Notes under the pieces: model-generated
Told to the model about the DNA's origin: nothing
Database searches by the model: none
Seen by the model: only the letters and a program-made list of their open reading frames with translations
Made by a program: the position numbers and the translations under genes
Shown here: positions 1 to 63,376 of the stretch, piece by piece
Layout: every line of letters starts with the position of its first letter
Numbering within the stretch: the stretch's first letter is position 1
Assembly (NCBI GenBank): GCA_005223095.1
Contig: NJBQ01000003.1
Span: forward strand, 1 to 63,376
Origin: Candidatus Aerophobetes bacterium Ae_b3a
Lineage (GTDB): Bacteria > Aerophobota > Aerophobia > Aerophobales > AE-B3A
DNA: 63,376 nt
Direction: 5' to 3'

Positions 1-48
1 CAATCTCATAAGCTGATTTTTGGAAAGCCCTTAAGAGAGGTGATTTAG

Positions 49-459
49 GTGGTTCCCAAGAGGATTAGGAAGAGAGTGATAGAGAAAGGTGACTATCGCA
101 TCTATTTACAAAAAGCCCAGGAATTTTATGAGACAATGCATCAGGCTAAAGATAGAAATAATTGGAATGCTGTTGGTCTAAACGGGGTGCACTGTACAAT
201 TTCTTCCAATGGTGCTTTACTGGTTTTCTATGCTGGGATTCGTTCATCCAGTGAAGACCACAACGTAGCAGTTGAGTTATTATCCTCTTCGGTGAAATTT
301 CCTGAGGTGAAATCAAAAAGTCAAATTTTAAGAAGGATTCTAGCCAAGAAGAATTTAATTGAATACGAGAATAGAGATTTCACACAAAAGGAAGCTCTAG
401 GCATCATCAAATTAGTAGATCGCTTCTATCGATGGGTTAGGGAGAAACTGCGTGAATAA
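49..459 (+). CDS. HEPN domain protein (toxin-like)
   Basis: 136-aa ORF with GTG start. Carries an Rx4-6H motif (IRSSSEDH) typical of HEPN RNases. A 15-codon ORF tail (1..48) stops immediately before the start, so a partner gene may lie off the left edge. Confidence 0.55.
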   Translation: MVPKRIRKRVIEKGDYRIYLQKAQEFYETMHQAKDRNNWNAVGLNGVHCTISSNGALLVFYAGIRSSSEDHNVAVELLSSSVKFPEVKSKSQILRRILAKKNLIEYENRDFTQKEALGIIKLVDRFYRWVREKLRE

Positions 460-520
460 ATATTTTCATCCTCTTCCCCAAAACATCCAGAGCTACCTTT
501 TTGTGTTCAGGAGAAAGATG

Positions 521-946
521 GGCGTATCTTAGAGTCAACGAAATGAGGCTCTGCTGTGGAGGAGTGGATCTTGCCTGTGACGAAGTTGGAATACTGTATG
601 CGGGGATTTCAATATCCTCTTTTGCATTGATGAAAAAAGTTCTTCTCTATAAGTTGTCAAATTCCTGAGCTAGATTTTTGGGAATCAATCTTCTCTTCGC
701 CACCATTGTGGCACACGATAGCTATTCGAATTGTTACCCTGGCAGAACTGAGCAGAATGCTGGCCATGATCCAATACCGAAACTACCCAGGATCCAGTAA
801 TAAGTAAGCCCACCCTCTTGAGTCTGCACTAGAACTCCCCAAAAGATTGACAAGTCCTGAAATTTGGCCTAATATTGACCTGCTTGTGGGGCCATTGGGT
901 CTATGGCTCTGACTCAAAAGTGGTACAATTAATGGGGGCAGGTCAC
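521..946 (+). mobile_element. E1 non-coding element, copy 1 (left end truncated)
   Basis: Aligns along its length with 3793-4173; the 786-946 segment is near-identical. Ends in a 70-nt hairpin module (TGACCTGC...GCAGGTCA). The minus-strand ORF 783..1328 crossing it is not credible. Confidence 0.5.
847..875 (+). promoter_or_regulatory. sigma70-type promoter inside E1 copy 1, reading toward the SDR gene
   Basis: TTGACA (847-852), exactly 17 nt, TAATAT (870-875). The whole 29-nt module recurs at 4072-4100 and, with variants, at four other sites. Confidence 0.55.
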
Positions 947-1005
947 GCCACTGAAGAGAAAAACTAAAAGGAAAAAAACATATCTTTGCAGTGGAGGTTA
1001 TCAAA

Positions 1006-1890
1006 ATGATGAATAAGCAGACAATACTGATTACTGGAGCCACCGGTAACATTGGGGGAGGTGCTGCGGTCGCGCTGGCAAAACGTGGAGCTAGGGTTGT
1101 ATTACTCGGGCGCAGGCTCGAAACATTAGAAGCCAGGGCTGATTCTATCCGTGCCGCTCTATCTGAAGCCCGGATCGAGTACCAGGATACAGACATTGCC
1201 ACGCTGGTAGTCGACTTCTCTGATATGAAGTCTGTGAGGCTCGCGGCAGCCGAGGCTATGAACCGATTTCCGAAGATACATGGACTGATACTATCTGCTG
1301 TCGTCTTAAAACAAAATGGTCCGAACATCCTGCCCAGCGGTCATGAGTTGATGTTTGCTACAAACGTGATGGGGCCGTTTCTGTTCACCCAGCTGTTGTT
1401 AGAGAGGATGCAGCAATCAGACGGATTGGTCCTTCATGTGGTTGCACCACACCATAAAGAAATCGACTGGGATGATCTTGAAAGCATCAAAAATCACAAG
1501 ACAGGGACCGCATTCAACAGGACTAAGACATGCAACCGGGCGATCGCTGCAGAGCTGGCTCGACGATATGCTAGAAAGATCTCCTCTGTAGCATTCAATC
1601 CTTCCTTCATCATCGATAAAACAGATCCGGAGTTAAGGAAAAGGTGGCCATCCGGATTTATGGGTTTCTTCTGGAAGGTGATGACGGTACTTATTGCAAA
1701 GCCACCGGCGGTCGCAGGTGAGCCCCTTGCGGATCTGATGCTTTCGTATCGAGATAGTAGCGCAATCAATGGAGCCTTGTTCAAACTAGATAAACGCGTC
1801 GAAAAACCTGATAAGGCAATGAATGACGAGGTATTAGGAAAAAGGTTGTGGGATGAGTTGGTTCTACTAACAGGACTAACGGCTGAATGA
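1006..1890 (+). CDS. short-chain dehydrogenase/reductase (SDR) family oxidoreductase
   Basis: N-terminal Rossmann motif ILITGATGNIGGG. The ATG at 1006 lies 8 nt after GTGGAGG; the ORF track starts at the GTG at 991. Visibly GC-richer than its neighbours. Confidence 0.85.
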   Translation: MMNKQTILITGATGNIGGGAAVALAKRGARVVLLGRRLETLEARADSIRAALSEARIEYQDTDIATLVVDFSDMKSVRLAAAEAMNRFPKIHGLILSAVVLKQNGPNILPSGHELMFATNVMGPFLFTQLLLERMQQSDGLVLHVVAPHHKEIDWDDLESIKNHKTGTAFNRTKTCNRAIAAELARRYARKISSVAFNPSFIIDKTDPELRKRWPSGFMGFFWKVMTVLIAKPPAVAGEPLADLMLSYRDSSAINGALFKLDKRVEKPDKAMNDEVLGKRLWDELVLLTGLTAE

Positions 1891-2204
1891 AGCCCGATAG
1901 CATGTCTTCAGCTGCCGTCTCAATCATCGTCTTTCGGCCATGCGCGATACATGTGTTAATGCAAATATAAGCCAAGCATGGTACGCAAAAGTAGCTATCG
2001 TGTAATCGGTTCAGATTGTTTGACAAGATTGCAATAAGAAGAGCGGCGGCGCAGAGAAGAAGAAAAGGACCGGTTTACAGCACAGAACAGCGGCCATGCG
2101 GCTACGGCCGATAAAATCGGCCTCCGCCCAAATCCTCGCTCCGTTCGGACTTCGCATAGCCGCAAACGTTGTCTTTCATGCTAGATAAGAATTACTATTG
2201 AGGA

Positions 2205-2477
2205 ATGAAAATGGAAGAAGATGTGAAAATTATGATTGAGCAATTTGTAGATTACCTATTGCCCGAGTTAACTCCTCATGAGACCTCGCTCTATCTTTAT
2301 CTGTTACGTAATTCACTTGTAAGAAACGGTTCTGTTGAGGTGCGAGTCGGTAAAAGGACTATCGCAGCCGGATATGGAAAAGGGTCAAGAGGAGAAAAAA
2401 CAAATTATGCTCATGCGTCTAAAATTTTGAAAGGGCTTGAGCAAAAAGGATGTATCAAGGTTGGAGGCAGGTCATGA
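2205..2477 (+). CDS. hypothetical protein, possibly a truncated winged-helix fragment
   Basis: 90-aa ORF that ends abruptly and overlaps the leader of the next gene. No recognisable catalytic motif. Confidence 0.3.
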   Translation: MKMEEDVKIMIEQFVDYLLPELTPHETSLYLYLLRNSLVRNGSVEVRVGKRTIAAGYGKGSRGEKTNYAHASKILKGLEQKGCIKVGGRS

Positions 2478-2529
2478 GTACCCGGAGATAGAGATTTTTG
2501 TTCGAGAAAAGAAAGAAAAGGAGACCGCT

Positions 2530-3621
2530 ATGAAGACTCGCATCAGGTTCTTATTGATTGTGATTCTGTTCTCGTTAATCTCGCCAACTGTTGTGGCATG
2601 CACATCATTTATTCTTGATAATAATGGTTTTGCCGTATTTGGGGCCAACTTTGATAATCGAATTCATGAGGGTCTATTGTTCATCAACAAAAGGAATGTG
2701 GCCAAGACACTCTTGGACCCCGGTACAACTGGTGAGTATGCTGAGTGGACATCAAAGTACGGAAGTGTAACTTTCAATGTTGTGGGATACCAATTTGCCT
2801 ATGCAGGAATGAACGAGGCAGGGTTGGTAATCAGTACCATGGCTCTGGACATAACTGAAAATCCTGCCCCTGATGAAAGAGCTCCCCTTGAAACAGCAAT
2901 TTGGGTCCAATATCAACTAGATAATGCAAGTACCACCCAAGAGGTTATTGCCAGTGATTCAGTGGTGAGGATTGCTAACACTACCGACCATTATTTGGTA
3001 TCTGACAAAACGGGAAGCTCGGCAGCGATTGAGTTTATTGAGGGTAAAATGGTTGTTCATACCGATGAAGCCATGCCGGTAAAAGCCCTGACCAATAACA
3101 CCTATGAAGAATCCGTTAGTTCATGGGAAAAGAGCAGATGGTGGATGTTCTGGAGGCTCCTGGAGAAGCGTTTTTGGAAGTCCTCGCTCATCCGCTTTGA
3201 AACAGCAGCAGACAGGGTGAGGAGTTTTAACGACAATGGCAAAGACAAAGCAGTCGAGTATGCTTTTGATACTCTAAAAAAGACATGTGATGACGCAGAG
3301 AGCAATCCTACTCAATGGAGCATGGTCTTTGATACAGAGAACCTGAAAATCCACTTTCACACAAGAACCAATCCAGAAGTTCGGTCCATAACTCTCACCA
3401 TGCTTGATTTTTCCTGCACCACGCCTGTAGGAATGCTCGACATTCACCAGGATCTCTCCGGTGATATTTCCAATGATTTCATGCCTTACTCACCTGAGGT
3501 GAATCTCAACCATTTTCTTCGTTTCTTTGAGGAATACGGACTGGTAGATATTTCTCCCGAGGAGACAAAGGAACTCACAGAGCATCTGGAGAGCTTTGAA
3601 TGTAGCGAATTGAAGGAATGA
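2530..3621 (+). CDS. choloylglycine hydrolase / linear amide C-N hydrolase family (Ntn hydrolase), secreted
   Basis: Signal peptide followed by VVA|CTSFIL, i.e. an N-terminal nucleophile Cys after cleavage. Start moved to the ATG at 2530 (MKTRIRFLL). Confidence 0.7.
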   Translation: MKTRIRFLLIVILFSLISPTVVACTSFILDNNGFAVFGANFDNRIHEGLLFINKRNVAKTLLDPGTTGEYAEWTSKYGSVTFNVVGYQFAYAGMNEAGLVISTMALDITENPAPDERAPLETAIWVQYQLDNASTTQEVIASDSVVRIANTTDHYLVSDKTGSSAAIEFIEGKMVVHTDEAMPVKALTNNTYEESVSSWEKSRWWMFWRLLEKRFWKSSLIRFETAADRVRSFNDNGKDKAVEYAFDTLKKTCDDAESNPTQWSMVFDTENLKIHFHTRTNPEVRSITLTMLDFSCTTPVGMLDIHQDLSGDISNDFMPYSPEVNLNHFLRFFEEYGLVDISPEETKELTEHLESFECSELKE

Positions 3622-3738
3622 CCCCGTAGTCACAAGCTGGACGCGCTGCTAGAGAGAATAGTAATAGAATGGATGACCTCGCTTTCTTTCCTACCCAAAG
3701 TAATGCAGCTCACGAACCAGTTATTTGTCGCCACTGAT

Positions 3739-4173
3739 TGACCTGCCCTCATTGATAATAGCACTTTTTAAGTTGGAGTTATGGGGATAATGGTCTGTTG
3801 TGGCTAAGTGACTGTTGGCTGTAATGAAGTTGGCATAGTGTATACGGGGATTTCAACATCCTCTTTAGCATTCAGAAAAAAAGTTCTAATGTCGTCCTGC
3901 CAGGTGCACCAACGTCTAAAACGCTTTTGTGGAAGTCATTTCACGTCTATTCTGATTGTTACCCTGGGAGGACTGAGCGGAATGGTAGTCGTGAACCTAT
4001 ATAGGAACCAGCGGGGATCCAGTAATAAGTAAGCCCGTCCTCTTGAGTCTGCACTCAAACTCCGCAAAAGATTGACAAGTCCTGAAATTTGGCCTAATAT
4101 TGACCTGCTTGCGGGGCCATTGGGTCTATTGCTCTGACTCAATAAGTGGTACAATATTAATGGGGCAGGTCAT
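3739..4173 (+). mobile_element. E1 non-coding element, copy 2 (most complete, both ends present)
   Basis: Left end 3739-3793 is an imperfect inverted copy of right end 4101-4173. The interior aligns with 549-946. No credible ORF. Confidence 0.55.
4072..4100 (+). promoter_or_regulatory. sigma70-type promoter inside E1 copy 2, reading toward the DUF4386 gene
   Basis: TTGACA (4072-4077), 17 nt, TAATAT (4095-4100). Identical to the 847-875 module. Confidence 0.55.
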
Positions 4174-4355
4174 TGTTTTAATCTCGCTGTTTTAGCCGTA
4201 TAAGAACAATTACTATATACAATCGTAATCTGCAATTAAGAAAAGTGAAACTATATTGCAACTAATCCAAATATAAAGTATCATGTATAAGGAAAAAGTG
4301 TTGCATGATAACTGTACGGGACAATTTAAATAGTTAAAAAGAGGAGGAAGAAAAA

Positions 4356-5063
4356 ATGAATTCAAACAAAAAGACCGCAAGAATTGTAGGAGCATTGTTT
4401 ATAATGGCGCTTGTTCTGTTTTTGATAGGAAAAGCTTTCTACGAACCAATTATAAGTTCTCCAGATTACCTGGATAATACTTATCCAAATAGAGTAGTTG
4501 TGATAATTGGAATACTGCTTGAGTTTATATCTGCTCTTGCAGTGGTTCTCATACCAGTACTCTTATTTCCCATCTTAAAAAAACACAATGAAGTCTTAGC
4601 CCTGGGCTATGTCAGTTTCAGATTGTTTGAGGCTGTGCTCTTAAGTTTTGCCCAAATCTATAAGCTGTCACTGGTTAAATTAAGTCAGGATTATTTAAAT
4701 AAAGGTGGGGTGGATGCTTCATATTTTCAAAACATAGGCAGCTCAATTCAATCAGTAATTTATTGGATCGATCATGCTGGATTGATTTATCTTATCGTTT
4801 TCGCCATAGGAGCTTTGATACTTTATTCTGCATTATACAAATCAAAACTCATTCCACGATGGTTATCAATCTGGGGTCTCATTGGTGCTGTAGCTATTTT
4901 AACTGGTTCTGTAATGGCTACATTTGACATCTCTCTAGTATTAGCAATGTTATTAATCATACCAATTGCCTTGCAAGAACAAGCTATGGCAATTTGGTTC
5001 ATTGTTAAAGGATTTAATCCATCTGCAATTGCTTCCGTGTCTGCCAAAACAGATATAAATTAA
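4356..5063 (+). CDS. integral membrane protein, DUF4386-like
   Basis: 235 aa with several hydrophobic helices. Strong RBS (GAGGAGGAAG) before the ATG. AT-rich relative to the flanking cassettes. Confidence 0.55.
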   Translation: MNSNKKTARIVGALFIMALVLFLIGKAFYEPIISSPDYLDNTYPNRVVVIIGILLEFISALAVVLIPVLLFPILKKHNEVLALGYVSFRLFEAVLLSFAQIYKLSLVKLSQDYLNKGGVDASYFQNIGSSIQSVIYWIDHAGLIYLIVFAIGALILYSALYKSKLIPRWLSIWGLIGAVAILTGSVMATFDISLVLAMLLIIPIALQEQAMAIWFIVKGFNPSAIASVSAKTDIN

Positions 5064-5171
5064 GATAAGATGAGCAGATCTAAAATAAGGAAGGATACAC
5101 AAATAAAAACGATTTACTCGTGTTCCTATTATTAGTGTTCTCATATTATTCTTACCTTTCTATTTAACGTT

Positions 5172-5201
5172 GGGGATCACGCGCGGCTGAAAGCCGTCCC
5201 C
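5172..5201. terminator. GC-rich hairpin between convergent genes
   Basis: GGGGA-tcacgcg-CGGCT-gaa-AGCCG-TCCCC. Lies between the stop codons of 4356..5063 (+) and 5235..6224 (-). Confidence 0.4.
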
Positions 5202-5234
5202 TGCATCCGCCTTGTTATGTGGTCGTTTGTTGGC

Positions 5235-6224
5235 TTATGATACCTTCTCGTTCGTCCCCCGAAAAATTCTTCTAGAGAGTCTGGCATACCGCGTCGCACT
5301 TTGAATTTGGACGATATAGGCGAGTGCGACAAGTAACCCGATCTCTGCGCCCTGGTCTTTGAAGGCGGTTATCGCCAGAACGAGAGTGATGGACAAGCTT
5401 CGTAATGCGGTCCCATACACGAGGGCAATCGCATCCTCGCGAGACAAGCAGAATTTTCCGACAAAGCTGGCAACAAGATATGTGAGCAGATAGAAGAGGA
5501 TGAGAGGCACGGCCATTCGGATGATGAGGGCTGGAGACTTGACAAGCGTCTGCGCCTTTACCGCGATCGCGACAAAGATTATGCCGATCAATCCCCAGGT
5601 TGAACCTGCGGGAAGGAGCGGCTTGATCCTGGTGGTAAAGATCTGTTTACCAACGTGCTTGAGCAAAAGAACGCGTGTCAGTTGCCCAAGGAGCAATGGA
5701 AGAAACACAATCAGCAGGATGGCTTGTCCTACCTACGAAAATGGGATCGCGACGGTTTTCCCCATTAGCACCTTTAGGTACAGTGGCGCACAGAGGGTCC
5801 CTAATAGGAGCCCAATGACCGTCATCTTGACGGCCGCCTGAATGTTTCCCCGGGCCAATCCTGTCCATGAAATCGTCATCCCGCCACTCGTGGGGAGAAG
5901 AGCGACCAGTAAGAAGCCCAGTACCAAAGATGGGTGCTGGTGAAAGAAAAGCAGACTCACGCCATACCCAATGAACGGAATGATGGCAAAATTCACGATT
6001 TGTGTCACGAGTAACACCCTGGTATCCGTCAGAGTAACGACGCTTCTCAAGGGCAATCCGATCATCATGGGATACACGATGAGGATCGTGAACGGAATGG
6101 TCCACTGTTTCAAGACACTGAGATCCCAGGCATAGCCTGCCACAATGGCGAGAACGACGGTCAGTGGAATCACGAAGAGAAGATGCTGTTTGAGGAAAAG
6201 AGAGAGTCTCCACAGGTATTTCAT
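5235..6224 (-). pseudogene. bile acid:sodium symporter (BASS/ACR3-like) family transporter interrupted by one in-frame TAG
   Basis: ORFs 5733..6224 and 5235..5708 are in the same frame, separated only by a TAG at 5733-5735. The hydrophobic helix sequence continues straight across it (..AIPFS*VGQAILLIVFLPLLL..). Combined length of about 329 aa is typical for the family. Confidence 0.6.
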
Positions 6225-6462
6225 GTCACGTTCTTTCTGCGTCTCTGAATTGGCATAAAATCCTACGGATCATCTCGTAGATAATGGGAGCATGAGGTGT
6301 TATTATACAGAACTCCACAATATCAAAATTTATCAACATATCAAGGTGAATTATCTGAGATTTAATCATATTACTTTTCAATAAGACCTTACAAGATGAT
6401 AAAATTCTATACGATAAGGAGACATACAGAATTCCGTATAATCATTGAGTTTCATATCAGCT

Positions 6463-6702
6463 GACTCACCCCCATTAGTAGTATCACTTGTTAAGTTGGA
6501 GTCAATGGAATAATAACCTCGGGAGGATGTGGCCGGTAGTTCGAGGAACTGTGCGGTCGTGTTATCACAAACCAGCTAGATTGACATGTGCTGGGATTTG
6601 TCTTGGGGTGTTCTAACCCCGTGTGAGACTGGAATGTCGTAGATTGGGATCTCTATATTTTCTTCGAAAAAAGTTCGAACAACGTCCGGCCAGGCGCACC
6701 AG
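6463..6702 (+). repeat. E1 element, truncated copy (left end and part of interior)
   Basis: 6463-6539 matches the E1 end module (GACTCACCCCCATTAGTAGTATCACTT..). 6581-6601 is a TTGACATGTGCTGGGATTTG variant of the promoter module. 6640-6702 matches 3850-3915 of copy 2. Confidence 0.45.
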
Positions 6703-6726
6703 TATTATTCCTTCCATTTGTCCCTT

Positions 6727-6765
6727 CCCCTCACCTTAATCCTCTCCCCTTGGGGGAGAGGAAAA
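6727..6765 (+). repeat. short conserved hairpin repeat (CCCCTCACCTTAATCCTCTCCCC-ttg-GGGGAGAGG)
   Basis: 9-bp stem at 6741-6749 / 6753-6761. A near-identical copy lies at 37573-37610. Both are upstream of plus-strand genes. Confidence 0.5.
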
Positions 6766-6855
6766 ATGGAACATTTCTCTTTTTTTTTCGTCTAATGTAA
6801 TAAAGATTAAGGCGAAAATTACCACTAAATATTAGTTTTAGTTAGGGAGGTGAAG

Positions 6856-7395
6856 ATGAAGAGAAAGTGGCTGATAGTATTGATGGGAGGATTAGTGCTG
6901 GTAGGCATAGTAGCTTCCGGGGCATTGGCCAGTCAAAGAGTAGATGTTAAGTTCAATGGGAAGAGAGTCAGGGCCCATATTCATCCGGAAAAAGACAAAC
7001 GTGAGATAAAGGTTATGCTTCGCAAAGAGAGCAAGGTGGAAGCAGCCGGGGTGTTGTCCGATTTGGATTTAACTACAGAGCAGCAAGAAGGACTAGACAA
7101 ACTACAAGTTGCTTTTCAAAAGGATATTCTTGAACTACGCTTGCAATTGGAGGAAAAGCAGCTTGAGCTCAAGAGACTACTCTTGAAAGATTCCCCTGTT
7201 CAGGAAGAAATCGAGGTTCTGGTGGATGAAATGGGAACTGTCTGGGCTGAGATTCAGAAAAAGAGTATTAGTTTTAAAATGAACCTGGAAGACATATTGA
7301 CCGAGGAGCAATTAGTTAAATTACGCAGAAGAGAAGGCACAAGGTTCAGGGCAGAGATAATGAGAAAAAATAGAGTCTTTTGTCGTTTCCGGTAA
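6856..7395 (+). CDS. periplasmic Spy/CpxP-family (LTxxQ-type) stress protein
   Basis: Signal peptide, then a coiled-coil region with LTTEQQ and LTEEQ motifs. The ATG at 6856 lies 5 nt after AGGGAGG. Confidence 0.6.
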   Translation: MKRKWLIVLMGGLVLVGIVASGALASQRVDVKFNGKRVRAHIHPEKDKREIKVMLRKESKVEAAGVLSDLDLTTEQQEGLDKLQVAFQKDILELRLQLEEKQLELKRLLLKDSPVQEEIEVLVDEMGTVWAEIQKKSISFKMNLEDILTEEQLVKLRRREGTRFRAEIMRKNRVFCRFR

Positions 7396-7490
7396 AACGA
7401 AAATTTAGTTAATAGGGAAGAGGAATCATTAAGATTGAGTATTCTCAGAGGAAGAAGATTCCTCTTCCTTTATCCTATAGAAGTGATATA

Positions 7491-8156
7491 ATGGAAACAG
7501 CAAGTTCATTCTGTAGTGGGTTAGAGTTGAAATCTTTGGAAACTATTGGGGATATGTGTATTAATAGACCTGAAGTAATGCATTCGGATGAAGAATTAGT
7601 GGAAAGGTTTGTAGGTGGAGAGACTGATAGTTTTCCGATGCTGGTGGAAAGATATGAAGCGCGAGTATACAGTATAGTTTATGGAATAATGGGAAGCAGG
7701 AATGAAGCCGAGGACCTTAGCCAGGAAGTATTTATTAAAGTATACGAGAATCTTGGCCATTTTAAGGGAAAAAGCAAGTTCTATACCTGGATTTATCGTA
7801 TCACAGTAAATGTTTGCCTTAGCGCCCAAAGAAAAAAGAGTCAGTCAAACCGCATTATCTCTATGAGCAGGCTTTCTGGGGTGAGTGCTAATCCGGGGGA
7901 AGTAGAGTTGGCTGATGAGACTTTTTCTCCCCAGAAGGTACTTAAAGATAGGGAGCTTGCTTCAAAGATCCAATCGGCTATTAGTTCTCTTCCCAGGATT
8001 CTCAGGATTACTTTTATTTTACGAGAATTTGAGGATTTGTCTTACCGGGAATTAGCCAGGATTTTTCGCTGTTCTATGGGTACAGTAAAATCGAGGCTTT
8101 CTCGGGCACGGGAAAATCTGCGTCAGACACTTAGGCCCTATTTAGAGGAATCTTGA
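7491..8156 (+). CDS. ECF (sigma-70 family, RpoE-like) RNA polymerase sigma factor
   Basis: Region 2 (EDLSQEVFIKVY...YTWIYRITVN) and region 4 (YRELARIFRCSMGTVKSRLSRAR) are present. The true start may be an internal Met (7554 or 7578). Confidence 0.85.
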   Translation: METASSFCSGLELKSLETIGDMCINRPEVMHSDEELVERFVGGETDSFPMLVERYEARVYSIVYGIMGSRNEAEDLSQEVFIKVYENLGHFKGKSKFYTWIYRITVNVCLSAQRKKSQSNRIISMSRLSGVSANPGEVELADETFSPQKVLKDRELASKIQSAISSLPRILRITFILREFEDLSYRELARIFRCSMGTVKSRLSRARENLRQTLRPYLEES

Positions 8157-8250
8157 AACTGGTGATGCGTCGTGTGTGATACGTATTGCGCAATACGATA
8201 TAGGCAATATGAGATTGTCCTGAGGTAATTTTTGGATTAGGGAGGAAAAG

Positions 8251-8724
8251 ATGGTTTGCAAAAAGATAAGGAAAGAGCTTTCTTCTTACCTGGATAATGA
8301 GCTGAGCTTGAATAAAAGAGTGAAGATAGAAAAGCATCTCAAGAGATGCACCAATTGCTCTTATCGACTTGAGCAACTTAAGAAAATCCATACTCTAACG
8401 CAGAAGGCTCTTGGCAGGGAACCCAAGCAAGGATTTTATGAACGCCTGTTTCCTCGACTTGAGGAAGGTGAAAAGAGGGTAGGATTAAAGGAAAAATTAT
8501 TTGAATGGAGATATAATTGGCGATTATCTCTATCACCTGTGGGGAAGATGGCTGTTACTATAAGTGTTTTAGCGATTATTTCTCTTTCTCTTTTATATAT
8601 CTGGCGTTCTGTTTCTTTGCCTGAGATTAACATTGAAGTTTTCCAACAGGAATACGTACGTTACAATGGAATGAGTTCTTTTGCCGAAGAGCTAGCTTTA
8701 CCTGTAATTCTGGAGATAAAATGA
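8251..8724 (+). CDS. anti-sigma factor, zf-HC2 type, single-pass membrane protein
   Basis: H-x3-C-x2-C motif (HLKRCTNC) near the N-terminus plus one TM helix. Lies directly after the ECF sigma gene. Confidence 0.6.
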   Translation: MVCKKIRKELSSYLDNELSLNKRVKIEKHLKRCTNCSYRLEQLKKIHTLTQKALGREPKQGFYERLFPRLEEGEKRVGLKEKLFEWRYNWRLSLSPVGKMAVTISVLAIISLSLLYIWRSVSLPEINIEVFQQEYVRYNGMSSFAEELALPVILEIK

Positions 8725-9719
8725 GGAAGTCAAACATATTCTTGCCAGCTGGTAGAATTTTGAGGTTTATCTTTATAGGTCTCTTTTTTCTATTGAATTT
8801 AATGGTAGTACCGTCTCTGGCGGTGGAACCTGAGGAGATTCTATGTCTATCACTGGAGGCCCAGTTTCAGGTTGATGCTGAGGGTATTAAGGAGACGCAA
8901 GTATATCGCCAGGAAGAAAACTATATTATCAGGGCAAAAATTATTTATCGGAAACCAGATTTTAGTTATATATTATATCTTGCTCCTCCCATGATCAAGG
9001 GTAGGAGGATTCTTGATAATGGCAAGTTGCGTATAGAATATATTCCAGGCATGAATAATCCTAAACACTCTTCTTCTTTGAACTCTTCTCTGGCTAGAAA
9101 GAGAAGAGAAAAAAGCCTGAATTTAATATTGGCTAACTATACTATTTCTCAGTTACCTGATGAAGATATAGCCGGTCGAGAAGTATATGTGATTTCCCTG
9201 GTCCCTCAATATCCCGGCAGCCCTGGATTGAAAAGATGGATAGATAAGGAGACCTTCCTTCCCCTTAAACAAGAAAGATATAACTCAGAAGGAAAATTGA
9301 CTTTTTCTTCTCAGTTTACTGAAATCCATTTCGGGAAAAAAATCTCTGAGGAAGAACTCAATGACATACCCGAATCAGTGAAAGACAAGGGGTTCCTCCC
9401 TCGACATCAGGTCGTTAGTGATATTGAGGAGCTAAAGGAAATAAGTAGATTTCCCTTATCTTTTCCCAAGTATCTACCATCAGGGTATAGTTTCCAGGAG
9501 GGTGTTCTACTTAATGGTGGAAAAAGAGTAGCTCTGATTTATACTAATGGACTGGAGACAATCGTTCTTTTTCAAGGCCCCCCCATAAATCTCAAAATTC
9601 AGGGTGGTCGTGAAATGCCTTTTGGCACTAAGTTCCGGACTGACAAAGGAAAAACCTTTGTTCTGATAGCTAATATATCCGAAGAGGAATTGACTAAAAT
9701 AATGGAGTCCATAGAATGA
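8721..9719 (+). CDS. RseB/LolA-like periplasmic protein with a DUF4367-like C-terminus
   Basis: Signal or TM segment. C-terminal YLPSGYSF..ALIY pattern. Its start overlaps the anti-sigma stop by 4 nt. Confidence 0.45.
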   Translation: MRKSNIFLPAGRILRFIFIGLFFLLNLMVVPSLAVEPEEILCLSLEAQFQVDAEGIKETQVYRQEENYIIRAKIIYRKPDFSYILYLAPPMIKGRRILDNGKLRIEYIPGMNNPKHSSSLNSSLARKRREKSLNLILANYTISQLPDEDIAGREVYVISLVPQYPGSPGLKRWIDKETFLPLKQERYNSEGKLTFSSQFTEIHFGKKISEEELNDIPESVKDKGFLPRHQVVSDIEELKEISRFPLSFPKYLPSGYSFQEGVLLNGGKRVALIYTNGLETIVLFQGPPINLKIQGGREMPFGTKFRTDKGKTFVLIANISEEELTKIMESIE

Positions 9720-9793
9720 GATTCTCAAAAAAGAAACAGCAGCGGAAAGAAAGAGGAGCAAAAGAGTAAAATCAAAATAGAGGAGAATGAAAG

Positions 9794-10879
9794 ATGAAAG
9801 CAAAATTTGTAAAGGGTGTAGTTGTATTGATAACAGGGATAATCTTCTTAGGCTCTGCATTTTCAGTCGCTTACGCAGAAGAAGAGAAAGCAGTCTTAAC
9901 TATTAATGAGGCATTGGAAAAGGTCTGGCAGAATAATCTTGACCTTCAAAAAGCTTCCCTCACCTTGAATAATGCCCGAATCAGTTATGAGAAGGCCAAG
10001 GCAAATGTTCTTCAGAGTGAATCAAAGATTGATGAGAAACAGGCTGAGCTTAATTGGCAGCAGGCACAAAACACTTTTCAGAAAAGTAAAGATGAGGTAG
10101 GAACAGAGGTCATTTCCTCATACAACAATTTTAAATATTTGCTGGCTCTTGTTCCTTTAAGGCAAGAAAAAGTAAAGTTAGCGCAAAATAACTTAGATAG
10201 AGTTAAAGAGAAGGTTAAAGCCGGGACAGCGGGAGAGCTAGAGGAGTTAGCGGCAGAGATTAGCCTGGAGACTGCTCGACAGCAACTCGAAAGCACTCAA
10301 CAGCAATTAGATATAGCGGAACAGAGTTTGTCTTTGGCAACCGGCACAGCGAATATACTGGAATTTAACCTGATTTCTGAATTTGAAAAAGATGCTGTAG
10401 AAAACTCATTGGATGTCTATGTAGCTACTGCTTTACAAAAAAGAGAGGAAATCGAATTTGCCAGAAAGAATATAGAGATTGCCGCTGACCGACTGGAACA
10501 GTTAAAGATAACAGACTCTCCCTGGCTGGATATAAACAAAGCCAATAATGACCTTAAGTTACTTCAAATAACGCTTGAATTACTGGAGGAGTCAATAAGA
10601 AGTGAGGTGCGGCAGAGATATCAGCAGATAGAATCTTTGAGTAGTCAGCTTGGGCTTCTTAATCTTACCTTAGGTCAAGCCAGGAGGAACCTGGATAATG
10701 CTGATAAACAATTCCAGGCAGGATTAATAACCAAAGATGAATTGTCTTCCAAGGAAGTGGACTTCAAGGAAGCTTATCTAGAATTACAAAAGAGCAAAGG
10801 AAGCGGGTATGTCGCCTATTTGAATTTACAGGTTAGTGCGGGAGAAAGACTAGATTTAGGTGGAAGAAATGAAGACTAG
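9794..10879 (+). CDS. TolC-family outer membrane efflux protein (short paralogue)
   Basis: Signal peptide, then the LTINEALEKVWQNNLDLQKA motif typical of OEP repeats, followed by coiled-coil-rich sequence. Confidence 0.7.
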   Translation: MKAKFVKGVVVLITGIIFLGSAFSVAYAEEEKAVLTINEALEKVWQNNLDLQKASLTLNNARISYEKAKANVLQSESKIDEKQAELNWQQAQNTFQKSKDEVGTEVISSYNNFKYLLALVPLRQEKVKLAQNNLDRVKEKVKAGTAGELEELAAEISLETARQQLESTQQQLDIAEQSLSLATGTANILEFNLISEFEKDAVENSLDVYVATALQKREEIEFARKNIEIAADRLEQLKITDSPWLDINKANNDLKLLQITLELLEESIRSEVRQRYQQIESLSSQLGLLNLTLGQARRNLDNADKQFQAGLITKDELSSKEVDFKEAYLELQKSKGSGYVAYLNLQVSAGERLDLGGRNED

Positions 10880-12290
10880 GAAGAGGGAGCTATTCTTTCT
10901 CTTTACTATTTTGTTCATCCCTCTTTTTATAGGGCAGGCCGGGTTTTCTAATTCCATTACCCTGGAAGATGCTGCCAAAATGGCTCTGGCAAATAATGAG
11001 CAAATTCTGAGCGTACAAACTTCTCTGGAGATAGCCAGATTAAATCTGAAACGGGCCCAGAAGCTTTTCGCTACCCCTTATATAAATCTTAATTTTGATC
11101 CCTGGCAGGGAAAGTATGATATTGAAAGAGAGACTTATCAGAGGCCAAGCGAATTTATGATGTCCGGGACAATCAAATTCTCTCGGGGGACCGACATTGG
11201 CCTTAACTACCGGGGAGCATATGACTATGAGGAGGGAGGTTATGATGATTTCTATACTCTGGAACTGCATCAGAGCCTCTTCCAGGACCAGAGTCTTACT
11301 CCTTCTGCTCTGGAGCTTTATAATGCCCGCATGGCTACAGAAGGAGCTTATCTTGCTCTGGAAGACATAGAAAAAGAGATTATTCTATCTACGGTGAGGA
11401 ATTTTTATCAGCTTCGGGAGATAGATAATTCCCTGAGTTTGACCAGAGAAAGAATAGCTCTGAGCCAGGAAGAACTGGCAGAAACTACCGAAAAGAAGGA
11501 TTCCGGGCTGGCTGGAGAGTTAGACGTGCTCAAGGCGGAAATTGAGCTGGCAGAAAATACTGAACAACTGAATCAATTAGAAAATCAGTTAGCGCTGGCT
11601 AAAGATCAATTTTATCGTTCTATTGGTGTAGAAAAAGATGTCCCCCTTATTCTTTCGCTTCCTCAAGAGAAAAAAGTGATAAAGAAAGCAGAAGAGCTGC
11701 TGGTTAAGGAAATCAGCCAGGAGATTGTTTTAAGTCAGAGTGAGCTCAAACAAGCACAGTGGACAATTGATGAAAAGCGTCTCCAGCTCAGCAGAAAAGA
11801 AGGGGAACTCTCTTCTGATTGGTTACTAACGGTGGGTTATACTTCGGAAAGGGCAACTTTGGATGGGATTACTCCTGCCCAGGGGCAGATAAAGATAGGG
11901 GTAACCTACAATCTTTTTGATGGAGGTCGAGCTAAATTATCAGTACAAGCAGCTCAAATGGAGCTGGCCAAGGCTGAGAGAAATCTTGAGAATCTAAAAA
12001 AGACAGCTCAATTTAGTCTCTCTTCTGAGAAAAATGCCTTGAGAGAAGCTCTATCTCAATTTAATTTGTGGAAGTTAAAAGAAGATGAGATAAAATTAAG
12101 GGGCGATTTAGCCCAAGAGCAATTTGCCCTGGGCATTATCAGCAACCAGGAGTTAAAAGAGTTTCAATTGCAGGTAATACAATTGAAAAATAGTTATCAG
12201 TTAGCCTTGCATAATCTTTTGGCTTCCTATTTTTCTTATAGGTTATCCTTGGGTATGAATATAGATTTTGACGAGGTGATAGGTAAATGA
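10860..12290 (+). CDS. TolC-family outer membrane efflux protein
   Basis: ITLEDAAKMALANNEQIL motif and two OEP-like repeats. Overlaps the preceding paralogue. Confidence 0.75.
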   Translation: MEEMKTRKRELFFLFTILFIPLFIGQAGFSNSITLEDAAKMALANNEQILSVQTSLEIARLNLKRAQKLFATPYINLNFDPWQGKYDIERETYQRPSEFMMSGTIKFSRGTDIGLNYRGAYDYEEGGYDDFYTLELHQSLFQDQSLTPSALELYNARMATEGAYLALEDIEKEIILSTVRNFYQLREIDNSLSLTRERIALSQEELAETTEKKDSGLAGELDVLKAEIELAENTEQLNQLENQLALAKDQFYRSIGVEKDVPLILSLPQEKKVIKKAEELLVKEISQEIVLSQSELKQAQWTIDEKRLQLSRKEGELSSDWLLTVGYTSERATLDGITPAQGQIKIGVTYNLFDGGRAKLSVQAAQMELAKAERNLENLKKTAQFSLSSEKNALREALSQFNLWKLKEDEIKLRGDLAQEQFALGIISNQELKEFQLQVIQLKNSYQLALHNLLASYFSYRLSLGMNIDFDEVIGK

Positions 12291-13351
12291 AAAAAAGGAA
12301 AAAGATAGTTATTTGGGTAGTGGTAATAGTTGTAGCTGCAGCAGGGGTTTATTACGTATATGGAAAGTTTTTTCCTTCTAAGGAGGAGACACAATCTTTT
12401 GCTCTTTCCCCAGAAAACATCATAACGGTAGAAGGGGGAGATGTTATCAGGACGGTTGATGCTTTTGGCCAGGTTAGACCAAACAGAGAATCTTTCTTAG
12501 CTTTTACCAGCAGTGGCATACTGGAGAAAATTGAGGTAGAAGAAGGACAGGAAGTTGAGAAGGGTAAGGTCCTGGCCCGCTTGAAGAACGCGCAGCAAAA
12601 GAGTCAACTTCTGCAGGCAGAAAATGCTTATAAAATAGCAAAGGTGGATGCCTCTTCCAGTGAGCTTAAAGAAAGAGAACTTGCTTATGAGGCAGCCCTG
12701 GAGAGTTATGAGAAGACTCTGATGAAAGCCCCCTTTGCTGGGGAAGTAGCCGAGATTCTTGCCTATGAAGGAGATTCTGTCTCTGGCTCTAGTGAGATAA
12801 TCTATCTGGTCAATCGGGACAAGATCTATGTTGATGTAAATATCGATGAGGTAGATATCAAAGAAATTTCTCTAGGCCAACAAGCCGAGATAACTTTTGA
12901 TGCCTACCCTCAGCTAAAACTACCCGCCCTGGTAGACAGTATATCTCCTTTGGCAACGGGGATGGGTGGAATCACCGTAGTAGAGGTGACTTTACAGCTT
13001 ACCCAGGGCGACCCTCGTATTATGCCCGGCTTCTCCGCTGAAGTAGAAATTACGGTGGAAGAGGTTCATAATGTAGTACGGGTTCCTATAGAAGCGGTGG
13101 TGGAAAGAGGAGGAATGCATTTTGTTCTGCTGATGACCGACAATGAACCGCAGATGACCATAGTGAGAGTAGGAAAGGGCAATGACGAATATATAGAGGT
13201 GACCTCTGGTTTAAAGGAGAATGATAGAATTGCCGCCAATGCCTATCAAATATTTGAACAATTCCAACAAGAAGCAGGAGGTGCTGAAGGGAGAAGAGGA
13301 ATGTTTCCTGGTATGCCAGGAGGAGGAACGATGCGTTTGGCGCCTCATTAA
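12287..13351 (+). CDS. macA: efflux periplasmic adaptor subunit (HlyD/MacA family)
   Basis: N-terminal TM segment, coiled-coil hairpin and beta-barrel region. Overlaps its neighbour by 4 nt. Confidence 0.8.
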   Translation: MKKRKKIVIWVVVIVVAAAGVYYVYGKFFPSKEETQSFALSPENIITVEGGDVIRTVDAFGQVRPNRESFLAFTSSGILEKIEVEEGQEVEKGKVLARLKNAQQKSQLLQAENAYKIAKVDASSSELKERELAYEAALESYEKTLMKAPFAGEVAEILAYEGDSVSGSSEIIYLVNRDKIYVDVNIDEVDIKEISLGQQAEITFDAYPQLKLPALVDSISPLATGMGGITVVEVTLQLTQGDPRIMPGFSAEVEITVEEVHNVVRVPIEAVVERGGMHFVLLMTDNEPQMTIVRVGKGNDEYIEVTSGLKENDRIAANAYQIFEQFQQEAGGAEGRRGMFPGMPGGGTMRLAPH

Positions 13352-13355
13352 GAAA

Positions 13356-14051
13356 ATGAAAAAACCATTTATTCAAGCTAACGATATCTGGAAAATATAT
13401 TATATGGGAGAAGTAGAGGTCCCTGCTATAAGGGGAATCAGCCTGGAGATTAAGAAGGGGGAATTCATTGCCATTATCGGTCCCTCTGGTTCAGGTAAAT
13501 CAACCTTGATGCATATCCTGGGCTGCCTGGACAAGCCAACAAAGGGCATTTTCTATTTAGACGAAGAGGATATTCTGAAGGCTTCAGAGAATCGTCTGGC
13601 TGCTATCAGAAATGATAGAATTGGTTTCGTTTTTCAGCAGTTTAACCTTTTAGCCAGAAGGAGTGCTCTGGAGAATGTGGAGACCCCCTGCCTTTATGCC
13701 GGGAAAAGCAGGAAGGAGCGAATAAGAAGAGCTAGAGAATCCTTGCTCAAGGTAGGATTGGAGGAGAAACGCTTTTCTCATCACCCCAATCAGTTATCAG
13801 GCGGACAGAGACAGAGAGTAGCCATTGCTCGGGCCTTAATCAACGATCCCGACATTATCTTTGCCGATGAACCGACGGGTGCTCTCGATACCAGGAGCGG
13901 TGATGAAATACTAGAAATATTTCAACAACTAAATAAAGAAGGCAGAACCCTTATCTTAGTGACCCACGAGAGATATGTAGCTCAGTATGCTGAGCGCATC
14001 ATCCACATTAAAGATGGTCGAATAGATTCCGAGGAGCTTATAGCACAATGA
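13356..14051 (+). CDS. macB: MacB-type ABC transporter ATP-binding protein
   Basis: Walker [10 protein letters not shown], signature LSGGQRQR, Walker B IIFADEPT. Start moved to the ATG at 13356; the 13221 extension overlaps macA. Confidence 0.9.
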
Positions 14052-15253
14052 TTGTTTCTGAACTGGCCAAAGTTGCCCTGCAAAGCTTGATGATCAACAA
14101 ACTGCGCTCTTTTCTTTCTATGCTGGGAATAATTATTGGAGTAACGGCAGTAATTGCCATAATCTCCATCGGGCAAGGAGCTACCCAAATGGTTCAGGAG
14201 ACTATCTCCTCGCTCGGCTCGGGATTAGTTACTATTTCACCCGGCTTTAGAGGAGGCTGGGGAGGAAGGGCAGCTCGCACGGCTAGTGGCCTTTTTACCC
14301 TCGAGTTAGGCGAGGAGCTAAAAGAGAAATCTCCCGATGTGGAGGAACTGGTTCCTTCCATTCAGTCGGGAGGTCTTTTGAAGTACGGGGAGAACAGCTA
14401 TCAGGCCAGTATCGTGGCCACTGCTTCTGGCTATGAGAATATATTTAATCACACAATAGCTGAGGGTAGGTTTCTTGTAGCAGAAGACGTGGATAACTAC
14501 AGGAAAGTAGTTGTTCTGGGATCTAATGTGGTCAGGGAGTTATTTGGCAATCAAAATCCTTTAGGCAAGAAAACAATTATCCAGATGGGACAGGGTAGGT
14601 TTATTTTTGAAGTAGTTGGTGTCCTGGAAAGTAAAGGTCAGGTGATGTTTTTTAATTTTGATAATCAGGTCTATATTCCCGTTACTACGATGATGAAGAG
14701 AATGACCGGCAGTAAATATGTCAACTCCTATTCGGCGCAAGCAATTGATTCAGAGGAGGCTATCAAACAGGTGGAATTCTTGCTGGCCAAAAGATTAGAA
14801 GACCCCGATCTTTATAATGTAACGAGTCAAGAGGAGATTCTAGAGACAATTCAACGAGTGAGTGCTACCATGATTTTTATGCTAGCTGGAATAGCTGGCA
14901 TTTCTCTTCTGGTAGGAGGCATTGGCATAATGAATATTATGCTGGTTTCAGTAACAGAAAGGACGAGAGAAATAGGTATCAGGAAAGCTCTGGGAGCAAA
15001 GAGAAAAGATATTTTGATTCAGTTTATTGTCGAAGCCTTAGTAATGAGCCTGGTGGGAGGAGCAATTGGTCTTGTTCTGGGATGGGCGGTTTCAGTTCTG
15101 GTTTCCCGCTACGGCGGTTGGGCACCTACCTTATCCATGTTTTCTGTTGTTGTCGGTATTGGCTTTTCTTCTGCAGTAGGACTTGTCTTTGGTATTTATC
15201 CAGCAATGAAAGCAGCTAAGTTAAACCCGGTAGAAGCACTGAGATATGAATAA
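14048..15253 (+). CDS. MacB-type ABC transporter permease (FtsX-like)
   Basis: N-terminal TM segment, periplasmic domain and C-terminal FtsX-type TM bundle (TERTREIGIRKALGA). Confidence 0.9.
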   Translation: MIVSELAKVALQSLMINKLRSFLSMLGIIIGVTAVIAIISIGQGATQMVQETISSLGSGLVTISPGFRGGWGGRAARTASGLFTLELGEELKEKSPDVEELVPSIQSGGLLKYGENSYQASIVATASGYENIFNHTIAEGRFLVAEDVDNYRKVVVLGSNVVRELFGNQNPLGKKTIIQMGQGRFIFEVVGVLESKGQVMFFNFDNQVYIPVTTMMKRMTGSKYVNSYSAQAIDSEEAIKQVEFLLAKRLEDPDLYNVTSQEEILETIQRVSATMIFMLAGIAGISLLVGGIGIMNIMLVSVTERTREIGIRKALGAKRKDILIQFIVEALVMSLVGGAIGLVLGWAVSVLVSRYGGWAPTLSMFSVVVGIGFSSAVGLVFGIYPAMKAAKLNPVEALRYE

Positions 15254-15258
15254 GAACC

Positions 15259-15368
15259 GTGAATGGCAAATTAGTGAATGGTGAATAGTGAATGGTGAAT
15301 CGAAAAGAAAGAACCGACCGTTTGTAGAGTTCAGTTAACAATTCACGATTCACGAAATACGATTCACC
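15259..15368. repeat. heptamer-periodic inverted repeat (GTGAATN arms)
   Basis: Left arm GTGAATG GTGAATA GTGAATG GTGAATC. Right arm CGATTCA CGATTCA CGAAATA CGATTCA. The arms are imperfectly complementary and the repeat starts 6 nt after the macB permease stop. Confidence 0.6.
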
Positions 15369-15397
15369 AGCTACAGCGACAGAAAGGAGCTGGAGCA

Positions 15398-16222
15398 ATG
15401 CCTGAGTTGCCAGAGGTAGAGACAATAAGAAAAGGTTTAGAGAAAAAAGTAAGAGGAAAAAGGGTAAACAAGGTAATTATAAGAAGTGAAAAAGCCATAA
15501 AAGCACCTTCCTCACCAGACGAATTTGTTAAAAAGATAGAAGGAAGGAAATTGAGTGAAATCAAGCGAAAAGGAAAATATTTAATTCTGGAGTTGGACTG
15601 CAAGGATAGCCTGATTATTCATTTAAAAATGACCGGTCGCCTTATCTATTCATCAGAAGGGGAAGAGCTTTCCTATGCCCGGGTAATTTTTATCTTCCCA
15701 GATAAGACTCAGCTTAATTTTACTGACATGCGAGGATTTGGAGGATTATGGCTAGTACCTGATGAGGAGTTTTCCAATATTCCTTTGCTGAAGAGTATGG
15801 GCCCGGAACCTCTAGAGAATGATTTTACCCTGGCTAGATTCAGAGGGCTTTTAAAAGGAAAGAAAGGTAAGATCAAATCTCTCTTAATGGAGCAGACATT
15901 TATTGCCGGGGTTGGCAATATTTATTCTCAGGAGGCACTCTTCTTGAGCGGTATTCATCCTGAGAGAAATGCGTCTATGCTTATTGACAGGGAAGTTGAG
16001 AGCTTATATAATAATCTATTGGCTGTTCTACGGGAAGCTCTCTCTTACGGTGGTAGTTCAATAGATGCCTATGTTGACCTAAACGGGAAAAAGGGGAGTT
16101 ATGAATCCCATCTAAGGGTTTATGGACGCCAGAAGAAAAACTGCCCTCGATGTGGAGCAGTTATAAGAAAAATCAAAGTAAGCGGGAGAGGAACCTGTTT
16201 TTGTCCTGTTTGCCAAAAATAA
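15398..16222 (+). CDS. mutM: formamidopyrimidine-DNA glycosylase
   Basis: N-terminal MPELPEVE and a C-terminal CxxC...CxxC zinc finger. Confidence 0.9.
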   Translation: MPELPEVETIRKGLEKKVRGKRVNKVIIRSEKAIKAPSSPDEFVKKIEGRKLSEIKRKGKYLILELDCKDSLIIHLKMTGRLIYSSEGEELSYARVIFIFPDKTQLNFTDMRGFGGLWLVPDEEFSNIPLLKSMGPEPLENDFTLARFRGLLKGKKGKIKSLLMEQTFIAGVGNIYSQEALFLSGIHPERNASMLIDREVESLYNNLLAVLREALSYGGSSIDAYVDLNGKKGSYESHLRVYGRQKKNCPRCGAVIRKIKVSGRGTCFCPVCQK

Positions 16223-16272
16223 AAAAAGAATGCACTTGCAGTTTCATTACTGCAAAATAAGGAGGTTTTCCC

Positions 16273-17898
16273 ATGTTTGAAAGGTTATCAGCTTCAAAGA
16301 TATTTCGATTTCCCTTTGTTTTCTGGATGGTTCTTGTAGGAGGGTTAGTAGCGGTGGGGATTGGTCTGATCTCATTGGGCTATCCTGTGCCAGCTACTGA
16401 GCTGAAAGGGTTGGAGGGAACCCTTTACCAGGAGAGTAGGGAGGTTCATTCTATTTCTCCTGACAGCTTAGAGGGAATGATTGTTAGTACGGTACAGTTA
16501 GTGAGTCCAGCGGTAGTGAGCATCAGTACGGAAAGAACAGTGGCAAGTCTTCGGTCCGGCCAGGAACGTTCTTATGGAGAGCGATTCGAGAATTTTGACG
16601 AATTCTTCCGACGTTTTTTCCGATCTCCCGAACCGCGCAGAGAATTTAAACAAAAAGGTCTTGGTTCTGGTATGATTATAAATGAGAATGGTTATATCCT
16701 GACCAATGAGCATGTGATTCATCAGGTAGACGAAGGTGGCATTTCAATTACTCTTTCTGATGGGCGTATCTTGGATGCAGAGATTGTAGAGACAGATTTA
16801 GAATCAGACCTGGCTGTACTCAAGATTAGGGCAGATAGTCTTCCTGTAGTTACTCTGGGAGACTCAGACAACTTAAGAGTGGGACAATGGGCTATTGCTA
16901 TAGGTAATCCTTTTGGCTACGCTCTTTCAGAGCTTAACCAGAAGTATGAACCTACGGTGACTGTAGGGGTAATTAGCGCTAGGGAAAGAGCTATGCAGAT
17001 AGGAGGGGCAGGCACAGAGGTGAGAGTCTACACTGATTTAATTCAAACAGATGCCTCTATTAATCCAGGTAATAGCGGCGGACCTTTGGTAAACATCCAT
17101 GGAGAAGTTATTGGAGTCAATTCCGCCATTCTCAGTCCCTCTGGGGTGGGTTCTATAGGAATTGGCTTCGCTGTACCAATAAACAAAGCCAAGAGAATAT
17201 TGGATAGCCTGGTCAAATACGGAAAGATAGAATGGCCCTGGATAGGAATTTATATGCAACCAGAACTTACTGAAGATTTGGCCAAAAAATTTGGAGTAGA
17301 AAGAGGAGTTTTGGTGACAGAGGTAGTAGAGTCAAGTCCAGCAAAAAAAGCTGGAGTTAAAGCTGGAGATGTTATTCAAAAAGTGAATGGAAAAGATGTT
17401 AACTCTCCTCTGGATTTGAAAAATGAGATCCTGAAATTGGAAATTGGTGAGGAGATAGTACTAGCTCTGGTTAGAGAAAAAGAACAGATCACTATTGCTC
17501 TTACTACAGGCAGAGTACCGGAGGAGATTGTCCGAGCGGAAGAAGAAATAGGAGAAGAAGAAGAGACAGAAAAGGAGATAAAAGAAGCCCTGGATAAGGC
17601 TCCGGAAGAAGCGCTTCTGGGGATAAAAGTCCAGCCTATTACTTCAGAATTAAGAAAAAAGTATAATCTGGCCGAAGATGAACAGGGAGTAGTAGTCACC
17701 CAGATAACCCCTGCCGGCCCAGCTATGCAGGCAGGAATTGAGCCAGGAGATGTAATCAAAGAGGTCGACCGAAAGAAAATCACCGACATAGATGATTTCC
17801 AGGAAGCTATACAAGAGGTGAAACCAGGAGAAATGATTCTTCTTCGAGTGCGTCATGGTGTCTGGACAATGTATATTACTATTCCCACTAATAAGTAA
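16273..17898 (+). CDS. htrA: HtrA/DegP-family serine protease with two PDZ domains
   Basis: Catalytic-triad context (TNEHV, DLAVLK, GNSGGPLVN) and two PDZ-like regions separated by an acidic linker. Confidence 0.9.
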   Translation: MFERLSASKIFRFPFVFWMVLVGGLVAVGIGLISLGYPVPATELKGLEGTLYQESREVHSISPDSLEGMIVSTVQLVSPAVVSISTERTVASLRSGQERSYGERFENFDEFFRRFFRSPEPRREFKQKGLGSGMIINENGYILTNEHVIHQVDEGGISITLSDGRILDAEIVETDLESDLAVLKIRADSLPVVTLGDSDNLRVGQWAIAIGNPFGYALSELNQKYEPTVTVGVISARERAMQIGGAGTEVRVYTDLIQTDASINPGNSGGPLVNIHGEVIGVNSAILSPSGVGSIGIGFAVPINKAKRILDSLVKYGKIEWPWIGIYMQPELTEDLAKKFGVERGVLVTEVVESSPAKKAGVKAGDVIQKVNGKDVNSPLDLKNEILKLEIGEEIVLALVREKEQITIALTTGRVPEEIVRAEEEIGEEEETEKEIKEALDKAPEEALLGIKVQPITSELRKKYNLAEDEQGVVVTQITPAGPAMQAGIEPGDVIKEVDRKKITDIDDFQEAIQEVKPGEMILLRVRHGVWTMYITIPTNK

Positions 17899-17902
17899 GC
17901 CT

Positions 17903-18113
17903 GAGTAGCGAATAGCGGGTAGCGTTTAGCGTATAGAAAAACATCTACGATTCACTATGAAGGTTCAGTGTTCAAGGTTGAACTCGGTGGTTTAGAGTGC
18001 TTTTAACAAGTCAGTGGACTATGAGCAGGGAACTAGGAAGGGACGCGTAATACGACATATTTTTGTACTTTTTGTCTTCACTATACGCTATCCGCTATAC
18101 GCTAAACGCTATG
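17903..18113. repeat. heptamer-periodic inverted repeat (TAGCGNN arms) enclosing a spacer of about 145 nt
   Basis: Left arm TAGCGAA TAGCGGG TAGCGTT TAGCGTA TAG. Right arm CTATACG CTATCCG CTATACG CTAAACG. Starts 5 nt after the htrA stop. Confidence 0.6.
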
Positions 18114-18129
18114 AAGGAGGGAGAAAATA

Positions 18130-19209
18130 ATGGCACGGGTTTTTGGTAAAGATTATAACAAAGGGGAACTAATGCGGCTCATTGGGGATGTTTCTCAGGT
18201 GGCAGGAATGAAGGAATATGAGCTTCTGGAGGGAAAGGGTAGGGGAGTGAAAGCAGTAGATATTTGGACTGGTACAGGGTTTTCCTTTACGGTAATTTTG
18301 GACAGAGGAATGGATATCTCCCAAGCCTCATATTGTGGAAAGTCTCTCTGCTGGAGGTCTTGCACTGGCGAAGTTCATCCGCACTTTTTCGAACCTGAGG
18401 GATTGAGATGGCTACGAAGTTTCTTTGGAGGATTGCTTACCACCTGTGGTTTGACTTATTGCGGAGCTCCTTGTGAGGATGAAGGAGAGAAGTTAGGCCT
18501 TCACGGAAGAATTTCTCATACTCCGGCAGAGGGGGTCTCTATTGAAAAAAAATGGGAAGGGGATAAGTATGAACTTTCCCTAAGTGGACTTTTGCGGGAG
18601 AGTGTAGTCTTTGGCGAGAACATTGTTTTGAGAAGAAAGATTCGTACCCGCCTGGGTGAGTCTCGTCTCTGGATCTATGACTTAGTAGAAAATGAAGGTT
18701 TTGAGAGAACTCCTTTTATGCTCCTGTACCATATAAATGGTGGATTCCCTGTGGTAGCAGAAGGAAGCAGGCTTATTTCACCTAGTCTAGAGATTACACC
18801 GCGAGACGATGAGGCAAGAAAAGGGAAAGAGGATTATTATAAATTTAGCGCTCCCATTCCTGGATTTAAAGAAAAGGTATACTATCACAAGATGAAAGAG
18901 GATAGCTCAGGACTGGTTCAGGCCGCTTTGGTCAATGAAAACCTGGAAGGAAACGGTTTCGGTTTTTACATCAAATACAAAAAAGAGCAACTGCCTGAAT
19001 TTGTTCAATGGAAAATGATGGGAGAAGGAACCTATACAGTAGGAGTAGAGCCAGGTAACTGCACAGCAGAAGGAAGGGAAAAATTAAGAAAAGAAGGAAC
19101 TTTAGAATTTCTGGAGCCAGGAGAGAAAAAGGAATTTGAGTTGGAAATAGGAGTGTTAAGCGGGCAAGAGGCAATTGATAGATTCAAGGCAGAAGTCAAG
19201 GCAATCTAG
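18130..19209 (+). CDS. DUF4432 / aldose 1-epimerase-like family protein
   Basis: Motifs DRGMDI, GGLLTTCGL, GLHGRIS and LLYHINGGFP, as I recall them for this family. Confidence 0.55.
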   Translation: MARVFGKDYNKGELMRLIGDVSQVAGMKEYELLEGKGRGVKAVDIWTGTGFSFTVILDRGMDISQASYCGKSLCWRSCTGEVHPHFFEPEGLRWLRSFFGGLLTTCGLTYCGAPCEDEGEKLGLHGRISHTPAEGVSIEKKWEGDKYELSLSGLLRESVVFGENIVLRRKIRTRLGESRLWIYDLVENEGFERTPFMLLYHINGGFPVVAEGSRLISPSLEITPRDDEARKGKEDYYKFSAPIPGFKEKVYYHKMKEDSSGLVQAALVNENLEGNGFGFYIKYKKEQLPEFVQWKMMGEGTYTVGVEPGNCTAEGREKLRKEGTLEFLEPGEKKEFELEIGVLSGQEAIDRFKAEVKAI

Positions 19210-20570
19210 CCAAATTCCATAAGTTGGGTGGCTATTCCAAAGTATATTAAAAGAGATGATATATCTACCACAGTGGTGATTAAAGGTCCAGACACAACCG
19301 CCGGGTCAAGACCCAACTTCTCGCAAATGATGGGAAGAATTGCCCCCAGGCAAGTAGCTACTGTTACAGTAGCTATCATACTCAGTCCTACAGTTATCCC
19401 CAGAAGAGAGCTTTTTTGTAGAATTAGTGCCCTTAAGAGAGCCAGTATTCCCAGGGCTGTTCCTACCGTTATGCCAATAAGAAACTCTTTTCTTACTACT
19501 CTCCATATATCTCCCAGTTTTACTTCACCTATAGCCAGTCCTCTCACTACCACTGACGCTGCCTGAGTCCCAGCATTTCCTCCCGAACCCATTAAGAGGG
19601 GAATAAAGAAGGCCAATGACACCACATTCTTAAGAGCAAAAGAAAACTCCTCCATTATAGTACCAGAAATAAAACCTGTTACCACTAAAATCAAAAGCCA
19701 GGTCATTCGATGTCTGGCCACGGAAAGTGGAGTGGTAGACATGTAGTTATCTATGTGCTTTCCTGCTGCTCCAAACTTATACATATCCTCGGTGTCTTCT
19801 TCTCTAATAACGTCAATTAAGTCATCCACAGTGATGATACCCTTGATTTTCCCTTCTTTGTCTACCACAGGTAGGGCTAAGAAATCATAGCGGGCAATTC
19901 TTTTGGCCACCTGTTCCTGGTCCATATTAATGGGAATAGCGATAAGCTTAGTATGCATAATCTCGTCTATTTCTCTCTCTGGCTGAGCTACGATGAGATC
20001 TTTTAGAGAAACCACACCTAATAATTTATCGGTTCTGTCTACTATGTATATGTAGTAGATCATCTCCAGGTCTTTTGCTGTTTTTCTCAGGTCTTTTAAT
20101 GTTTGCTCAACGCTGATTCCTTTCTCTATTTGAGCAAAGTCTGTGGTCATTCGTCCGCCGGCCGTATTCTTATCATATCTCATTAATTCTCGGACATCCT
20201 GGGCTTCCTCTTCTTCCATAATACTGAGGAAACGTAAGACCATTTCTTCTGGTAACTGCTCGAAGAAATCTACCCTTTCATCAGGAGCGACTTCATCTAG
20301 AATTTCAGCTTTACGTGTCTTGTCAAACGCTCCCAGAAGGGTAAGTTGGTCATCTTTATCCGTCTTTTCAAATATATCGGCGGCTAAGTCTATATCCAGG
20401 AGAGAAAAAAGAAAGACCTTGTCTTTGAGGCTAAATTCTTTCAATATTTCTACTATTTCTATAGGCTCATAATCATAGAAAATCTTTTTCAGTTGCTCTT
20501 TTTTATTTTGCCGGAGCAATTCCTTGATTTCTGGCAGCACAAGAAGCATTCTGGAGAATTCTCTGGTCAT
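19206..20570 (-). CDS. mgtE: magnesium transporter MgtE
   Basis: N-domain, tandem CBS domains and a C-terminal five-helix TM domain (GNAGTQ). Confidence 0.9.
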   Translation of the reverse strand: MTREFSRMLLVLPEIKELLRQNKKEQLKKIFYDYEPIEIVEILKEFSLKDKVFLFSLLDIDLAADIFEKTDKDDQLTLLGAFDKTRKAEILDEVAPDERVDFFEQLPEEMVLRFLSIMEEEEAQDVRELMRYDKNTAGGRMTTDFAQIEKGISVEQTLKDLRKTAKDLEMIYYIYIVDRTDKLLGVVSLKDLIVAQPEREIDEIMHTKLIAIPINMDQEQVAKRIARYDFLALPVVDKEGKIKGIITVDDLIDVIREEDTEDMYKFGAAGKHIDNYMSTTPLSVARHRMTWLLILVVTGFISGTIMEEFSFALKNVVSLAFFIPLLMGSGGNAGTQAASVVVRGLAIGEVKLGDIWRVVRKEFLIGITVGTALGILALLRALILQKSSLLGITVGLSMIATVTVATCLGAILPIICEKLGLDPAVVSGPLITTVVDISSLLIYFGIATQLMEFG

Positions 20571-20579
20571 TTTGTATCC

Positions 20580-20999
20580 TTATTCACCTATTATCTGGAC
20601 AATCAGACTCCTGTTACGTGAACGATTATCAAAATCGATAAAGATAACTCTTTGCCAAATTCCTAATTGAATAGTTCCTTTAGAAAATGGAATTGTCAGT
20701 GATGGCCCGATAAAGGAAGCCCTGATGTGAGAATGCCCATTATAATCTTTATATCTTAAGTGATGAGCGTATTCTATTTTTTCCGAAATTAATCTCTCAA
20801 AGGCTTCTTTTAAATCCTTAATCAGACCTGGTTCATATTCTATAGTGGTTATTCCGCCCGTTGCCCCGGGTATGAAAACAGTAACTATACCTTCAGTGAC
20901 CTTACTGGCATTAACACAGTGAGCCACCCTTTCGGTAATATCAATAATGTCGGTATGTCCCTTTGTGCTAAGTTTTATAGCTTTTGTGATTACAGACAT
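20580..20999 (-). CDS. yjbQ: YjbQ/UPF0047 family protein (secondary thiamine-phosphate synthase)
   Basis: Conserved H..NGHSHI and LGIWQRV motifs. Lies 9 nt upstream of mgtE. Confidence 0.8.
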   Translation of the reverse strand: MSVITKAIKLSTKGHTDIIDITERVAHCVNASKVTEGIVTVFIPGATGGITTIEYEPGLIKDLKEAFERLISEKIEYAHHLRYKDYNGHSHIRASFIGPSLTIPFSKGTIQLGIWQRVIFIDFDNRSRNRSLIVQIIGE

Positions 21000-21076
21000 T
21001 TCCCTTTTTCCTTTTCTTCCTTATATCAATAATCTTCTGGCTCAGCTTGGAAAGAATTAGCACAGAAAAAGCAGTT

Positions 21077-21316
21077 TGTCAAGAAATACCTCAGGAGAAT
21101 TTCTTCCGTCGCTGTATAGTAGCTTCTTATTATTTCTACTCAGCTTCTCGTTTCGGGAAAAATATAAACTCGTCGCTTCCTATCTGCCAAGCTAACACAG
21201 GCAAGCACTCCTCAAACAGTATATTTTTCTTTATCCTCAACTCGAAGCTTCGTTAAGGTTGCTCCTATAAGGCTCCTTCAGAAAATGTCCTTCGGTAGAC
21301 CATATAATTTCCTAGC
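21077..21316 (-). repeat. R2 MITE-like repeat, copy a (inverted orientation, with an extra insert of about 30 nt)
   Basis: The reverse complement aligns with 28569-28759 and 52493-52704. Ends in TTGACA (21077-21082) facing yjbQ. Confidence 0.55.
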
Positions 21317-21420
21317 TCATCAAGATAATTCAGAATTCAAAAGAAAGAAGAAAGTGTCGTTTGACAATGTGAGACAATAGGCTAGAATTACTCCACCTCG
21401 AAAGAAAGGAAGGCCTCTTT

Positions 21421-22236
21421 ATGGAAGAAAAACTAGCCAGTCTTAGAAGAATCCTCTCTAATATGGGAAGCGTTCTCGTTGCTTTTTCGGGGGGAGTGGA
21501 CAGTACTTTTCTGCTTAAGGTTGCTCGTGATGTACTTAAAGACAAGGTAGCAGCAGCAACTGCGAGCTCAGAGAGTTATCCAGCTTCCGAACTGGAGACA
21601 GCTAAGGAAATAGCTCGAAAATTAAAGGTTAAGCATTTTATCATTGAGACAGAGGAGCTGTCCAATCAGAATTTTGCCAAGAACTCTCCTCAAAGATGTT
21701 ATTTTTGCAAAACCGAATTATTTTCTAGATTAAATAAGATAGCTAAAGAACAAGGTTTGAACTACGTAGCGGATGCTTCCAATTATGACGACCTGGCGGA
21801 TTTTCGTCCCGGGATGCAGGCTGGACAGGAATTGGGTATAAAGAGCCCTTTAAAGGAAGTCCGGTTAACTAAAGCCGAAATTCGTAGTCTCTCTCATAAA
21901 ATGAATCTACCTACTTGGGATAAACCTGCTTTAGCCTGTCTAGCTTCTCGAATTCCTTATGGAATTAAAATAACCAGAAAGAAACTAAAAAGGGTTGATG
22001 AGGGGGAAAGATTTTTAAGAGAGCTGGGAATAAGACAGCTAAGGATAAGGGACCATGATGGGATAGCCAGGATCGAGGTAGCGCCGGAAGAAATGAGCCT
22101 ATTCTGGCAGAAAAATATGGCAAGGTTGGTTATCAAGAAACTTAAAGAATTAGGATATACTTACGTTACTCTTGATCTAGAAGGCTATCGTACAGGAAGC
22201 ATGAATGAGGTTTTGAAGAAAGGCAAGCCAAAGTGA
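21421..22236 (+). CDS. larE: ATP-dependent sacrificial sulfur transferase LarE
   Basis: PP-loop SGGVDS and the conserved ACLASRIPYG cysteine motif. Confidence 0.85.
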   Translation: MEEKLASLRRILSNMGSVLVAFSGGVDSTFLLKVARDVLKDKVAAATASSESYPASELETAKEIARKLKVKHFIIETEELSNQNFAKNSPQRCYFCKTELFSRLNKIAKEQGLNYVADASNYDDLADFRPGMQAGQELGIKSPLKEVRLTKAEIRSLSHKMNLPTWDKPALACLASRIPYGIKITRKKLKRVDEGERFLRELGIRQLRIRDHDGIARIEVAPEEMSLFWQKNMARLVIKKLKELGYTYVTLDLEGYRTGSMNEVLKKGKPK

Positions 22237-22991
22237 AAGTAGATCATATTAGACATCTATTGGAAGAGGTAAGATCAGGTAAAATAAAGGTAGAAGAGGC
22301 GTTGGAAAGGCTGAAAGTCCTTCCTTACCAGGATCTCGGTTTTGCTAAGATTGACACGCATCGGGAGCTGCGAAGAGATTATCCTGAAGTGATTTTTTGT
22401 CCCGGTAAGACCCCTGAGCAGATTGTTCATATTGCAGAGCGAATGAGGGAGAATGGATCGACAGTTATGGCTGCCCGAGCAAATAAAGAGGTCTACCAGG
22501 CTATTAAAAATGCTCTTCCGGAAGTGAGATATTTTGAAAAGGCAAAGATAGCTGTGCTGGGAGAAAGAAAAGATAAGGTAAGTTCCCAAACTATATTGGT
22601 AGTGAGTGGAGGAACCGCAGATATACCGGTAGCTGAGGAGGCAGGGGTTACGGCAGAGATTATGAATAACAAAGTAGATCGCCTTTACGATGTAGGGATA
22701 GCTGGAATTCACCGGTTATTTGACAATAAAGACAAGCTCTTTGCTGCCAACGTTCTAGTGGTGGTGGCGGGTATGGAAGGGGCTCTGCCTAGTGTAGTAG
22801 GGGGTCTGGTGAGTAAGCCAGTTATAGCCGTACCCACCTCGGTGGGATACGGAGCCAGTTTTAAAGGAGTTTCTGCTCTTCTTACCATGCTTAATAGCTG
22901 CGCCCCTGGGATAGCAGTAGTTAATATTGATAATGGATTTGGAGCTGGATATATGGCCAGTTTGATTAACCAGATAGGCAGAGAAAAATGA
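22233..22991 (+). CDS. larB: nickel-pincer cofactor biosynthesis protein LarB
   Basis: AIR-carboxylase-like C-terminal half, and GFAKIDTHRELRRDYPEVIF in the N-terminal half. Overlaps larE by 4 nt. Confidence 0.85.
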   Translation: MKVDHIRHLLEEVRSGKIKVEEALERLKVLPYQDLGFAKIDTHRELRRDYPEVIFCPGKTPEQIVHIAERMRENGSTVMAARANKEVYQAIKNALPEVRYFEKAKIAVLGERKDKVSSQTILVVSGGTADIPVAEEAGVTAEIMNNKVDRLYDVGIAGIHRLFDNKDKLFAANVLVVVAGMEGALPSVVGGLVSKPVIAVPTSVGYGASFKGVSALLTMLNSCAPGIAVVNIDNGFGAGYMASLINQIGREK

Positions 22992-24175
22992 GAGCTGCCT
23001 ATTTTAACTGTTTTTCTGGTATTAGTGGAGATATGGTACTGGCAGCATTGGTCGATCTGGGCTGGCCAATAAAAGAGCTAGAAAGGGAGCTAAACAAATT
23101 AGACCTTTTTAATTATCAGATTGAGGCAGAAAAAGTAGCCAAACAGGGTATTATTTCCACCCAAATTAAGATTCACATCAAAGAGGGAAAAAAGGAAAGG
23201 ACGCTTAAAGATATCTTATCTATTCTGGATAAGAGTAAGTTGGAAGAAAAGATAAAGGAGCGGAGTCAAGCTGTGTTTATCAGACTGGCCAGCGCGGAGG
23301 CAAAGATCCATGGGAAAAGCGTACAAGAGGTACATTTTCATGAACTGGGCGGTTTAGACACGATTATTGACGTGGTAGGAGCAGTAGCTGGAATGAAATA
23401 CTTAGGGATAGAGAAGGTATATTCTTCCTCGTTACCTCTCGGAAGAGGCTTCCTAAAATGTAGCCATGGCACCCTGCCTGTACCGGCCCCGGCAACTTTA
23501 GAGTTATTGAAAGGGGTTCCTGTTTATGGCAGTAATATCGAGGCGGAGCTGGTTACTCCCACTGGAGCAGCTATCATTAGCACTCTGGCTGAAAACTTTG
23601 GCCAGATGCCTCCTATGAAAATAGATAATATTGGCTATGGAGCCGGGCAAAGAGACCTTCCTATTCCTAATTTATTGAGAGTCTCGCTGGGAATACTAAA
23701 AAATGCATACGAGGAGGATGTAGTCTCTTTAATTCAAACCAATATTGATGATATGAATCCTGAGTTCTACGAACACATAGCAGATAGATTATTCAGTGAA
23801 GGGGCCCTGGATGTTTTTCTTACTCCTATTCAGATGAAAAGAACAAGACCTGCCACTATGCTTAGTGTGATAACAGATGAGGAAAAAATGGAAAAGATGC
23901 TTGAGCTTATCTTTGATGAAACTACCACCCTGGGAGTGAGAATTTCTAAAATAAAGAGAAGAAAATTGAATCGGGAAAGCCGGAAAGTAGCTACTAAATA
24001 TGGTAAAATCGAGGTTAAAATAGGAAAACTTGATGGCATGGTCAAAAACATCTCCCCTAGCTATGAAGAATGCCGAAAGATTGCCACCCGCCTTAACATC
24101 CCTCTCAAAAAGGTTCACCAGGAGGCAAAACAGGCTGCCTTTGATTTGCTAGCAAAGAAAAGAAAATTGAACTGA
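22988..24175 (+). CDS. larC: nickel insertion protein LarC (unsplit)
   Basis: N-terminal FSGISGDM motif of the DUF111 family. A single 395-aa ORF that overlaps larB by 4 nt. Confidence 0.85.
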   Translation: MRAAYFNCFSGISGDMVLAALVDLGWPIKELERELNKLDLFNYQIEAEKVAKQGIISTQIKIHIKEGKKERTLKDILSILDKSKLEEKIKERSQAVFIRLASAEAKIHGKSVQEVHFHELGGLDTIIDVVGAVAGMKYLGIEKVYSSSLPLGRGFLKCSHGTLPVPAPATLELLKGVPVYGSNIEAELVTPTGAAIISTLAENFGQMPPMKIDNIGYGAGQRDLPIPNLLRVSLGILKNAYEEDVVSLIQTNIDDMNPEFYEHIADRLFSEGALDVFLTPIQMKRTRPATMLSVITDEEKMEKMLELIFDETTTLGVRISKIKRRKLNRESRKVATKYGKIEVKIGKLDGMVKNISPSYEECRKIATRLNIPLKKVHQEAKQAAFDLLAKKRKLN

Positions 24176-24931
24176 CTATCTATGCCTGAGAGATAAAGGT
24201 ACCTCCAGACCGTGATATTCCATAAGCGATTTGTTACTCAGAACTTCTCTCGTCTCTCCCTTAGCAACTATTTTGCCTTCATCTAAGAGAATAACCCGTT
24301 GACAAATTTCGAGAATCAATTCCAGGTCATGACCAGCAACTATCTTGGTCAGATTAAGATTGTTAAGTAGCTCTATTAAGTGTCTTCTTACTCTAGGGTC
24401 CAGATTGCTGGTGGGCTCATCCAGAATCAGAATTTCCGGCTGCATTGATAAAACGGTAGCTAGAGAAATTCTCTTCTTTTCCCCCAGGCTCAAATGATGG
24501 GAACATCTTTTCTCATAACCGGCCATCCCGACCTCTTTTAATGCTTCCTTTACCTTCTTTCTCACTTTTTCTTCAGAATAACCGGTATTTATTGGACCAA
24601 AAGCAACATCATCAAAAACTGTGGGCATAAAGAGCTGATTATCCGGTTCCTGGAAGACTATGGCTACTTTCTGTCTGATTTTTATAAGGTTTTTTTCCTC
24701 CACCTTCATGCCCAGAATTTCAATTAAACCACATCCTTCCCCAAGAATCCCGTTTAGATGAAGAAGGAGAGTAGATTTACCTGCGCCATTGGGTCCAATC
24801 AGACCAATGGACTCGCCTTTTAAGATATCTAAATCTATTCCTTTAAGAGCACTGGTACCATCAGGATAAATATATTCAAGATTCTTTACTCTTATTATCT
24901 TCTTCATTTCGTAACCATTCAGCTTTATCAT
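24176..24931 (-). CDS. cbiO: ECF/cobalt-nickel transporter ATP-binding protein (CbiO/NikO)
   Basis: Walker [10 protein letters not shown], signature LSLGEKKR, Walker B LILDEPT. The start may instead be the Met at 24907. Confidence 0.85.
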
Positions 24932-24970
24932 ATTTCACTACAGGGCATGCCAGGAACGCTAAGAATCAAA

Positions 24971-25033
24971 TTAGTGAATGGTAAAAAAAGGAAAACCTGA
25001 ATGCGATTCACGATTCACGAAATACGATTCACT
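24971..25033. repeat. heptamer-periodic repeat, second copy of the CGATTCA arm
   Basis: GCGATTCACGATTCACGAAATACGATTCAC is almost identical to 15341-15368. The opposing GTGAATGGT arm is short. Confidence 0.5.
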
Positions 25034-25041
25034 AGTTGCCC

Positions 25042-25803
25042 TCATCTTATCCACCTGAAAAGATTTAATAATAATGCGATAGCTATAATGAGTGATGCTT
25101 TAATGAAATCTTTAGCACTGAGAGTAAATTCATCCAGTGTCTTTACTCTGCCATTATAACCCCGGGACACCATAGCATCCCTGATGCGCTCTGTTCTCTC
25201 AAAACTATGGACTAACAGCATCCCCACCAGGCTTCCTATGGTTTTTAGGCTAGAAAGATTTGTTTTTCTCACCCAACCTCTGGAATTGGCACCAATAAAC
25301 ACTCTTTTTTCCTCATCCAGGAAAAGAAATATATATCGGTAGGTGAACATAAGGAGTTGAATGAGCGGAGCTGGAATCTTTATTTTCTGAAGAGCCTTGA
25401 GAGTCAAATAAAACCTGGTTGTCCCGAGCATAGGGAATACAAGCAAGGCAGCGCTAATTGCTCTCAAACTTATCAAAAGACTGAGTCTGACCCCTTCCCG
25501 GGAGATGCTAAAAAAAGAGAGTTTTATTAAGAGGTTGCCGGGAACGGTCAGAGAGATGACAACAAAAAGGGCAAGAACAAAGAAAAGAACCCATCTCAGA
25601 TGAACCAAGACAAAAGAGAAAGGAATTTTGGACAAGAAGACTAAAATGATGGCCAGGACAAGTCCAAGAAAGGCCACCCTAATATCTTCCAGGAGTACAA
25701 TAGAGAGAATTAAGGTAGAAATAGAAACTATTTTTACCCTTGCATCCCACGAATGCAAGGGCGATTTAAGATGGGCAAATTTGTCAATCTCGGGTAGATG
25801 CAT
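25042..25803 (-). CDS. cbiQ: cobalt/nickel ECF transporter transmembrane component (CbiQ/NikQ)
   Basis: Start moved to MHLPEIDKFAHLKSPLHSWDARVK, a typical CbiQ N-terminus. Multi-pass membrane protein. Confidence 0.8.
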   Translation of the reverse strand: MHLPEIDKFAHLKSPLHSWDARVKIVSISTLILSIVLLEDIRVAFLGLVLAIILVFLSKIPFSFVLVHLRWVLFFVLALFVVISLTVPGNLLIKLSFFSISREGVRLSLLISLRAISAALLVFPMLGTTRFYLTLKALQKIKIPAPLIQLLMFTYRYIFLFLDEEKRVFIGANSRGWVRKTNLSSLKTIGSLVGMLLVHSFERTERIRDAMVSRGYNGRVKTLDEFTLSAKDFIKASLIIAIALLLNLFRWIR

Positions 25804-26428
25804 TCTTCTTTTCACCCTTCTTTTTTTTGCTAGCAAAATACAAAATGATCCCCATAATGCCGAAGATATAACCAATTCCACCTACCACTTCTATAAAGGA
25901 TACTTCTTTCTGCTGTGCCTTGCTCAGTTGTTTCATAATCGGCTTTAGCTTTTCATCGAGGCAGCTGTCTATGATTCTTTTGATTTGCTCTAAATCCACT
26001 TGCATGACTTCTTTGACTTCGGACTCTGTGGACTCTGGTTCTTGTGCCTTCTCGCTCGCTATGATACCGGCTAGTTCATCTGCTGAGAGGGTATATGAGT
26101 TTTTGTGACCCATGCTGGCGATAAGGACTATTTCTAAATCGTCTTTCTTGGGAGGCTTAAAATTAAATTCCCCCTTTTCATCGCTCTTGCCCTCCAGTAA
26201 TTTAATTCCCTGGCTGTCATAAATTTCCACTATCCCATCTTTTACCTTTGTTCCATCAGGAAAATAACTTTCCGTATATACGGTATCGCCTTCTACATAT
26301 GCAAAAATATTTACTTTGTGAGCAAACACAACAGACGCTGGCATTAACAACAGCAAAGTTAAGAAAGCGAGACTGATTAAAAGCTTATGGCAATCGAGGG
26401 TTTCCTTGACTGAATTATCTTTTCTCAT
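25784..26428 (-). CDS. putative nickel/cobalt uptake accessory protein (NikL-like: beta-sandwich plus C-terminal TM anchor)
   Basis: Signal peptide with predicted cleavage VFA|HKVNIF, which would leave an N-terminal His. Carboxypeptidase-regulatory-like repeat and a C-terminal TM helix. Sits between the cbiK-like gene and cbiQ. Confidence 0.4.
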   Translation of the reverse strand: MRKDNSVKETLDCHKLLISLAFLTLLLLMPASVVFAHKVNIFAYVEGDTVYTESYFPDGTKVKDGIVEIYDSQGIKLLEGKSDEKGEFNFKPPKKDDLEIVLIASMGHKNSYTLSADELAGIIASEKAQEPESTESEVKEVMQVDLEQIKRIIDSCLDEKLKPIMKQLSKAQQKEVSFIEVVGGIGYIFGIMGIILYFASKKKKGEKKNASTRD

Positions 26429-26493
26429 TATAGCTCCTTTCTCGTCGCTGGTGTCTCCTCTCCTTTGGGAGAGGAAATAGTAACTTTGGTCCG

Positions 26494-27288
26494 CTATTTC
26501 ATGTCTCTTGTTCTTACCCAATAGACGGCACCAATCTCAACGGGTTTATCTTCCCCATTAGGCCGCTTAATTGTCCATGAGGCTTCATTGAGGGCAGCAA
26601 ATGCCCACCATCCCGCTTTTGGCATAGCATAGGAGAATACGCCATTCTTATCGGCCTTGACTACCTGAGTGACATACGGATCGGCAGGAGGTTTTATGGT
26701 ACCATCTTTATTGTAATATTCTACCTCTACTTCTGCATAAGGTACTGGTTTTCCTTTGACCTTCACCACTCCGGTGAATAGATTGCCGGTCCACAATCCA
26801 TATGGTCTTGTTAGAGGTACAATCTCCGTCTCCAAACCAATTTCGTCATCCCAACCTTCTTCCAGCCCCAGTGCGTTTAGGCATACTTTGGTATAGTGAA
26901 TAATGTAACAATCCTCTGCCGACTCCCAGTACGGTTTGGGTTCAACATAAAACGTATAGTCGCCAGGTCTCTTGATTTTATAAGTAGTTTGCCAATAGGT
27001 AAAATCCTTTGTCTGGTTAACCCATCTTCCTTTTTCTTCCTTGAGAGTCCCTAATAAATCCACATTCACCCCGCCAATTACTACCCCAAACTCCTTTGGT
27101 TTTTCCATTTCCATATAATCACCTTCCATGGGGTGAAGGAACTTTATTTCTAAGGTTATGGTTTTGCTATCTTCTTGGGTGAGGATATCGTCAGAAGGGA
27201 TTAGCGCGCCAAAGTGAGCACTTGCGCTTACTACCCACCCAACAACCAGACATACCATAATTAGTACCATTACACCAGTTTTTTTCAT
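26494..27288 (-). CDS. DUF4198 / CbiK-like periplasmic nickel-cobalt binding component
   Basis: Signal peptide with predicted cleavage ASA|HFGALIP. Beta-rich sequence. Position within the cbiM-Q-O operon. Confidence 0.6.
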
Positions 27289-27362
27289 CTTATCCTCCTG
27301 TCTGTAATTTGAAGTGTTTCAATGTATACATTTAAGCGTTAGTGTAGTCATATACATTTCCA

Positions 27363-27965
27363 TCACTTCCCCTTCAGGATCTCCGGTTTTACCTTCATTA
27401 GAAACGAAGCAATGAAGCCGGTTGTGATTGCCTCGATGATCATCACAGGCAGATGGGCCAGCGCCGCATATTTGGCCACCCCCATAAACTCACTTCCTGT
27501 AGTTATCAGGGCCAATGCCAGAATCAGGGTTGCAAGGAAGACCCCACAGGCACCAGCCAGAGCTCCAAAAATGAATTCATTAGCTCCAAAGCTAAAGTTT
27601 TTTCTTAGATTGAATATTTCATAAGCCAGGAAAGCCGGCGTCCCCATCATAATGGCGTTGATTCCAATAGTAGTGATACCACCGTGCTGGAAGAGAAAAG
27701 CTTGCAGAACAAGACCAACAAAAATTGATATAAAAGCGGCCGGTCCCAAAATTATCCCTACCAGACCACTCAAGACAAGGTGCACACTGGTGGGGCCGAG
27801 AGGGACACGGATTAGAGAGGCAACAAAGAAAGCAGAAGTCATTACCGCTACCTTGGGCATATTATCCACCTTTATTTTCTTGATGGTAGCTGCTATAATA
27901 GTGGCAGCAGCGGCGTAGCCTCCAATCCACACCGGGGCCGATAAAACGCCATCTGAAATATGCAT
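27363..27965 (-). CDS. cbiM: cobalt/nickel ECF transporter substrate-capture component CbiM/NikM
   Basis: Characteristic N-terminus MHISDGVLS. Multi-pass membrane protein. Confidence 0.85.
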   Translation of the reverse strand: MHISDGVLSAPVWIGGYAAAATIIAATIKKIKVDNMPKVAVMTSAFFVASLIRVPLGPTSVHLVLSGLVGIILGPAAFISIFVGLVLQAFLFQHGGITTIGINAIMMGTPAFLAYEIFNLRKNFSFGANEFIFGALAGACGVFLATLILALALITTGSEFMGVAKYAALAHLPVMIIEAITTGFIASFLMKVKPEILKGK

Positions 27966-28012
27966 AAATCTTCCTCCTTGGCCTTACTCAAAAAATACTT
28001 TTGAGAAAATAT

Positions 28013-28432
28013 CTAGGACAATTCTTTTCCCGTAGTGGTCATAGTTAGCCTCCCATGCTTTACCCCACGCGTGCTTATTAATTTGTCGGCAATAAATTTA
28101 ATTTTATCTGCCCTTCCCTTAACTATTAGAACCTCGAGGCAATTGACTTCATCCAGATGTACGTGCATAGTAGAGATTGCCAGGTTGAGAAATTGGTGCT
28201 GGAGATCAGTTAGAGTATCTGAGAGTCCCCGTGTGTGATGGTTATAAACAATGGTGATTGTCCCTACCATCTCTTTCTTCTCTGTCCTCCACTCTTCTTC
28301 CACTAGATGTTCTCTGACGAGGTCTCTAAAGGCCTCAGACCTATTAGTGTATCCTTTCCTGGAGATCAATTCATCAAAGCTGGTTAGAAGATTTTTCTCC
28401 ATGGAGACCCCAAATCTCATTATTTCTTCCAT
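28013..28432 (-). CDS. nikR: nickel-responsive transcriptional regulator NikR
   Basis: Ribbon-helix-helix N-terminus (IMRFGVSMEKNLLTSFD) and a C-terminal ACT-like domain with His-rich metal sites (HHTR..H..MHVHLD). Start placed at the Met at 28432, preceded by GGGGGTGAG. Confidence 0.85.
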   Translation of the reverse strand: MEEIMRFGVSMEKNLLTSFDELISRKGYTNRSEAFRDLVREHLVEEEWRTEKKEMVGTITIVYNHHTRGLSDTLTDLQHQFLNLAISTMHVHLDEVNCLEVLIVKGRADKIKFIADKLISTRGVKHGRLTMTTTGKELS

Positions 28433-28568
28433 TAGACTCACCCCCATTCTGCGGCATCTTTTAATTATATCTGGACGTATCACTATTATAAGAATAGTAA
28501 CACATGGCAAGAAAAAGTCAAATATTTCTGGAAATTGTCCTTCAGTATTTCCTTTATCACATCGCTGC

Positions 28569-28759
28569 CGAAGGACATTTTCTGAAGAAGCCTTATAGGA
28601 GCAACCTTAACGAAGCTTCGAGTTGAGGAAAAAGAAAAATATACTGTTTGAGGAGCAAGGCGAGGAGTTTATATTTTTCCCGAAACGAGAAGCTGAGCAG
28701 AAATAATAAAAGGCTACTATACAGCGACGGAAGAAATTGTCCTGAGGCTCTTGTTGACA
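28569..28759 (+). repeat. R2 MITE-like repeat, copy b
   Basis: Aligns with 52512-52704 with few mismatches. Imperfect terminal inverted repeats (CCGAAGGACATTTTCTG / AAGAAATTGTCCTGAGG). Ends in TTGACA (28754-28759). Confidence 0.55.
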
Positions 28760-28788
28760 TTTGCCTGCAAGGACATATTATGCTTAAT

Positions 28789-29709
28789 ATGAGAATAAAG
28801 GAATTGACTGAAAAGGCCTCTTTTCTTAATGCAGATGATTTTTCTGCTCTTATTGGGGAAGTTAATGTAATTTTGGAAAAAGAGAGAGAAGAGGGAAAAA
28901 CTGGTGAGCAGGTAATCAGAGGTGGTTTGGTCTATCTTCCCCTGAAAGGTAAAGCTTTACTGGTAGGAGACTTGCACGGAGACATGAAAAGCCTAACTTA
29001 CATTCTTGCCAGGAGTGGTTATATGGAAGAAAAGAATGAAAATTCGCCTTATCTAGTTTTTCTGGGAGATTATGGAGATAGAGGGGAGGAATCCATCGAA
29101 GTCTACTGCCTTATTCTGAAGCTTAAAAACCTCTTTAGGAAGAAAATTATTCTGTTGAGAGGTAATCATGAGGGGCCTAGAGATCTAAAGGTTCATCCTC
29201 ATGATCTTCCTTTTTTTTTGGTAAGAAAATACGGAGATAAAGGAAAAGAAATTTATGCCCGTCTGCAAGAGCTTTTTGATAGACTGCATCACAGCGTAAT
29301 TGTGGAGGGAAAATATCTAATGCTGCACGGCGGCTTACCTCAGGGCATTAATTCAGTAGATGAACTAGCCTATGCTCATCAGACCCATCCCAGGACAGAC
29401 TATTTGAAAGAGATATTGTGGAACGATCCGGGAGAGAGGAAGGAGGATTATCCTTCTCCCAGGGGTGCAGGCAGAATCTTTGGAGAGAAGCTGACTATGG
29501 ACATACTTACTAAACTAGGAGTGAGGACCCTCATTAGAAGTCATCAGCCCTGTGAAGGGGTTTCTGTGGGACAGGCAGGTAGAATACTCACTCTATTTTC
29601 CCGAAAGGGACCTCCTTATTACAATTCTCAGGCAGCCTATTTAGAAATAGCTTTATCTAAAGGGGTAAAAAGTGGCTATGAATTGGCAAAAGAAGCCCAT
29701 TTTTTTTAA
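28789..29709 (+). CDS. PPP-family metallophosphoesterase (Ser/Thr phosphatase-like)
   Basis: GDLHGD, GDYGDRG and RGNHE motifs. The N-terminal 47 codons of the tracked ORF lie inside repeat R2 and were removed. The start could be 28780 or 28789. Confidence 0.75.
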   Translation: MRIKELTEKASFLNADDFSALIGEVNVILEKEREEGKTGEQVIRGGLVYLPLKGKALLVGDLHGDMKSLTYILARSGYMEEKNENSPYLVFLGDYGDRGEESIEVYCLILKLKNLFRKKIILLRGNHEGPRDLKVHPHDLPFFLVRKYGDKGKEIYARLQELFDRLHHSVIVEGKYLMLHGGLPQGINSVDELAYAHQTHPRTDYLKEILWNDPGERKEDYPSPRGAGRIFGEKLTMDILTKLGVRTLIRSHQPCEGVSVGQAGRILTLFSRKGPPYYNSQAAYLEIALSKGVKSGYELAKEAHFF

Positions 29710-29830
29710 AGAAAAAATGGGTAATAATTGACGGTTTCTTATATTTAGATAGAATGAGAAAAGATAGAGAAAGGTTCTGGTGATAGCTAGAAAACTCAGA
29801 ATACAGAAGATATAAGGAGGAGGTAGCAGG

Positions 29831-30463
29831 ATGAAAAAATTAGTAGGAGTAGCAGTGGTAGTGATATTGGCTTTGGCTTTGGTGGTATCGGCTTATGCCG
29901 ATGAAGTCTTAGAGGAGATAGATTATGCCAGGGAAGCATACGAGGATGGAAGTTATTCGGAAGCAATAGAAAGTCTTAACTTTGTTATTGCTCAGATTCG
30001 ATCGCTGCAGGTAGATGAATTGAGGAAAGCTCTTCCTGAACCCTTATCTGGCTGGACAATGGAGGAGCAAGAGAGCGATGCAATGGGCTACGGCCTTTTT
30101 GGATTGGGCTCAGGCGCTGGTGTAACTAGAAGATACTATGAAGAAGACACAGGTGCGACTATAGAAATCACTATAGGAGCTCAATCCATAATGTTGCAAC
30201 AAATAACGATGTTCTTAAAGAATCCAGCTCTGGCAGCTGCTCAGCCCAACACCAAATTAGAAAAAAAGAGAATTAAGGGAATTGCGGGAAGAACAACAAT
30301 CATCGAGGAGTTTTCCTCTGAGGACGAGAGCGGAAAATTATCTCTCACTCCTGATGACAAAACATTGGTCATAATAGAGGGTTGGAGTATATCAGATAAA
30401 GAGATTCTCTATGAATACCTGGACGGCATAGATTTTGATTTGGTATCACAAATCTTAGAATAG
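29831..30463 (+). CDS. secreted hypothetical protein
   Basis: Strong RBS (AAGGAGGAGG) and a signal peptide. No recognisable domain. Confidence 0.5.
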   Translation: MKKLVGVAVVVILALALVVSAYADEVLEEIDYAREAYEDGSYSEAIESLNFVIAQIRSLQVDELRKALPEPLSGWTMEEQESDAMGYGLFGLGSGAGVTRRYYEEDTGATIEITIGAQSIMLQQITMFLKNPALAAAQPNTKLEKKRIKGIAGRTTIIEEFSSEDESGKLSLTPDDKTLVIIEGWSISDKEILYEYLDGIDFDLVSQILE

Positions 30464-30496
30464 TCTTACAGGCATAAGGTGAGCAAGAAATGCGTG

Positions 30497-30964
30497 CTAG
30501 CAAGCTCTTTTTTTGAGGCGTTCCTGGTGGCGTTTCTTGCCTGCCTGAAACCGGTTGTATTCTCCTTCTCCTTGAAGCTCAAGTTGTGGAACAGGAGAAG
30601 GTTTGCCTGCTGAATCGAGAGCCACCAGAGTGAAATAGGCGTGGCATGCCTCTACCTGCTTACCGCTCAGTGTATCTTCAGCAGAGACATTCAGTTCAAT
30701 TTCCATGGAGCTATGGGCAACATAATTAATATGAGCTTCTATCTCTACGATATATCCCTCGCCTATGGGAGCAAGGAAATCTAATCTATCCATACTGGCA
30801 GTGACACAGTTTTTTCGGGCATGTCTGGTGGCGCAAAGAAAGGCTGCTTTGTCCATAAGCGAAACCAGCCGTCCGCCAAATAGGCTTCCGTAGGGATTGG
30901 TGTCTTCTGGAAAGACAATCTCAGTAAGTCTTACCCTTGATTCGGATACTTTTTTTTTATGCAT
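30497..30964 (-). CDS. acyl-CoA thioesterase (hotdog fold, YciA/BFIT-like)
   Basis: VFPEDTNPYGSLFGGRLVSLMD motif. 155 aa. Confidence 0.8.
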   Translation of the reverse strand: MHKKKVSESRVRLTEIVFPEDTNPYGSLFGGRLVSLMDKAAFLCATRHARKNCVTASMDRLDFLAPIGEGYIVEIEAHINYVAHSSMEIELNVSAEDTLSGKQVEACHAYFTLVALDSAGKPSPVPQLELQGEGEYNRFQAGKKRHQERLKKRAC

Positions 30965-30970
30965 GGATGA

Positions 30971-33331
30971 CTATGTCAATTTCTTCACTGCCTCTATAAT
31001 CTCTTCCTCACCAGGCAAAAATGCTTTCTCTAGCACAGGAGCTGCTGGAGGAGGAACATCAGGAGCAGCTACCCTAAGTACAGGGCTATCCAGATAGTCA
31101 AAGGCTTTTTCTTGTAATTGAGCGGCTACTTCTGCTCCAAAGCCCATAAAACGGACAGCCTGGTGGACTATTACCACTTTTCCTGTTTTTTGCACAGACT
31201 TGACCAGGGTCTCAATGTCAAGGGGATAGAGAGTGCGAAGGTCAATTACTTCGGTTTCGATGCCTTCCTTACTTAGTTGTTCAGCTGCCTGTAGAGCCAG
31301 GGAGACCATATAGGACCAGGAAATTACCGTTACGCCATTTTTAGATTCGTCCAATTGGCGCCTGATTTTTGCCTTCCCTAAAGGAACTACATATTCTTCT
31401 TTGGGCACCACACTTTTGCCAAAAGGATGTCTGTAAAGGTTCTGATGTTCAATGACTATCACCGGATTGTCATCTCTAATGGCTGCTTTGAGCATTCCTT
31501 TTGCATCATAGGCATGGGAAGGAAGAGCAATTTTTAATCCGGGAAAATGTGCTAATATCGCCTCCAGACTTTGAGCATGTTGCCCGGCATATCCTTTTCC
31601 ACCGCCGATAGTTGTTCTTATTGTTAAGGGTATAGTTGGTTGACCGCCGGACATGTATTTCCATTTTGCTGCCTGATTTGCCAATTGGTCCATAGCCTGC
31701 AAGATGAAATCAATGTACATAATTTCTACTACCGGTCTCATTCCCCTTAAAGCTGCTCCCATGCCAGCACCAATAATAGCTGATTCGGAAATAGCGGTAT
31801 TAAAAACCCGCTCCCTTCCCATTATTTCCATCAATCCTCTGGTGGCATTAAAAGCTCCCCCATAATCAGCGATGTCTTCTCCCCACAGAAGAACTCTTTT
31901 GTCCCGTCTCATTTCCTCAAATAGTGCCTCATTGATCGCTTCTCTACAGGTAATTTCCATATCAGGGTCTCGCTGCAAGAACTCTGGTTTTTTAAGAATG
32001 GGAGCATTTCTAAATTGAGGAGGAACCTCATTTGAGTTGGTATTACTAAATAGACCAAAGTAGATATTTTTTGGGTCAGGACTGGGAGAGTCCATTGCCT
32101 TTAAAGCCATATCTTCATTTCTCTGTCTGGCCTTCTTCTTTAGATGGGTAAGGTCTTTTTCACTGATAACTGCTTCTTTTATTAGTTTATGCGAAAAAGT
32201 TCGCACAGGGTCTATTTCTTGCCAGGCCTCTAACTCTTTCATAGTGCGATAGGTTTCATCTTCCTTTTTATCCAGTCGGTCGCTCAATGAATGTCCCTTA
32301 TAGCGAGAGCACCAAAATTCCAAAAGCATAGGTCCCTTACCATCTCTTGCCCGTTTTACAGCTTTTCTAGTTGCATCCATAACAGCTAATACATCCATAC
32401 CATTAACGATTTGAGCATGCATTCCTTCTTTATCATAACCGAATCCTCTTTCAGCCAGAAAATCTATTCCTGTTACTTCACCTCGTTGCTGCCCTGTCAT
32501 TCCGTACTGGTTGTTAATAATGGCAAAGATAGCAGGAACCCCGAATTCTTTGCTCATCAAACCATTGGTGAATTGAGCCATAGTAGCCATATTCATCGCC
32601 TCGTGAGCAATGCCATTATTGAAAGCACCATCTCCAGCTAAGCATATTACTACTTTCTTATCCTGAAGGTTTCTTGAAGCGATAGCAGCTCCCACAGCCA
32701 TAGCCAGACTTCCTCCCACAATAGCATTTGCACCCAGATGACCCTTACTAAAGTCAGCTATGTGCATTCCCCCGCCTCTTCCTTTGCAGCAGCCTTCCTC
32801 TTTGCCAAATAATTCAGCTATGATTCTGTAAAGATATATTCTTAGCGCCCCTTCTAATAATTCCTCATGGTTTTTATTATTTACAGAGATTTCCAAATAA
32901 CGGCTGATTTTCTCTTTGCTTTTAATGAGTTTAGCTAAGTCAGTATCTCTCATTTCTTTGAGAGCGAAATAACCTTTAGCCAGACCGTCTCCATGTCCTC
33001 GATGGCTACTGGTAATATAATCACTTACTGAAATGGCAGCCATAGCACCAGTAGGAATAGCCTCCTGACCGATAGAGATATGTGAGGCTCCACTGTATAG
33101 ATATTTAACGGGTCCATATCTACCTTTATTCTCATTAAGTTCCCGGATCATTTCCTCTAAATTTCTAATCAATAGCATACATTTAAGAAAGTCCAGACAC
33201 ATCTCTTTAGTGAGATTTCCCTCCTTTAATTCTTGCTTTAAGGTTTTTTGATATTGAAATTTAGGAATTTTACCTCCTACTTCAACGAATCCTGGCCTAA
33301 AATCTGGTGCAATTGTTATTTCTTTAACCAT
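30971..33331 (-). CDS. fused alpha-beta E1 component of a TPP-dependent 2-oxoacid (pyruvate/acetoin/branched-chain) dehydrogenase
   Basis: N-terminal half carries the E1-alpha TPP motif (GDGAFNNG...N). C-terminal half is E1-beta / transketolase-like. A single 786-aa ORF. Confidence 0.85.
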   Translation of the reverse strand: MVKEITIAPDFRPGFVEVGGKIPKFQYQKTLKQELKEGNLTKEMCLDFLKCMLLIRNLEEMIRELNENKGRYGPVKYLYSGASHISIGQEAIPTGAMAAISVSDYITSSHRGHGDGLAKGYFALKEMRDTDLAKLIKSKEKISRYLEISVNNKNHEELLEGALRIYLYRIIAELFGKEEGCCKGRGGGMHIADFSKGHLGANAIVGGSLAMAVGAAIASRNLQDKKVVICLAGDGAFNNGIAHEAMNMATMAQFTNGLMSKEFGVPAIFAIINNQYGMTGQQRGEVTGIDFLAERGFGYDKEGMHAQIVNGMDVLAVMDATRKAVKRARDGKGPMLLEFWCSRYKGHSLSDRLDKKEDETYRTMKELEAWQEIDPVRTFSHKLIKEAVISEKDLTHLKKKARQRNEDMALKAMDSPSPDPKNIYFGLFSNTNSNEVPPQFRNAPILKKPEFLQRDPDMEITCREAINEALFEEMRRDKRVLLWGEDIADYGGAFNATRGLMEIMGRERVFNTAISESAIIGAGMGAALRGMRPVVEIMYIDFILQAMDQLANQAAKWKYMSGGQPTIPLTIRTTIGGGKGYAGQHAQSLEAILAHFPGLKIALPSHAYDAKGMLKAAIRDDNPVIVIEHQNLYRHPFGKSVVPKEEYVVPLGKAKIRRQLDESKNGVTVISWSYMVSLALQAAEQLSKEGIETEVIDLRTLYPLDIETLVKSVQKTGKVVIVHQAVRFMGFGAEVAAQLQEKAFDYLDSPVLRVAAPDVPPPAAPVLEKAFLPGEEEIIEAVKKLT

Positions 33332-33365
33332 TCAGATGCCCATTCCTTTTCCTCTTTGTCCTGTT

Positions 33366-33743
33366 TTATGTTTTTCTGCTTCTAAAACTTATTTCACCAG
33401 CATATGCCTTTGGGTCATCTACTTTAATCTTCAGATTAGCAAATCCTTTTTTACCAGAAAAGTCTATTTCCTTGCTAGCTGAGCTTATTTCTCTAAGGAG
33501 AACTTTTAGTAATAGAACCTTACCTATAACCCCCTTTACCCTAACCTCATCAACTGCTTTCAAGGGAAACTCAAATACGGTTACTGTTTTACCTTCCACC
33601 TCCTTTTCCAGAGCCAGTCTCTGAGTGGTTAAAAAAATATTTCCTTCTCCTTGTAAAGATTCTTCGGAATGCTCTTCCCACTTAAACTCCTGGATTATAA
33701 CCTTATCCTCTTTTCTTTTTCCCTCTCCTGATTTTAAAATCAT
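33366..33743 (-). CDS. hypothetical small protein (possibly PH/GRAM-like)
   Basis: 125-aa ORF 35 nt upstream of the E1 gene on the same strand. No motif recognised. Confidence 0.4.
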   Translation of the reverse strand: MILKSGEGKRKEDKVIIQEFKWEEHSEESLQGEGNIFLTTQRLALEKEVEGKTVTVFEFPLKAVDEVRVKGVIGKVLLLKVLLREISSASKEIDFSGKKGFANLKIKVDDPKAYAGEISFRSRKT

Positions 33744-34020
33744 TTCTCACTCCTTTTTCTCCTATTGTCTTATTTTCCAATATTTATGGCTAGTTGATTC
33801 GTTAACTAAGCAGAGATGCAATTAAGGCATACTATATTCTAGCAGAAAATAGAATGATTATCAAGTGGTAAGTGATAAGTAATAGAATTGAGACTTTTCA
33901 AGCAGGAAATTTGTGATATAATAGCAGCGAGAAAGAGAGTCGGATAATTGTAGTACTTAGCATATAGCAGGTAGCCTATAAAAAAATCATCCTAACAGAA
34001 ATCTCTATATCAAAAAAATA

Positions 34021-35355
34021 ATGGAAGAGAATTTATTTTATCAGAAGAAAATAGATAAAGCAAAGAAGCAGGCTCCTCTGGCTGATCGAATTCGACCACA
34101 AACATTGGATGAGTTTGTAGGGCAGGAGCATATCATAGGAAAGGGTAAAATATTACGAAAGATGCTAGAGGAGGATAAACTTGTTTCTATGATTTTCTGG
34201 GGACCTCCTGGCTCAGGAAAGACAACTTTGGCTCGCATCGTTGCTCGTCTTGTCCGTTCATACTTTGTTCAGTTCTCTGCTGTTACCTCTGGGGTAGCCG
34301 AGGTCAGGAAAGTAGTAAAAGAAGCAAGAGTGAGGCTAAAAGTCTATAATCAGAAGACTATTCTTTTCATTGATGAAATCCACCGGTTTAACAAAGCCCA
34401 ACAGGATGCTTTTCTGCCTCATGTTGAGGACGGGACTATTCTTTTGATTGGTGCTACCACTGAGAATCCTTCTTTTGAAGTTATCGGGCCACTTCTTTCG
34501 CGAGTAAAAATTTTTGTTTTAAAAAGGTTAACTTCCGACGAAATCAAGAAGCTTTTGGCTCGGGCAATAAATAATAAAGAAAGGGGATTGGGCCGATATA
34601 AGGTAGAGCTCGACTCGGAAGCCTTGCATTTGATTATTGATAGTTCCAATGGGGATGCCAGGGTAGTTTTAAATGCTCTAGAGATAGCTGCTGAAACCAG
34701 TAAGTCAGATGACAAAGGCATACGTCATATTGATATTAAAACGGCCAGGGAAGTTCTGCAAAGCAGAGCCCTTTTGTACGATAAAGCCGGCGAGGAACAC
34801 TATAATGTTATTTCTGCCTTTATTAAGTCTATGCGGGGGTCTGACCCAGATGCAGCTCTGTACTGGCTTGCCCGGATGATTGAAGCCGGTGAAGATCCCC
34901 GTTTCATTGCCAGAAGAATGGTTATTTTTGCCTCAGAGGATGTGGGAAATGCTGATCCCCAGGCTTTATCAATAGCTACCGCTGCTGCCCAGGCAGTAGA
35001 GTTTGTAGGTCTACCCGAGGCTCAAATTAATCTGGCTCAAGCAGCTACTTACCTTGCCTCTGCTCCTAAATCTAACGCTTCTTATGCAGGTCTTCTAATG
35101 GCCAAAGAAGACGTAAAAAAGACATTAAATCTACCGGTACCTTTGCATCTTCGGAATCCAGTTACTCCTTTAATGAAAGAACTGGGTTATGGCAAGGACT
35201 ACAAGTATCCTCATAGCTTTCCTCAGGCTAAAGTAGAACAGACGTTTTTACCGGAAGAATTAGAGAATAGGAAATATTATAGGCCTACCCAGAGGGGCTT
35301 TGAAAAAACAATATTAAAGAGATTGGAGCTAGATGATGAAAAGAAAGGCAAATAA
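34021..35355 (+). CDS. rarA: replication-associated recombination protein A (AAA+ ATPase RarA/MgsA)
   Basis: Walker A GPPGSGKTT, Walker B FIDEIHRF, and a C-terminal MgsA domain (DPDAALYWLARM). Confidence 0.9.
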   Translation: MEENLFYQKKIDKAKKQAPLADRIRPQTLDEFVGQEHIIGKGKILRKMLEEDKLVSMIFWGPPGSGKTTLARIVARLVRSYFVQFSAVTSGVAEVRKVVKEARVRLKVYNQKTILFIDEIHRFNKAQQDAFLPHVEDGTILLIGATTENPSFEVIGPLLSRVKIFVLKRLTSDEIKKLLARAINNKERGLGRYKVELDSEALHLIIDSSNGDARVVLNALEIAAETSKSDDKGIRHIDIKTAREVLQSRALLYDKAGEEHYNVISAFIKSMRGSDPDAALYWLARMIEAGEDPRFIARRMVIFASEDVGNADPQALSIATAAAQAVEFVGLPEAQINLAQAATYLASAPKSNASYAGLLMAKEDVKKTLNLPVPLHLRNPVTPLMKELGYGKDYKYPHSFPQAKVEQTFLPEELENRKYYRPTQRGFEKTILKRLELDDEKKGK

Positions 35356-35384
35356 AACCGAGCTTACCTTAATTAAAGAAATAT

Positions 35385-36008
35385 ATGGGAAACAGAACTA
35401 GTAAAGAGAATTTAGAGGAGGGGAAAATTACTGGTGCGGAGAATAAACCCAAGGCAAGCGTCTTCATTGATTATAGAAATTATCATTATTATTTAGAGAA
35501 GTATAAGTGGAATATTGACTGGGGAAAATTCAAGATGTTCTTGGGTTCAATGTATGATATTAACAGAATTTATTTTTATGAAGGAATTCCTTCTAAGATT
35601 GTATTCTTCGATTTATACCCAGCGTCTTCTTTAGAAGATTTCGTGAATATGAGACAACAGAAAAATCAAGAGTTTAAATCTTTGAAGGAAAAAGGATTTA
35701 CAATAAGAAAAAAGCTTGTCAACAGGATATATGATGCCAAAGAAAAAAAGTATAAGCATAAATGTAACTTTGATGTTGAGCTTACAACAGATGCTGTAGA
35801 CAATCTTGATGATTATGAGGTTTGTATATTATGCAGCGGGGATGGAGATTTTGTTAAGTTACTAAGATACCTAAAAGGAAAACATAAAAGGGTAATAGTC
35901 ATAGCAGGGAAGGATAGGTTGTCCAGTTTGCTTAAGAAAGCTGGACATCAGTTTATATATCTAAAGGACATGAAACCCCATATCATGAAGTCACAAGCTG
36001 GAAGTTAA
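35385..36008 (+). CDS. NYN (LabA-like) domain protein, putative RNase
   Basis: VFIDYRNY...DVELTTDAV...SGDGDF pattern of NYN/LabA domains. Confidence 0.7.
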   Translation: MGNRTSKENLEEGKITGAENKPKASVFIDYRNYHYYLEKYKWNIDWGKFKMFLGSMYDINRIYFYEGIPSKIVFFDLYPASSLEDFVNMRQQKNQEFKSLKEKGFTIRKKLVNRIYDAKEKKYKHKCNFDVELTTDAVDNLDDYEVCILCSGDGDFVKLLRYLKGKHKRVIVIAGKDRLSSLLKKAGHQFIYLKDMKPHIMKSQAGS

Positions 36009-36020
36009 TTCTCTAAAAAG

Positions 36021-36048
36021 AAAGCCCTGCCGTAGCAGGGCTTATTTC
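36021..36048 (+). terminator. rho-independent terminator candidate after the NYN gene
   Basis: AAAGCCCTGC-cgta-GCAGGGCTT followed by ATTT. Confidence 0.55.
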
Positions 36049-36296
36049 GCCTCAAACAAGTGAGGCTTTAGTATTTTCTTATCTCTATAACTATTAGGAG
36101 TTTACTACATTTCAGAATTTTGTCAAGTGCTTGTTTCTTGACTTTTTTTGGAGTATTCTTATTATCGGAATTTAATGCAGGAACTTGAATACCCGAGAGA
36201 GAAAGGAGAAAAAACAATACTAAGGAGATTGGAGCTAGATGATGAAAACAAAGGTAAATAAAACCGAGCTTACCTTCGAGGCATACTTAGAAAAAA

Positions 36297-36926
36297 ATGG
36301 CAAGAAAACTAGATAAAATATACATAGTAGATGTAGAAGCTACCTGTTGGGAGGAGAAACCACTTGATGGACAGATAAGTGAGATTATACAGGTAGGAAT
36401 AGTAGAGTTTAATTTAGCATCGGGAAGTATTTCTTCAAAGATTGGTCATAATATAAGACCTCAGTATTCGGAAGTGAGTGAGTTTTGCACTGAGTTAACA
36501 GGAATTACGCCAGAGGAACTTGAAGGAGAAAAGAATTTTTCTCAAGTTTATGATATGATAAAAGAAAGGTTTCCTCATCTTAAAAACTATACCTGGGCCA
36601 GTTATGGCGATTATGATAGGAAGCACTTTAAGGAGATGAGTGATTTGCACAAGAGAGCTTATCTTTTTGGAAGGACTCATATAAACATAAAGAACCTTTT
36701 TGCCTTAAAATGGGGGTTAAAAAAAGAGGTAGGTATGAGGAAAGCATTAAGGATTCTAAACAAAGAATTGGTAGGACAGCACCATAACGCTTTAGATGAT
36801 GCTTTGAATATAACAGCCATTTTTAAAGCGTGCTTTATGAATAAAACGGTGGGGAAGAATGGCACAATAGATGATTTAGAGAAATTGGCTCAACTCAAAG
36901 ACAAGGGAATCATTTCCGAAGAATAA
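36297..36926 (+). CDS. DEDDh 3'-5' exonuclease (KapD/ERI-like) with a truncated SHOCT-like tail
   Basis: Exo motifs [11 protein letters not shown] and HHNALDDA. The C-terminus [16 protein letters not shown] resembles a SHOCT domain cut short by the stop codon. Confidence 0.7.
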
Positions 36927-36967
36927 TTCAAGGCGTTTCAATTAGAAGAAGTTTGTCAATAGGATAT

Positions 36968-37519
36968 ATGATGCAGACAAGGGTAAATAAAACCAGACTT
37001 ACCTTAATTCAAGGAGACATAACTGAACAAGAGACAGAAGCAATAGTCAATGCTGCCAATACCACCCTTCTAGGAGGAGGAGGAGTGGACGGGGCAATTC
37101 ATCGGGCTGGCGGTCTGACTATCCTGGAAGAATGTAAAAAAATTCGGGCAAAACAAGGAGAATGTCCTACCGGGGAGGCAGTTATTACTACGGGAGGGAA
37201 TCTAAAGGCTAAATATGTTATCCATACTGTTGGTCCAGTCTGGTCAGGAGGAAAACGTAAGGAAGACACATTACTGCATAATGCCTATAAAAATAGCCTT
37301 TCCCTGGCTAAAGATAAGGGTATTGGGTCTCTTTCCTTTCCTTCTATTAGTACAGGTGCCTATGGGTTTCCCATTGAGCGTGCTGCTGAGATTGCTCTTT
37401 CTACAGTGCGAAATTTTCTTAAAGGATACACCTTTGAAGAAGTGCGCTTTGTTCTTTTCTCAGAGAAGGATCTAAATGTCTATGAAGAGGTATGGGAAAA
37501 AACAGTGAATCGTGTCTAG
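36968..37519 (+). CDS. macrodomain protein (O-acetyl-ADP-ribose deacetylase / ADP-ribose binding, YmdB-like)
   Basis: [33 protein letters not shown] motif. Start set at the ATG at 36968. Confidence 0.85.
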
Positions 37520-37572
37520 TATCTCGTATCTGGAAGAAAAGAAAAAAACAGTCTAAGTTCTGGATACTTGTG

Positions 37573-37610
37573 TCCCCTCACCTTAATCTTCTCCCCTCTG
37601 GGGAGAGGGA
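37573..37610 (+). repeat. second copy of the CCCCTCACCTTAATC..GGGGAGAGG hairpin repeat
   Basis: Near-identical to 6727-6765. Lies upstream of the nitroreductase gene. Confidence 0.5.
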
Positions 37611-37670
37611 AGAGGAATTGTTCTGAAGTATTTCTGGAAGTATTTAAAGTAGTAAAATAGGGAGGATCAG

Positions 37671-38249
37671 ATGGGAGTGTATGAAACTATAGTAAGGCGG
37701 AGAACTATCAGGCGTTTTGAAAACAAGCCAGTTTCCTATCAGGCACTGGAAAGGTGCGTAAATGCAGCCAGACTTGCTCCTTCTGCGGCAAATTTACAGC
37801 CCTGTGAGTATCTAATAATTGATGAAGAAAATCTTTTGGATAAGGTTTTTGCCACTTTGAAGTGGGCTGGATATATTACAGATGGGAGGCCAGCGGAGCT
37901 AGAAGTACCCAGGGCTTATATTGTTATCCTTGTTAATAAAGATATTTGTACTGAAGGATACCAACATGATGTTGGCTTTGCTGCAGAGAATATAACTTTG
38001 GCAGCCCTTGAAGAGGGTATTGGTTCTTGCTGTTTTGGGGCTATTGATAGGAAAGCATTGAGGAAGAACTTGAATATTCCTCCCAGATGTATAATTGATT
38101 TAGTAGTAGCTTTAGGTTATCCTAAAGAGAGTCCTTTAGAAGAACCTTGGCGGGATTCTGTTAAGTACTGGAAGGATGAAAAGAGAGTGCTTCACGTACC
38201 CAAGAGAAATTTGAAGGAAATACTGCACAGAAATACAATTAGTAAATAA
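37671..38249 (+). CDS. nitroreductase family protein
   Basis: RRTIRRF...APSAANLQP motif. Confidence 0.85.
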   Translation: MGVYETIVRRRTIRRFENKPVSYQALERCVNAARLAPSAANLQPCEYLIIDEENLLDKVFATLKWAGYITDGRPAELEVPRAYIVILVNKDICTEGYQHDVGFAAENITLAALEEGIGSCCFGAIDRKALRKNLNIPPRCIIDLVVALGYPKESPLEEPWRDSVKYWKDEKRVLHVPKRNLKEILHRNTISK

Positions 38250-38253
38250 TAAG

Positions 38254-38763
38254 ATGATTTGGAAATCCCTGGGACATTCTGACCTTTCAGTGGGAGGAAA
38301 GCCTGTTCTCATAAGAAGTCTTCTTCTTTGTACTGAATTAGGTGATTTTCATAGGTATCGTGTTTGTAGTGAGGCAGGAAAACCAGCCTGGGCAAGACTG
38401 GCCAAAGATGGTTCCGGTAAGATTGGTGCGTTGGTGACGGGGCCTTATTCAGAGATGCTGAAGATCCCCTCGCGCAAAGAAATACAACCTCACCTTTTTG
38501 TGCCGCTAGATTCTTTGAGCAAGAGAGTCCAGAAGAAACTTCTAATCCCTTTGAATTACGAACTATATGAGGAAGAGAACACTCTTGTGGCCAGAGAGAT
38601 AGCAGATGAGCCTTATTATCTAGCCAGTAGAACTTCATCTGTTTTTCATTACCCGGGCTGCAAGAGAGCTCACGAGGTAATTTCTGGCAATCGTATCTAT
38701 TTTAAGACCAGAAATGAAGCTTTAGAGAATGGATACCGTCCTCATAAAATATGTAACCCTTAA
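38254..38763 (+). CDS. hypothetical protein with an Ada-like metal-binding C-terminal motif
   Basis: C-terminus FHYPGCKRAHEVISGNRIYFKTRNEALENGYRPHKIC resembles the Ada-type Zn-binding segment. The N-terminal part is unrecognised. Confidence 0.4.
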   Translation: MIWKSLGHSDLSVGGKPVLIRSLLLCTELGDFHRYRVCSEAGKPAWARLAKDGSGKIGALVTGPYSEMLKIPSRKEIQPHLFVPLDSLSKRVQKKLLIPLNYELYEEENTLVAREIADEPYYLASRTSSVFHYPGCKRAHEVISGNRIYFKTRNEALENGYRPHKICNP

Positions 38764-38877
38764 AGCTGGGCATAGGGTTTAGCGTTTAGCGTATAGTAAA
38801 AAACAGAAAACTTTTAGAAAAACTGGACTAGCAGTATAGTTCTGGGTTATAATACAAACTAGAAAGGAGAAAACCTG

Positions 38878-39807
38878 ATGATCGAAGAAAAGACTTCTGT
38901 TGATGAGATTATGAAGCAAGCATACCGACAGGGAATTTTGATTCCTGCCTTCAATGTTGCCTACATACCTATGATTAAACCTATTATAGAGAGCCTTAAA
39001 AAGCATCGTACCTTTGGATTAGTGGAGGTTGCTAGACCAGATGTGGAAAAATTTGGTGCGGGTAGTTTTCGGAAGGTCGCCGAAAGGTATTATGCTTTGG
39101 GAGAGCGAATATTTACTCGCCTACATCTAGACCATGTGCCTGTAATTGACGAAGATGGGAAAAAGGTTGACTGGCAGTATCTTATAAAATTGGCTCTTGA
39201 GCTTAAATTTGACTCAGTTATGATTGATGGGTCAAGATTGAGCCTGGAAGAAAATATTTCTGTTACCAAAAAAGTAGTGGAACTTGCCCATAATTGTGAT
39301 GTGCCGGTTGAGGCTGAACTAGGAGCTGTGCTCGGTCATGAAGAGGGTCCTCTTCCTCCTTATGAGGAGCTTTTCGCTACTAAAAGGGGATTTACCGGAA
39401 TTAGAGAGACTGAGCGTTTTGCCAAGGAGACAGGAGTGGATTGGCTTTCAGTGGCTATAGGAAATGTTCATGGAGCTATAAGTGGTGTAGCTAAAGATGA
39501 AAAGAAGATTTCTGCCCGCCTGGATATAGAACATCTCAAAAAGCTGGTTGAGGTAAGCAAGATTCCTCTTGTTTTACACGGAGGCTCAGGTATTGAGAGG
39601 TCCTCAATAATGCAGGCTATTCAAAATGGCATCAGCAAAATCAATATTGGAACTTCCATTAGACAGGCTTACGAGTCTTCTTTGCGGAGCCATCCTGATG
39701 ATATTACTATTGCTCAGGATAAGGTAGGGCAGGAAATGGAACGCTTGATTAGAGAGTATGAATTAGAAGGTTCCTGGGATATCCTGGGAAAATGTATTAG
39801 TGAATAG
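38878..39807 (+). CDS. class II ketose-bisphosphate aldolase (fructose/tagatose-bisphosphate aldolase family)
   Basis: HLDH, MIDGS, EAELG, GNVHG and LVLHGGSG motifs. Confidence 0.8.
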   Translation: MIEEKTSVDEIMKQAYRQGILIPAFNVAYIPMIKPIIESLKKHRTFGLVEVARPDVEKFGAGSFRKVAERYYALGERIFTRLHLDHVPVIDEDGKKVDWQYLIKLALELKFDSVMIDGSRLSLEENISVTKKVVELAHNCDVPVEAELGAVLGHEEGPLPPYEELFATKRGFTGIRETERFAKETGVDWLSVAIGNVHGAISGVAKDEKKISARLDIEHLKKLVEVSKIPLVLHGGSGIERSSIMQAIQNGISKINIGTSIRQAYESSLRSHPDDITIAQDKVGQEMERLIREYELEGSWDILGKCISE

Positions 39808-39846
39808 TGAATGGTGAATGGTGAATTGAAAAAGGAGGCGATTTCA

Positions 39847-39987
39847 ATGGCTCAGAAAAATTATCAAAGGCGATTTCCTATAAGGAAGCTAAACCGAAAG
39901 AAAATATTTAAAAGAATGCAGCAGATTTCTCATCGACCCAGAACTGCCGGTCGAGGTTCAGCAGGAATTTCCAGAAGAAAACCCTAA
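39847..39987 (+). CDS. 46-codon highly basic upstream ORF preceding the MATE gene
   Basis: GGAGG lies 8 nt before the ATG. 16 of 46 residues are K or R, with no D or E. The TAA stop is 2 nt before the MATE ATG. Too short for the ORF track. Confidence 0.3.
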   Translation: MAQKNYQRRFPIRKLNRKKIFKRMQQISHRPRTAGRGSAGISRRKP

Positions 39988-39989
39988 AA

Positions 39990-41408
39990 ATGCCAAATAC
40001 ATCTTCCCCTGAAATACAGACTGAGGGTGTCAAAACTCTATTGGACGAGCCCAAAAAAGCTATCATTAGACTCGCCTTGCCTATGATTGTAGCCATGTCG
40101 GTGCAAACGATATACAATTTTGTTGATGCTATATGGGTCTCGGGGCTGGGTGCAGATGCCTTGTCCGCGGTAGGTTTTTTCTTCCCCTTTTTCTTTATGA
40201 CCATGGCTATAGCGACGGGGATAGGATTAGGCGGTGGCTCTGCCATATCCCGCAGGATAGGAGCCAGGGATAAGATAGGGGCAGATAACGTAGCAGTTCA
40301 TACTGTTGTCATAATGTTCCTGGCGGCAGTCTTTTTAACCGTCCCATTGTTTATTTTTGCTGAGAAAATATTCACCCTATTGGGTGCCGGAAGGACGCTT
40401 GCTATGGCAGTATCCTATGCCAGGATAATGTTCGCCGGTACCCTGATCATATTCTTCGCGAACATAGCAAACGCCATACTTCGTAGTGAGGGAGATGTAA
40501 AAAGAGCTATGTTTGCTATGGTGCTGGGAGCTGCAATCAATATTGTACTGGACCCTATTTTCATATATACATTTGGGCTTGGTGTTGCCGGAGCTGCCTG
40601 GGCTACCATTTTATCTTTATTCATTACATCCCTATTGCTGTTCAATTGGCTCTTTCTTAAAAAGGACAGTTACGTCTCGTTTAGTTTTGGTAAATTTCGC
40701 TTCAACAGGGAGATCGTAAGAGATATTCTTAGAGTTGGTTTGCCTGCCTCAGCCCAGCAACTGTCCATGTCATTTACCATGTTAATGATTAATCTTATTC
40801 TGGTTCGTGTTGGTGGCACTGATGGTGTGGCAATTTATGTCACCGGATGGAGAGTGGCGACCATTGCCATACTTCCTCTTCTTGGTATCGCTACCGCTGT
40901 TGTCTCTGTCAGCGGCGCTGCTTTCGGTCAAGGTGCTTTTAAGAAGATTAATATAGCCTTTATGCATGCTTTAAAGATAGGTATTATTATTGAGGTGGTA
41001 GTAGGTATTGCCGTCTTTTTCCTCGCCCCCCAGATTACGGCAGTGTTTACCCGGGCCCAGGGTGCAAATCGAATCGCCAGTGATCTCATAGTTTTTCTCA
41101 GGATAATGTGCTTTTTTTATCCAGCAACAGCCTTTGGCATGTTTTCTTCTTCTATGTTCCAGGGTGTGGGCAAGGGAATAAACGCCCTAATAGCAACAAT
41201 TGTTCGTACCGTCCTATTAACGCTTTTGTTTACTGCGCTGTTTACTTTCATCCTGGATATGGGTTTAATGGGAGTATGGTTTGGTATAGTAATGGGTAAC
41301 ACCATTGGAGCAGTGCTGGCTTTTTTATGGGCAAAATCGTATATTCGCGGCCTAAGTGCTACTATGAGAAAAGTTGAAACACCTGTTGTTGCCCCTTGTG
41401 ACTCTTGA
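39990..41408 (+). CDS. MATE family efflux transporter
   Basis: 12-TM pattern and a typical N-terminal LALPMIVAMSVQTIYNFVDAIWV motif. Confidence 0.9.
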   Translation: MPNTSSPEIQTEGVKTLLDEPKKAIIRLALPMIVAMSVQTIYNFVDAIWVSGLGADALSAVGFFFPFFFMTMAIATGIGLGGGSAISRRIGARDKIGADNVAVHTVVIMFLAAVFLTVPLFIFAEKIFTLLGAGRTLAMAVSYARIMFAGTLIIFFANIANAILRSEGDVKRAMFAMVLGAAINIVLDPIFIYTFGLGVAGAAWATILSLFITSLLLFNWLFLKKDSYVSFSFGKFRFNREIVRDILRVGLPASAQQLSMSFTMLMINLILVRVGGTDGVAIYVTGWRVATIAILPLLGIATAVVSVSGAAFGQGAFKKINIAFMHALKIGIIIEVVVGIAVFFLAPQITAVFTRAQGANRIASDLIVFLRIMCFFYPATAFGMFSSSMFQGVGKGINALIATIVRTVLLTLLFTALFTFILDMGLMGVWFGIVMGNTIGAVLAFLWAKSYIRGLSATMRKVETPVVAPCDS

Positions 41409-41456
41409 ACGTGTAGTCAGAGACGAGGATATATTCTTTCCCGTGCAAAACCAATA

Positions 41457-41607
41457 CCGTTGCTAGTTGCTCGTTGCTAGTATCTCGTAAGAAAAAACCT
41501 TAAAATCTACAAAGCAATGCTGTTGACGGAATATGATTTACGTACTTTTTTCTTGCTCCCTCGGGAAGAGGGAACACAAGCGACTAGCGACAAGCAACGA
41601 GCAACGG
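41457..41607. repeat. heptamer-periodic inverted repeat (GTTGCTN arms)
   Basis: Left arm GTTGCTA GTTGCTC GTTGCTA GTATCTC. Right arm GCGACTA GCGACAA GCAACGA GCAACGG. The outer 8 bp are perfectly complementary. Confidence 0.55.
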
Positions 41608-41696
41608 ATTTCAAGGAATGTCCTTCGGTGCACATGTAAATGCCTGTACTTCAAGAAATATGGATAATACCCGCTAAGGCAAAAGGAGACAAGTAA

Positions 41697-42803
41697 ATGG
41701 GTGAAGATATTATTTGGGTTAAGTTTGATATTATGGAAAAGTTTATGGTTGATGTTTTCAAAGGGTTAGGAGTTGCTGAAAAAGATGCAGAAGTCTGCGC
41801 TGATGTTCTCATTACTGCAGATAAAAGAGGAATAGATTCTCACGGCATCAACCGCTTAAAGCCAATATATTATGATAGAATTAAAGCAGGAATTCAGTCT
41901 CCTGTTACTCATTTTGAAATTGTAAAAGAGGAAGCTAGCACAGCTGTTGCTGACGGTCATAACGGGATGGGGCAAGTAATCTCTAAAAAGGCCATGGCTA
42001 TGGCTATTGAAAAGGCTAAGAAATTTGGCATGGGAATGGTTGCTGTGAGAAATTCTACTCATTATGGCATTGCCGGGTACTATGCAACGATGGCTGTGCA
42101 AGCAGGTATGATTGGAATTACCGGAAGCAATGCCAGACCATCCATTGCGCCAACTTTCGGCGTCGAAAATATGTTGGGAACAAATCCTCTGACTTTTGGA
42201 ATTCCTACAGATGAAGAATTTCCCTTTGTTCTTGATTGTGCTACCTCGATCACTCAACGCGGGAAAATTGAAGTATATGATAGGGAGGGAAAAGAAATCC
42301 CCAGGGGTTGGGTCATAGACGAAAGCGGAAAGACGAGAACAGATACTCACCAGATCTTGAAAGAGTTGCAGACGGGGAAGGCGGCTCTTGCACCCCTTGG
42401 TGGCATTGGGGAAGAGGGTGGCGGTTATAAAGGCTATGGCTATGCTACTATAGTAGAAATTCTTTGCTCTGCTCTTCAGGGAGGAAGTTTCTTGAAAATG
42501 CTTTCAGGGATAGATGGTGGAAGAAGGGTTCCTTACCATCTTGGACATTTTTTTATAGCAATTAATATCCCTTTCTTTATAGATTTGAAGTCCTTTAAGA
42601 AAACAGCAGGTAATATTTTAAGGGCTCTGCGTGCTTCAAAGAAAATGCCGGGGGAGAGTAGGATTTATACGGCCGGAGAAAAGGAACACTTTGCCTGGCT
42701 GGAAAGAAAGAAAAAAGGTGTTCCATCAAACAAAAAACTGCAAGAAGAAATAATTGAAATGAGAGATGATCTTGGGCTCACCAACTGTAGATTCCCTTTC
42801 TAA
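41697..42803 (+). CDS. Ldh_2 family (malate/L-lactate/ureidoglycolate/sulfolactate) dehydrogenase
   Basis: GIDSHGINRL, NSTHYGIAGYY and GTNPLTFGIP motifs. Confidence 0.8.
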   Translation: MGEDIIWVKFDIMEKFMVDVFKGLGVAEKDAEVCADVLITADKRGIDSHGINRLKPIYYDRIKAGIQSPVTHFEIVKEEASTAVADGHNGMGQVISKKAMAMAIEKAKKFGMGMVAVRNSTHYGIAGYYATMAVQAGMIGITGSNARPSIAPTFGVENMLGTNPLTFGIPTDEEFPFVLDCATSITQRGKIEVYDREGKEIPRGWVIDESGKTRTDTHQILKELQTGKAALAPLGGIGEEGGGYKGYGYATIVEILCSALQGGSFLKMLSGIDGGRRVPYHLGHFFIAINIPFFIDLKSFKKTAGNILRALRASKKMPGESRIYTAGEKEHFAWLERKKKGVPSNKKLQEEIIEMRDDLGLTNCRFPF

Positions 42804-42869
42804 ATATTTTATAGTATCAGAATTTTAGTATTTTTTTGATTTAACAGGGGGAGCAGGCCGAAGGCCGTT

Positions 42870-42891
42870 GAGGGGGAATGTTTTCCCCCTC
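42870..42891. terminator. bidirectional terminator hairpin between convergent genes
   Basis: GAGGGGGAA-tgtt-TTCCCCCTC flanked by A/T runs. Confidence 0.6.
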
Positions 42892-42957
42892 AAATATCTT
42901 GGAGCATGGAAGTTTCGGCCTATACCTTACTTTTAGCCAATTTAATGAGGTGAGGGC

Positions 42958-44409
42958 TTACTGGCAGCCACAGTCAGAGATACTTTTGTCTTCGGTTTGT
43001 TCCAGTATCCAATCGCTCATTATCTTTAAAGCAGTAGGTGAGATGGTTTCTTCAATCTTTGCGTATTCAGAGGGAGAACCAGTCTCAGCTGTCTGGAAGA
43101 GATGATTAAGACCCGGTAGTTCCTTTATGGTGTAGTTATTGTTGCCTGCAAGCTTCAGCGCTTCCTCAATGGCAGCCAGATTCTCTTTGGGTGGCACCTG
43201 GAGGTCTTTCTGGCCATTAATGGCCAGTACAGGGCATTTGACCTCCATCAAAGTTGGCCTGGGATCATAGGTCAAAAAGTAGCGAAACCAGGGAGACAAT
43301 ATTAACTTAATCTGGGCTTCAGCGTTAGCCTGAGCCATCTCTTTTTCTTTTTCACTGAGTTCGAGTTCTGATATCACATCCTCCAATATGGTGCGGAGTC
43401 TTTTTTCAGCCGATATACTGTCCTTTTCCTCTTTCACTATAGTAAACATTTGTTCTTGTAGGGAGAGGTTTTTGGCAATGACTTCATCACTTACCCCTGC
43501 TGCCCTGGCAATCAGCTCGGTCTGCAAATAGAGGATTTCCTCTCCGGTCAGACCTGTTCCTGCCATCAAAATAATGAAGGCAATATCTGAAGATTGAACT
43601 GCCACCATAGGTGCAATTATTCCTCCTTCGCTGTGTCCAATAAGACCAATCTGCTTTGGGTCAATCTCTTTGCGGCTCTTGAGATATTCCAGGCCAGCCA
43701 GAACATCGCTGGCAAAGTCTTCACTTGTAGCCTGAGTAAAATCACCGCCTGATTTCCCTACTCCTCGGTCATCTACTCGCAAAACAGCAATACCGCAGCG
43801 CGTAAGATAATCTGCCAGTACCAGAAAGGGTTGATGACCGAGCAGGGTTTCGTTTCTATCCTGAGGACCAGAACCCGAGATGAGCAATACAGCCGGAAAT
43901 GGACCTTCCTGGGCAGGAATAGTCAAAGTACCGGCCAGTTTAACTGCTGCCTTCTTGTTCTCATAGACAACTTCTTCTTCCTGGTAGGGATAAGGTTTCT
44001 TGGGTTCCTGTGGTCGGAGGAGTTCGACAACTTCATCAACACGTTCGAGTACAAGAGGAAACGACTGCCCGCTTTGTTTCCACTCGCCTTGGATGCTCAA
44101 GTTATCATCCTGGAGCTTTCCTTCAAAGATCACCATAGCAGACTTAATTTCGAGACGCAGGTTGCCATTTTCAAAAATAACTTCATCTACAGGTATGTCC
44201 TTTGCTCCCTGGTCAGGGCTATCCATGCTAGCGCTCAGCACGCCGTCCGATTGTTCGGAAATCTTAAACACGATCCTGAGCTCTGTTGCTCCAGCCTTCA
44301 AAGTTCCCTGCCAGGCACCTTCTATAATTTCATTGTTGGAAGGAAATGCAATAGTGCTAAACAGCAGCGTTACTAAAGCAGCAATTATTACTGCCCTCTT
44401 TTTTCTCAT
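42958..44409 (-). CDS. secreted alpha/beta hydrolase (S9/dienelactone-hydrolase-like) with an N-terminal beta-rich domain
   Basis: Start set at MRKKRAVIIAAL (signal peptide). Nucleophile elbow GHSEGG. Confidence 0.75.
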   Translation of the reverse strand: MRKKRAVIIAALVTLLFSTIAFPSNNEIIEGAWQGTLKAGATELRIVFKISEQSDGVLSASMDSPDQGAKDIPVDEVIFENGNLRLEIKSAMVIFEGKLQDDNLSIQGEWKQSGQSFPLVLERVDEVVELLRPQEPKKPYPYQEEEVVYENKKAAVKLAGTLTIPAQEGPFPAVLLISGSGPQDRNETLLGHQPFLVLADYLTRCGIAVLRVDDRGVGKSGGDFTQATSEDFASDVLAGLEYLKSRKEIDPKQIGLIGHSEGGIIAPMVAVQSSDIAFIILMAGTGLTGEEILYLQTELIARAAGVSDEVIAKNLSLQEQMFTIVKEEKDSISAEKRLRTILEDVISELELSEKEKEMAQANAEAQIKLILSPWFRYFLTYDPRPTLMEVKCPVLAINGQKDLQVPPKENLAAIEEALKLAGNNNYTIKELPGLNHLFQTAETGSPSEYAKIEETISPTALKIMSDWILEQTEDKSISDCGCQ

Positions 44410-44522
44410 TTTTTCCCCCTTTTTTGAATAATAAGTGTCTTTGAATTTTATCTTGTTCTTGAGGTAAGTCAAGCCAATTAGATGTTTTCAAAGCTCTCTT
44501 TTACGTCATCTAATCTAATTGC

Positions 44523-44550
44523 TTGCATTCTTCTTTTATTGTGATATAAT
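44523..44550 (+). promoter_or_regulatory. sigma70-type promoter with extended -10 for the orphan three-gene operon
   Basis: TTGCAT (44523-44528), 16 nt, TGaTATAAT (44542-44550). An AAAGGAGAG RBS precedes the ATG at 44670. Confidence 0.5.
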
Positions 44551-44669
44551 GCAGCGGAATCCTCGATTCTATGACAATCTGATTTCAATAATCCTCTGTG
44601 TAGCCCAAGCGTGTGTCCAGAATGTAATGTGTGAGTATGAATTATGCTTCTTCCAAAGGAGAGTTCATA

Positions 44670-45377
44670 ATGGTCAATATTGATAATCTTAAAATCGCTT
44701 CCTTCCAAGTCTCGATATTTACCCCGACTGTCTTATTCTCTAAGAGTAAGATATTGGAAAGACTGATAGGCAGTTTTGCGGATTCTTTTGATGGTGATAT
44801 CGTTGCTATCCCCATCCCAAAAGATGCTCCAAAAGAGATTCCGAGAATAACTCTTCATAGTGCTGATGAAAAACTCAGACTGGACATTGCTGAAAGCAGG
44901 GTAAATTTGTTCAGATACCGAAAGGATGATGATGTAGGGATCGACACAAGTCAAATCCTTGATTTTTCTTTTCGTGTTATGAAAGAATACAAGGACTGTA
45001 CTCAGTCAGTAATCGGACGGTTAGCACTCGTAGTTGTAAGATTTTTGAAAAACGAGAAACCAGCTTCTACGCTGGCAAACTATTTCTGTAGAGAAAGGTT
45101 CACAAAGGAACTCTTTGACCAGATCCACGACTTTGAGATCCATTCGCACAAAAAGTATACTCTTAGAAAATTCAATATAAATAGTTGGGTTAGGTGTCAG
45201 ACTGGGCGGCCAGCGAAGGATAATCAGCCGATTATTCTGATCACACAGGACATCAATACTCTTGCAGAAGAGTTGGAGACAAGTGATTTTAGTCTTGAGC
45301 AAGTTAAGGCTTTTCTACAAGTTGCTCATAGAGAACAGGAGCAGATCTTATGCCAATACTTTTCCAAGAAAAAATAG
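44670..45377 (+). CDS. hypothetical protein A of the orphan operon
   Basis: 235 aa counted from the RBS-supported ATG. No motif I can assign. Confidence 0.6.
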   Translation: MVNIDNLKIASFQVSIFTPTVLFSKSKILERLIGSFADSFDGDIVAIPIPKDAPKEIPRITLHSADEKLRLDIAESRVNLFRYRKDDDVGIDTSQILDFSFRVMKEYKDCTQSVIGRLALVVVRFLKNEKPASTLANYFCRERFTKELFDQIHDFEIHSHKKYTLRKFNINSWVRCQTGRPAKDNQPIILITQDINTLAEELETSDFSLEQVKAFLQVAHREQEQILCQYFSKKK

Positions 45378-46129
45378 CCCCGGATGTAGACGTAGCAGAG
45401 GTTTACGACCCAGACCTGAATCCTGTCAAAGGTCCAGGTGGCACGGGGGTTTCATTATTCTTCTCCGAAGGAGAATTGGGCAGGTATTACGTTTCGTCTG
45501 TTGCTGGTGCAACATCAAGCATATCTCTTCAAATAGGACAAGAATGTATTAATGATAAGATTGACCGTTTAGCCCTTTGGAATTGGCTCGGTGGAAATAT
45601 TTCTTCTTGGACTAAACTTAATAAAGAAGAGAATGTATCAGGTGGTTCCTTGTCTTGCCGTGATCTTATTGGAGAGGGAGTAGATTTCTACGCTTTAGCT
45701 ACGAAATCTCTTTTCAATCGTTCTGATGACATCCCTGAATTCGAGTTGGCTGAGAGGTTGCGACCTGCTTTAAGAGACACGGTGGATCGTATTAAAAGTT
45801 TTGCTTCTCTGGGTGACAATTGGGATTCCTATGGTGCAGAAGCCATAGAAGGATCGACAATAGTCAAAGCTATCCGTTTTTTTTCAATTATCGTTTCTAA
45901 GCTACCCAAGGACGCTGCTCTTCCTTTTGTTGCCCCGGCGTGTGATGGGCACATTCATTTTGAATGGGAAATGGTCTTCAAGGCGTTGAAGCTTTCCATT
46001 CCAAAAGAAGAGAATACTCCGTGGGAGTATCTGTCAATCGACAAGACTTCGAAAAAGACAAGGCGGGAGCCAGGGAGAGCGCTCAATATGGGAAAAATGG
46101 CAGACATTGTACTCGATTGGATGAGTTAA
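45350..46129 (+). CDS. hypothetical protein B of the orphan operon
   Basis: AGGAG lies 8 nt before the ATG. Overlaps A by 28 nt. The C-terminal half has a GDNWDSYGAEAI...DGHIHFEW pattern that I associate only loosely with small phage or immunity-type proteins. Confidence 0.6.
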   Translation: MPILFQEKIAPDVDVAEVYDPDLNPVKGPGGTGVSLFFSEGELGRYYVSSVAGATSSISLQIGQECINDKIDRLALWNWLGGNISSWTKLNKEENVSGGSLSCRDLIGEGVDFYALATKSLFNRSDDIPEFELAERLRPALRDTVDRIKSFASLGDNWDSYGAEAIEGSTIVKAIRFFSIIVSKLPKDAALPFVAPACDGHIHFEWEMVFKALKLSIPKEENTPWEYLSIDKTSKKTRREPGRALNMGKMADIVLDWMS

Positions 46130-46135
46130 AAGAAC

Positions 46136-46552
46136 ATGCAACAAAGTGAATACATTCCTGATAACCATGATCTTTATCGGAGAGCCTTACCAATTCAATA
46201 CAACAAGACGACAGGGAAATTCACCCCAGCCACTTTCACACTAAGAAAAAAGGAGATAAGACGTGGCCTTGGATTGTCGGTTAATTGGTCGGAGTATAGT
46301 ACTCCCGAAGAAACATCTGTGGATCCGCATCCAAATTACGGGGGCAGAAGATTACTCGTGGGAGCACTAAAGGCCAGGATCCCACGTCAACAAGACTTGA
46401 AAGTTGTTCATACTCCCAACCTAGATAATCCTGCGCACAGCGAGATAAGAGGACGGAGACTGATTGACTCCCACTCCCGGTTGTTGGTTGCTGATATCCT
46501 AGCCGAAAACTGCAGACCCCTAATCACACGTATCGAGGATTCCAATCTTTGA
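46136..46552 (+). CDS. hypothetical protein C of the orphan operon
   Basis: 138 aa, starting 6 nt after B. Has LSVNWSEY and DNPAHSEIRG motifs. No family assigned. Confidence 0.55.
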   Translation: MQQSEYIPDNHDLYRRALPIQYNKTTGKFTPATFTLRKKEIRRGLGLSVNWSEYSTPEETSVDPHPNYGGRRLLVGALKARIPRQQDLKVVHTPNLDNPAHSEIRGRRLIDSHSRLLVADILAENCRPLITRIEDSNL

Positions 46553-46703
46553 GAACAATGCTAGTTTTGTTTTCTTAGAATCAGTACCATTCAAAATTGA
46601 TCGGTTCATATGCCGTCACGTCAGCAGAGGAGTCCGCCTGCTATCAGATGAAGAGCATTCCTCTTAGACTCTTGCGAGAAAATTAGATGCTGCTCCAACT
46701 ATT

Positions 46704-47094
46704 CTATATATTTCCTTCGACAAACTGAGCATAAATCCTCATAGTCAGCAGACTCTTGTATCCAAGAAGAGTCTGGATAACCTTCCAGACAGTCCTCTTA
46801 CTCATGTCATGGTTAGGGGAAACACAAAAAGCATCCCGTCTTAGATATTTAGGATATCTATCCGCTAAACTGTGACAGTCGATTTCCTTCATCGTCTCAC
46901 CCACAGTAGGCTCAGAGTAGTTCATCAATCTTTGTCTCTTCCGGATTCCATATGACCACCCAGTACGCCATCTTGAGGTCACAATCTACCATTAAAACAT
47001 TTTGGGGTTTAAGCGTTAAAGCGTGTGAGAGATTAGCTGCTGTTATGGTTTTGCCTGGTCCACCCTTGAAGTTCAAAATAGCTATTTTATTCAT
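46704..47094 (-). pseudogene. ParA-like ATPase N-terminal fragment running into a tyrosine-recombinase C-terminal remnant
   Basis: MNKIAILNFKGGPGKTITAANL is a deviant Walker A. The reading frame collapses after about 60 codons. The downstream overlapping frame ends in HDMSKRT..IQTLLGYKSLLTMRIYAQF, which resembles the catalytic tail of a tyrosine recombinase. Confidence 0.5.
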
Positions 47095-47126
47095 CTAGTG
47101 ACCTCTTGTCCTTTGGTTCGGCCGTT

Positions 47127-47411
47127 GTGACCTGCCCCCATTAATAGTGCCACTTCTTACAGTTAGAGTCAATGAAATGATGGCCTCCGGAGCAGGTAGT
47201 CGGTAATCAAGAGTATGGGGGCCTCATTTGATTGCAGTCTTTACGCTACTCTTCAATTAAGAGACTTGCTTAAGCTAAAGTTATAAATATTTCAGGAGCC
47301 TATCTCTTAGCTTACCGTTGAGTGATTATATGTGATATTATTCCCCAGAGCCGGATGTTCCCTGACAATACACTGAAGGGGACTACTAGGCCAAATCTCA
47401 GCACTTGTCAA
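47127..47411 (-). repeat. E1-derived unit (promoter module, about 170 nt of unrelated insert, right-end hairpin module)
   Basis: On the minus strand: TTGACA (47411-47406), 17 nt, TAGTAG. 47198-47127 matches the 877-946 and 4102-4173 hairpin module (..ATTAATGGGGGCAGGTCAC). Confidence 0.45.
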
Positions 47412-47717
47412 CGAAGTTTTGCACGAAATCAACCCTATACATCTTGAGAAAACATTCTGAATTCGCAATACCTGGATTAACAACAGCTTACATAAGAGGA
47501 GAAAGCTCCATTTTAAAAATCACAAATTTTATAGATAAGCTATCGGTACCTTTTCATAATTTATGTGAAAGCTCGAGAATAGCTTCTGCTCAACAGTTGT
47601 AAAAAGCTAATCTCTTATATCACCATTTTCCTGCAAAAGCTAGCTGTCAATCTGGATTTTGGGGAGTTTTGTGAGCACTCAACACTTAGAATAAGACTTG
47701 TAAGCGGTTGAGCTTAG

Positions 47718-48431
47718 TCAGATGCTCCCATTATGATTGATCCCGTCCAAGAGTCCTACAACCTCTCTCACCGCCGAGACTGTGGGACCGTTCCATTCCT
47801 CTGCATTTATCCGATGAGCATCAGAGGTGTCCTCGTAAGGGACACGAATAAGAACAGCATGCATTCCCACTCGAGAAGCTCCCGTGAGCTCATGGGAGCT
47901 TCCATCACCCACATAAAGACATTCCTGCGGCTTCACTCCTAGTTGCTCGCAGGCTAAGCGATAGATGCGTGCATCAGGCTTCATTAGCCGCACTGTACAG
48001 GAAAACACTACTGCGTGAATGAGTGGAGCAAATGGTGTGTCTGGCCAAAGGAGTGGTACCTCGCTAGAGCAGTCGCTGATGAGACCAATTATGTATCCTT
48101 CCTGTATTAATTGGGTGAGTGTTTCCAGGGCATCGTCTCGGGGCTTCAATGAGCGTCGAGTGAAGTCGACCCTAATCTTGACTGCCAGCTTGAGGCACTC
48201 ATCTTTGGGTCTTACTTCGAGCCTCTGGCAGATATACTCGGTATTGTCTTTAGTATTTCGAAAAGCTCCTGTGGCACGTTTATTGAACGTCTCACCCCAC
48301 ATACGTGCAAAACCCTCCGGGGGTACTGATAGAACTGCAGCCATTTGTCTGAGTACAGCCTCGTGTTCTCGCAGAGAAAAGTTATCAACCAGTGTCCCGA
48401 AAAGATCAAAAACAATAGCCTGGTACTTCAT
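47718..48431 (-). CDS. HAD superfamily hydrolase
   Basis: Motif I IVFDLFGTLV and motif IV YVGDGSSHE. GAGG RBS. GC-richer than the surrounding core. Confidence 0.8.
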   Translation of the reverse strand: MKYQAIVFDLFGTLVDNFSLREHEAVLRQMAAVLSVPPEGFARMWGETFNKRATGAFRNTKDNTEYICQRLEVRPKDECLKLAVKIRVDFTRRSLKPRDDALETLTQLIQEGYIIGLISDCSSEVPLLWPDTPFAPLIHAVVFSCTVRLMKPDARIYRLACEQLGVKPQECLYVGDGSSHELTGASRVGMHAVLIRVPYEDTSDAHRINAEEWNGPTVSAVREVVGLLDGINHNGSI

Positions 48432-48540
48432 AGATTTAACCTCTTTCTATCTGGAAATGCAGCTGAGTTTATCACATATGTTCGGACATGAAAACAGAAC
48501 TCATTCAAGAATCCGATGGTTATGTAGTGCAAACTTAATC

Positions 48541-48569
48541 CAAATCTCAGCACTTGTCAATTTTGGTTT
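48541..48569 (-). promoter_or_regulatory. solo copy of the E1 promoter module upstream of the HAD gene
   Basis: On the minus strand: TTGACAAGTGCTGAGATTTGGAT then TAAGTT, with a 17-nt spacer. Confidence 0.5.
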
Positions 48570-48599
48570 TGGAGGGTGTGGCGGCACTAGTAGTAGGGG

Positions 48600-49433
48600 T
48601 TATGTAATGTCATCAATTACGGAATCAAGTACTGCCTTGGCTAACACTTTTCTCTTGATGAGGTGCCGTCGCTCCATTTCCCATTTTGATCGACCGGAGA
48701 AAAGGCACTTATTTAGCGGTATGACATCGGAGACTTGGAGAAGAGTACTTGCTCTAATGTCCACCAACTTTGCCGCTTTGAAAACCGACGAGGTCTCCAT
48801 TTCAATTCCAATGCAGCCGAGATTCTTTACAAGGTAGTCAAGTCGGAAGAACTGGGCGATAACACTGTCAATAGAGAACACTGTTCCCGAATGTAAGGCT
48901 ACGGATTCCCTTTTGCAGATATTGGAGGCATATTTCATAACGGTCATTTGGAGTTCTGAATCAGGCTCAGCAGGCTGGAGGAAACAATCCTCTGTTTCAA
49001 CATCTGGACCCAAATACCTGGAGAAGCCATCTCCAGACAGCGATTTTTTTGGTATCAACAAATCGCCGATCTTCATTGAGGCATCCAAACCACCTACCGA
49101 TCCTGTGAAAATAACTCTCTCGCAGGGAGTGCAAGCGAGTGAGAGGATGACATCACCGGTCATTGGAGCACCTATTCCGGATCTGATGAAGCTAATGAGC
49201 TGTCCATGGTATTCGCATTGATAAACAACTCCTTTAGATATCTCGCTCATACTCTCGAGATGACTGGCAAATACATTAACATCCCAGACGGGGGTGACAA
49301 TAGCCTTCGTCTGAATGGAGCCAGGACTGCAATGAAGCACAGTTTCGACAACATCCTGAGGTGTAATGTTGTATCTACTCAATTGAAAGTATGCAGGAAG
49401 ACGATTGTCCATTCTACGGTCTCCAAACCACAT
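48600..49433 (-). CDS. nucleoside phosphorylase family protein (PNP_UDP_1)
   Basis: GIGAPMTG, FTGSVGGL and GIEMETSSVF motifs. The start may be the Met at 49412, which has GGAG 8 nt upstream. Confidence 0.7.
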   Translation of the reverse strand: MWFGDRRMDNRLPAYFQLSRYNITPQDVVETVLHCSPGSIQTKAIVTPVWDVNVFASHLESMSEISKGVVYQCEYHGQLISFIRSGIGAPMTGDVILSLACTPCERVIFTGSVGGLDASMKIGDLLIPKKSLSGDGFSRYLGPDVETEDCFLQPAEPDSELQMTVMKYASNICKRESVALHSGTVFSIDSVIAQFFRLDYLVKNLGCIGIEMETSSVFKAAKLVDIRASTLLQVSDVIPLNKCLFSGRSKWEMERRHLIKRKVLAKAVLDSVIDDIT

Positions 49434-49474
49434 AGCAGTAGAGTGGAATCACATTGAAACCTTCTTCTTGTTCA

Positions 49475-49503
49475 ACCTTAGGCGAAATCTCAGCACTTGT
49501 CAA
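49475..49503 (-). promoter_or_regulatory. solo copy of the E1 promoter module upstream of the nucleoside phosphorylase gene
   Basis: On the minus strand: TTGACAAGTGCTGAGATTTCGCC then TAAGGT, with a 17-nt spacer. Confidence 0.5.
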
Positions 49504-49810
49504 TCCGGTTTTTGCAGGAAAATAATGCTATTCACCGATACCTTTCAACAATCATTGAACTGGATCTATTTTCGAACGCTCGCATCAATCGCAACAAAGT
49601 ACCGATAGATTATCTGAGAAATCTGTGATTTTAGACTAGATCTTTTCTTCATCTCTTGTAAAGTACCAACAATAAAGCTCTCATAGATTCAGAAATGTCT
49701 GATAGAATCTATACAATTAATTTCGTGCAAAAGTTCGGTGATAAAAATTGTTTGACAAAAAAATATGGTGAGTTAAAATCCAGATAAAGAATGAGAAAAC
49801 TGGAGAGAAT

Positions 49811-52390
49811 ATGAAACTGGATAATTTCACTTTCAAAGCGCAGGAGGTTCTGGCAGATGCTCAGGCTAGAGCAGAAGAGGAACACCAGCAGGAGATCGCC
49901 TCCGAACATCTCTTGCTTGCCTTAGTGGAACAGAAGGATGGATTAACACCTTCTATTTTGAAGAAAGTAGGGGCCGATACTGGGGCTGTAAGAAAGAGTC
50001 TTGAAAAGAGAATAGCGGATTCCCCCAAAGTCTATGGTGCAAGTCAGGTATATATGTCTTCTTCTTTGAATGGTATTCTGAAAGCCGCTCAGTTGGAAGC
50101 TACTCAAATGAAAGATGAATATGTGGCAGTTGAGCATCTTCTTATTGCTCTTTGTGAAGATAATTCTTTTGCCGGTCAAACCCTAAAAGAAAACGGTGTA
50201 AATAAGGACACTCTTCTTAGAGCTTTAGCTGATATTCGTGGAGCCGAGCGCATTACCGATCAGAATCCGGAAGGAAAATATCAGGCTCTCAAGCGTTATA
50301 CCACAGACCTTACTTCTTTGGCAAAGCAGGGTAAATTAGATCCGGTGATTGGTAGAGACAAGGAAATCCGACGTATCATACAGGTTCTATCACGGCGAAC
50401 AAAGAATAATCCTGTGCTTATAGGCGAACCCGGAACAGGCAAGACAGCAATAGTGGAGGGGTTAGCTCAAAGAATGATAGCTGGCGATGTTCCGGATAGT
50501 TTGAAAAATAGACGTCTTTTGGTTTTAGATATTGGTTCAATGGTAGCCGGAGCTAAATTTCGCGGTGAATTTGAAGATAGAATGAAAGCTGTTTTGCGTG
50601 AGATAAGACGGGCGGAAGGTCAATTAATTATCTTTATTGACGAACTTCACACGGTAGTAGGGGCTGGAGCTGCCGAGGGGGCAGTAGATGCTTCCAATAT
50701 GTTAAAACCAGCCCTGGCTAGAGGAGAACTGAGGGCTGTTGGTGCTACTACTCTGGACGAGTACCGAAAGAATATAGAAAAGGATGCTGCTCTGGAAAGA
50801 CGGTTTCAGCCTATTTATATTGAAGAACCTTCTATTGAAGATACCATAGCTATTCTACGTGGTTTAAAGGAGCGCTACGAAGTTCACCACGGAGTCAGGA
50901 TCAAAGATTCAGCTATTATTGCTGCTGCCAGGCTATCTCATCGCTATATAAGTGAGCGGTTTCTACCCGACAAAGCCATAGACCTTATTGATGAAGCTGC
51001 GGCTGGACTTCGCATGGAGATGGATAGTTGCCCCACTGAAATAGATGAAGTAGAGCGAAGAATAACTCAATTACAGATTGAGAAAGAGGCTTTAAAGAAG
51101 GAAAAGGATACGGAATCTCAGGCCAGAAGAGCGCAATTGGAAAGAGAGTTGGCTAATCTGAGGGAGAAAGGTGATGGGCTAAAATCGCACTGGAATGATG
51201 AAAAAGCTATTATTCAGAAAATTCGTGCGGCCAAAGAAAAGATGGAACAAGCAAGGATTGAATCCGAAAAAGCTGAACGAGAAGGCAGACTGGAAGTAGC
51301 AGCAGAACTTCGTTATGGCACTCTTATAGAATTGGAGAAATCACTAAAGGAAGAGAACGAGAGATTGGCTCTGCTGCAAAAGAATCAAAAGATGCTAAAA
51401 GAGGAGATAGATGAAGAGGATATAGCAGAGGTGGTTTCAAAATGGACAGGCATACCCACCTCAAGACTTATAGAAGGAGAAAAGGATAAGCTCTCTCGCA
51501 TGGAGGAGAGGTTAGAAGAACGAGTGATAGGCCAGGACAGAGCCGTAGAAGTTGTTTCTAATGCTATAAGGAGGAGCCGTACTGGGCTCCAGGACCCCAG
51601 GCGCCCGCTCGGTTCTTTCATTTTTATGGGCCCTACCGGGGTAGGAAAAACAGAGCTTGCCCGAGCCCTGGCAGAATTTCTCTTTGATGATGAAGAAGCT
51701 ATGATTAGAATTGATATGGGCGAATACACAGAAAGGCATACTGTTTCCCGGCTTATTGGTGCACCTCCAGGATATGTTGGTTATGAAGAAGGAGGCCAGC
51801 TCAGCGAGCCAGTAAGAAGGAGACCTTATTCAGTCATCCTTCTTGATGAGATAGAAAAAGCTCATCTTGATGTCTATAACACTTTGCTTCAGATTCTCGA
51901 TGACGGCAGACTCACTGATGGACAGGGAAGAACGGTAAATTTTAAAAATACAGTCATTATTATGACTTCCAATATAGGGAGTAGTTATCTACAGGGAATG
52001 TCTTCTGGGAGGCGGCAAGATATAGAGAATAAAGTGATGTCCGCTCTTAGAGCCCAGTTTGCTCCAGAATTCTTAAACCGGATTGATGAAGTAATCATCT
52101 TCAATCCCTTAGGAAAAGAAGAAATCAGAAGGATTGTGGATATTCAGCTTTCTGAAGTAAACCAGAGACTAAAAGAAAAAGACCTTAAACTTGAGTACTC
52201 AGAAAAGGCAAAGAATTATCTAGCTGAAAAAGGTTTTGACCCCGATTATGGAGCAAGACCACTAAAGAGAGTCATTCAACGAGAGGTGCTAGACCCTCTG
52301 GCTAAATATCTCCTGGCTGGCAAATTCAAAGAAGGAACTACCATTCAAATAGACCTGAAGGATTCCAGGCTTACTTTCTCTGGAAAATAA
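49811..52390 (+). CDS. clpB: ATP-dependent chaperone ClpB
   Basis: Two AAA+ modules (GEPGTGKT and GPTGVGKT) with a long coiled-coil middle domain. 859 aa. Confidence 0.95.
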
Positions 52391-52492
52391 GGGAATATAC
52401 TATACAATAACAAGCCCTATCCTTCCAAAGCATCTCCTAGCAATGACCTACTACCCCACCTACCGCGTACGCTCCATCTAATTCTTAATGAA

Positions 52493-52704
52493 CTAGGAAT
52501 TATATGGTCTACCGAAGGACATTTTCTGAAGAAGCCTTATAGGAGCAACCTCAACGAAGCTTGGAGTTGAGGAAGAAGAAAAATATACTGTTTGAGGAGC
52601 AAAGCGACGAGTTTATATTTTTCCCGAAACGAGAAGCTAAGCAGAAATAATAGAAGGCTACTATACAGCGACGGAAGAAATTGTCCTGAGGTAATTTCTT
52701 GACA
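52493..52704 (+). repeat. R2 MITE-like repeat, copy c
   Basis: Aligns with 28569-28759, and in reverse with 21077-21316. Ends in TTGACA (52699-52704), then 17 nt, then TATACT. Confidence 0.55.
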
Positions 52705-52783
52705 AAACTTTTATTTGATATATACTTATTATAAGACTTTTATAAAAGTCTTTATAAAATTATCCCATTTAGCGAGAGTTAAA

Positions 52784-53857
52784 GTGAACAAATTACGGTT
52801 TATCTGTGCATTGAGAGATAAAGGAAGATTATCTAAAAAAGAGATGGCCAACATCTGTGACCTTTCTATACCTACAGTGAACAAAATCATAAGGTTCTAC
52901 TTAGAAAAAAAAGTAGTTAAGGAAAGTGAATTTGGCCAATCCTCAGGGGGACGCAGGCCCATACTCTATGAGTTTAATGAGAAGGTAAAGTATGTCATAG
53001 GTGTGGATTTCGAGATTCCCGAGCTGACCCTGGTGGTTACCGATTTAAAAGGGAGAGTGGTAGAGAAAGATTTCTCCCATATTCCGACCAGGGGAAGTGC
53101 TCAATCCGCCACAGAGTATGTTGGTGAGAAGATAGTTTCTTTGATAGCCAAAAGCGGATTAACAAAGGAGGATGTAGTAGGAATTGGATTTGGCGCTCCT
53201 GCATTTCTAAAAGATGAAAAGATAACTATTTCTGGAAAAAATCTTCCTTCCTGGAAGGATGTCCCGGCCAAAAGAATTTTACAGGAGATAACGGAAATAC
53301 CAGTTGTTGTTGATAATGATGTGAATCTTATGACACTATCTGAGAGTTATCATATGGACTATCGAGATACAGTCCTGCTGTATTTGACCCTGAGAAAAGG
53401 AATAAAGGGTGATATTAGGATGGGTGGTGGAGTACTCATAAACGGTGAGGTTTTTGACGGAGCTCATGGAAATGCAGCAACTCTTCGTCATGCCTATATG
53501 GACTTTTCAGCCAGCAGGAAGCGGGAGGAACTAATTGAGGATGTAATGAAAATAGAAAATCCCCAGGAAATGGTATTGAAGCTCAGGGACCACCTATTGA
53601 TGCCTATGCTCAACATGGTGATTCTCTTTGACCCTGACCGGGTGGTAATAAATGCTGGTATTCTGGAACAATGGGAAGGCATGTTTATTGAGGAATGCGA
53701 GAAGGGCTTAAAGCATCGTCTTCGAGGATTATCTGATTGGGAGTTTAAGGTAGAAATGGCTCGGGATAGGGAGATGCCTTGTGCGAAAGGAGCCGCTCTT
53801 CGTGTCTTGCAGCAAATTTTCAGTAACCCGGATCTTTTTGTGGAAAAATTCCGATAA
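52784..53857 (+). CDS. ROK family transcriptional regulator
   Basis: N-terminal wHTH (LSKKEMANICDLSIPTVNKII) and a ROK sugar-kinase-like body. Start moved to the GTG at 52784, because the upstream part of the tracked ORF lies in the promoter region just downstream of R2. Confidence 0.8.
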   Translation: MNKLRFICALRDKGRLSKKEMANICDLSIPTVNKIIRFYLEKKVVKESEFGQSSGGRRPILYEFNEKVKYVIGVDFEIPELTLVVTDLKGRVVEKDFSHIPTRGSAQSATEYVGEKIVSLIAKSGLTKEDVVGIGFGAPAFLKDEKITISGKNLPSWKDVPAKRILQEITEIPVVVDNDVNLMTLSESYHMDYRDTVLLYLTLRKGIKGDIRMGGGVLINGEVFDGAHGNAATLRHAYMDFSASRKREELIEDVMKIENPQEMVLKLRDHLLMPMLNMVILFDPDRVVINAGILEQWEGMFIEECEKGLKHRLRGLSDWEFKVEMARDREMPCAKGAALRVLQQIFSNPDLFVEKFR

Positions 53858-54007
53858 GAGAATATGAATCAAAGACATAGAGAAGGTGCCTGTGAGAAAA
53901 AGGTCAATTATGGCAAAGATAAAAAACAAGATGAAAATGATATTGGGGGAAAGGAGGTGAAAAAGTAAGTTAATCTTTGTAAAGTATAGGAGCTAAAGGA
54001 GAGAAAA

Positions 54008-55282
54008 ATGAGTAAGAAGCTTATTTTCTTTTTAGTGTCGGTCTTGTTGGCAGGACTATTCTGTACAGCGGCTTTTGCTGGAAAGACTGTAACTGTCCTT
54101 GGAACATGGGGAGGTGCTGAAAGAGATGCTTTTATGAAGATGGTAGAACCTTTTGAAGCGGCCACGGGCATCAAAGTGGAATTCACCGGTACACGTGATC
54201 TTCCCACAATACTTACTACACGAGTAGCGGCCGGTAATCCTCCTGATATTTCTGGTATACCCAATCCTGGTCAGATGCAGGAATTTGCTGAGGTAGGAGC
54301 GCTAGTTGACCTCAGTGAATTTATGGACATAGGTAAACTGCAAGACGAATATTCCCAGACATGGATTGACCTGGGGAGCTACGGAGGAAAATTGTATTCC
54401 ATTTTCATCTCAGCTGACCTCAAGAGCCTGGTCTGGTACAGCCCCAAGGCGTTTTCCAGTGCGGGATACCAGATACCACAAACCTGGGATGAACTTATGA
54501 CTCTTTCTGATAAGATGGTTGCTCAGGGCAAGACTCCCTGGTCTATTGGTCTTGAATCTGGTGCTGCCAGCGGCTGGCCTGGAACGGACTGGATTGAGGA
54601 TATTATGCTGCGAACTGTCAAACCGGAGATTTACGATAAGTGGGTCAATCACGAAATACCCTGGACAGATTCAGCGGTGAAGCGTGCCTGGGAAATTTTC
54701 GGTGATATTGCCCGAAGTGATAAATATGTATATGGAGGAGCGGCAACTGCGCTCACTACCAACTTTGGTGATGCTCCCAATGTGCTATTCACCAGTCCAC
54801 CTCGCGCCTACATGCACAAACAGGCCACTTTCATTAAGAGCTTTATCTTGAATTACGACCCTACTCTTAAACCCGGTGAGGATTTCAGCTTCTTCCCCTT
54901 CCCATCCATTGACCCGGAGTATGGTACTCCTGCCTTAGGAGCTGCTGATATGTTTGCGGTATTTAACAATACTCCAGAGGCACAGGCTCTTATGCGCTAC
55001 CTGGCAACTGCTGGTGCTCAGGAGATTTGGGTTGTCCAACTGGGAAAGCTATCAGCTAACAGAAGAGTTAATCCTAGTGCCTATCCTGATGACCTTACTC
55101 GAGAAGCTGCTCAGATATTAGCCAGTGCTCAAACGTTTCGCTTTGATGGCTCTGACTTAATGCCTGCTGCTGTGGGGTCTGGTTCTTTCTGGAGTGGGAT
55201 ACTGGATTATGTAGGTGGTGAAGATCTGGATTCTGTCCTGAAAAGAATCGAAGAAACCGCTGTTGATGCTTACAAGAAATAG
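54008..55282 (+). CDS. sugar ABC transporter substrate-binding protein (family 1)
   Basis: Signal peptide and length and pattern typical of MalE-like binding proteins. Confidence 0.85.
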   Translation: MSKKLIFFLVSVLLAGLFCTAAFAGKTVTVLGTWGGAERDAFMKMVEPFEAATGIKVEFTGTRDLPTILTTRVAAGNPPDISGIPNPGQMQEFAEVGALVDLSEFMDIGKLQDEYSQTWIDLGSYGGKLYSIFISADLKSLVWYSPKAFSSAGYQIPQTWDELMTLSDKMVAQGKTPWSIGLESGAASGWPGTDWIEDIMLRTVKPEIYDKWVNHEIPWTDSAVKRAWEIFGDIARSDKYVYGGAATALTTNFGDAPNVLFTSPPRAYMHKQATFIKSFILNYDPTLKPGEDFSFFPFPSIDPEYGTPALGAADMFAVFNNTPEAQALMRYLATAGAQEIWVVQLGKLSANRRVNPSAYPDDLTREAAQILASAQTFRFDGSDLMPAAVGSGSFWSGILDYVGGEDLDSVLKRIEETAVDAYKK

Positions 55283-55350
55283 ATTTAAGAGGGGATTTGT
55301 GGCCACCAGAGGTGGCCACAAATCCTTTTCCCATCCACAGAAAGATAAAA

Positions 55351-56214
55351 ATGTACACAAAGAAATCAACTCCCTGGTTATATCTGGCTCCAGCCTTAAC
55401 TTTGCTCGGGTTTTTTCTCATTTATCCTTCTTTTCATACTCTGTATCTTTCTTTTTTTGATAAAGGTTCCAATGTCTTTGTGGGAGCCGGTAACTATATC
55501 TATGCTTTCACAAATAGAGTTATGCTAACAGCATTCCGCAACAATGCTCTGTGGGTGGTGGTTTTTAGTGCCATAACGGTCTTTCTTGGCCTCGTCCTTG
55601 CTGTGCTTTTAGATAGAGTAAGATATGAGGTTATTATTAAATCCATCATCTTCATGCCTATGGCCATCTCTTTTGTAGGCGCTAGCGTTATATGGAAATT
55701 TGTCTATGCTTTCAGGCCAGCCGGGGCTCCCCAAATTGGCATTCTTAATGCCCTCCTTCAGACATTTCATCTGCCTCCTGTGGCCTGGTTGATTGAAAGA
55801 CCCTGGGTCAATAATCTCTGTCTGATATTAGTTGGCATATGGGTATGGACAGGATTTTGTTTGGTGGTACTCTCGGCTTCATATAAGAGTATTCCTAGAC
55901 AGTTTTTGGAAGCAGCACGAGTTGATGGAGCTAACGAATGGAGGATTTTCTGGCGAGTTATTCTCCCCTTACTTGTGCCCACCATTACTGTACTTACCAC
56001 TACCATGGCAGTCTTTGTGCTTAAGGTATTTGATATTATCTATGTTATGACCAACGGTAACTTTGGCACTGAAGTTATTGCCAATCGTATGTATAAGGAA
56101 ATGTTCCAGTTTGGAAACTTTGGTAGGTCAAGTGCCATTGCTGTAGTTTTACTAGTGCTTGTTCTTCCTATGATGCTTCTCAACCTGCATCGGTTTAAAA
56201 GAGAGGAGAAATAA
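55351..56214 (+). CDS. sugar ABC transporter permease (MalF-like)
   Basis: EAA-loop region (EAARVDGANEWRIFWRVILP). Start set at MYTKKSTPWLYLAP. Confidence 0.85.
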   Translation: MYTKKSTPWLYLAPALTLLGFFLIYPSFHTLYLSFFDKGSNVFVGAGNYIYAFTNRVMLTAFRNNALWVVVFSAITVFLGLVLAVLLDRVRYEVIIKSIIFMPMAISFVGASVIWKFVYAFRPAGAPQIGILNALLQTFHLPPVAWLIERPWVNNLCLILVGIWVWTGFCLVVLSASYKSIPRQFLEAARVDGANEWRIFWRVILPLLVPTITVLTTTMAVFVLKVFDIIYVMTNGNFGTEVIANRMYKEMFQFGNFGRSSAIAVVLLVLVLPMMLLNLHRFKREEK

Positions 56215-57074
56215 TGAGCGAGAAGACGAGCAGAATCTTATCTCGTGGACTCCTGCATACGGTAATTATTCTCATTGCTGTCTTGTGGTTGATTCCCACA
56301 ATTGGCGTGCTTATCACATCCTTTAGGCCTGCCCAGGATGTGGCAAATAGCGGCTGGTGGACAGTATTGGGAAATATGTTTGATTCAGCTCGCCTTACTT
56401 TAAGAAATTATAATATGGTTCTGAGTCGACTAGGTGTGGGGAGAGCTTTCTTGAACAGCTTTATCATTACCATTCCTGCCACCATAATACCCTTAAGCAT
56501 AGCCTTGTTGGCAGCTTATGCTCTTGGCTGGATGAAGTTTTTTGGGCATACATTTGTTTTTATGGCTCTAATAGCACTTCTGGTTGTTCCTCTCCAGATG
56601 ACCTTCATTCCAGTCTTGCGGATTTTTAACAAATTAGGTCTTGCCGGCAGCTTCCCGGGAATTTGGTTAGCTCACAGTGGTTATGGACTTCCTCTGGCTA
56701 TATATATGCTATATAATTCTATCTCGGGATTGCCTAAAGAGCTTTTTGATTCTGCCTCTATTGACGGAGCCTCCTCATTTCACACTTTCTTATATATTGT
56801 ACTTCCGCTTTCTGTGCCTATTGTTGCCTCTCTTGCTATCTTTCAATTCTTATGGGTATGGAATGACCTTCTGGTTGCACTTATTTACCTGGGAGGGACG
56901 CCAGATGTAGCACCTATTACTGTTCAGATAAGCAGTTTGGTTGGCTCCTACGGTCAGGATTGGGAACTTCTCACCGCAGCGGTATTTATCTCCATTGTTC
57001 CCTCTCTTATCATCTTTTTCAGTTTGCAGCGTTATTTTGTGCGAGGGATTTTAGCTGGTTCAGTGAAAGGATAA
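56214..57074 (+). CDS. sugar ABC transporter permease (MalG-like)
   Basis: EAA-loop (DSASIDGASSFHTFLYIVLP). Confidence 0.85.
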   Translation: MSEKTSRILSRGLLHTVIILIAVLWLIPTIGVLITSFRPAQDVANSGWWTVLGNMFDSARLTLRNYNMVLSRLGVGRAFLNSFIITIPATIIPLSIALLAAYALGWMKFFGHTFVFMALIALLVVPLQMTFIPVLRIFNKLGLAGSFPGIWLAHSGYGLPLAIYMLYNSISGLPKELFDSASIDGASSFHTFLYIVLPLSVPIVASLAIFQFLWVWNDLLVALIYLGGTPDVAPITVQISSLVGSYGQDWELLTAAVFISIVPSLIIFFSLQRYFVRGILAGSVKG

Positions 57075-57084
57075 GGATAAAAAT

Positions 57085-58296
57085 ATGTCATTTTCTCAGC
57101 TCTCAGCGTATGAGGAGATTGTCGGATCCGGTGAAATAGGGGAATTGCTTGCACTTGCAGATGAAATCAAGGGTATCTCAGTTACGCATGTCAACTCGAC
57201 ACCCACAGGTGGGGGAGTGGTGGAGATTTTACGCAGTCTTGTGCCTTTATTCAGACTTGTAGGTACTCCTTGCCGCTGGGAGGTAATGCAGGGGACAGAT
57301 AAATTCTTTCGCACAACTAAGCTCTTTCACAATCTGCTGCAAGGCCTTTCTCTTAAAGGGGGAGAGAAGATAACCCAGGATATGTTGGATGAGTACAGGA
57401 GAGTAAACGATGAGAATATGAAAAAAGTTGACCTTGCCTCTGATGTGGTAATCATTCATGACCCTCAACCTGCAGCTCTCGTTAGGGCCAGAGGAAACAA
57501 TAAATGGGTCTGGAGATGCCACATAGACCTTTCCAGTGCCGATAAGAGAACCTGGGATTTTCTATATTCCTATATTGGACAATACGATGCGGCTATTTTC
57601 TCCCTTGAGGATTTTGTTCAGCCTTCTCCTTTAGCCCATTATATAATCCCTCCTTCTATAGATCCTCTCAGTGAAAAGAATAAAGAGCTTTCAACCCAAC
57701 AGGTAAAGAATGTGTTTAAAAAATTAGGAATTCCTCAGGATAGACCGATGTTACTTCAGGTTTCCCGTTTTGATTATTTCAAGGACCCTATTGGAGTAAT
57801 AAAGGTATATCGGCAGGTGAAAAAAAAAGCCGATTGTCGATTGATTCTGGCAGGAGGAACAGCCGAGGATGATCCGGAAGGTTGGCAGGTTCTCAAGCAG
57901 GTAAAAGAAGAGGCCAAAGGCGATTCAGATATTTATATTCTAAATCTTCCTCCCGACAGCTTCTTTGAGATAAATGCCCTGCAAAGAGGGGCTGATATTG
58001 TAATTCAAAAATCATTAAAAGAAGGATTTGGGTTAACAGTTACCGAAGCCTTATGGAAAGCTCGTCCTGTTATAGGAGGTAATGCTGGAGGGATAGTACT
58101 GCAGATAAAAGACGGTGAAAGTGGATTTTTGGTTAACTCAATTGAGGAGGCAATAGACAAAGTTGAGTATCTATTAAGGAATCCTTCTTATGGGCGAGAA
58201 ATGGGAGAAGCTGGTAGAAAAGTGGTTAAAGACAAATTTCTGATAACACGCCATCTTAAAGATTATCTCAGACTAATAGGAGAACTTTGTAGTTGA
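57085..58296 (+). CDS. GT4 glycosyltransferase, trehalose synthase TreT-like
   Basis: N-terminal HVNSTPTGGGVVEIL..FHNLLQG pattern as I recall it for TreT. C-terminal GT4 E-x7-E region (EGFGLTVTEALWKARPVI). Confidence 0.6.
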   Translation: MSFSQLSAYEEIVGSGEIGELLALADEIKGISVTHVNSTPTGGGVVEILRSLVPLFRLVGTPCRWEVMQGTDKFFRTTKLFHNLLQGLSLKGGEKITQDMLDEYRRVNDENMKKVDLASDVVIIHDPQPAALVRARGNNKWVWRCHIDLSSADKRTWDFLYSYIGQYDAAIFSLEDFVQPSPLAHYIIPPSIDPLSEKNKELSTQQVKNVFKKLGIPQDRPMLLQVSRFDYFKDPIGVIKVYRQVKKKADCRLILAGGTAEDDPEGWQVLKQVKEEAKGDSDIYILNLPPDSFFEINALQRGADIVIQKSLKEGFGLTVTEALWKARPVIGGNAGGIVLQIKDGESGFLVNSIEEAIDKVEYLLRNPSYGREMGEAGRKVVKDKFLITRHLKDYLRLIGELCS

Positions 58297-59287
58297 GTTA
58301 AGTATTTTGCTGCTTCTTCGGGTGTTATGTAGTTTATGTAAAAGCCAGTTCCCCATTCAAACCCAGCAACTCTGCTAAGGCGAGGTATAATCTCCAGATG
58401 CCAATGGTAGAACTCTAAATCTGGTCTGCTGCAGGGAGAAGTATGAATGATATAGTTGTAAGGAATGTGAGGAAGGATTTTATCAAGGGAGGTGATGCAT
58501 TTTTTAAGTATTCTAGCCAGGCTTTTTATCTCACTTTTCTTAATTTCCCTAAAATCAGAGTAGTGTCTTTTAGGCAGAATACACATCTCATAAGGAAAAC
58601 AGGAGGCAAAAGGGCATAAGCTTATGAAGTTTTCATCCTCCCACAGGAGTCTTTCTTCCAGGGCTATCTCCTGCTCTACAATATTACAGAAAAGACACTT
58701 TCCCTTGAGCTCAAAATACTCCTTAGAGCCTTCAAGCTCCTCCTCTACACGTTTAGGAACTAGAGGAGTAGCAATTAATTGAGAATGGGAGTGGCTTAGA
58801 GATGCTCCGGCTACTATACCCCTGTTCTTAAAAATTAATACATATTGGAAATGGGGATTTTTCATAAGTTCTACTATCCTCTCCCAATAAACCCAGAGCA
58901 TCTCCTCTACAACTTTATCTTCAAGATAAAATACGTCCTCTATATGATGAGGGGTTTCAATTATTACCTCATGAGCACCAATTCCACTCATCATCTTATA
59001 TATTCCCTTTTCTCTTTTATTTGGATCACCGCCTATTTTCAAAGCAGGGTACTTATTGGGCACTACCCTTATCCGCCAACCAGGGGTATTAGGTTTAGTA
59101 CCTTTTCTGCGGTAAGAAATGATTTCAGGGGGAGTAGCAGCCTCGTTTCCTTCGCAAAAGGGGCACTTTTTCTCTTTGCTTGGCCCAGGCTTCTCAACGG
59201 TAAAGTGTAAGGGTTTTTTCTCCCGCTCTGTGGAGATAATTACCCACCTTGCAATTACAGGGTCCTTTCTTAGTTCAGCTATTTCAT
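58263..59287 (-). CDS. galT: galactose-1-phosphate uridylyltransferase (HIT family) with an apparent 1-nt frame problem two codons after the start
   Basis: HSHSQ active-site motif and a CPFCEGNE zinc motif. The reading frame is open up to 59285 but has no in-frame start codon there. An RBS-supported ATG (59287-59285) is in another frame and hits TAG after two codons. Confidence 0.7.
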
Positions 59288-59391
59288 TCCTCCTGAGGTC
59301 TCCCCTGTATTTATATCAAAGAAAGAGAATAAGTCTAGCGCCGTTTGACACAAAATATATAAAGTCTATAGTAATGGAAGAAGGATTAATT

Positions 59392-60168
59392 ATGAACCGA
59401 ATTACTTATAGAAAACAAATACAGTTACTAGTTGTTAGATTTGCTGTGGTTATTGTCCTGAGAATTGTTATTGAGCAAACCTTATATGAGACAGTTGGGA
59501 AGCAAGTACTTTTGAATTTAGTGATTCGCAGACTGTTCTATGAATTTGTTTTTCAAAGAATCGTCTGTCCTGTTATGGCAATAAAGGTTCCCAGCTGGTT
59601 TGCCCAAATAATCCTACTTTTTGTGTTTATAACCAGCAGAATAACCATTATAGGCGGGAAAGAGCTAGAAAGAATTAAAAAGGAAAAACAGAGAGTCATC
59701 TTTGCCTTCTGGCACGGCAATTATACATTACTGCTTTTCTCCTTTCGCATAAAAAACGCAGTGGCCCTAGTTCATTCATCTTTTCGAGGAGACTTCATGG
59801 CTCAATTGGCCTCTGTCTTTAAATATCGTATAGTGCGCATATCCAGGCATCGAAGGTCTATAATGCCATTTATTAGGGCAATTAAAGAGGGCAATCCAGG
59901 ATTTATTGCTGTGGATGGTCCTCTGGGGCCACCTCGTGAAACTAAAGCAGGAGTGATCTACATTGCCCGGAAATTAGGAGCTGAGATTATTCCTCTAGCA
60001 GTGCAGGCTCGTAGAGGATTTCTGCTGAATCGATGGGATAATCATTGCATTCCCCTGCCTTTTAATAATATTACCGTATTTATTGGCAAGCCGATAGTGG
60101 TGAAAGACAGTGACTCTCTTAAGCTGAAAAGAGAAGAAGTAACTAGCTCCCTCTTAGAATTAACCTAA
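59392..60168 (+). CDS. DUF374 (lysophospholipid acyltransferase-like) family protein
   Basis: FAFWHGNY...VDGPLGPP motif. The first roughly 90 codons of the tracked ORF are antisense to galT and were removed. Confidence 0.6.
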   Translation: MNRITYRKQIQLLVVRFAVVIVLRIVIEQTLYETVGKQVLLNLVIRRLFYEFVFQRIVCPVMAIKVPSWFAQIILLFVFITSRITIIGGKELERIKKEKQRVIFAFWHGNYTLLLFSFRIKNAVALVHSSFRGDFMAQLASVFKYRIVRISRHRRSIMPFIRAIKEGNPGFIAVDGPLGPPRETKAGVIYIARKLGAEIIPLAVQARRGFLLNRWDNHCIPLPFNNITVFIGKPIVVKDSDSLKLKREEVTSSLLELT

Positions 60169-60497
60169 ATAAATTAAGAGAGAGAGGTCCCCTCCAGATT
60201 TTTTCTAACAACACACCAATCTTCCCTTTTTCTTAATCTCTACTGAAACCCTGCTGTCCAGGGTCATCACATAATCAAAACTAGAATGGGCTACATGAAA
60301 AACTCACCCTGGGCCAAAATTTGACAAAATCGCCAATTTGTGCTATGGGTAGTGCTCATCGCAGATGATTTCTCGCTGTTCTGGTCAGAGCATTATCTCG
60401 ACCCGGAGTTACTATTTTGTCAGAAATCAAGCAGAGTCTTTGGCTTTGTTCATACCAGAAGATACTATCATTTCACAAATCGAAGAGGAAAAATAGA

Positions 60498-61019
60498 ATG
60501 ATGAAAATATATTCCATTCTTAATAGTGTGCTTATCTTTCTCTTATTAACTGAATTCTTTGCTCCTCAAGTGTCCGCACTGATGGTAAGGAAGAGTATAG
60601 AAGAGCTAACTTCCCAAGCAGACTCTATCCTGATTGGAAAAGTCAAAAAGATAGAAAGCCGATGGAATGAAGAAAAGACCTTAATTTATACCTACGTCAC
60701 CGTTTCCGTTAAACAACATACTAAAAATCTCTCAGGTGTGGGAGAAGTTCAGGAAATCATTGTTAAGGTGCCAGGGGGAGAAGTTGGTGATATCGGCCTC
60801 AAGGTATCAGATAGCCCCCAGTTCAGGGAAGGGGAGGAGGTATTCTTGTTTCTCAGAATGGAGAAACTGCCTCTTTTCTCAGTGGTTGGTTTATTCCAGG
60901 GAAAGTACACCATTGAGGAAGATAGAGTCAAGAATAGGATTCTGGGGCTAGAGGTCCCTTTAGACAGTTTTATCAGTCAAATCAAAGGCATCCTGCAGAA
61001 GGCTAAGAGGAGCCAATAG
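60498..61019 (+). CDS. secreted hypothetical protein
   Basis: Start set at MMKIYSILNSVLIFLLL (signal peptide). Immediately precedes the metalloprotease. Confidence 0.45.
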   Translation: MMKIYSILNSVLIFLLLTEFFAPQVSALMVRKSIEELTSQADSILIGKVKKIESRWNEEKTLIYTYVTVSVKQHTKNLSGVGEVQEIIVKVPGGEVGDIGLKVSDSPQFREGEEVFLFLRMEKLPLFSVVGLFQGKYTIEEDRVKNRILGLEVPLDSFISQIKGILQKAKRSQ

Positions 61020-62776
61020 TGTTTAAAGTAAGTAAGTTGTGGCCCATTCTTGCCTTGACCGTCTTAGCTTTGTTGTTCAGCGTAACCCCTTCATTCTCCT
61101 TCTTGTACGATGGCCTCCACTGGGATGATAGCGACCTGCCAGTTAGATGGGAGATAAATCAAGACGGGACAGCCGACTGCACCGGAGAATTTGATGCCAT
61201 TAGAGCCGGATATCAGACGTGGGAGAATGTTAGCGGTAGTTATTTTAGCGAAACATATCTGGGCACAACCAGTCGTGGGCTATCCTATCCAACAAGGGAC
61301 GGGTACAATGTGGTCTCCTGGGGTGACAGCGAACCAGGGGGAAGTGTGATCGCAGTATGTTGGACCTGGTATGACACGGCTACGCTGGAGATTGTTGAAT
61401 GTGATATTGAATTTCAAAATGATATTGTTTGGTCATCAACCGGAGAGGCAGGAAAATTCGATGTCCAGAATATAGCCACCCATGAATTCGGGCATACTTT
61501 GCTGTTAGGGGATTTATACTATCCTACTTCTGAACATTCTGAGAAGACGATGTACGGCTGGTCTTCTGAGGGTGAAACCAAGAAAAGAACTTTACACCAG
61601 GACGATATAGACGGCATTCGCTACATCTATCCCGAGTCGGGAAACCAACCTCCTAACACCCCTTCAGTGCCCACAGGCCCCAGCAGCGGATCCCCGGGGG
61701 TCTCCTACAGCTTCACTGCCACCACTACTGACCCCGATGGAGACCAAATAGCCTTCAAGTTTGACTGGGGAGACGGGATTGAGTCTGGTTGGACCTCTTT
61801 TGTCAACAGTGGAGGTTCGGCTAGCCTGTCCCACTCCTGGTCTGGTCAGATGACTTATGAGGTGAAGGCAAAAGCAAAAGACATCTATGGTGGCGAGTCA
61901 GCTTGGTCTGCAGGGCATGACATCGTGATTGGCCAGCCACCCGCTACTCCTTCATTTCCCTCAGGACCTGACAGTGGCATGCGTGACGTTTCATACAGTT
62001 TTACTGCAATCACTACCGACCCTGATGGGGACCAAATAGCTTTCAAGTTTGACTGGGGAGATGGTAGCCAGTCCGGTTGGACCTCTTTTGTCAACAGTGG
62101 AGGTTCGGCTAGCCTGTCCCACTCCTGGTCAGGCGAAGGCACCTACCAGGTGAGAGTGAAAGCAAAGGACGCTTATGATGCAGAATCTGGATGGTCTGCG
62201 GCCCATTCAATAATAATCAGAATTATTCTTCTGCAAGTTGACCCTTCTTCTCTAGATTTTGGCGAACTGGGAAAAGGTTCAAGCAAGACAATGACTTTTC
62301 GGGCCTACAATGCTGGTGCGGGCACACTAAGTGGGAGCGTTACAGTTAACCGTGATTGGATGACTGTAAATCCATCCGGCTTTGAAGGCAATGATAACAC
62401 AATCTATATAACTGTTGAAACAGAAGAATTGACAGAAAGCTTAAGTCCCTACATGGGTGCGGCAACTGTGATCTCCAATGGGGGAACTGAAACCATCGAA
62501 GTATCGCTGCTTGTCATCCCCAGCGGGATAGTAGCTTATCCTAATCCGTTCTCTCCTTCGGCACATACTAATCTAGTCTTCTGGGGAAATTCTGTTCCCT
62601 ATATGAAAATACGAATTCTTAATCTTAGCGGGGAGCTGGTAAAAGTCTTGCAGGAGAAATACGGCAATAGCATGGTTTCCTGGGATGGTAAAAATGAGCA
62701 GGGTAATCTAGTAGCCAGAGGTATCTATATCTTTGTGATGGAAAACTTTAGCGGGAGAATAGCTGTTGTGAAATAG
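61019..62776 (+). CDS. secreted metzincin-type zinc metalloprotease with two PKD-like repeats and a C-terminal FlgD-Ig / sorting-type domain
   Basis: HEFGHTLLLGD zinc site with an Asp in the third-ligand position, and a Met-turn candidate (KTMYG). Two FKFDWGDG repeats. The C-terminus has NPFSP...WDGKNEQGNLVARGIY. Confidence 0.75.
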   Translation: MFKVSKLWPILALTVLALLFSVTPSFSFLYDGLHWDDSDLPVRWEINQDGTADCTGEFDAIRAGYQTWENVSGSYFSETYLGTTSRGLSYPTRDGYNVVSWGDSEPGGSVIAVCWTWYDTATLEIVECDIEFQNDIVWSSTGEAGKFDVQNIATHEFGHTLLLGDLYYPTSEHSEKTMYGWSSEGETKKRTLHQDDIDGIRYIYPESGNQPPNTPSVPTGPSSGSPGVSYSFTATTTDPDGDQIAFKFDWGDGIESGWTSFVNSGGSASLSHSWSGQMTYEVKAKAKDIYGGESAWSAGHDIVIGQPPATPSFPSGPDSGMRDVSYSFTAITTDPDGDQIAFKFDWGDGSQSGWTSFVNSGGSASLSHSWSGEGTYQVRVKAKDAYDAESGWSAAHSIIIRIILLQVDPSSLDFGELGKGSSKTMTFRAYNAGAGTLSGSVTVNRDWMTVNPSGFEGNDNTIYITVETEELTESLSPYMGAATVISNGGTETIEVSLLVIPSGIVAYPNPFSPSAHTNLVFWGNSVPYMKIRILNLSGELVKVLQEKYGNSMVSWDGKNEQGNLVARGIYIFVMENFSGRIAVVK

Positions 62777-62848
62777 GAGCCGTAAAGGTATGTCGGTGAT
62801 GAACCAGTCAGTTCAAGAAATTGAGGCAAAGTGCAAAAGAAAAAGTAC

Positions 62849-62884
62849 ATTGGATACCCACGGGCAAGCCCGTGGGTATCCAAT
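62849..62884 (+). terminator. perfect 17-bp stem hairpin downstream of the metalloprotease
   Basis: ATTGGATACCCACGGGC-aa-GCCCGTGGGTATCCAAT followed by GATTTTGTTATT. Confidence 0.5.
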
Positions 62885-63177
62885 GATTTTGTTATTCTTT
62901 CCAGAAAATGGAAAACCTCCCGATTAGATTGATATTTATGATGGGATTAACGAAAACCAAGAACAAAGTAAAAAGATGAAATTTTCCTTGGAGTAAGGTT
63001 GGAGGCGGTTTAAGAACTCCCTTTTTCTGCTGATGTTCTCAATAGATTTTCTCTATTATACATCAGGAGAGAGAGTTTTAGTCAAATCCAACTATCTTAT
63101 TCTTCACTTTTTGCTGGATTTTTTTCAAGAAGCAAAATCTTGAATTACCGAAAATAGAATTAAGAGGAGGAGCTGGG

Positions 63178-63376
63178 ATGAATGTAGTACTCATAATTAT
63201 CGATACTTTGAGACAGGATCATGTGGGTTGTTATGGAAATAGGTGGATTAAGACACCTTACCTTGACTCTTTAGCTAAAGAGTCAGTGCTCTTCACTCAT
63301 GCTTATCCAGGGTCACTTCCTACTTTACAGGTACGAAGAGTTCTACAGACAGGTTGCCGTATCTTTCCCTTTCTGA
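63178..63376 (+). CDS. sulfatase / alkaline-phosphatase superfamily protein, 5' partial (runs off the window)
   Basis: AGGAGGAG RBS. N-terminus NVVLIIIDTLRQDHVGCYGN..TPYLDSLA is typical of the family. Confidence 0.6.
   Translation, partial: MNVVLIIIDTLRQDHVGCYGNRWIKTPYLDSLAKESVLFTHAYPGSLPTLQVRRVLQTGCRIFPFL

Follow-up and report, generated by a model that had tools for sequence, protein, structure and literature searches.

A non-coding repeat with IS3-family right ends and an outward consensus promoter in Candidatus Aerophobetes

E1, a 434-bp non-coding repeat in the genome of Candidatus Aerophobetes bacterium Ae_b3a, is bounded on both sides by the right end of an IS3-family IS and carries a consensus promoter that points outward through its right tip. 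Because the right half of E1 (~280 nt) is found in related bacteria of cold seeps before at least eight different genes, it appears to be a recurring functional unit, most likely a reusable promoter module and not a new type of mobile element. As a whole, E1 is probably a non-autonomous composite scar of recombination-scrambled IS3-family ends that delivers a promoter, and not a distinct new element. The window referred to throughout is the whole 63,376-nt stretch of DNA that was analysed (NJBQ01000003.1). The original prediction for this locus, of a MITE-like repeat with unfamiliar ends that carries its own strong promoter, was confirmed in part as an observation and supported in part as an interpretation: the repeated, non-coding and IS-like nature of E1 found support, but the novelty of its ends, its status as a MITE and the idea of a private promoter did not.

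The tips of E1 are TGACC, starting at 3739, and GGTCA, ending at 4172, which leaves base 4173, originally included, in the flank. As expected from the outset, the repeat holds no credible ORF: ORFs of 74 amino acids (plus strand) and 72 amino acids (minus strand) are present without codon periodicity, substitutions in 14 aligned copies fall at the three codon positions in the numbers 59/72/77, with no 3-base periodicity, and a Pfam search of E1 returned no match. A small protein encoded in module Y was likewise considered and rejected, there being no codon periodicity. The terminal inverted repeat proved real on formal alignment but extends over about 37 nt, not the 55–73 nt claimed for it; the arms are identical at 30 of 37 positions, with a score of 31 compared with 12.5 ± 2.1 for shuffled sequences, a value reached by 1 of 2,000 shuffles. 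The right end also forms the hairpin ascribed to it (−25.5 kcal/mol, z = −2.4, equalled by 1 of 200 shuffles). Between the arms lie about 290 nt of non-coding DNA made up of modules X, Y and P (Table 1). To the left, E1 does not adjoin unique DNA: its tip follows a truncated IS3 right end, opposite in orientation to the left arm; this remnant is orthologous to complete right-end modules found after a CBAH-family gene in four related loci (L058, L066, L067 and L070) and stops in the window at ...GTCGCCAC.

Table 1 Coordinates of E1, its modules and related features in the window
Start	End	Strand	Feature
467	544	-	Tyrosine integrase C-terminal remnant (LTLRYAHLSPEHKKVALDVLGKR), cut where the second copy begins
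550	945	+	Second copy: X', Y with 26-nt insertion, P at 840-875, M_R at 875-945; upstream of SDR gene
2462	2473	+	Last 12 nt of IS tip (GGCAGGTCA...) upstream of CBAH-family gene
3700	3736	+	Truncated remnant of another IS3 right end (orfB 3' region, sense +), adjoining the E1 left tip
3739	3812	-	Left arm M_L: IS3-family IRR and decayed last orfB codons, inverted, tip at 3739
3739	3773	.	Left arm of the formally aligned inverted repeat; partner 4136-4172
3827	3911	+	Module X; last 18 nt (3894-3911, GTCCTGCCAGGTGCACCA) similar to an att core or the 3' terminus of a tRNA-like gene
3912	4063	+	Module Y, conserved non-coding spacer, ~150 nt
4064	4100	+	Promoter module P: -35 at 4072-4077, -10 at 4095-4100, predicted start near 4107; outward through right tip
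4100	4172	+	Right arm M_R: last ~14 IS3 orfB codons (PACGAIGSIALTQ*) and IRR, tip at 4172; DNA-level hairpin
6463	6702	+	Unit U: inverted IS3 right end 6463-6536, orfB RPHS remnant, promoter (-35 at 6581), X at 6620-6702
47127	47333	-	IS3 right-end remnant, 207 nt, tip at 47127
47386	47411	-	Promoter module, aimed through the IS remnant at a truncated ParA-like ORF
48540	48575	-	Stand-alone promoter module upstream of HAD-hydrolase gene
49479	49512	-	Stand-alone promoter module upstream of PNP_UDP_1 gene

The identity of the ends came from an intact IS at nucleotides 2–1214 of a related locus, L023 (NJBP01000066.1, Ca. Aerophobetes Ae_b3b), the right end of which is the E1-type end module. The termini of this IS are TGACCTGCCCCCC... 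(IRL) and ...GGGGGCAGGTCA, with IRR read as ...TTAATGGGGGCAGGTCA; its orfA encodes 92 amino acids with an HTH_Tnp_1 domain, and its orfB encodes 271 amino acids with HTH_21, rve and rve_3 domains and the C-terminal end ...RPHSSLNYRPPAPEAIIPLTLT*. OrfB scores 236.5 bits on the NF033516 model 'IS3 family transposase' (cutoff 160). Its identity to annotated IS3-family transposases carried by plasmids of cultured bacteria is 66–68%; the element that encodes one of them, annotated as IS3 and located on the Sphingorhabdus plasmid NZ_CP022549, has the same termini (TGGCCTGCCCCCC... and ...TAATGGGGCAGGCCA). Aligned with the right end of the L023 element, the left arm of E1 is identical at 44 of 58 positions (score 46 for IRR, 20 for IRL) and the right arm at 38 of 46 (47 for IRR, 25 for IRL), the arms being IRR/IRR in inverted orientation and not IRL/IRR. 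In minus-strand reading the left arm gives PQQTIIPITPT*, corresponding to PAPEAIIPLTLT* of L023, and the decayed orfB codons of the right arm are retained in register.

The ends of E1 had been put forward as belonging to no recognised IS. Both instead consist of the last orfB codons and the IRR of an IS3-family right end with TG...CA tips, and a match to a known IS was the very finding that the original prediction had named as counting against it. With the IS3-family elements of L023 and Sphingorhabdus E1 shares the termini TGACCTGCCCC... and ...GGGGCAGGTCA as well as the TG...CA tips, and its arms keep the last orfB codons ...PPAPEAIIPLTLT* in register. Unlike them, E1 lacks orfA and orfB, has right ends on both sides and has no target-site duplication, and nothing in its interior (X, Y and P) can be recognised as IS3 sequence; in E1, tblastn searches for orfA and orfB detected only the decayed last orfB codons of the arms, and no intact IS was found within the 63-kb window. 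Judged by alignment, the arms of E1 are ordinary IS3-family right ends and E1 is not an autonomous IS. Across the related loci and the window, the ~70-nt end module occurs in 17 copies, all with a sharp outer edge at TGACC and unrelated flanks.

The promoter itself, TTGACA and TAATAT separated by a 17-nt spacer, is present as described (10/12) and is the best site in 3500–4450; a second, weaker promoter-like site at 4256–4284 lies nearer to the downstream gene. The core TTGACAAGTSCTGARATTTGG occurs six times in the window, compared with 0.01 expected, and all six copies are intergenic and aimed at a downstream gene (SDR, DUF4386, Spy-like, ParA-like remnant, HAD and PNP_UDP_1). They belong to a stereotyped module, TTGACAAGTGCTGAGATTTGG...TAnnnT with a conserved spacer, at 847, 4072 and 6581 on the plus strand and at 47411, 48560 and 49503 on the minus strand. 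About 45 further copies of the core with TAnnnT at the −10 position were found in related MAG loci (L001–L054), in at least two upstream contexts (CCTCCAAAACCAGA or ATTTCGTGCAAAACTTCG) and with unrelated downstream sequence. In these related loci a same-strand ORF starts within 350 nt of 39 of 68 sites, compared with 19 of 68 in a mirror control. One orthologous pair (49503 in the window and 4497 in L043) has kept 20 of 21 positions of the core while its flanks have diverged. A scan for the promoter core with one genome per species showed it to be concentrated in a few MAG groups, namely Candidatus Aerophobetes and several labelled 'uncultured Clostridia'. Near-identical promoter sequence thus precedes non-homologous genes in the window and in related MAG loci. 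Since copies of P occur throughout the lineage, also far from IS ends, P is a module of the lineage and not, as had been proposed, a feature private to E1.

Module P is repeatedly found next to IS3 sequence. In five loci it adjoins an inverted remnant of an IS3 right end, meeting it at orfB codon ~240–250, and in L020, L022 and L052 the IS3 homology extends to the upstream edge of P; homology through the P core was not demonstrable, the tblastn match ending at or just inside the upstream edge of the module. An origin of the core as orfB coding sequence read in antisense was considered and may be possible: in L052 the reverse complement of P is in frame with an orfB remnant, ...RPHSVLNYRPPAPEATIPLTLT*. 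In E1 and at 47411, P is reversed with respect to the IS end when compared with the five abutting loci. A more far-reaching proposal, which we advance tentatively and regard as doubtful, is that the ~40-nt P is a lineage-wide portable promoter of Aerophobetes-like bacteria that was seeded by, or has hitch-hiked on, IS3 right-end fragments, with units of the type of the E1 right half as the vehicles that would place it before genes.

We determined how much of E1 recurs by scanning metagenomes with the junction of the −10 element and the right arm, a query that returned 18 loci. A stretch of ~280 nt, from ~3878/3894 to 4172, is common to nearly all of them at 82–90% identity and consists of the last 18 nt of X (the tRNA-3'-like or att-like core), Y, P and one IS tip. 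The two-ended 435-bp form was not found elsewhere among these loci; only the right-hand ~280 nt recur. Beyond the tip lie at least eight unrelated contexts (SDR, CBAH-family, DUF4386, an ECF-sigma-like gene and four others), and in seven of eight a gene on the same strand starts 30–180 nt past the tip, so that the anticipated outward consensus promoter before different genes is indeed found in related genomes. On the left the recurring unit does not begin at an IS tip, and the sequence there varies, with P and X in some loci and TTGTGAC repeats with a tRNA-3'-like fragment in others; at about 10 loci elsewhere X comes after a promoter module. Over 2.6 kb the window shares 93% identity with another Aerophobetes contig, and the public runs that contain its sequence are cold-seep and marine-sediment metagenomes.

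Within the window, the copy reported at 521–946 is real as a second copy but has narrower limits and no left arm. It is 76% identical to E1 over 406 nt, rising to more than 95% in the last ~160 nt, and its ortholog precedes the same SDR gene in L055, L060, L062, L067 and L068. The integrase remnant beside it is 73% identical to residues 244–269 of an integrase encoded in L010 (tblastn). Where the window keeps only a 12-nt tip before the CBAH-family gene, L058, L065, L066 and L070 have the full Y-P-M_R unit. The stretch 6463–6702, taken for a truncated E1, is a different arrangement of modules (IS tip, promoter and X) that is also present in L052, L001, L020 and L022, and 47127–47411, taken for a rearranged piece of E1, resolves into a separate promoter copy and an IS3 right-end remnant that is 76% identical to nucleotides 1000–1214 of L023 and matches orfB residues 227–271 by tblastn. 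Directly downstream of that remnant, at ~46920–47095 on the minus strand, is a truncated ParA/Soj-like ORF (MNKIAILNFKGGPGKT...). At 28455–28500, where a short remnant had been suspected, only a bare 14-mer without extension was found (28435–28448).

Several other features of the window were recorded. At 5235–6224 on the minus strand, an SBF-family gene (bile acid:sodium symporter) lies beside a choloylglycine-hydrolase-family gene (2437–3621) and the SDR gene (991–1890); it is split into two ORFs (5733–6224 and 5235–5708) and is therefore probably a pseudogene. A second dispersed non-coding repeat of ~185–250 nt, with inverted ends AGGACATTTTC / GAAATTGTCCT, is present at 28565–28747 and 52509–52691 (plus strand), at 21075–21325 (minus strand) and at 1410–1635 of L012; its copies are 82–96% identical, each is followed by TTGACA with a gene downstream, and it has no Rfam match. 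At the palindrome CCTCTCCCCTTGGGGGAGAGG (~6741–6764) many contigs of other runs end or branch and the bin depth rises up to ~20-fold, which suggests another highly repeated short element. Further internal repeats are the pairs 35302–35370 / 36208–36276 (94% identical) and 61700–61911 / 61988–62199 (81%).

Module X has affinities of its own. A tRNA-3'-like fragment, ...CCGCGGGCCGCGGGTTCGAGTCCTGCCAGGCGCACCA, preceded by TTGTGACCAATTTGTGAC repeats, lies at 6050–6240 of L058 (minus strand), likewise in L063, L065 and L067, and at 4500–4650 of L027, and fragment and repeats together look like the att site of an integrative element; such fragments beside the repeats resemble the T-arm and acceptor stem of a tRNA. 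One possibility considered was that X is the decayed DDE 'E' region of orfB (minus-strand reading WCAWQDVVRTFFEE..IEIPIYDIP, its indels all divisible by three in length). Pfam and tblastn gave no support, X having no significant match to orfB, and the first 18 nt of this supposed orfB region are instead identical to a tRNA-3'-like fragment; an origin as an IRL-derived left end was rejected, since X has no significant match to IRL either.

Comparison of related loci revealed extensive rearrangement at the modules. Synteny of the window with L067, L062 and L058 breaks at them; L066 and L064 have the tip and downstream gene in common and differ upstream of ACCTGC; and L061 contains a tandem P-X-Y-P-X-Y-P-tip array at 2379–3057. 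L059 and L072 represent one locus, in which L059 lacks most of the 73-nt IS-end module through a deletion between short GGGGTAGA repeats. Independent assemblies from other cold-seep runs (contigs 2869–3836 and 3099–4094) contain the same junction of CBAH flank and E1 left arm, which is thus not an assembly artefact. Elsewhere contigs break at the repeats, where depth is 2–20 times background. Taken together, the mosaic junctions, the IS end in the left flank and the synteny breaks are better accounted for by recombination among scattered IS-end repeats than by one unit transposing cleanly time after time.

That conclusion bears directly on the classification of E1 as a MITE, which was not supported. 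E1 has terminal ends that match an IS and is small without a transposase gene, as a MITE is; it has no target-site duplication (...CTGAT on the left, TTGTT... on the right, that is, GAT compared with TTG), and no further copies of the same two-ended unit were found at unrelated sites in the loci compared. We therefore consider it unlikely that E1 is a still mobilisable IRR-IRR deletion derivative of an IS3-family IS, moved in trans by OrfAB and dropping its promoter beside genes, even though both termini are authentic inverted IS3 tips with sharp outer boundaries, related genomes have an intact IS of this family and the right-hand unit occupies at least eight contexts. Two-ended relatives do occur in L070 (537 nt), L067 (~710 nt) and L057/L069, but they differ in length and interior; the left tip of E1 adjoins a truncated IS end in place of unique target DNA, the recurring unit does not have a tip as its left boundary, and the 63-kb window contains no IS that could be recognised as intact. 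Nor was a filled/empty site polymorphism seen, related contigs differing at the modules by rearrangement and not by clean presence or absence, and an exact-protein look-up of the DUF4386 gene product, made in search of an empty site, returned no record. That E1 is currently mobile as a MITE is possible but unsupported. The 73-nt right arm on its own was also considered as a mini-MITE and was rejected, there being no duplication at its borders. Another account, which we judge rather improbable, would make X–Y the attB/attR scar of a tyrosine-integrase element at a tRNA-like 3' end, with the repeat produced by att duplication and the IS ends and promoter as bystanders. L010 speaks for it, having TTGTGACCAATTTGTGAC repeats and an intact Xer-like tyrosine integrase after P-X, as do L058, L063, L065 and L067, where ...GGGTTCGAGTCCTGCCAGGCGCACCA and integrase-arm-like repeats directly precede Y, and the integrase remnant beside the second copy. 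Against this, ARAGORN and Rfam detected no complete tRNA or tmRNA with a matching 3' end (GTCCTGCCAGGCGCACCA / GGTTCGAGTCCTGCCAGGCGCACCA), ARAGORN on the window and 24 loci found no tRNA or tmRNA at the modules and no tRNA in the window, and no attL/attR pairs bounding an island were identified; such a scar would also fail to explain why the right boundary is always an IS tip and why the unit stands immediately before at least eight unrelated genes.

Two further readings fare worse. A stable hairpin after the promoter, the location of the unit in the 5' regions of genes and the conservation of Y, which equals that of neighbouring coding genes, would suit a structured regulatory RNA (a 5' leader, a riboswitch-like element or a small RNA) formed by E1 or its right half. 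We nevertheless hold this very unlikely: the window has no Rfam match, nor has 3500–4400 even at E ≤ 10, in agreement with the original remark that E1 was not recognised as an Rfam family; a check of Y-P-M_R for covariation came out empty, with an RNAalifold term of +0.56 and double changes in only 6 of 64 pairs; with transcription predicted to begin within the hairpin's 5' arm, an RNA could not fold into the outer stem; and the downstream genes are functionally unrelated. Almost no credence can be given to the modules as integron-like, attC-type cassette boundaries in a gene-cassette array. Like attC sites they are hairpin-forming ~70-nt repeats between genes, in a repeat-gene-repeat-gene order over 550–7400 of the window and with tyrosine recombinase remnants nearby, but they end in TGACC/GGTCA and have no GTTRRRY core, they are the coding 3' end and IRR of an IS3 element, and the integrase scores 75.9 bits against 265 and 49.8 against 435, far below the integron-integrase cutoffs. 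E1 is not an attC site, in keeping with the original remark that it was not recognised as one.

On the reading we prefer, of E1 as a composite scar, transcription is predicted to start 6–8 nt after the −10 element, inside the 5' arm of the hairpin, which makes the outer stem a feature of the IS tip as DNA and not of an RNA. The transcript would cross the final ~65 nt of the IS end before entering the adjacent gene, which in this case is the DUF4386 gene at 4356, and for the window copy the weaker site at 4256–4284 may also contribute. We infer promoter activity from the match to consensus; cold-seep 'RNA-Seq' runs provided only contigs, with flat, DNA-like depth and no 5' ends. The ~280-nt unit probably spread and was reshuffled through homologous recombination between dispersed IS-end copies, as the mosaic patterns suggest, and the action of an IS3 transposase on the tips may have contributed.

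E1 has clear counterparts among known systems, resembling both the outward promoters of IS ends and promoter-bearing MITEs. Correia elements of Neisseria are MITEs that carry promoters: short and non-coding, with inverted, hairpin-capable ends, they lie 5' of genes and have an outward promoter near one end, and they occur as uniform two-ended units with target duplications in hundreds of copies. E1 is like them in being short and non-coding, in its inverted, hairpin-capable ends, in its position 5' of a gene and in its outward promoter near one end, and unlike them in that its two-ended form is not uniform, has no duplication and recurs as a one-ended piece. Classical IS3-family ends usually supply only a −35 element in IRR, whereas E1 has a complete −35/−10 pair 72–100 nt inside the tip, in DNA that replaces the transposase gene. 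The provision of outward promoters by IS elements, with a promoter inside the IS end reading into the adjacent gene as in E1, is the subject of a review (PMC9330008), and latent promoters of IS3 elements are the subject of a preprint (bioRxiv 10.1101/2023.10.22.563463). With 'promoter reuse', or mobile promoters in prokaryotes (PMC3575422), P shares the occurrence of near-identical ~40-nt modules upstream of non-homologous genes within and between genomes; it differs in its conserved 15-nt spacer and in being repeatedly joined to IS3 right-end fragments in either orientation. Going by these sequence comparisons, E1 is a new, lineage-specific example of a known phenomenon, the reuse of IS debris as a promoter module; no new class of mobile element or RNA emerges from it.

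The stereotyped promoter module, with its conserved spacer and wide distribution, is the more interesting object. The repeats matter for assembly and binning, as contigs break at them, and as points of recombination that reshuffle gene order they bear on the evolution of regulation and synteny in genomes of bacteria that cannot be cultured. If the promoter is active, Candidatus Aerophobetes and its relatives, an uncultured lineage of cold seeps, would offer a clear case of IS debris put to new use, furnishing unrelated genes with ready-made promoters and 5' modules. Should the tentative proposal of a portable, lineage-wide P be true, large-scale domestication of decayed IS ends would have given a poorly known phylum its standard promoter cassette.

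What the first reader, a model, noticed from the sequence alone, without database searches (positions are those of the whole stretch)
44523..46552. Orphan three-gene operon of unrecognisable proteins with its own strong promoter, beside mobile-element debris: the best candidate for a novel toxin/immunity or defence system
**What the sequence shows**
- A near-consensus promoter (TTGCAT-16-TGaTATAAT, 44523-44550) and a good RBS precede three tightly packed genes.
- Gene A is 44670-45377 (235 aa).
- Gene B is 45350-46129 (259 aa). It overlaps A by 28 nt and has its own AGGAG.
- Gene C is 46136-46552 (138 aa), after a 6-nt gap.

**What I cannot assign**
- I cannot place any of the three proteins in a characterised family.
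- B has a C-terminal GDNWDSYGAEAI...DGHIHFEW block, which I associate only loosely with small immunity or phage-type proteins.
- C has LSVNWSEY and DNPAHSEIRG motifs that look catalytic: a conserved His in a loop after a beta-rich core.

**Context**
- The operon sits exactly at the boundary between core genes and an island with ParA and tyrosine-recombinase remnants and promoter-headed cassettes. This is the classic setting for defence or addiction modules.
Basis: partly seen in the sequence, partly recalled or inferred. Interest (0 to 1): 0.7.

Follow-up and report, generated by a model that had tools for sequence, protein, structure and literature searches.

The report
Three-gene toxin-antitoxin-like conflict cassette
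The three genes form a real operon that recurs in many bacterial phyla and is built like a toxin, its neutraliser and an accessory partner, extending an untested anti-phage candidate (PADLOC PDC-M32) with a previously undescribed first gene; no function has been tested.

Summary
The three ORFs, their overlaps, the extended -10 promoter and the RBSs are at the stated coordinates. The host is probably a Candidatus Aerophobetes bacterium from marine sediment.

The operon is not an orphan. An A-B-third-gene cassette recurs in at least nine phyla.
- **A (235 aa):** gives a confident AlphaFold model (pLDDT 96) with a TBP-like double-repeat fold. It matches no Pfam, NCBIfam, PDB-sequence or PADLOC family.
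- **B (C-terminal domain):** matches PADLOC PDC-M32A.
- **C family:** 63 of 144 members match PDC-M32B.

PDC-M32 is an untested two-gene defence candidate.

Position 3 is swappable. In other A cassettes it holds Fic/Doc-like, HEPN or DUF7689 genes.

Position 1 is swappable too. Other B-C loci carry COMMD-like or other genes there, and B's N-terminal extension varies with that partner.

No intact C was found without a B.

Best reading (0.5): a tripartite toxin-antitoxin-like, abortive-infection-type module.
- C is an enzyme-like toxin.
- B is a two-part neutraliser and adaptor.
- A is an accessory sensor, scaffold or regulator.

C's fold and chemistry remain unknown. The defence-island context is weak. 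The "island" in the window is a 2.6-kb block.

The parts
44475..44521 (.). Imperfect palindrome (CAATTAGAT-N29-ATCTAATTG) abutting the -35 hexamer. It may be an operator. Evidence is weak.
   Evidence: the repeat finder. The left arm lies at the edge of the block shared with relative L001 and is not conserved there.
44523..44550 (+). Promoter: -35 TTGCAT (3 of 6 match to consensus), 16-nt spacer, extended -10 TGaTATAAT.
   Evidence: Read directly. Conserved in L001. Extended -10-like elements lie upstream of gene A in L081, L042, L017, L007, L014 and L074. The consensus scan did not list it. The motif alone is not significant.
44551..44669 (+). 5' leader of about 120 nt, with the RBS AAGGAG at 44656-44661.
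   Evidence: Sequence. No significant RNA structure (z = +1.2). No Rfam match.
44670..45377 (+). Gene A (235 aa), the position-1 protein. It has two tandem beta-alpha-beta4-alpha repeats (TBP-like fold). Conserved polar residues lie on the strands of repeat 2: R117, E156, H158, N171, S172, W173, R175, Q193, D194, N196.
   Evidence: More than 125 homologues. AF2 pLDDT 96, pTM 0.91. Foldseek top hits are TBP with probability 1.0 and TM 0.3-0.46. Conservation mapped onto secondary structure. No Pfam, NCBIfam, PADLOC or PDB-sequence hit. PHROG 24110 and 22817 hits, both of unknown function.
45350..45694 (+). Gene B, N-terminal extension (about residues 1-115). It is variable. In the sampled metagenome loci an extension this long (89-150 residues) occurs only with an A-family gene upstream.
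   Evidence: B length is 212-269 aa with A and 132-224 aa without. Short B proteins match only HMM positions about 108-248. The extensions share no detectable similarity between subgroups.
45695..46129 (+). Gene B, C-terminal NWD...FEW domain (about residues 116-259). It is PDC-M32A-like and is the putative C-binding, neutralising domain.
   Evidence: PADLOC PDC-M32A, E 5e-8, B residues 119-233 against profile positions 232-345 of 375. Invariant N157 W158 D159 S160 Y161 A163, P192-P196, G200 and W206. Found immediately upstream of 68 of 76 C-family genes.
46136..46552 (+). Gene C (138 aa), a PDC-M32B-like small protein that looks like an enzyme and is the putative toxin or effector. S48 (46277-46279) and H101 (46436-46438) are invariant. 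R16, F34, V90, H92, P94 and N98 are nearly invariant.
   Evidence: 492 representatives at E<=1e-3. Conservation. 63 of 144 members hit PDC-M32B, best E 4.4e-11. No Pfam or PDB hit. The AF2 model failed (pLDDT 44).
46704..47094 (-). Mobile-element debris that travels with the cassette. It comprises a 92-aa ORF (claimed tyrosine-recombinase remnant, unverified) and a 60-aa ParA/MinD-type Walker-A N-terminal fragment (46912-47094).
   Evidence: The block 44482-47114 is shared at 91% nt identity with L001, with unrelated flanks. ParA fragment: and the Pfam AAA_31/CbiA hits on the identical ORF. The 92-aa ORF has no PDB match.

Best explanation
A-B-C is a tripartite toxin-antitoxin-like conflict module of the abortive-infection or addiction type.

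**Proposed roles**
- C is a small cytoplasmic enzyme-like toxin. Its candidate active site uses Ser48 and His101, with Arg16, His92 and Asn98.
- B is a two-part protein. Its C-terminal NWD/FEW domain binds and neutralises C. Its variable N-terminal extension couples it to the position-1 protein.
- A has a TBP-like double-repeat fold with a conserved polar patch on its beta-sheet. It is an accessory sensor, scaffold or regulator that controls whether B keeps C inactive.
- The three genes are transcribed from one promoter, and translation is coupled.

**Shown here**
- The operon structure.
- Conservation of the triplet across phyla.
- Homology of B and C to PDC-M32A and PDC-M32B.
- Obligate B-C adjacency.
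- Swappable genes at positions 1 and 3.
- A's fold.

**Inferred**
- Toxicity of C.
- Neutralisation of C by B.
- An A-B contact.
- The trigger.
- An anti-phage role.
For: **Operon and conservation**
- The genes are tightly packed behind one promoter.
- In 25 of 25 A-anchored loci from at least 9 phyla, A is followed within -59 to +26 nt by a B-like gene.
- The third gene is the C family in 16 of those loci, Fic/Doc-like in 4, HEPN in 1 and DUF7689 in 1. This is the effector-swapping pattern of conflict systems.

**B-C pairing**
- B sequence clusters co-vary with the effector type.
- An independent scan for a C-family DNA motif found 76 C genes. Of these, 68 have a B-type gene immediately upstream and 7 lack upstream DNA. 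The one remaining case is a decayed fragment.
- B matches PDC-M32A and the C family matches PDC-M32B. PDC-M32 was defined from cassettes embedded in BREX, DISARM, type I RM or Hma systems.

**Catalytic-looking conservation in C**
- C's invariant residues are Ser and His, with near-invariant Arg, His and Asn. B's invariant residues are mostly aromatic, Pro and Gly.

**A-B coupling**
- B's N-terminal extension tracks the position-1 family.

**Context and mosaicism**
- Some loci sit beside a type I RM system plus Mrr, or beside AbiEii, ParE or Gp49/HTH TA genes.
- The cassette is mosaic and mobile. It forms a 2.6-kb block with ParA debris and unrelated flanks.
- Identities are incongruent between genes: A/B/C are 97/96/69% against L001 and 86/73/91% against L069.
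Against: - No toxicity, binding or phage assay has been done.
- C has no recognisable toxin fold. AF2 failed for it, and there is no Pfam or PDB hit.
- The window's own C does not itself reach PDC-M32B at E<=1. The link is by family.
- B has no detectable DNA-binding domain, unlike typical type II antitoxins.
- B's N-terminal extensions share no detectable similarity, so an A-binding module is not demonstrated.
- No A-B fusions were found.
- Most neighbours are housekeeping genes.
- The genes are almost absent from sequenced plasmids and phages.
- B is nearly unchanged between the window and L001 while C differs by 31%. That is unusual for a co-evolving toxin-antitoxin pair.
Confidence: 0.5

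Rival explanations
1. B-C is an ordinary two-component toxin-antitoxin (addiction) pair. A is only its transcriptional autoregulator, as in the omega-epsilon-zeta or PaaR-PaaA-ParE arrangement. A would bind the operator next to the promoter through its TBP-like saddle. There would be no role in phage sensing.
For: - The gene order regulator-antitoxin-toxin matches A-B-C.
- B lacks a DNA-binding domain, so a separate regulator would make sense.
- A has the fold of a DNA-binding protein.
- A palindrome abuts the -35 hexamer.
- The cassette travels with plasmid-type ParA debris.
Against: - A's conserved sheet residues include acidic ones (E156, D194, E200), which is not typical of a DNA-binding face.
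- TM-scores to TBP are low, 0.3-0.46.
- A pure regulator does not explain why B carries an extra 90-145 residues only when A is present.
- It also does not explain why ring-forming COMMD-like proteins occupy the same position elsewhere.
- The palindrome's left arm is not conserved in L001.
Confidence: 0.2
2. B and C are an inter-bacterial (polymorphic or contact-dependent) toxin-immunity pair. C would be an exported toxin, B its immunity protein and A an export adaptor or chaperone.
For: - The effector position is swappable and C alleles diverge rapidly.
- The COMMD-like paper reports an association of myxobacterial COMMD-like genes with type VI secretion-like clusters.
Against: - C is a free-standing protein of 103-241 aa (median 128). 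It has no signal peptide and no PAAR, Rhs, LXG or other trafficking domain.
- The putative immunity gene lies upstream of the toxin gene, the reverse of the usual order.
- No secretion-system genes appear among the 25 most frequent Pfam families in 133 flanking ORFs.
Confidence: 0.08
3. The operon is not a conflict system. It would encode a small enzyme (C) with a regulatory or assembly partner (B) and a ligand-binding protein (A), acting in an unknown housekeeping, stress or small-molecule pathway.
For: - Neighbours are mostly housekeeping genes.
- A has a conserved polar pocket-like patch.
- The genes are rare on plasmids and phages.
- G+C content is native.
Against: - Distribution is patchy across at least 9 phyla with no conserved neighbourhood.
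- Position 3 is replaced by Fic/Doc-like, HEPN or DUF7689 genes.
- Pseudogenised copies exist.
- Identities are mosaic between the three genes.
- B and C match a family defined from cassettes embedded in defence systems.
Confidence: 0.12
4. The window copy is a decaying, non-functional remnant of a mobile element, like the ParA fragment beside it.
For: It lies in a 2.6-kb block with truncated ParA and other debris.
Against: - All three ORFs are intact.
- A and B are 97% and 96% identical in protein to L001, with roughly equal counts of synonymous-only and amino-acid-changing codons (7 and 7 in A, 10 and 11 in B).
- C retains every family-invariant residue.
- The promoter and RBS are conserved.
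Confidence: 0.05

Closest known systems
PADLOC PDC-M32 (phage defence candidate, cassette FAM_01821>>FAM_00608; Payne et al. 2024, bioRxiv 10.1101/2024.01.29.577857)
   Same: - B's C-terminal domain matches PDC-M32A (E 5e-8).
- 63 of 144 C-family members match PDC-M32B (best E 4.4e-11).
- The order (A-type gene, then B-type gene) and the strand are the same.
- PDC-M32 is likewise uncharacterised and untested.
   Different: - PDC-M32 is defined as two genes. Here a conserved third gene (A) precedes them.
- B aligns only to positions 232-345 of the 375-position PDC-M32A profile and has an unrelated N-terminus.
- The window's own C is too divergent to hit PDC-M32B directly.
- The window copy is not embedded in a defence system.
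Toxin-antitoxin-chaperone (TAC) tripartite systems (SecB-like chaperone with HigBA, MqsRA or HicAB; CmdTAC). This comparison is from general knowledge.
   Same: - There are three genes.
- A conserved accessory protein is combined with different toxin-antitoxin pairs.
- The antitoxin carries an extra segment only when the accessory protein is present.
   Different: - A has a TBP-like fold, not a SecB fold. It has no SecB hit in Pfam.
- The extension is N-terminal rather than C-terminal.
- A comes first in the operon.
- No experimental evidence exists for chaperoning.
omega-epsilon-zeta and PaaR-PaaA-ParE three-component TA operons (general knowledge)
   Same: The gene order is accessory or regulator, then antitoxin, then toxin. 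The antitoxin lacks a DNA-binding domain.
   Different: No RHH or HTH regulator, zeta kinase or ParE toxin domain was detected.
Panacea (PanA/DUF4065) hyperpromiscuous antitoxin domain (PMC8832971)
   Same: One conserved component is combined with many unrelated toxin domains. The A family pairs with C-type, Fic/Doc-like, HEPN and DUF7689 effectors.
   Different: - There is no sequence relationship.
- A is a separate gene, not the antitoxin domain itself.
- The toxin-specific part resides in B.
TATA-box-binding-protein-like fold (for protein A only)
   Same: A has two tandem beta-alpha-beta4-alpha repeats. Foldseek probability is 1.0 to TBP chains.
   Different: - TM-scores are only 0.3-0.46 and sequence identity is 8-12%.
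- There is no sequence-level relation.
- DNA binding is untested.
- The conserved surface is partly acidic.
Prokaryotic COMMD-like ring proteins (PDB 9q6a; PMC13392464)
   Same: They occupy the same operon position as A, immediately upstream of B-C modules, in 12 sampled loci representing 5 deep lineages.
   Different: - They are unrelated to A in sequence (hhalign probability below 4%).
- None is present in the window.

Membership tests
PADLOC PDC-M32 | A protein matching a PDC-M32A HMM | tested here: met
   B residues 119-233 match PDLC04575 at E 5.1e-8. The match is partial, covering profile positions 232-345 of 375.
PADLOC PDC-M32 | An adjacent downstream protein matching a PDC-M32B HMM | tested here: inconclusive
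   The window C has no hit at E<=1. However, 63 of 144 members of its HMMER-defined family hit PDC-M32B, best E 4.4e-11.
PADLOC PDC-M32 | Two-gene cassette composition | tested here: not met
   A conserved third gene (A) precedes B in the window and in 25 of 25 A-anchored loci. Most other B-C loci also have a recurrent upstream gene.
PADLOC PDC-M32 | Embedded in or adjacent to known defence systems (the basis of the candidate's definition) | tested here: not met
   The window copy is flanked by an alpha/beta-hydrolase-like gene, a HAD hydrolase, a PNP_UDP-family gene and ClpB. Only a few relatives sit next to RM, Abi or TA genes.
Type II toxin-antitoxin system | Small adjacent co-directional genes that always occur together | tested here: met
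   68 of 76 C genes have an adjacent B. Seven of the rest lack upstream DNA and one is a decayed fragment.
Type II toxin-antitoxin system | The toxin arrests growth and the antitoxin neutralises it by direct binding | not testable with these tools
   This needs expression and rescue experiments and binding assays.
Type II toxin-antitoxin system | The antitoxin carries a DNA-binding domain for autoregulation | tested here: not met
   No HTH, RHH, AbrB or Phd domain was found in B by Pfam or NCBIfam.
Toxin-antitoxin-chaperone (TAC) | A SecB-like chaperone as the third component | tested here: not met
   A has no SecB hit. Its fold is TBP-like.
Toxin-antitoxin-chaperone (TAC) | An antitoxin extension present only when the third component is present | tested here: met
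   The N-terminal extension of B is 89-150 residues with A and shorter otherwise. This is an analogy only, because the extension is at the opposite terminus.
TBP-like fold superfamily (protein A) | Two tandem beta-alpha-beta4-alpha repeats forming a curved sheet | tested here: met
   AF2 secondary-structure order. Foldseek probability 1.0 to TBP with TM 0.3-0.46.
TBP-like fold superfamily (protein A) | Nucleic-acid binding on the concave sheet | not testable with these tools
   Conserved residues lie on the strands of repeat 2.
TIGR04255 family (a lead from memory for protein A) | A match to the NCBIfam TIGR04255 model | tested here: not met
   None of 75 A-family members hit it at E<=0.1.
Polymorphic or secreted toxin-immunity pair | The toxin is fused to, or preceded by, a secretion or trafficking domain, and the immunity gene lies downstream | tested here: not met
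   C is a stand-alone 138-aa protein with no domain hit. The partner gene lies upstream.

The most novel reading that the evidence does not exclude
The cassette would represent an undescribed modular principle.
- Interchangeable position-1 platform proteins gate a toxin through a bipartite adaptor and antitoxin (B). B's N-terminus would be matched to the platform and its C-terminus to the toxin.
- The platforms include the TBP-like A family here and ring-forming COMMD-like proteins and others elsewhere.
- C would be a toxin with a new fold or chemistry.
- This would also give the first functional context, conflict or immunity, for bacterial COMMD-like proteins. The 2026 paper on those proteins states that their function is unknown.
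Probability: 0.25. Interest if true: 0.8.

Novelty: new variant of a known kind. Interest (0 to 1): 0.6.

Why it matters
- If C is a toxin and B its neutraliser, this would be the first mechanistic handle on PDC-M32, one of 145 untested PADLOC candidates.
- It would show that PDC-M32 is usually part of a three-gene unit whose first gene was missed.
- The A family (more than 125 homologues in at least 9 phyla, confident TBP-like model, no database family) would be a new accessory component that pairs with at least four unrelated effector types.
- C would add a toxin family with a Ser/His-centred site and no known fold.
- The side observation that COMMD-like genes occupy the same operon position offers a testable hypothesis for the unknown function of bacterial COMMD-like rings.
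- All of this is comparative genomics in uncultured lineages. It is a lead, not a result.

Tried and rejected
**Family and structure searches that found nothing**
- Pfam, NCBIfam and PHROGs on A, B and C gave nothing informative.
- Pfam and NCBIfam on 75 A-family members gave only scattered chance hits.
- Pfam on 144 C-family members gave only chance hits.
- PDB sequence searches with single proteins and profiles found nothing for A, B or C.

**Structure prediction of C**
- AF2 on C with 16 close homologues gave pLDDT 44.
- The Foldseek search with that model was, as expected, meaningless, with a best E of 1.8.

**Ideas about C and A that were dropped**
- C as an HNH or His-Me nuclease (VxHxP...NxAH) was considered from the motif. 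It was rejected as unsupported. The H-N-H spacing (6 and 3 residues) is too short, by my recollection of the canonical motif, and no profile supports the idea.
- C as an R-S-E ADP-ribosyltransferase (YRR ... LSV) was considered. It has no conserved Glu, so it was not pursued.
- A as TIGR04255 was rejected.
- PDC-M32A as a fusion of A and B was rejected. The A family has no PADLOC hit, and no position-1/B fusions were found.

**Searches in other collections**
- Plasmid and phage collections gave no hits for A, B, C or a C consensus. The one exception is a weak A-like hit in a Leptospira LE1-like record.
- IMG/VR had none for A and one B-C module.
It was replaced by a degenerate DNA motif scan.

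**Other negative results**
- The search for an empty site, or for related contigs lacking the cassette, failed.
- No shared motif was found in B's N-terminal extensions.
- My interim conclusion that most B-C loci are two-gene was wrong. It was corrected after the upstream ORFs were clustered.
- The leader has no RNA structure and no Rfam family.
- There is no tRNA integration site in the window.
- The tyrosine-recombinase remnant was not verified.
Full report
**1. Observation**

The three ORFs are exactly as reported:
- A is 44670-45377 (235 aa).
- B is 45350-46129 (259 aa) and overlaps A by 28 nt.
- C is 46136-46552 (138 aa) and starts 6 nt after B's stop.

Gene callers on near-identical metagenome contigs give the same three products.

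The promoter elements are present: TTGCAT at 44523-44528, a 16-nt spacer, and TGaTATAAT at 44542-44550. The -35 hexamer matches TTGACA at only 3 of 6 positions, so the consensus scan skipped it. TGNTATAAT occurs 5 times in the window against 2.9 expected by chance.

The promoter is credible for three reasons:
- It lies in the intergenic region 120 nt upstream of A.
- It is conserved in a 91%-identical relative.
- Extended -10-like elements recur upstream of A in several relatives.

A and B have good Shine-Dalgarno sequences. C does not and is probably translationally coupled to B. The leader shows no significant RNA structure and no Rfam hit.

ClpB clusters at 90% or more with Candidatus Aerophobetes MAG proteins from marine sediment, so that is the probable host.

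**2. Context**

The only DNA shared with the closest relative (L001; A 97% and B 96% protein identity) is window 44482-47114. That block holds the promoter, A, B, C, a 92-aa ORF and a 60-aa ParA N-terminal fragment. The flanks are unrelated.

In the window both flanks are housekeeping genes: an alpha/beta-hydrolase-like gene on one side, and a HAD hydrolase, a PNP_UDP-family gene and ClpB on the other.
- The ParA fragment is real.
- The tyrosine-recombinase remnant could not be verified.
- G+C content is unremarkable.
- There is no tRNA in the window.

The island is therefore a 2.6-kb block, not a large defence island.

**3. The cassette is conserved**

A has more than 125 homologues down to about 30% identity. 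They come from Brocadiales, Omnitrophota, cyanobacteria, Desulfobacterales, Acidobacteriota and other groups. B and C have 13 and 16 close homologues.

I examined 25 loci found through A. They span Acidobacteriota, Omnitrophota, Desulfobacterota, Planctomycetota, Cyanobacteria, Gemmatimonadota, Chloroflexota, Tectomicrobia and Myxococcota. In every one, A is followed within -59 to +26 nt by a gene of 180-300 aa. Where the downstream DNA is present and intact, a third small gene follows.

The third gene varies:

| Third gene | Loci | Evidence |
|---|---|---|
| Window-type C family | 16 | BLAST cluster with window C |
| Fic/Doc-like (HPYxNGNGHxxRF) | 4 | Pfam Fic, best E 5.5e-5 |
| HEPN | 1 | E 9e-4, below Pfam's cut-off |
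| DUF7689 | 1 | E 5e-43 |
| Truncated, lost or ambiguous | 3 | L014, L018, L028 |

B sequence clusters follow the effector type.

**4. What the proteins are**

*Protein A.* A has no Pfam, NCBIfam, PADLOC or PDB-sequence match, alone or across 75 family members. With a 75-sequence alignment, AlphaFold2 gave pLDDT 96 and pTM 0.91. The model has two tandem beta-alpha-beta4-alpha repeats. The top 29 Foldseek hits in the PDB are TATA-box-binding proteins, 26 of them at E<=1e-3, with probability about 1.0 but TM only 0.25-0.46. The best viral-library match has TM 0.54-0.61.

The invariant and near-invariant polar residues sit on the strands of repeat 2: R117, E156, H158, N171-R175, Q193, D194 and N196. 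This suggests a binding or catalytic surface on the sheet. That reading is an inference.

*Protein B.* Residues 119-233 match PADLOC PDC-M32A (E 5e-8), aligning to positions 232-345 of a 375-position profile.

*Protein C.* C alone matches nothing. An exhaustive profile search found 492 representatives at E<=1e-3. In an alignment of 144 of them:
- S48 and H101 are invariant.
- R16, F34, V90, H92, P94 and N98 are nearly invariant.
- 63 of the 144 hit PDC-M32B, best E 4.4e-11.

AlphaFold2 on C with the shallow permitted alignment failed (pLDDT 44). Its fold search is uninformative. C's fold and chemistry remain unknown.

*PDC-M32.* This is a two-gene cassette (FAM_01821>>FAM_00608). It is one of 145 untested candidates proposed by guilt-by-embedding in BREX, DISARM, type I RM and Hma systems. 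The only other paper holding the term merely reports a PADLOC hit.

**5. View from the C side**

A degenerate DNA pattern for V-x-H-x-P-x3-N-x-A-H-S-x-I-x-G returned metagenome loci chosen independently of A and B.
- 76 C-family genes were confirmed.
- 68 have a B-type gene immediately upstream.
- 7 of the other 8 lack upstream sequence.
- The last one (L063) is a decayed fragment.

No intact C was seen without B. That is what a toxin and an obligate neutraliser would show.

Only 8 of 47 loci with enough upstream DNA have an A-family gene. In those, B is 212-269 aa. Otherwise B is 132-224 aa and matches only the C-terminal domain of the window's B.

I first read this as "two-gene core plus optional A". 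Clustering the upstream ORFs corrected that. Most remaining loci also have a recurrent co-directional gene directly upstream of B, but from other families.
- The largest group has 12 loci in 5 deep lineages. It matches the solved COMMD-like protein MBK5214510 (PDB 9q6a) at E 2.3e-37 over its full length.
- A second group (5 loci) has an N-terminal NAPLKEVxFELHW motif. From memory it resembles TIGR04255. This is untested.
- None of these groups resembles A by hhalign.

The length of B's N-terminal extension tracks the position-1 family. The NWD domain starts at residue 89-150 with A, at 44-105 with COMMD-like genes, and at 21-41 with the second group. The extensions themselves share no detectable similarity, and no fusions were found.

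**6. Mechanism proposed**

The general architecture is X-B-C.
- Position 3 is an effector, swappable at least in A-type cassettes.
- Position 2 is a bipartite protein. Its C-terminal domain goes with the effector and its N-terminal segment goes with position 1.
- Position 1 is one of several unrelated proteins of about 220-250 aa.

I infer that C is a cytoplasmic enzyme-like toxin. I infer that B neutralises it through the NWD/FEW domain. I infer that A, contacted through B's N-terminal extension, senses, scaffolds or regulates release.

This works like the tripartite toxin-antitoxin-chaperone systems and the omega-epsilon-zeta type operons. It fails their membership tests, because no SecB, RHH regulator or zeta kinase is present. 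The promiscuity of A resembles that of the PanA antitoxin domain (PMC8832971) in principle only.

Confidence in the overall reading is about 0.5. The specific roles of A are much less certain.

**7. Evidence that tempers the defence reading**

Among 133 flanking ORFs in 29 A-type loci, most are housekeeping genes. Defence or TA neighbours occur in a minority:
- a type I RM system with Mrr and Gp49/HTH in L003;
- AbiEii, twice;
- AAA_21/AriA-like, twice;
- DUF1016-SNase, twice;
- ParE.

The genes are essentially absent from PLSDB plasmids and GenBank phages. IMG/VR has no A and a single B-C module. A distant A relative lies in a Leptospira LE1-like record, with different downstream genes.

**8. 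Mosaicism**

| Comparison with the window | A | B | C |
|---|---|---|---|
| L001, nt identity | 97.9% | 97.2% | 82.8% |
| L001, protein identity | 97% | 96% | 69% |
| L069, protein identity | 86% | 73% | 91% |

In the L001 comparison C has 41 amino-acid-changing codons against 12 synonymous-only codons. Its first 20 codons are identical. The L069 pattern is the reverse. This indicates allele exchange within the cassette, as is common in conflict systems. It also raises the question of how an almost unchanged B could neutralise both C alleles.

**9. Verdict**

The operon is a three-gene variant of an already listed, uncharacterised candidate (PDC-M32). It adds a new, well-modelled first component and an effector family of unknown fold.

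Interest is moderate to good, 0.6. The most novel reading not excluded is interchangeable platform proteins, including COMMD-like rings, that gate a toxin tethered through B. That reading would be considerably more interesting if confirmed.

Noticed in passing
Loci L054, L057, L060, L061, L062, L070, L084, L087, L094 (for example L057 1177-1851 (-), with B at 588-1172 and C at 190-612): Genes matching the solved bacterial COMMD-like ring protein (PDB 9q6a, E 2.3e-37) sit immediately upstream of B-C modules, in the same position as gene A. This holds in 5 deep lineages. The 2026 paper on these proteins states that their bacterial function is unknown, and word searches of its text found no mention of operons, toxins or defence.
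   Followed up: partly
Loci L035, L043, L048, L050, L100 (for example L043 2217-2969): A second recurrent position-1 family of about 250 aa precedes short B proteins. It has the motifs NAPLKEVxFELHW and GPGVFTVN. From memory it resembles TIGR04255. It has no PDB match.
   Followed up: partly
Window 46136-46552 compared with L001 3029-3427 and L069 1595-2011: Divergence is mosaic. Against L001, C is 69% identical while A and B are 97% and 96%, with an apparent breakpoint near codon 21 of C (about 46196). L069 shows the opposite pattern (A 86%, B 73%, C 91%). This suggests allele exchange within cassettes.
   Followed up: partly
Window 44475-44521: An imperfect palindrome, CAATTAGAT-N29-ATCTAATTG, abuts the -35 hexamer. 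It could be an operator, or it could mark the left edge of the mobile block. Its left arm is not conserved in L001.
   Followed up: partly
Window 46704-47094 (-) and 47100-47717: A truncated ParA (60 aa, Walker A) and an unverified 92-aa ORF travel with the cassette. About 600 nt follow with no convincing ORF, tRNA or Rfam hit before the HAD hydrolase gene.
   Followed up: partly
L016 8001-8705 (Iningainema tapete); L018 388-1110: Gene A is split into two ORFs in these loci (165+54 aa and 150+76 aa). In L018 the effector is replaced by a periplasmic-binding-protein gene. These look like decaying copies.
   Followed up: no
L030 (Leptospira phage or plasmid KF114877) 3736-5429: A distant A-family relative (E 2e-14) is followed by unrelated 99-aa and 216-aa ORFs, and lies next to an HxsABCD radical-SAM cluster.
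   Followed up: partly
L055 268-642 and 2533-2679; L157 1320-2330: One metagenome contig carries two C-family genes 1.9 kb apart. One IMG/VR viral contig carries a B-C module with no A-family gene.
   Followed up: no
L003 1-9568: The A-B-C cassette is wedged between a complete type I RM system (HsdR, HsdM, HsdS) and an Mrr-like gene plus a Gp49/HTH pair. This is the clearest defence-island instance found.
   Followed up: partly
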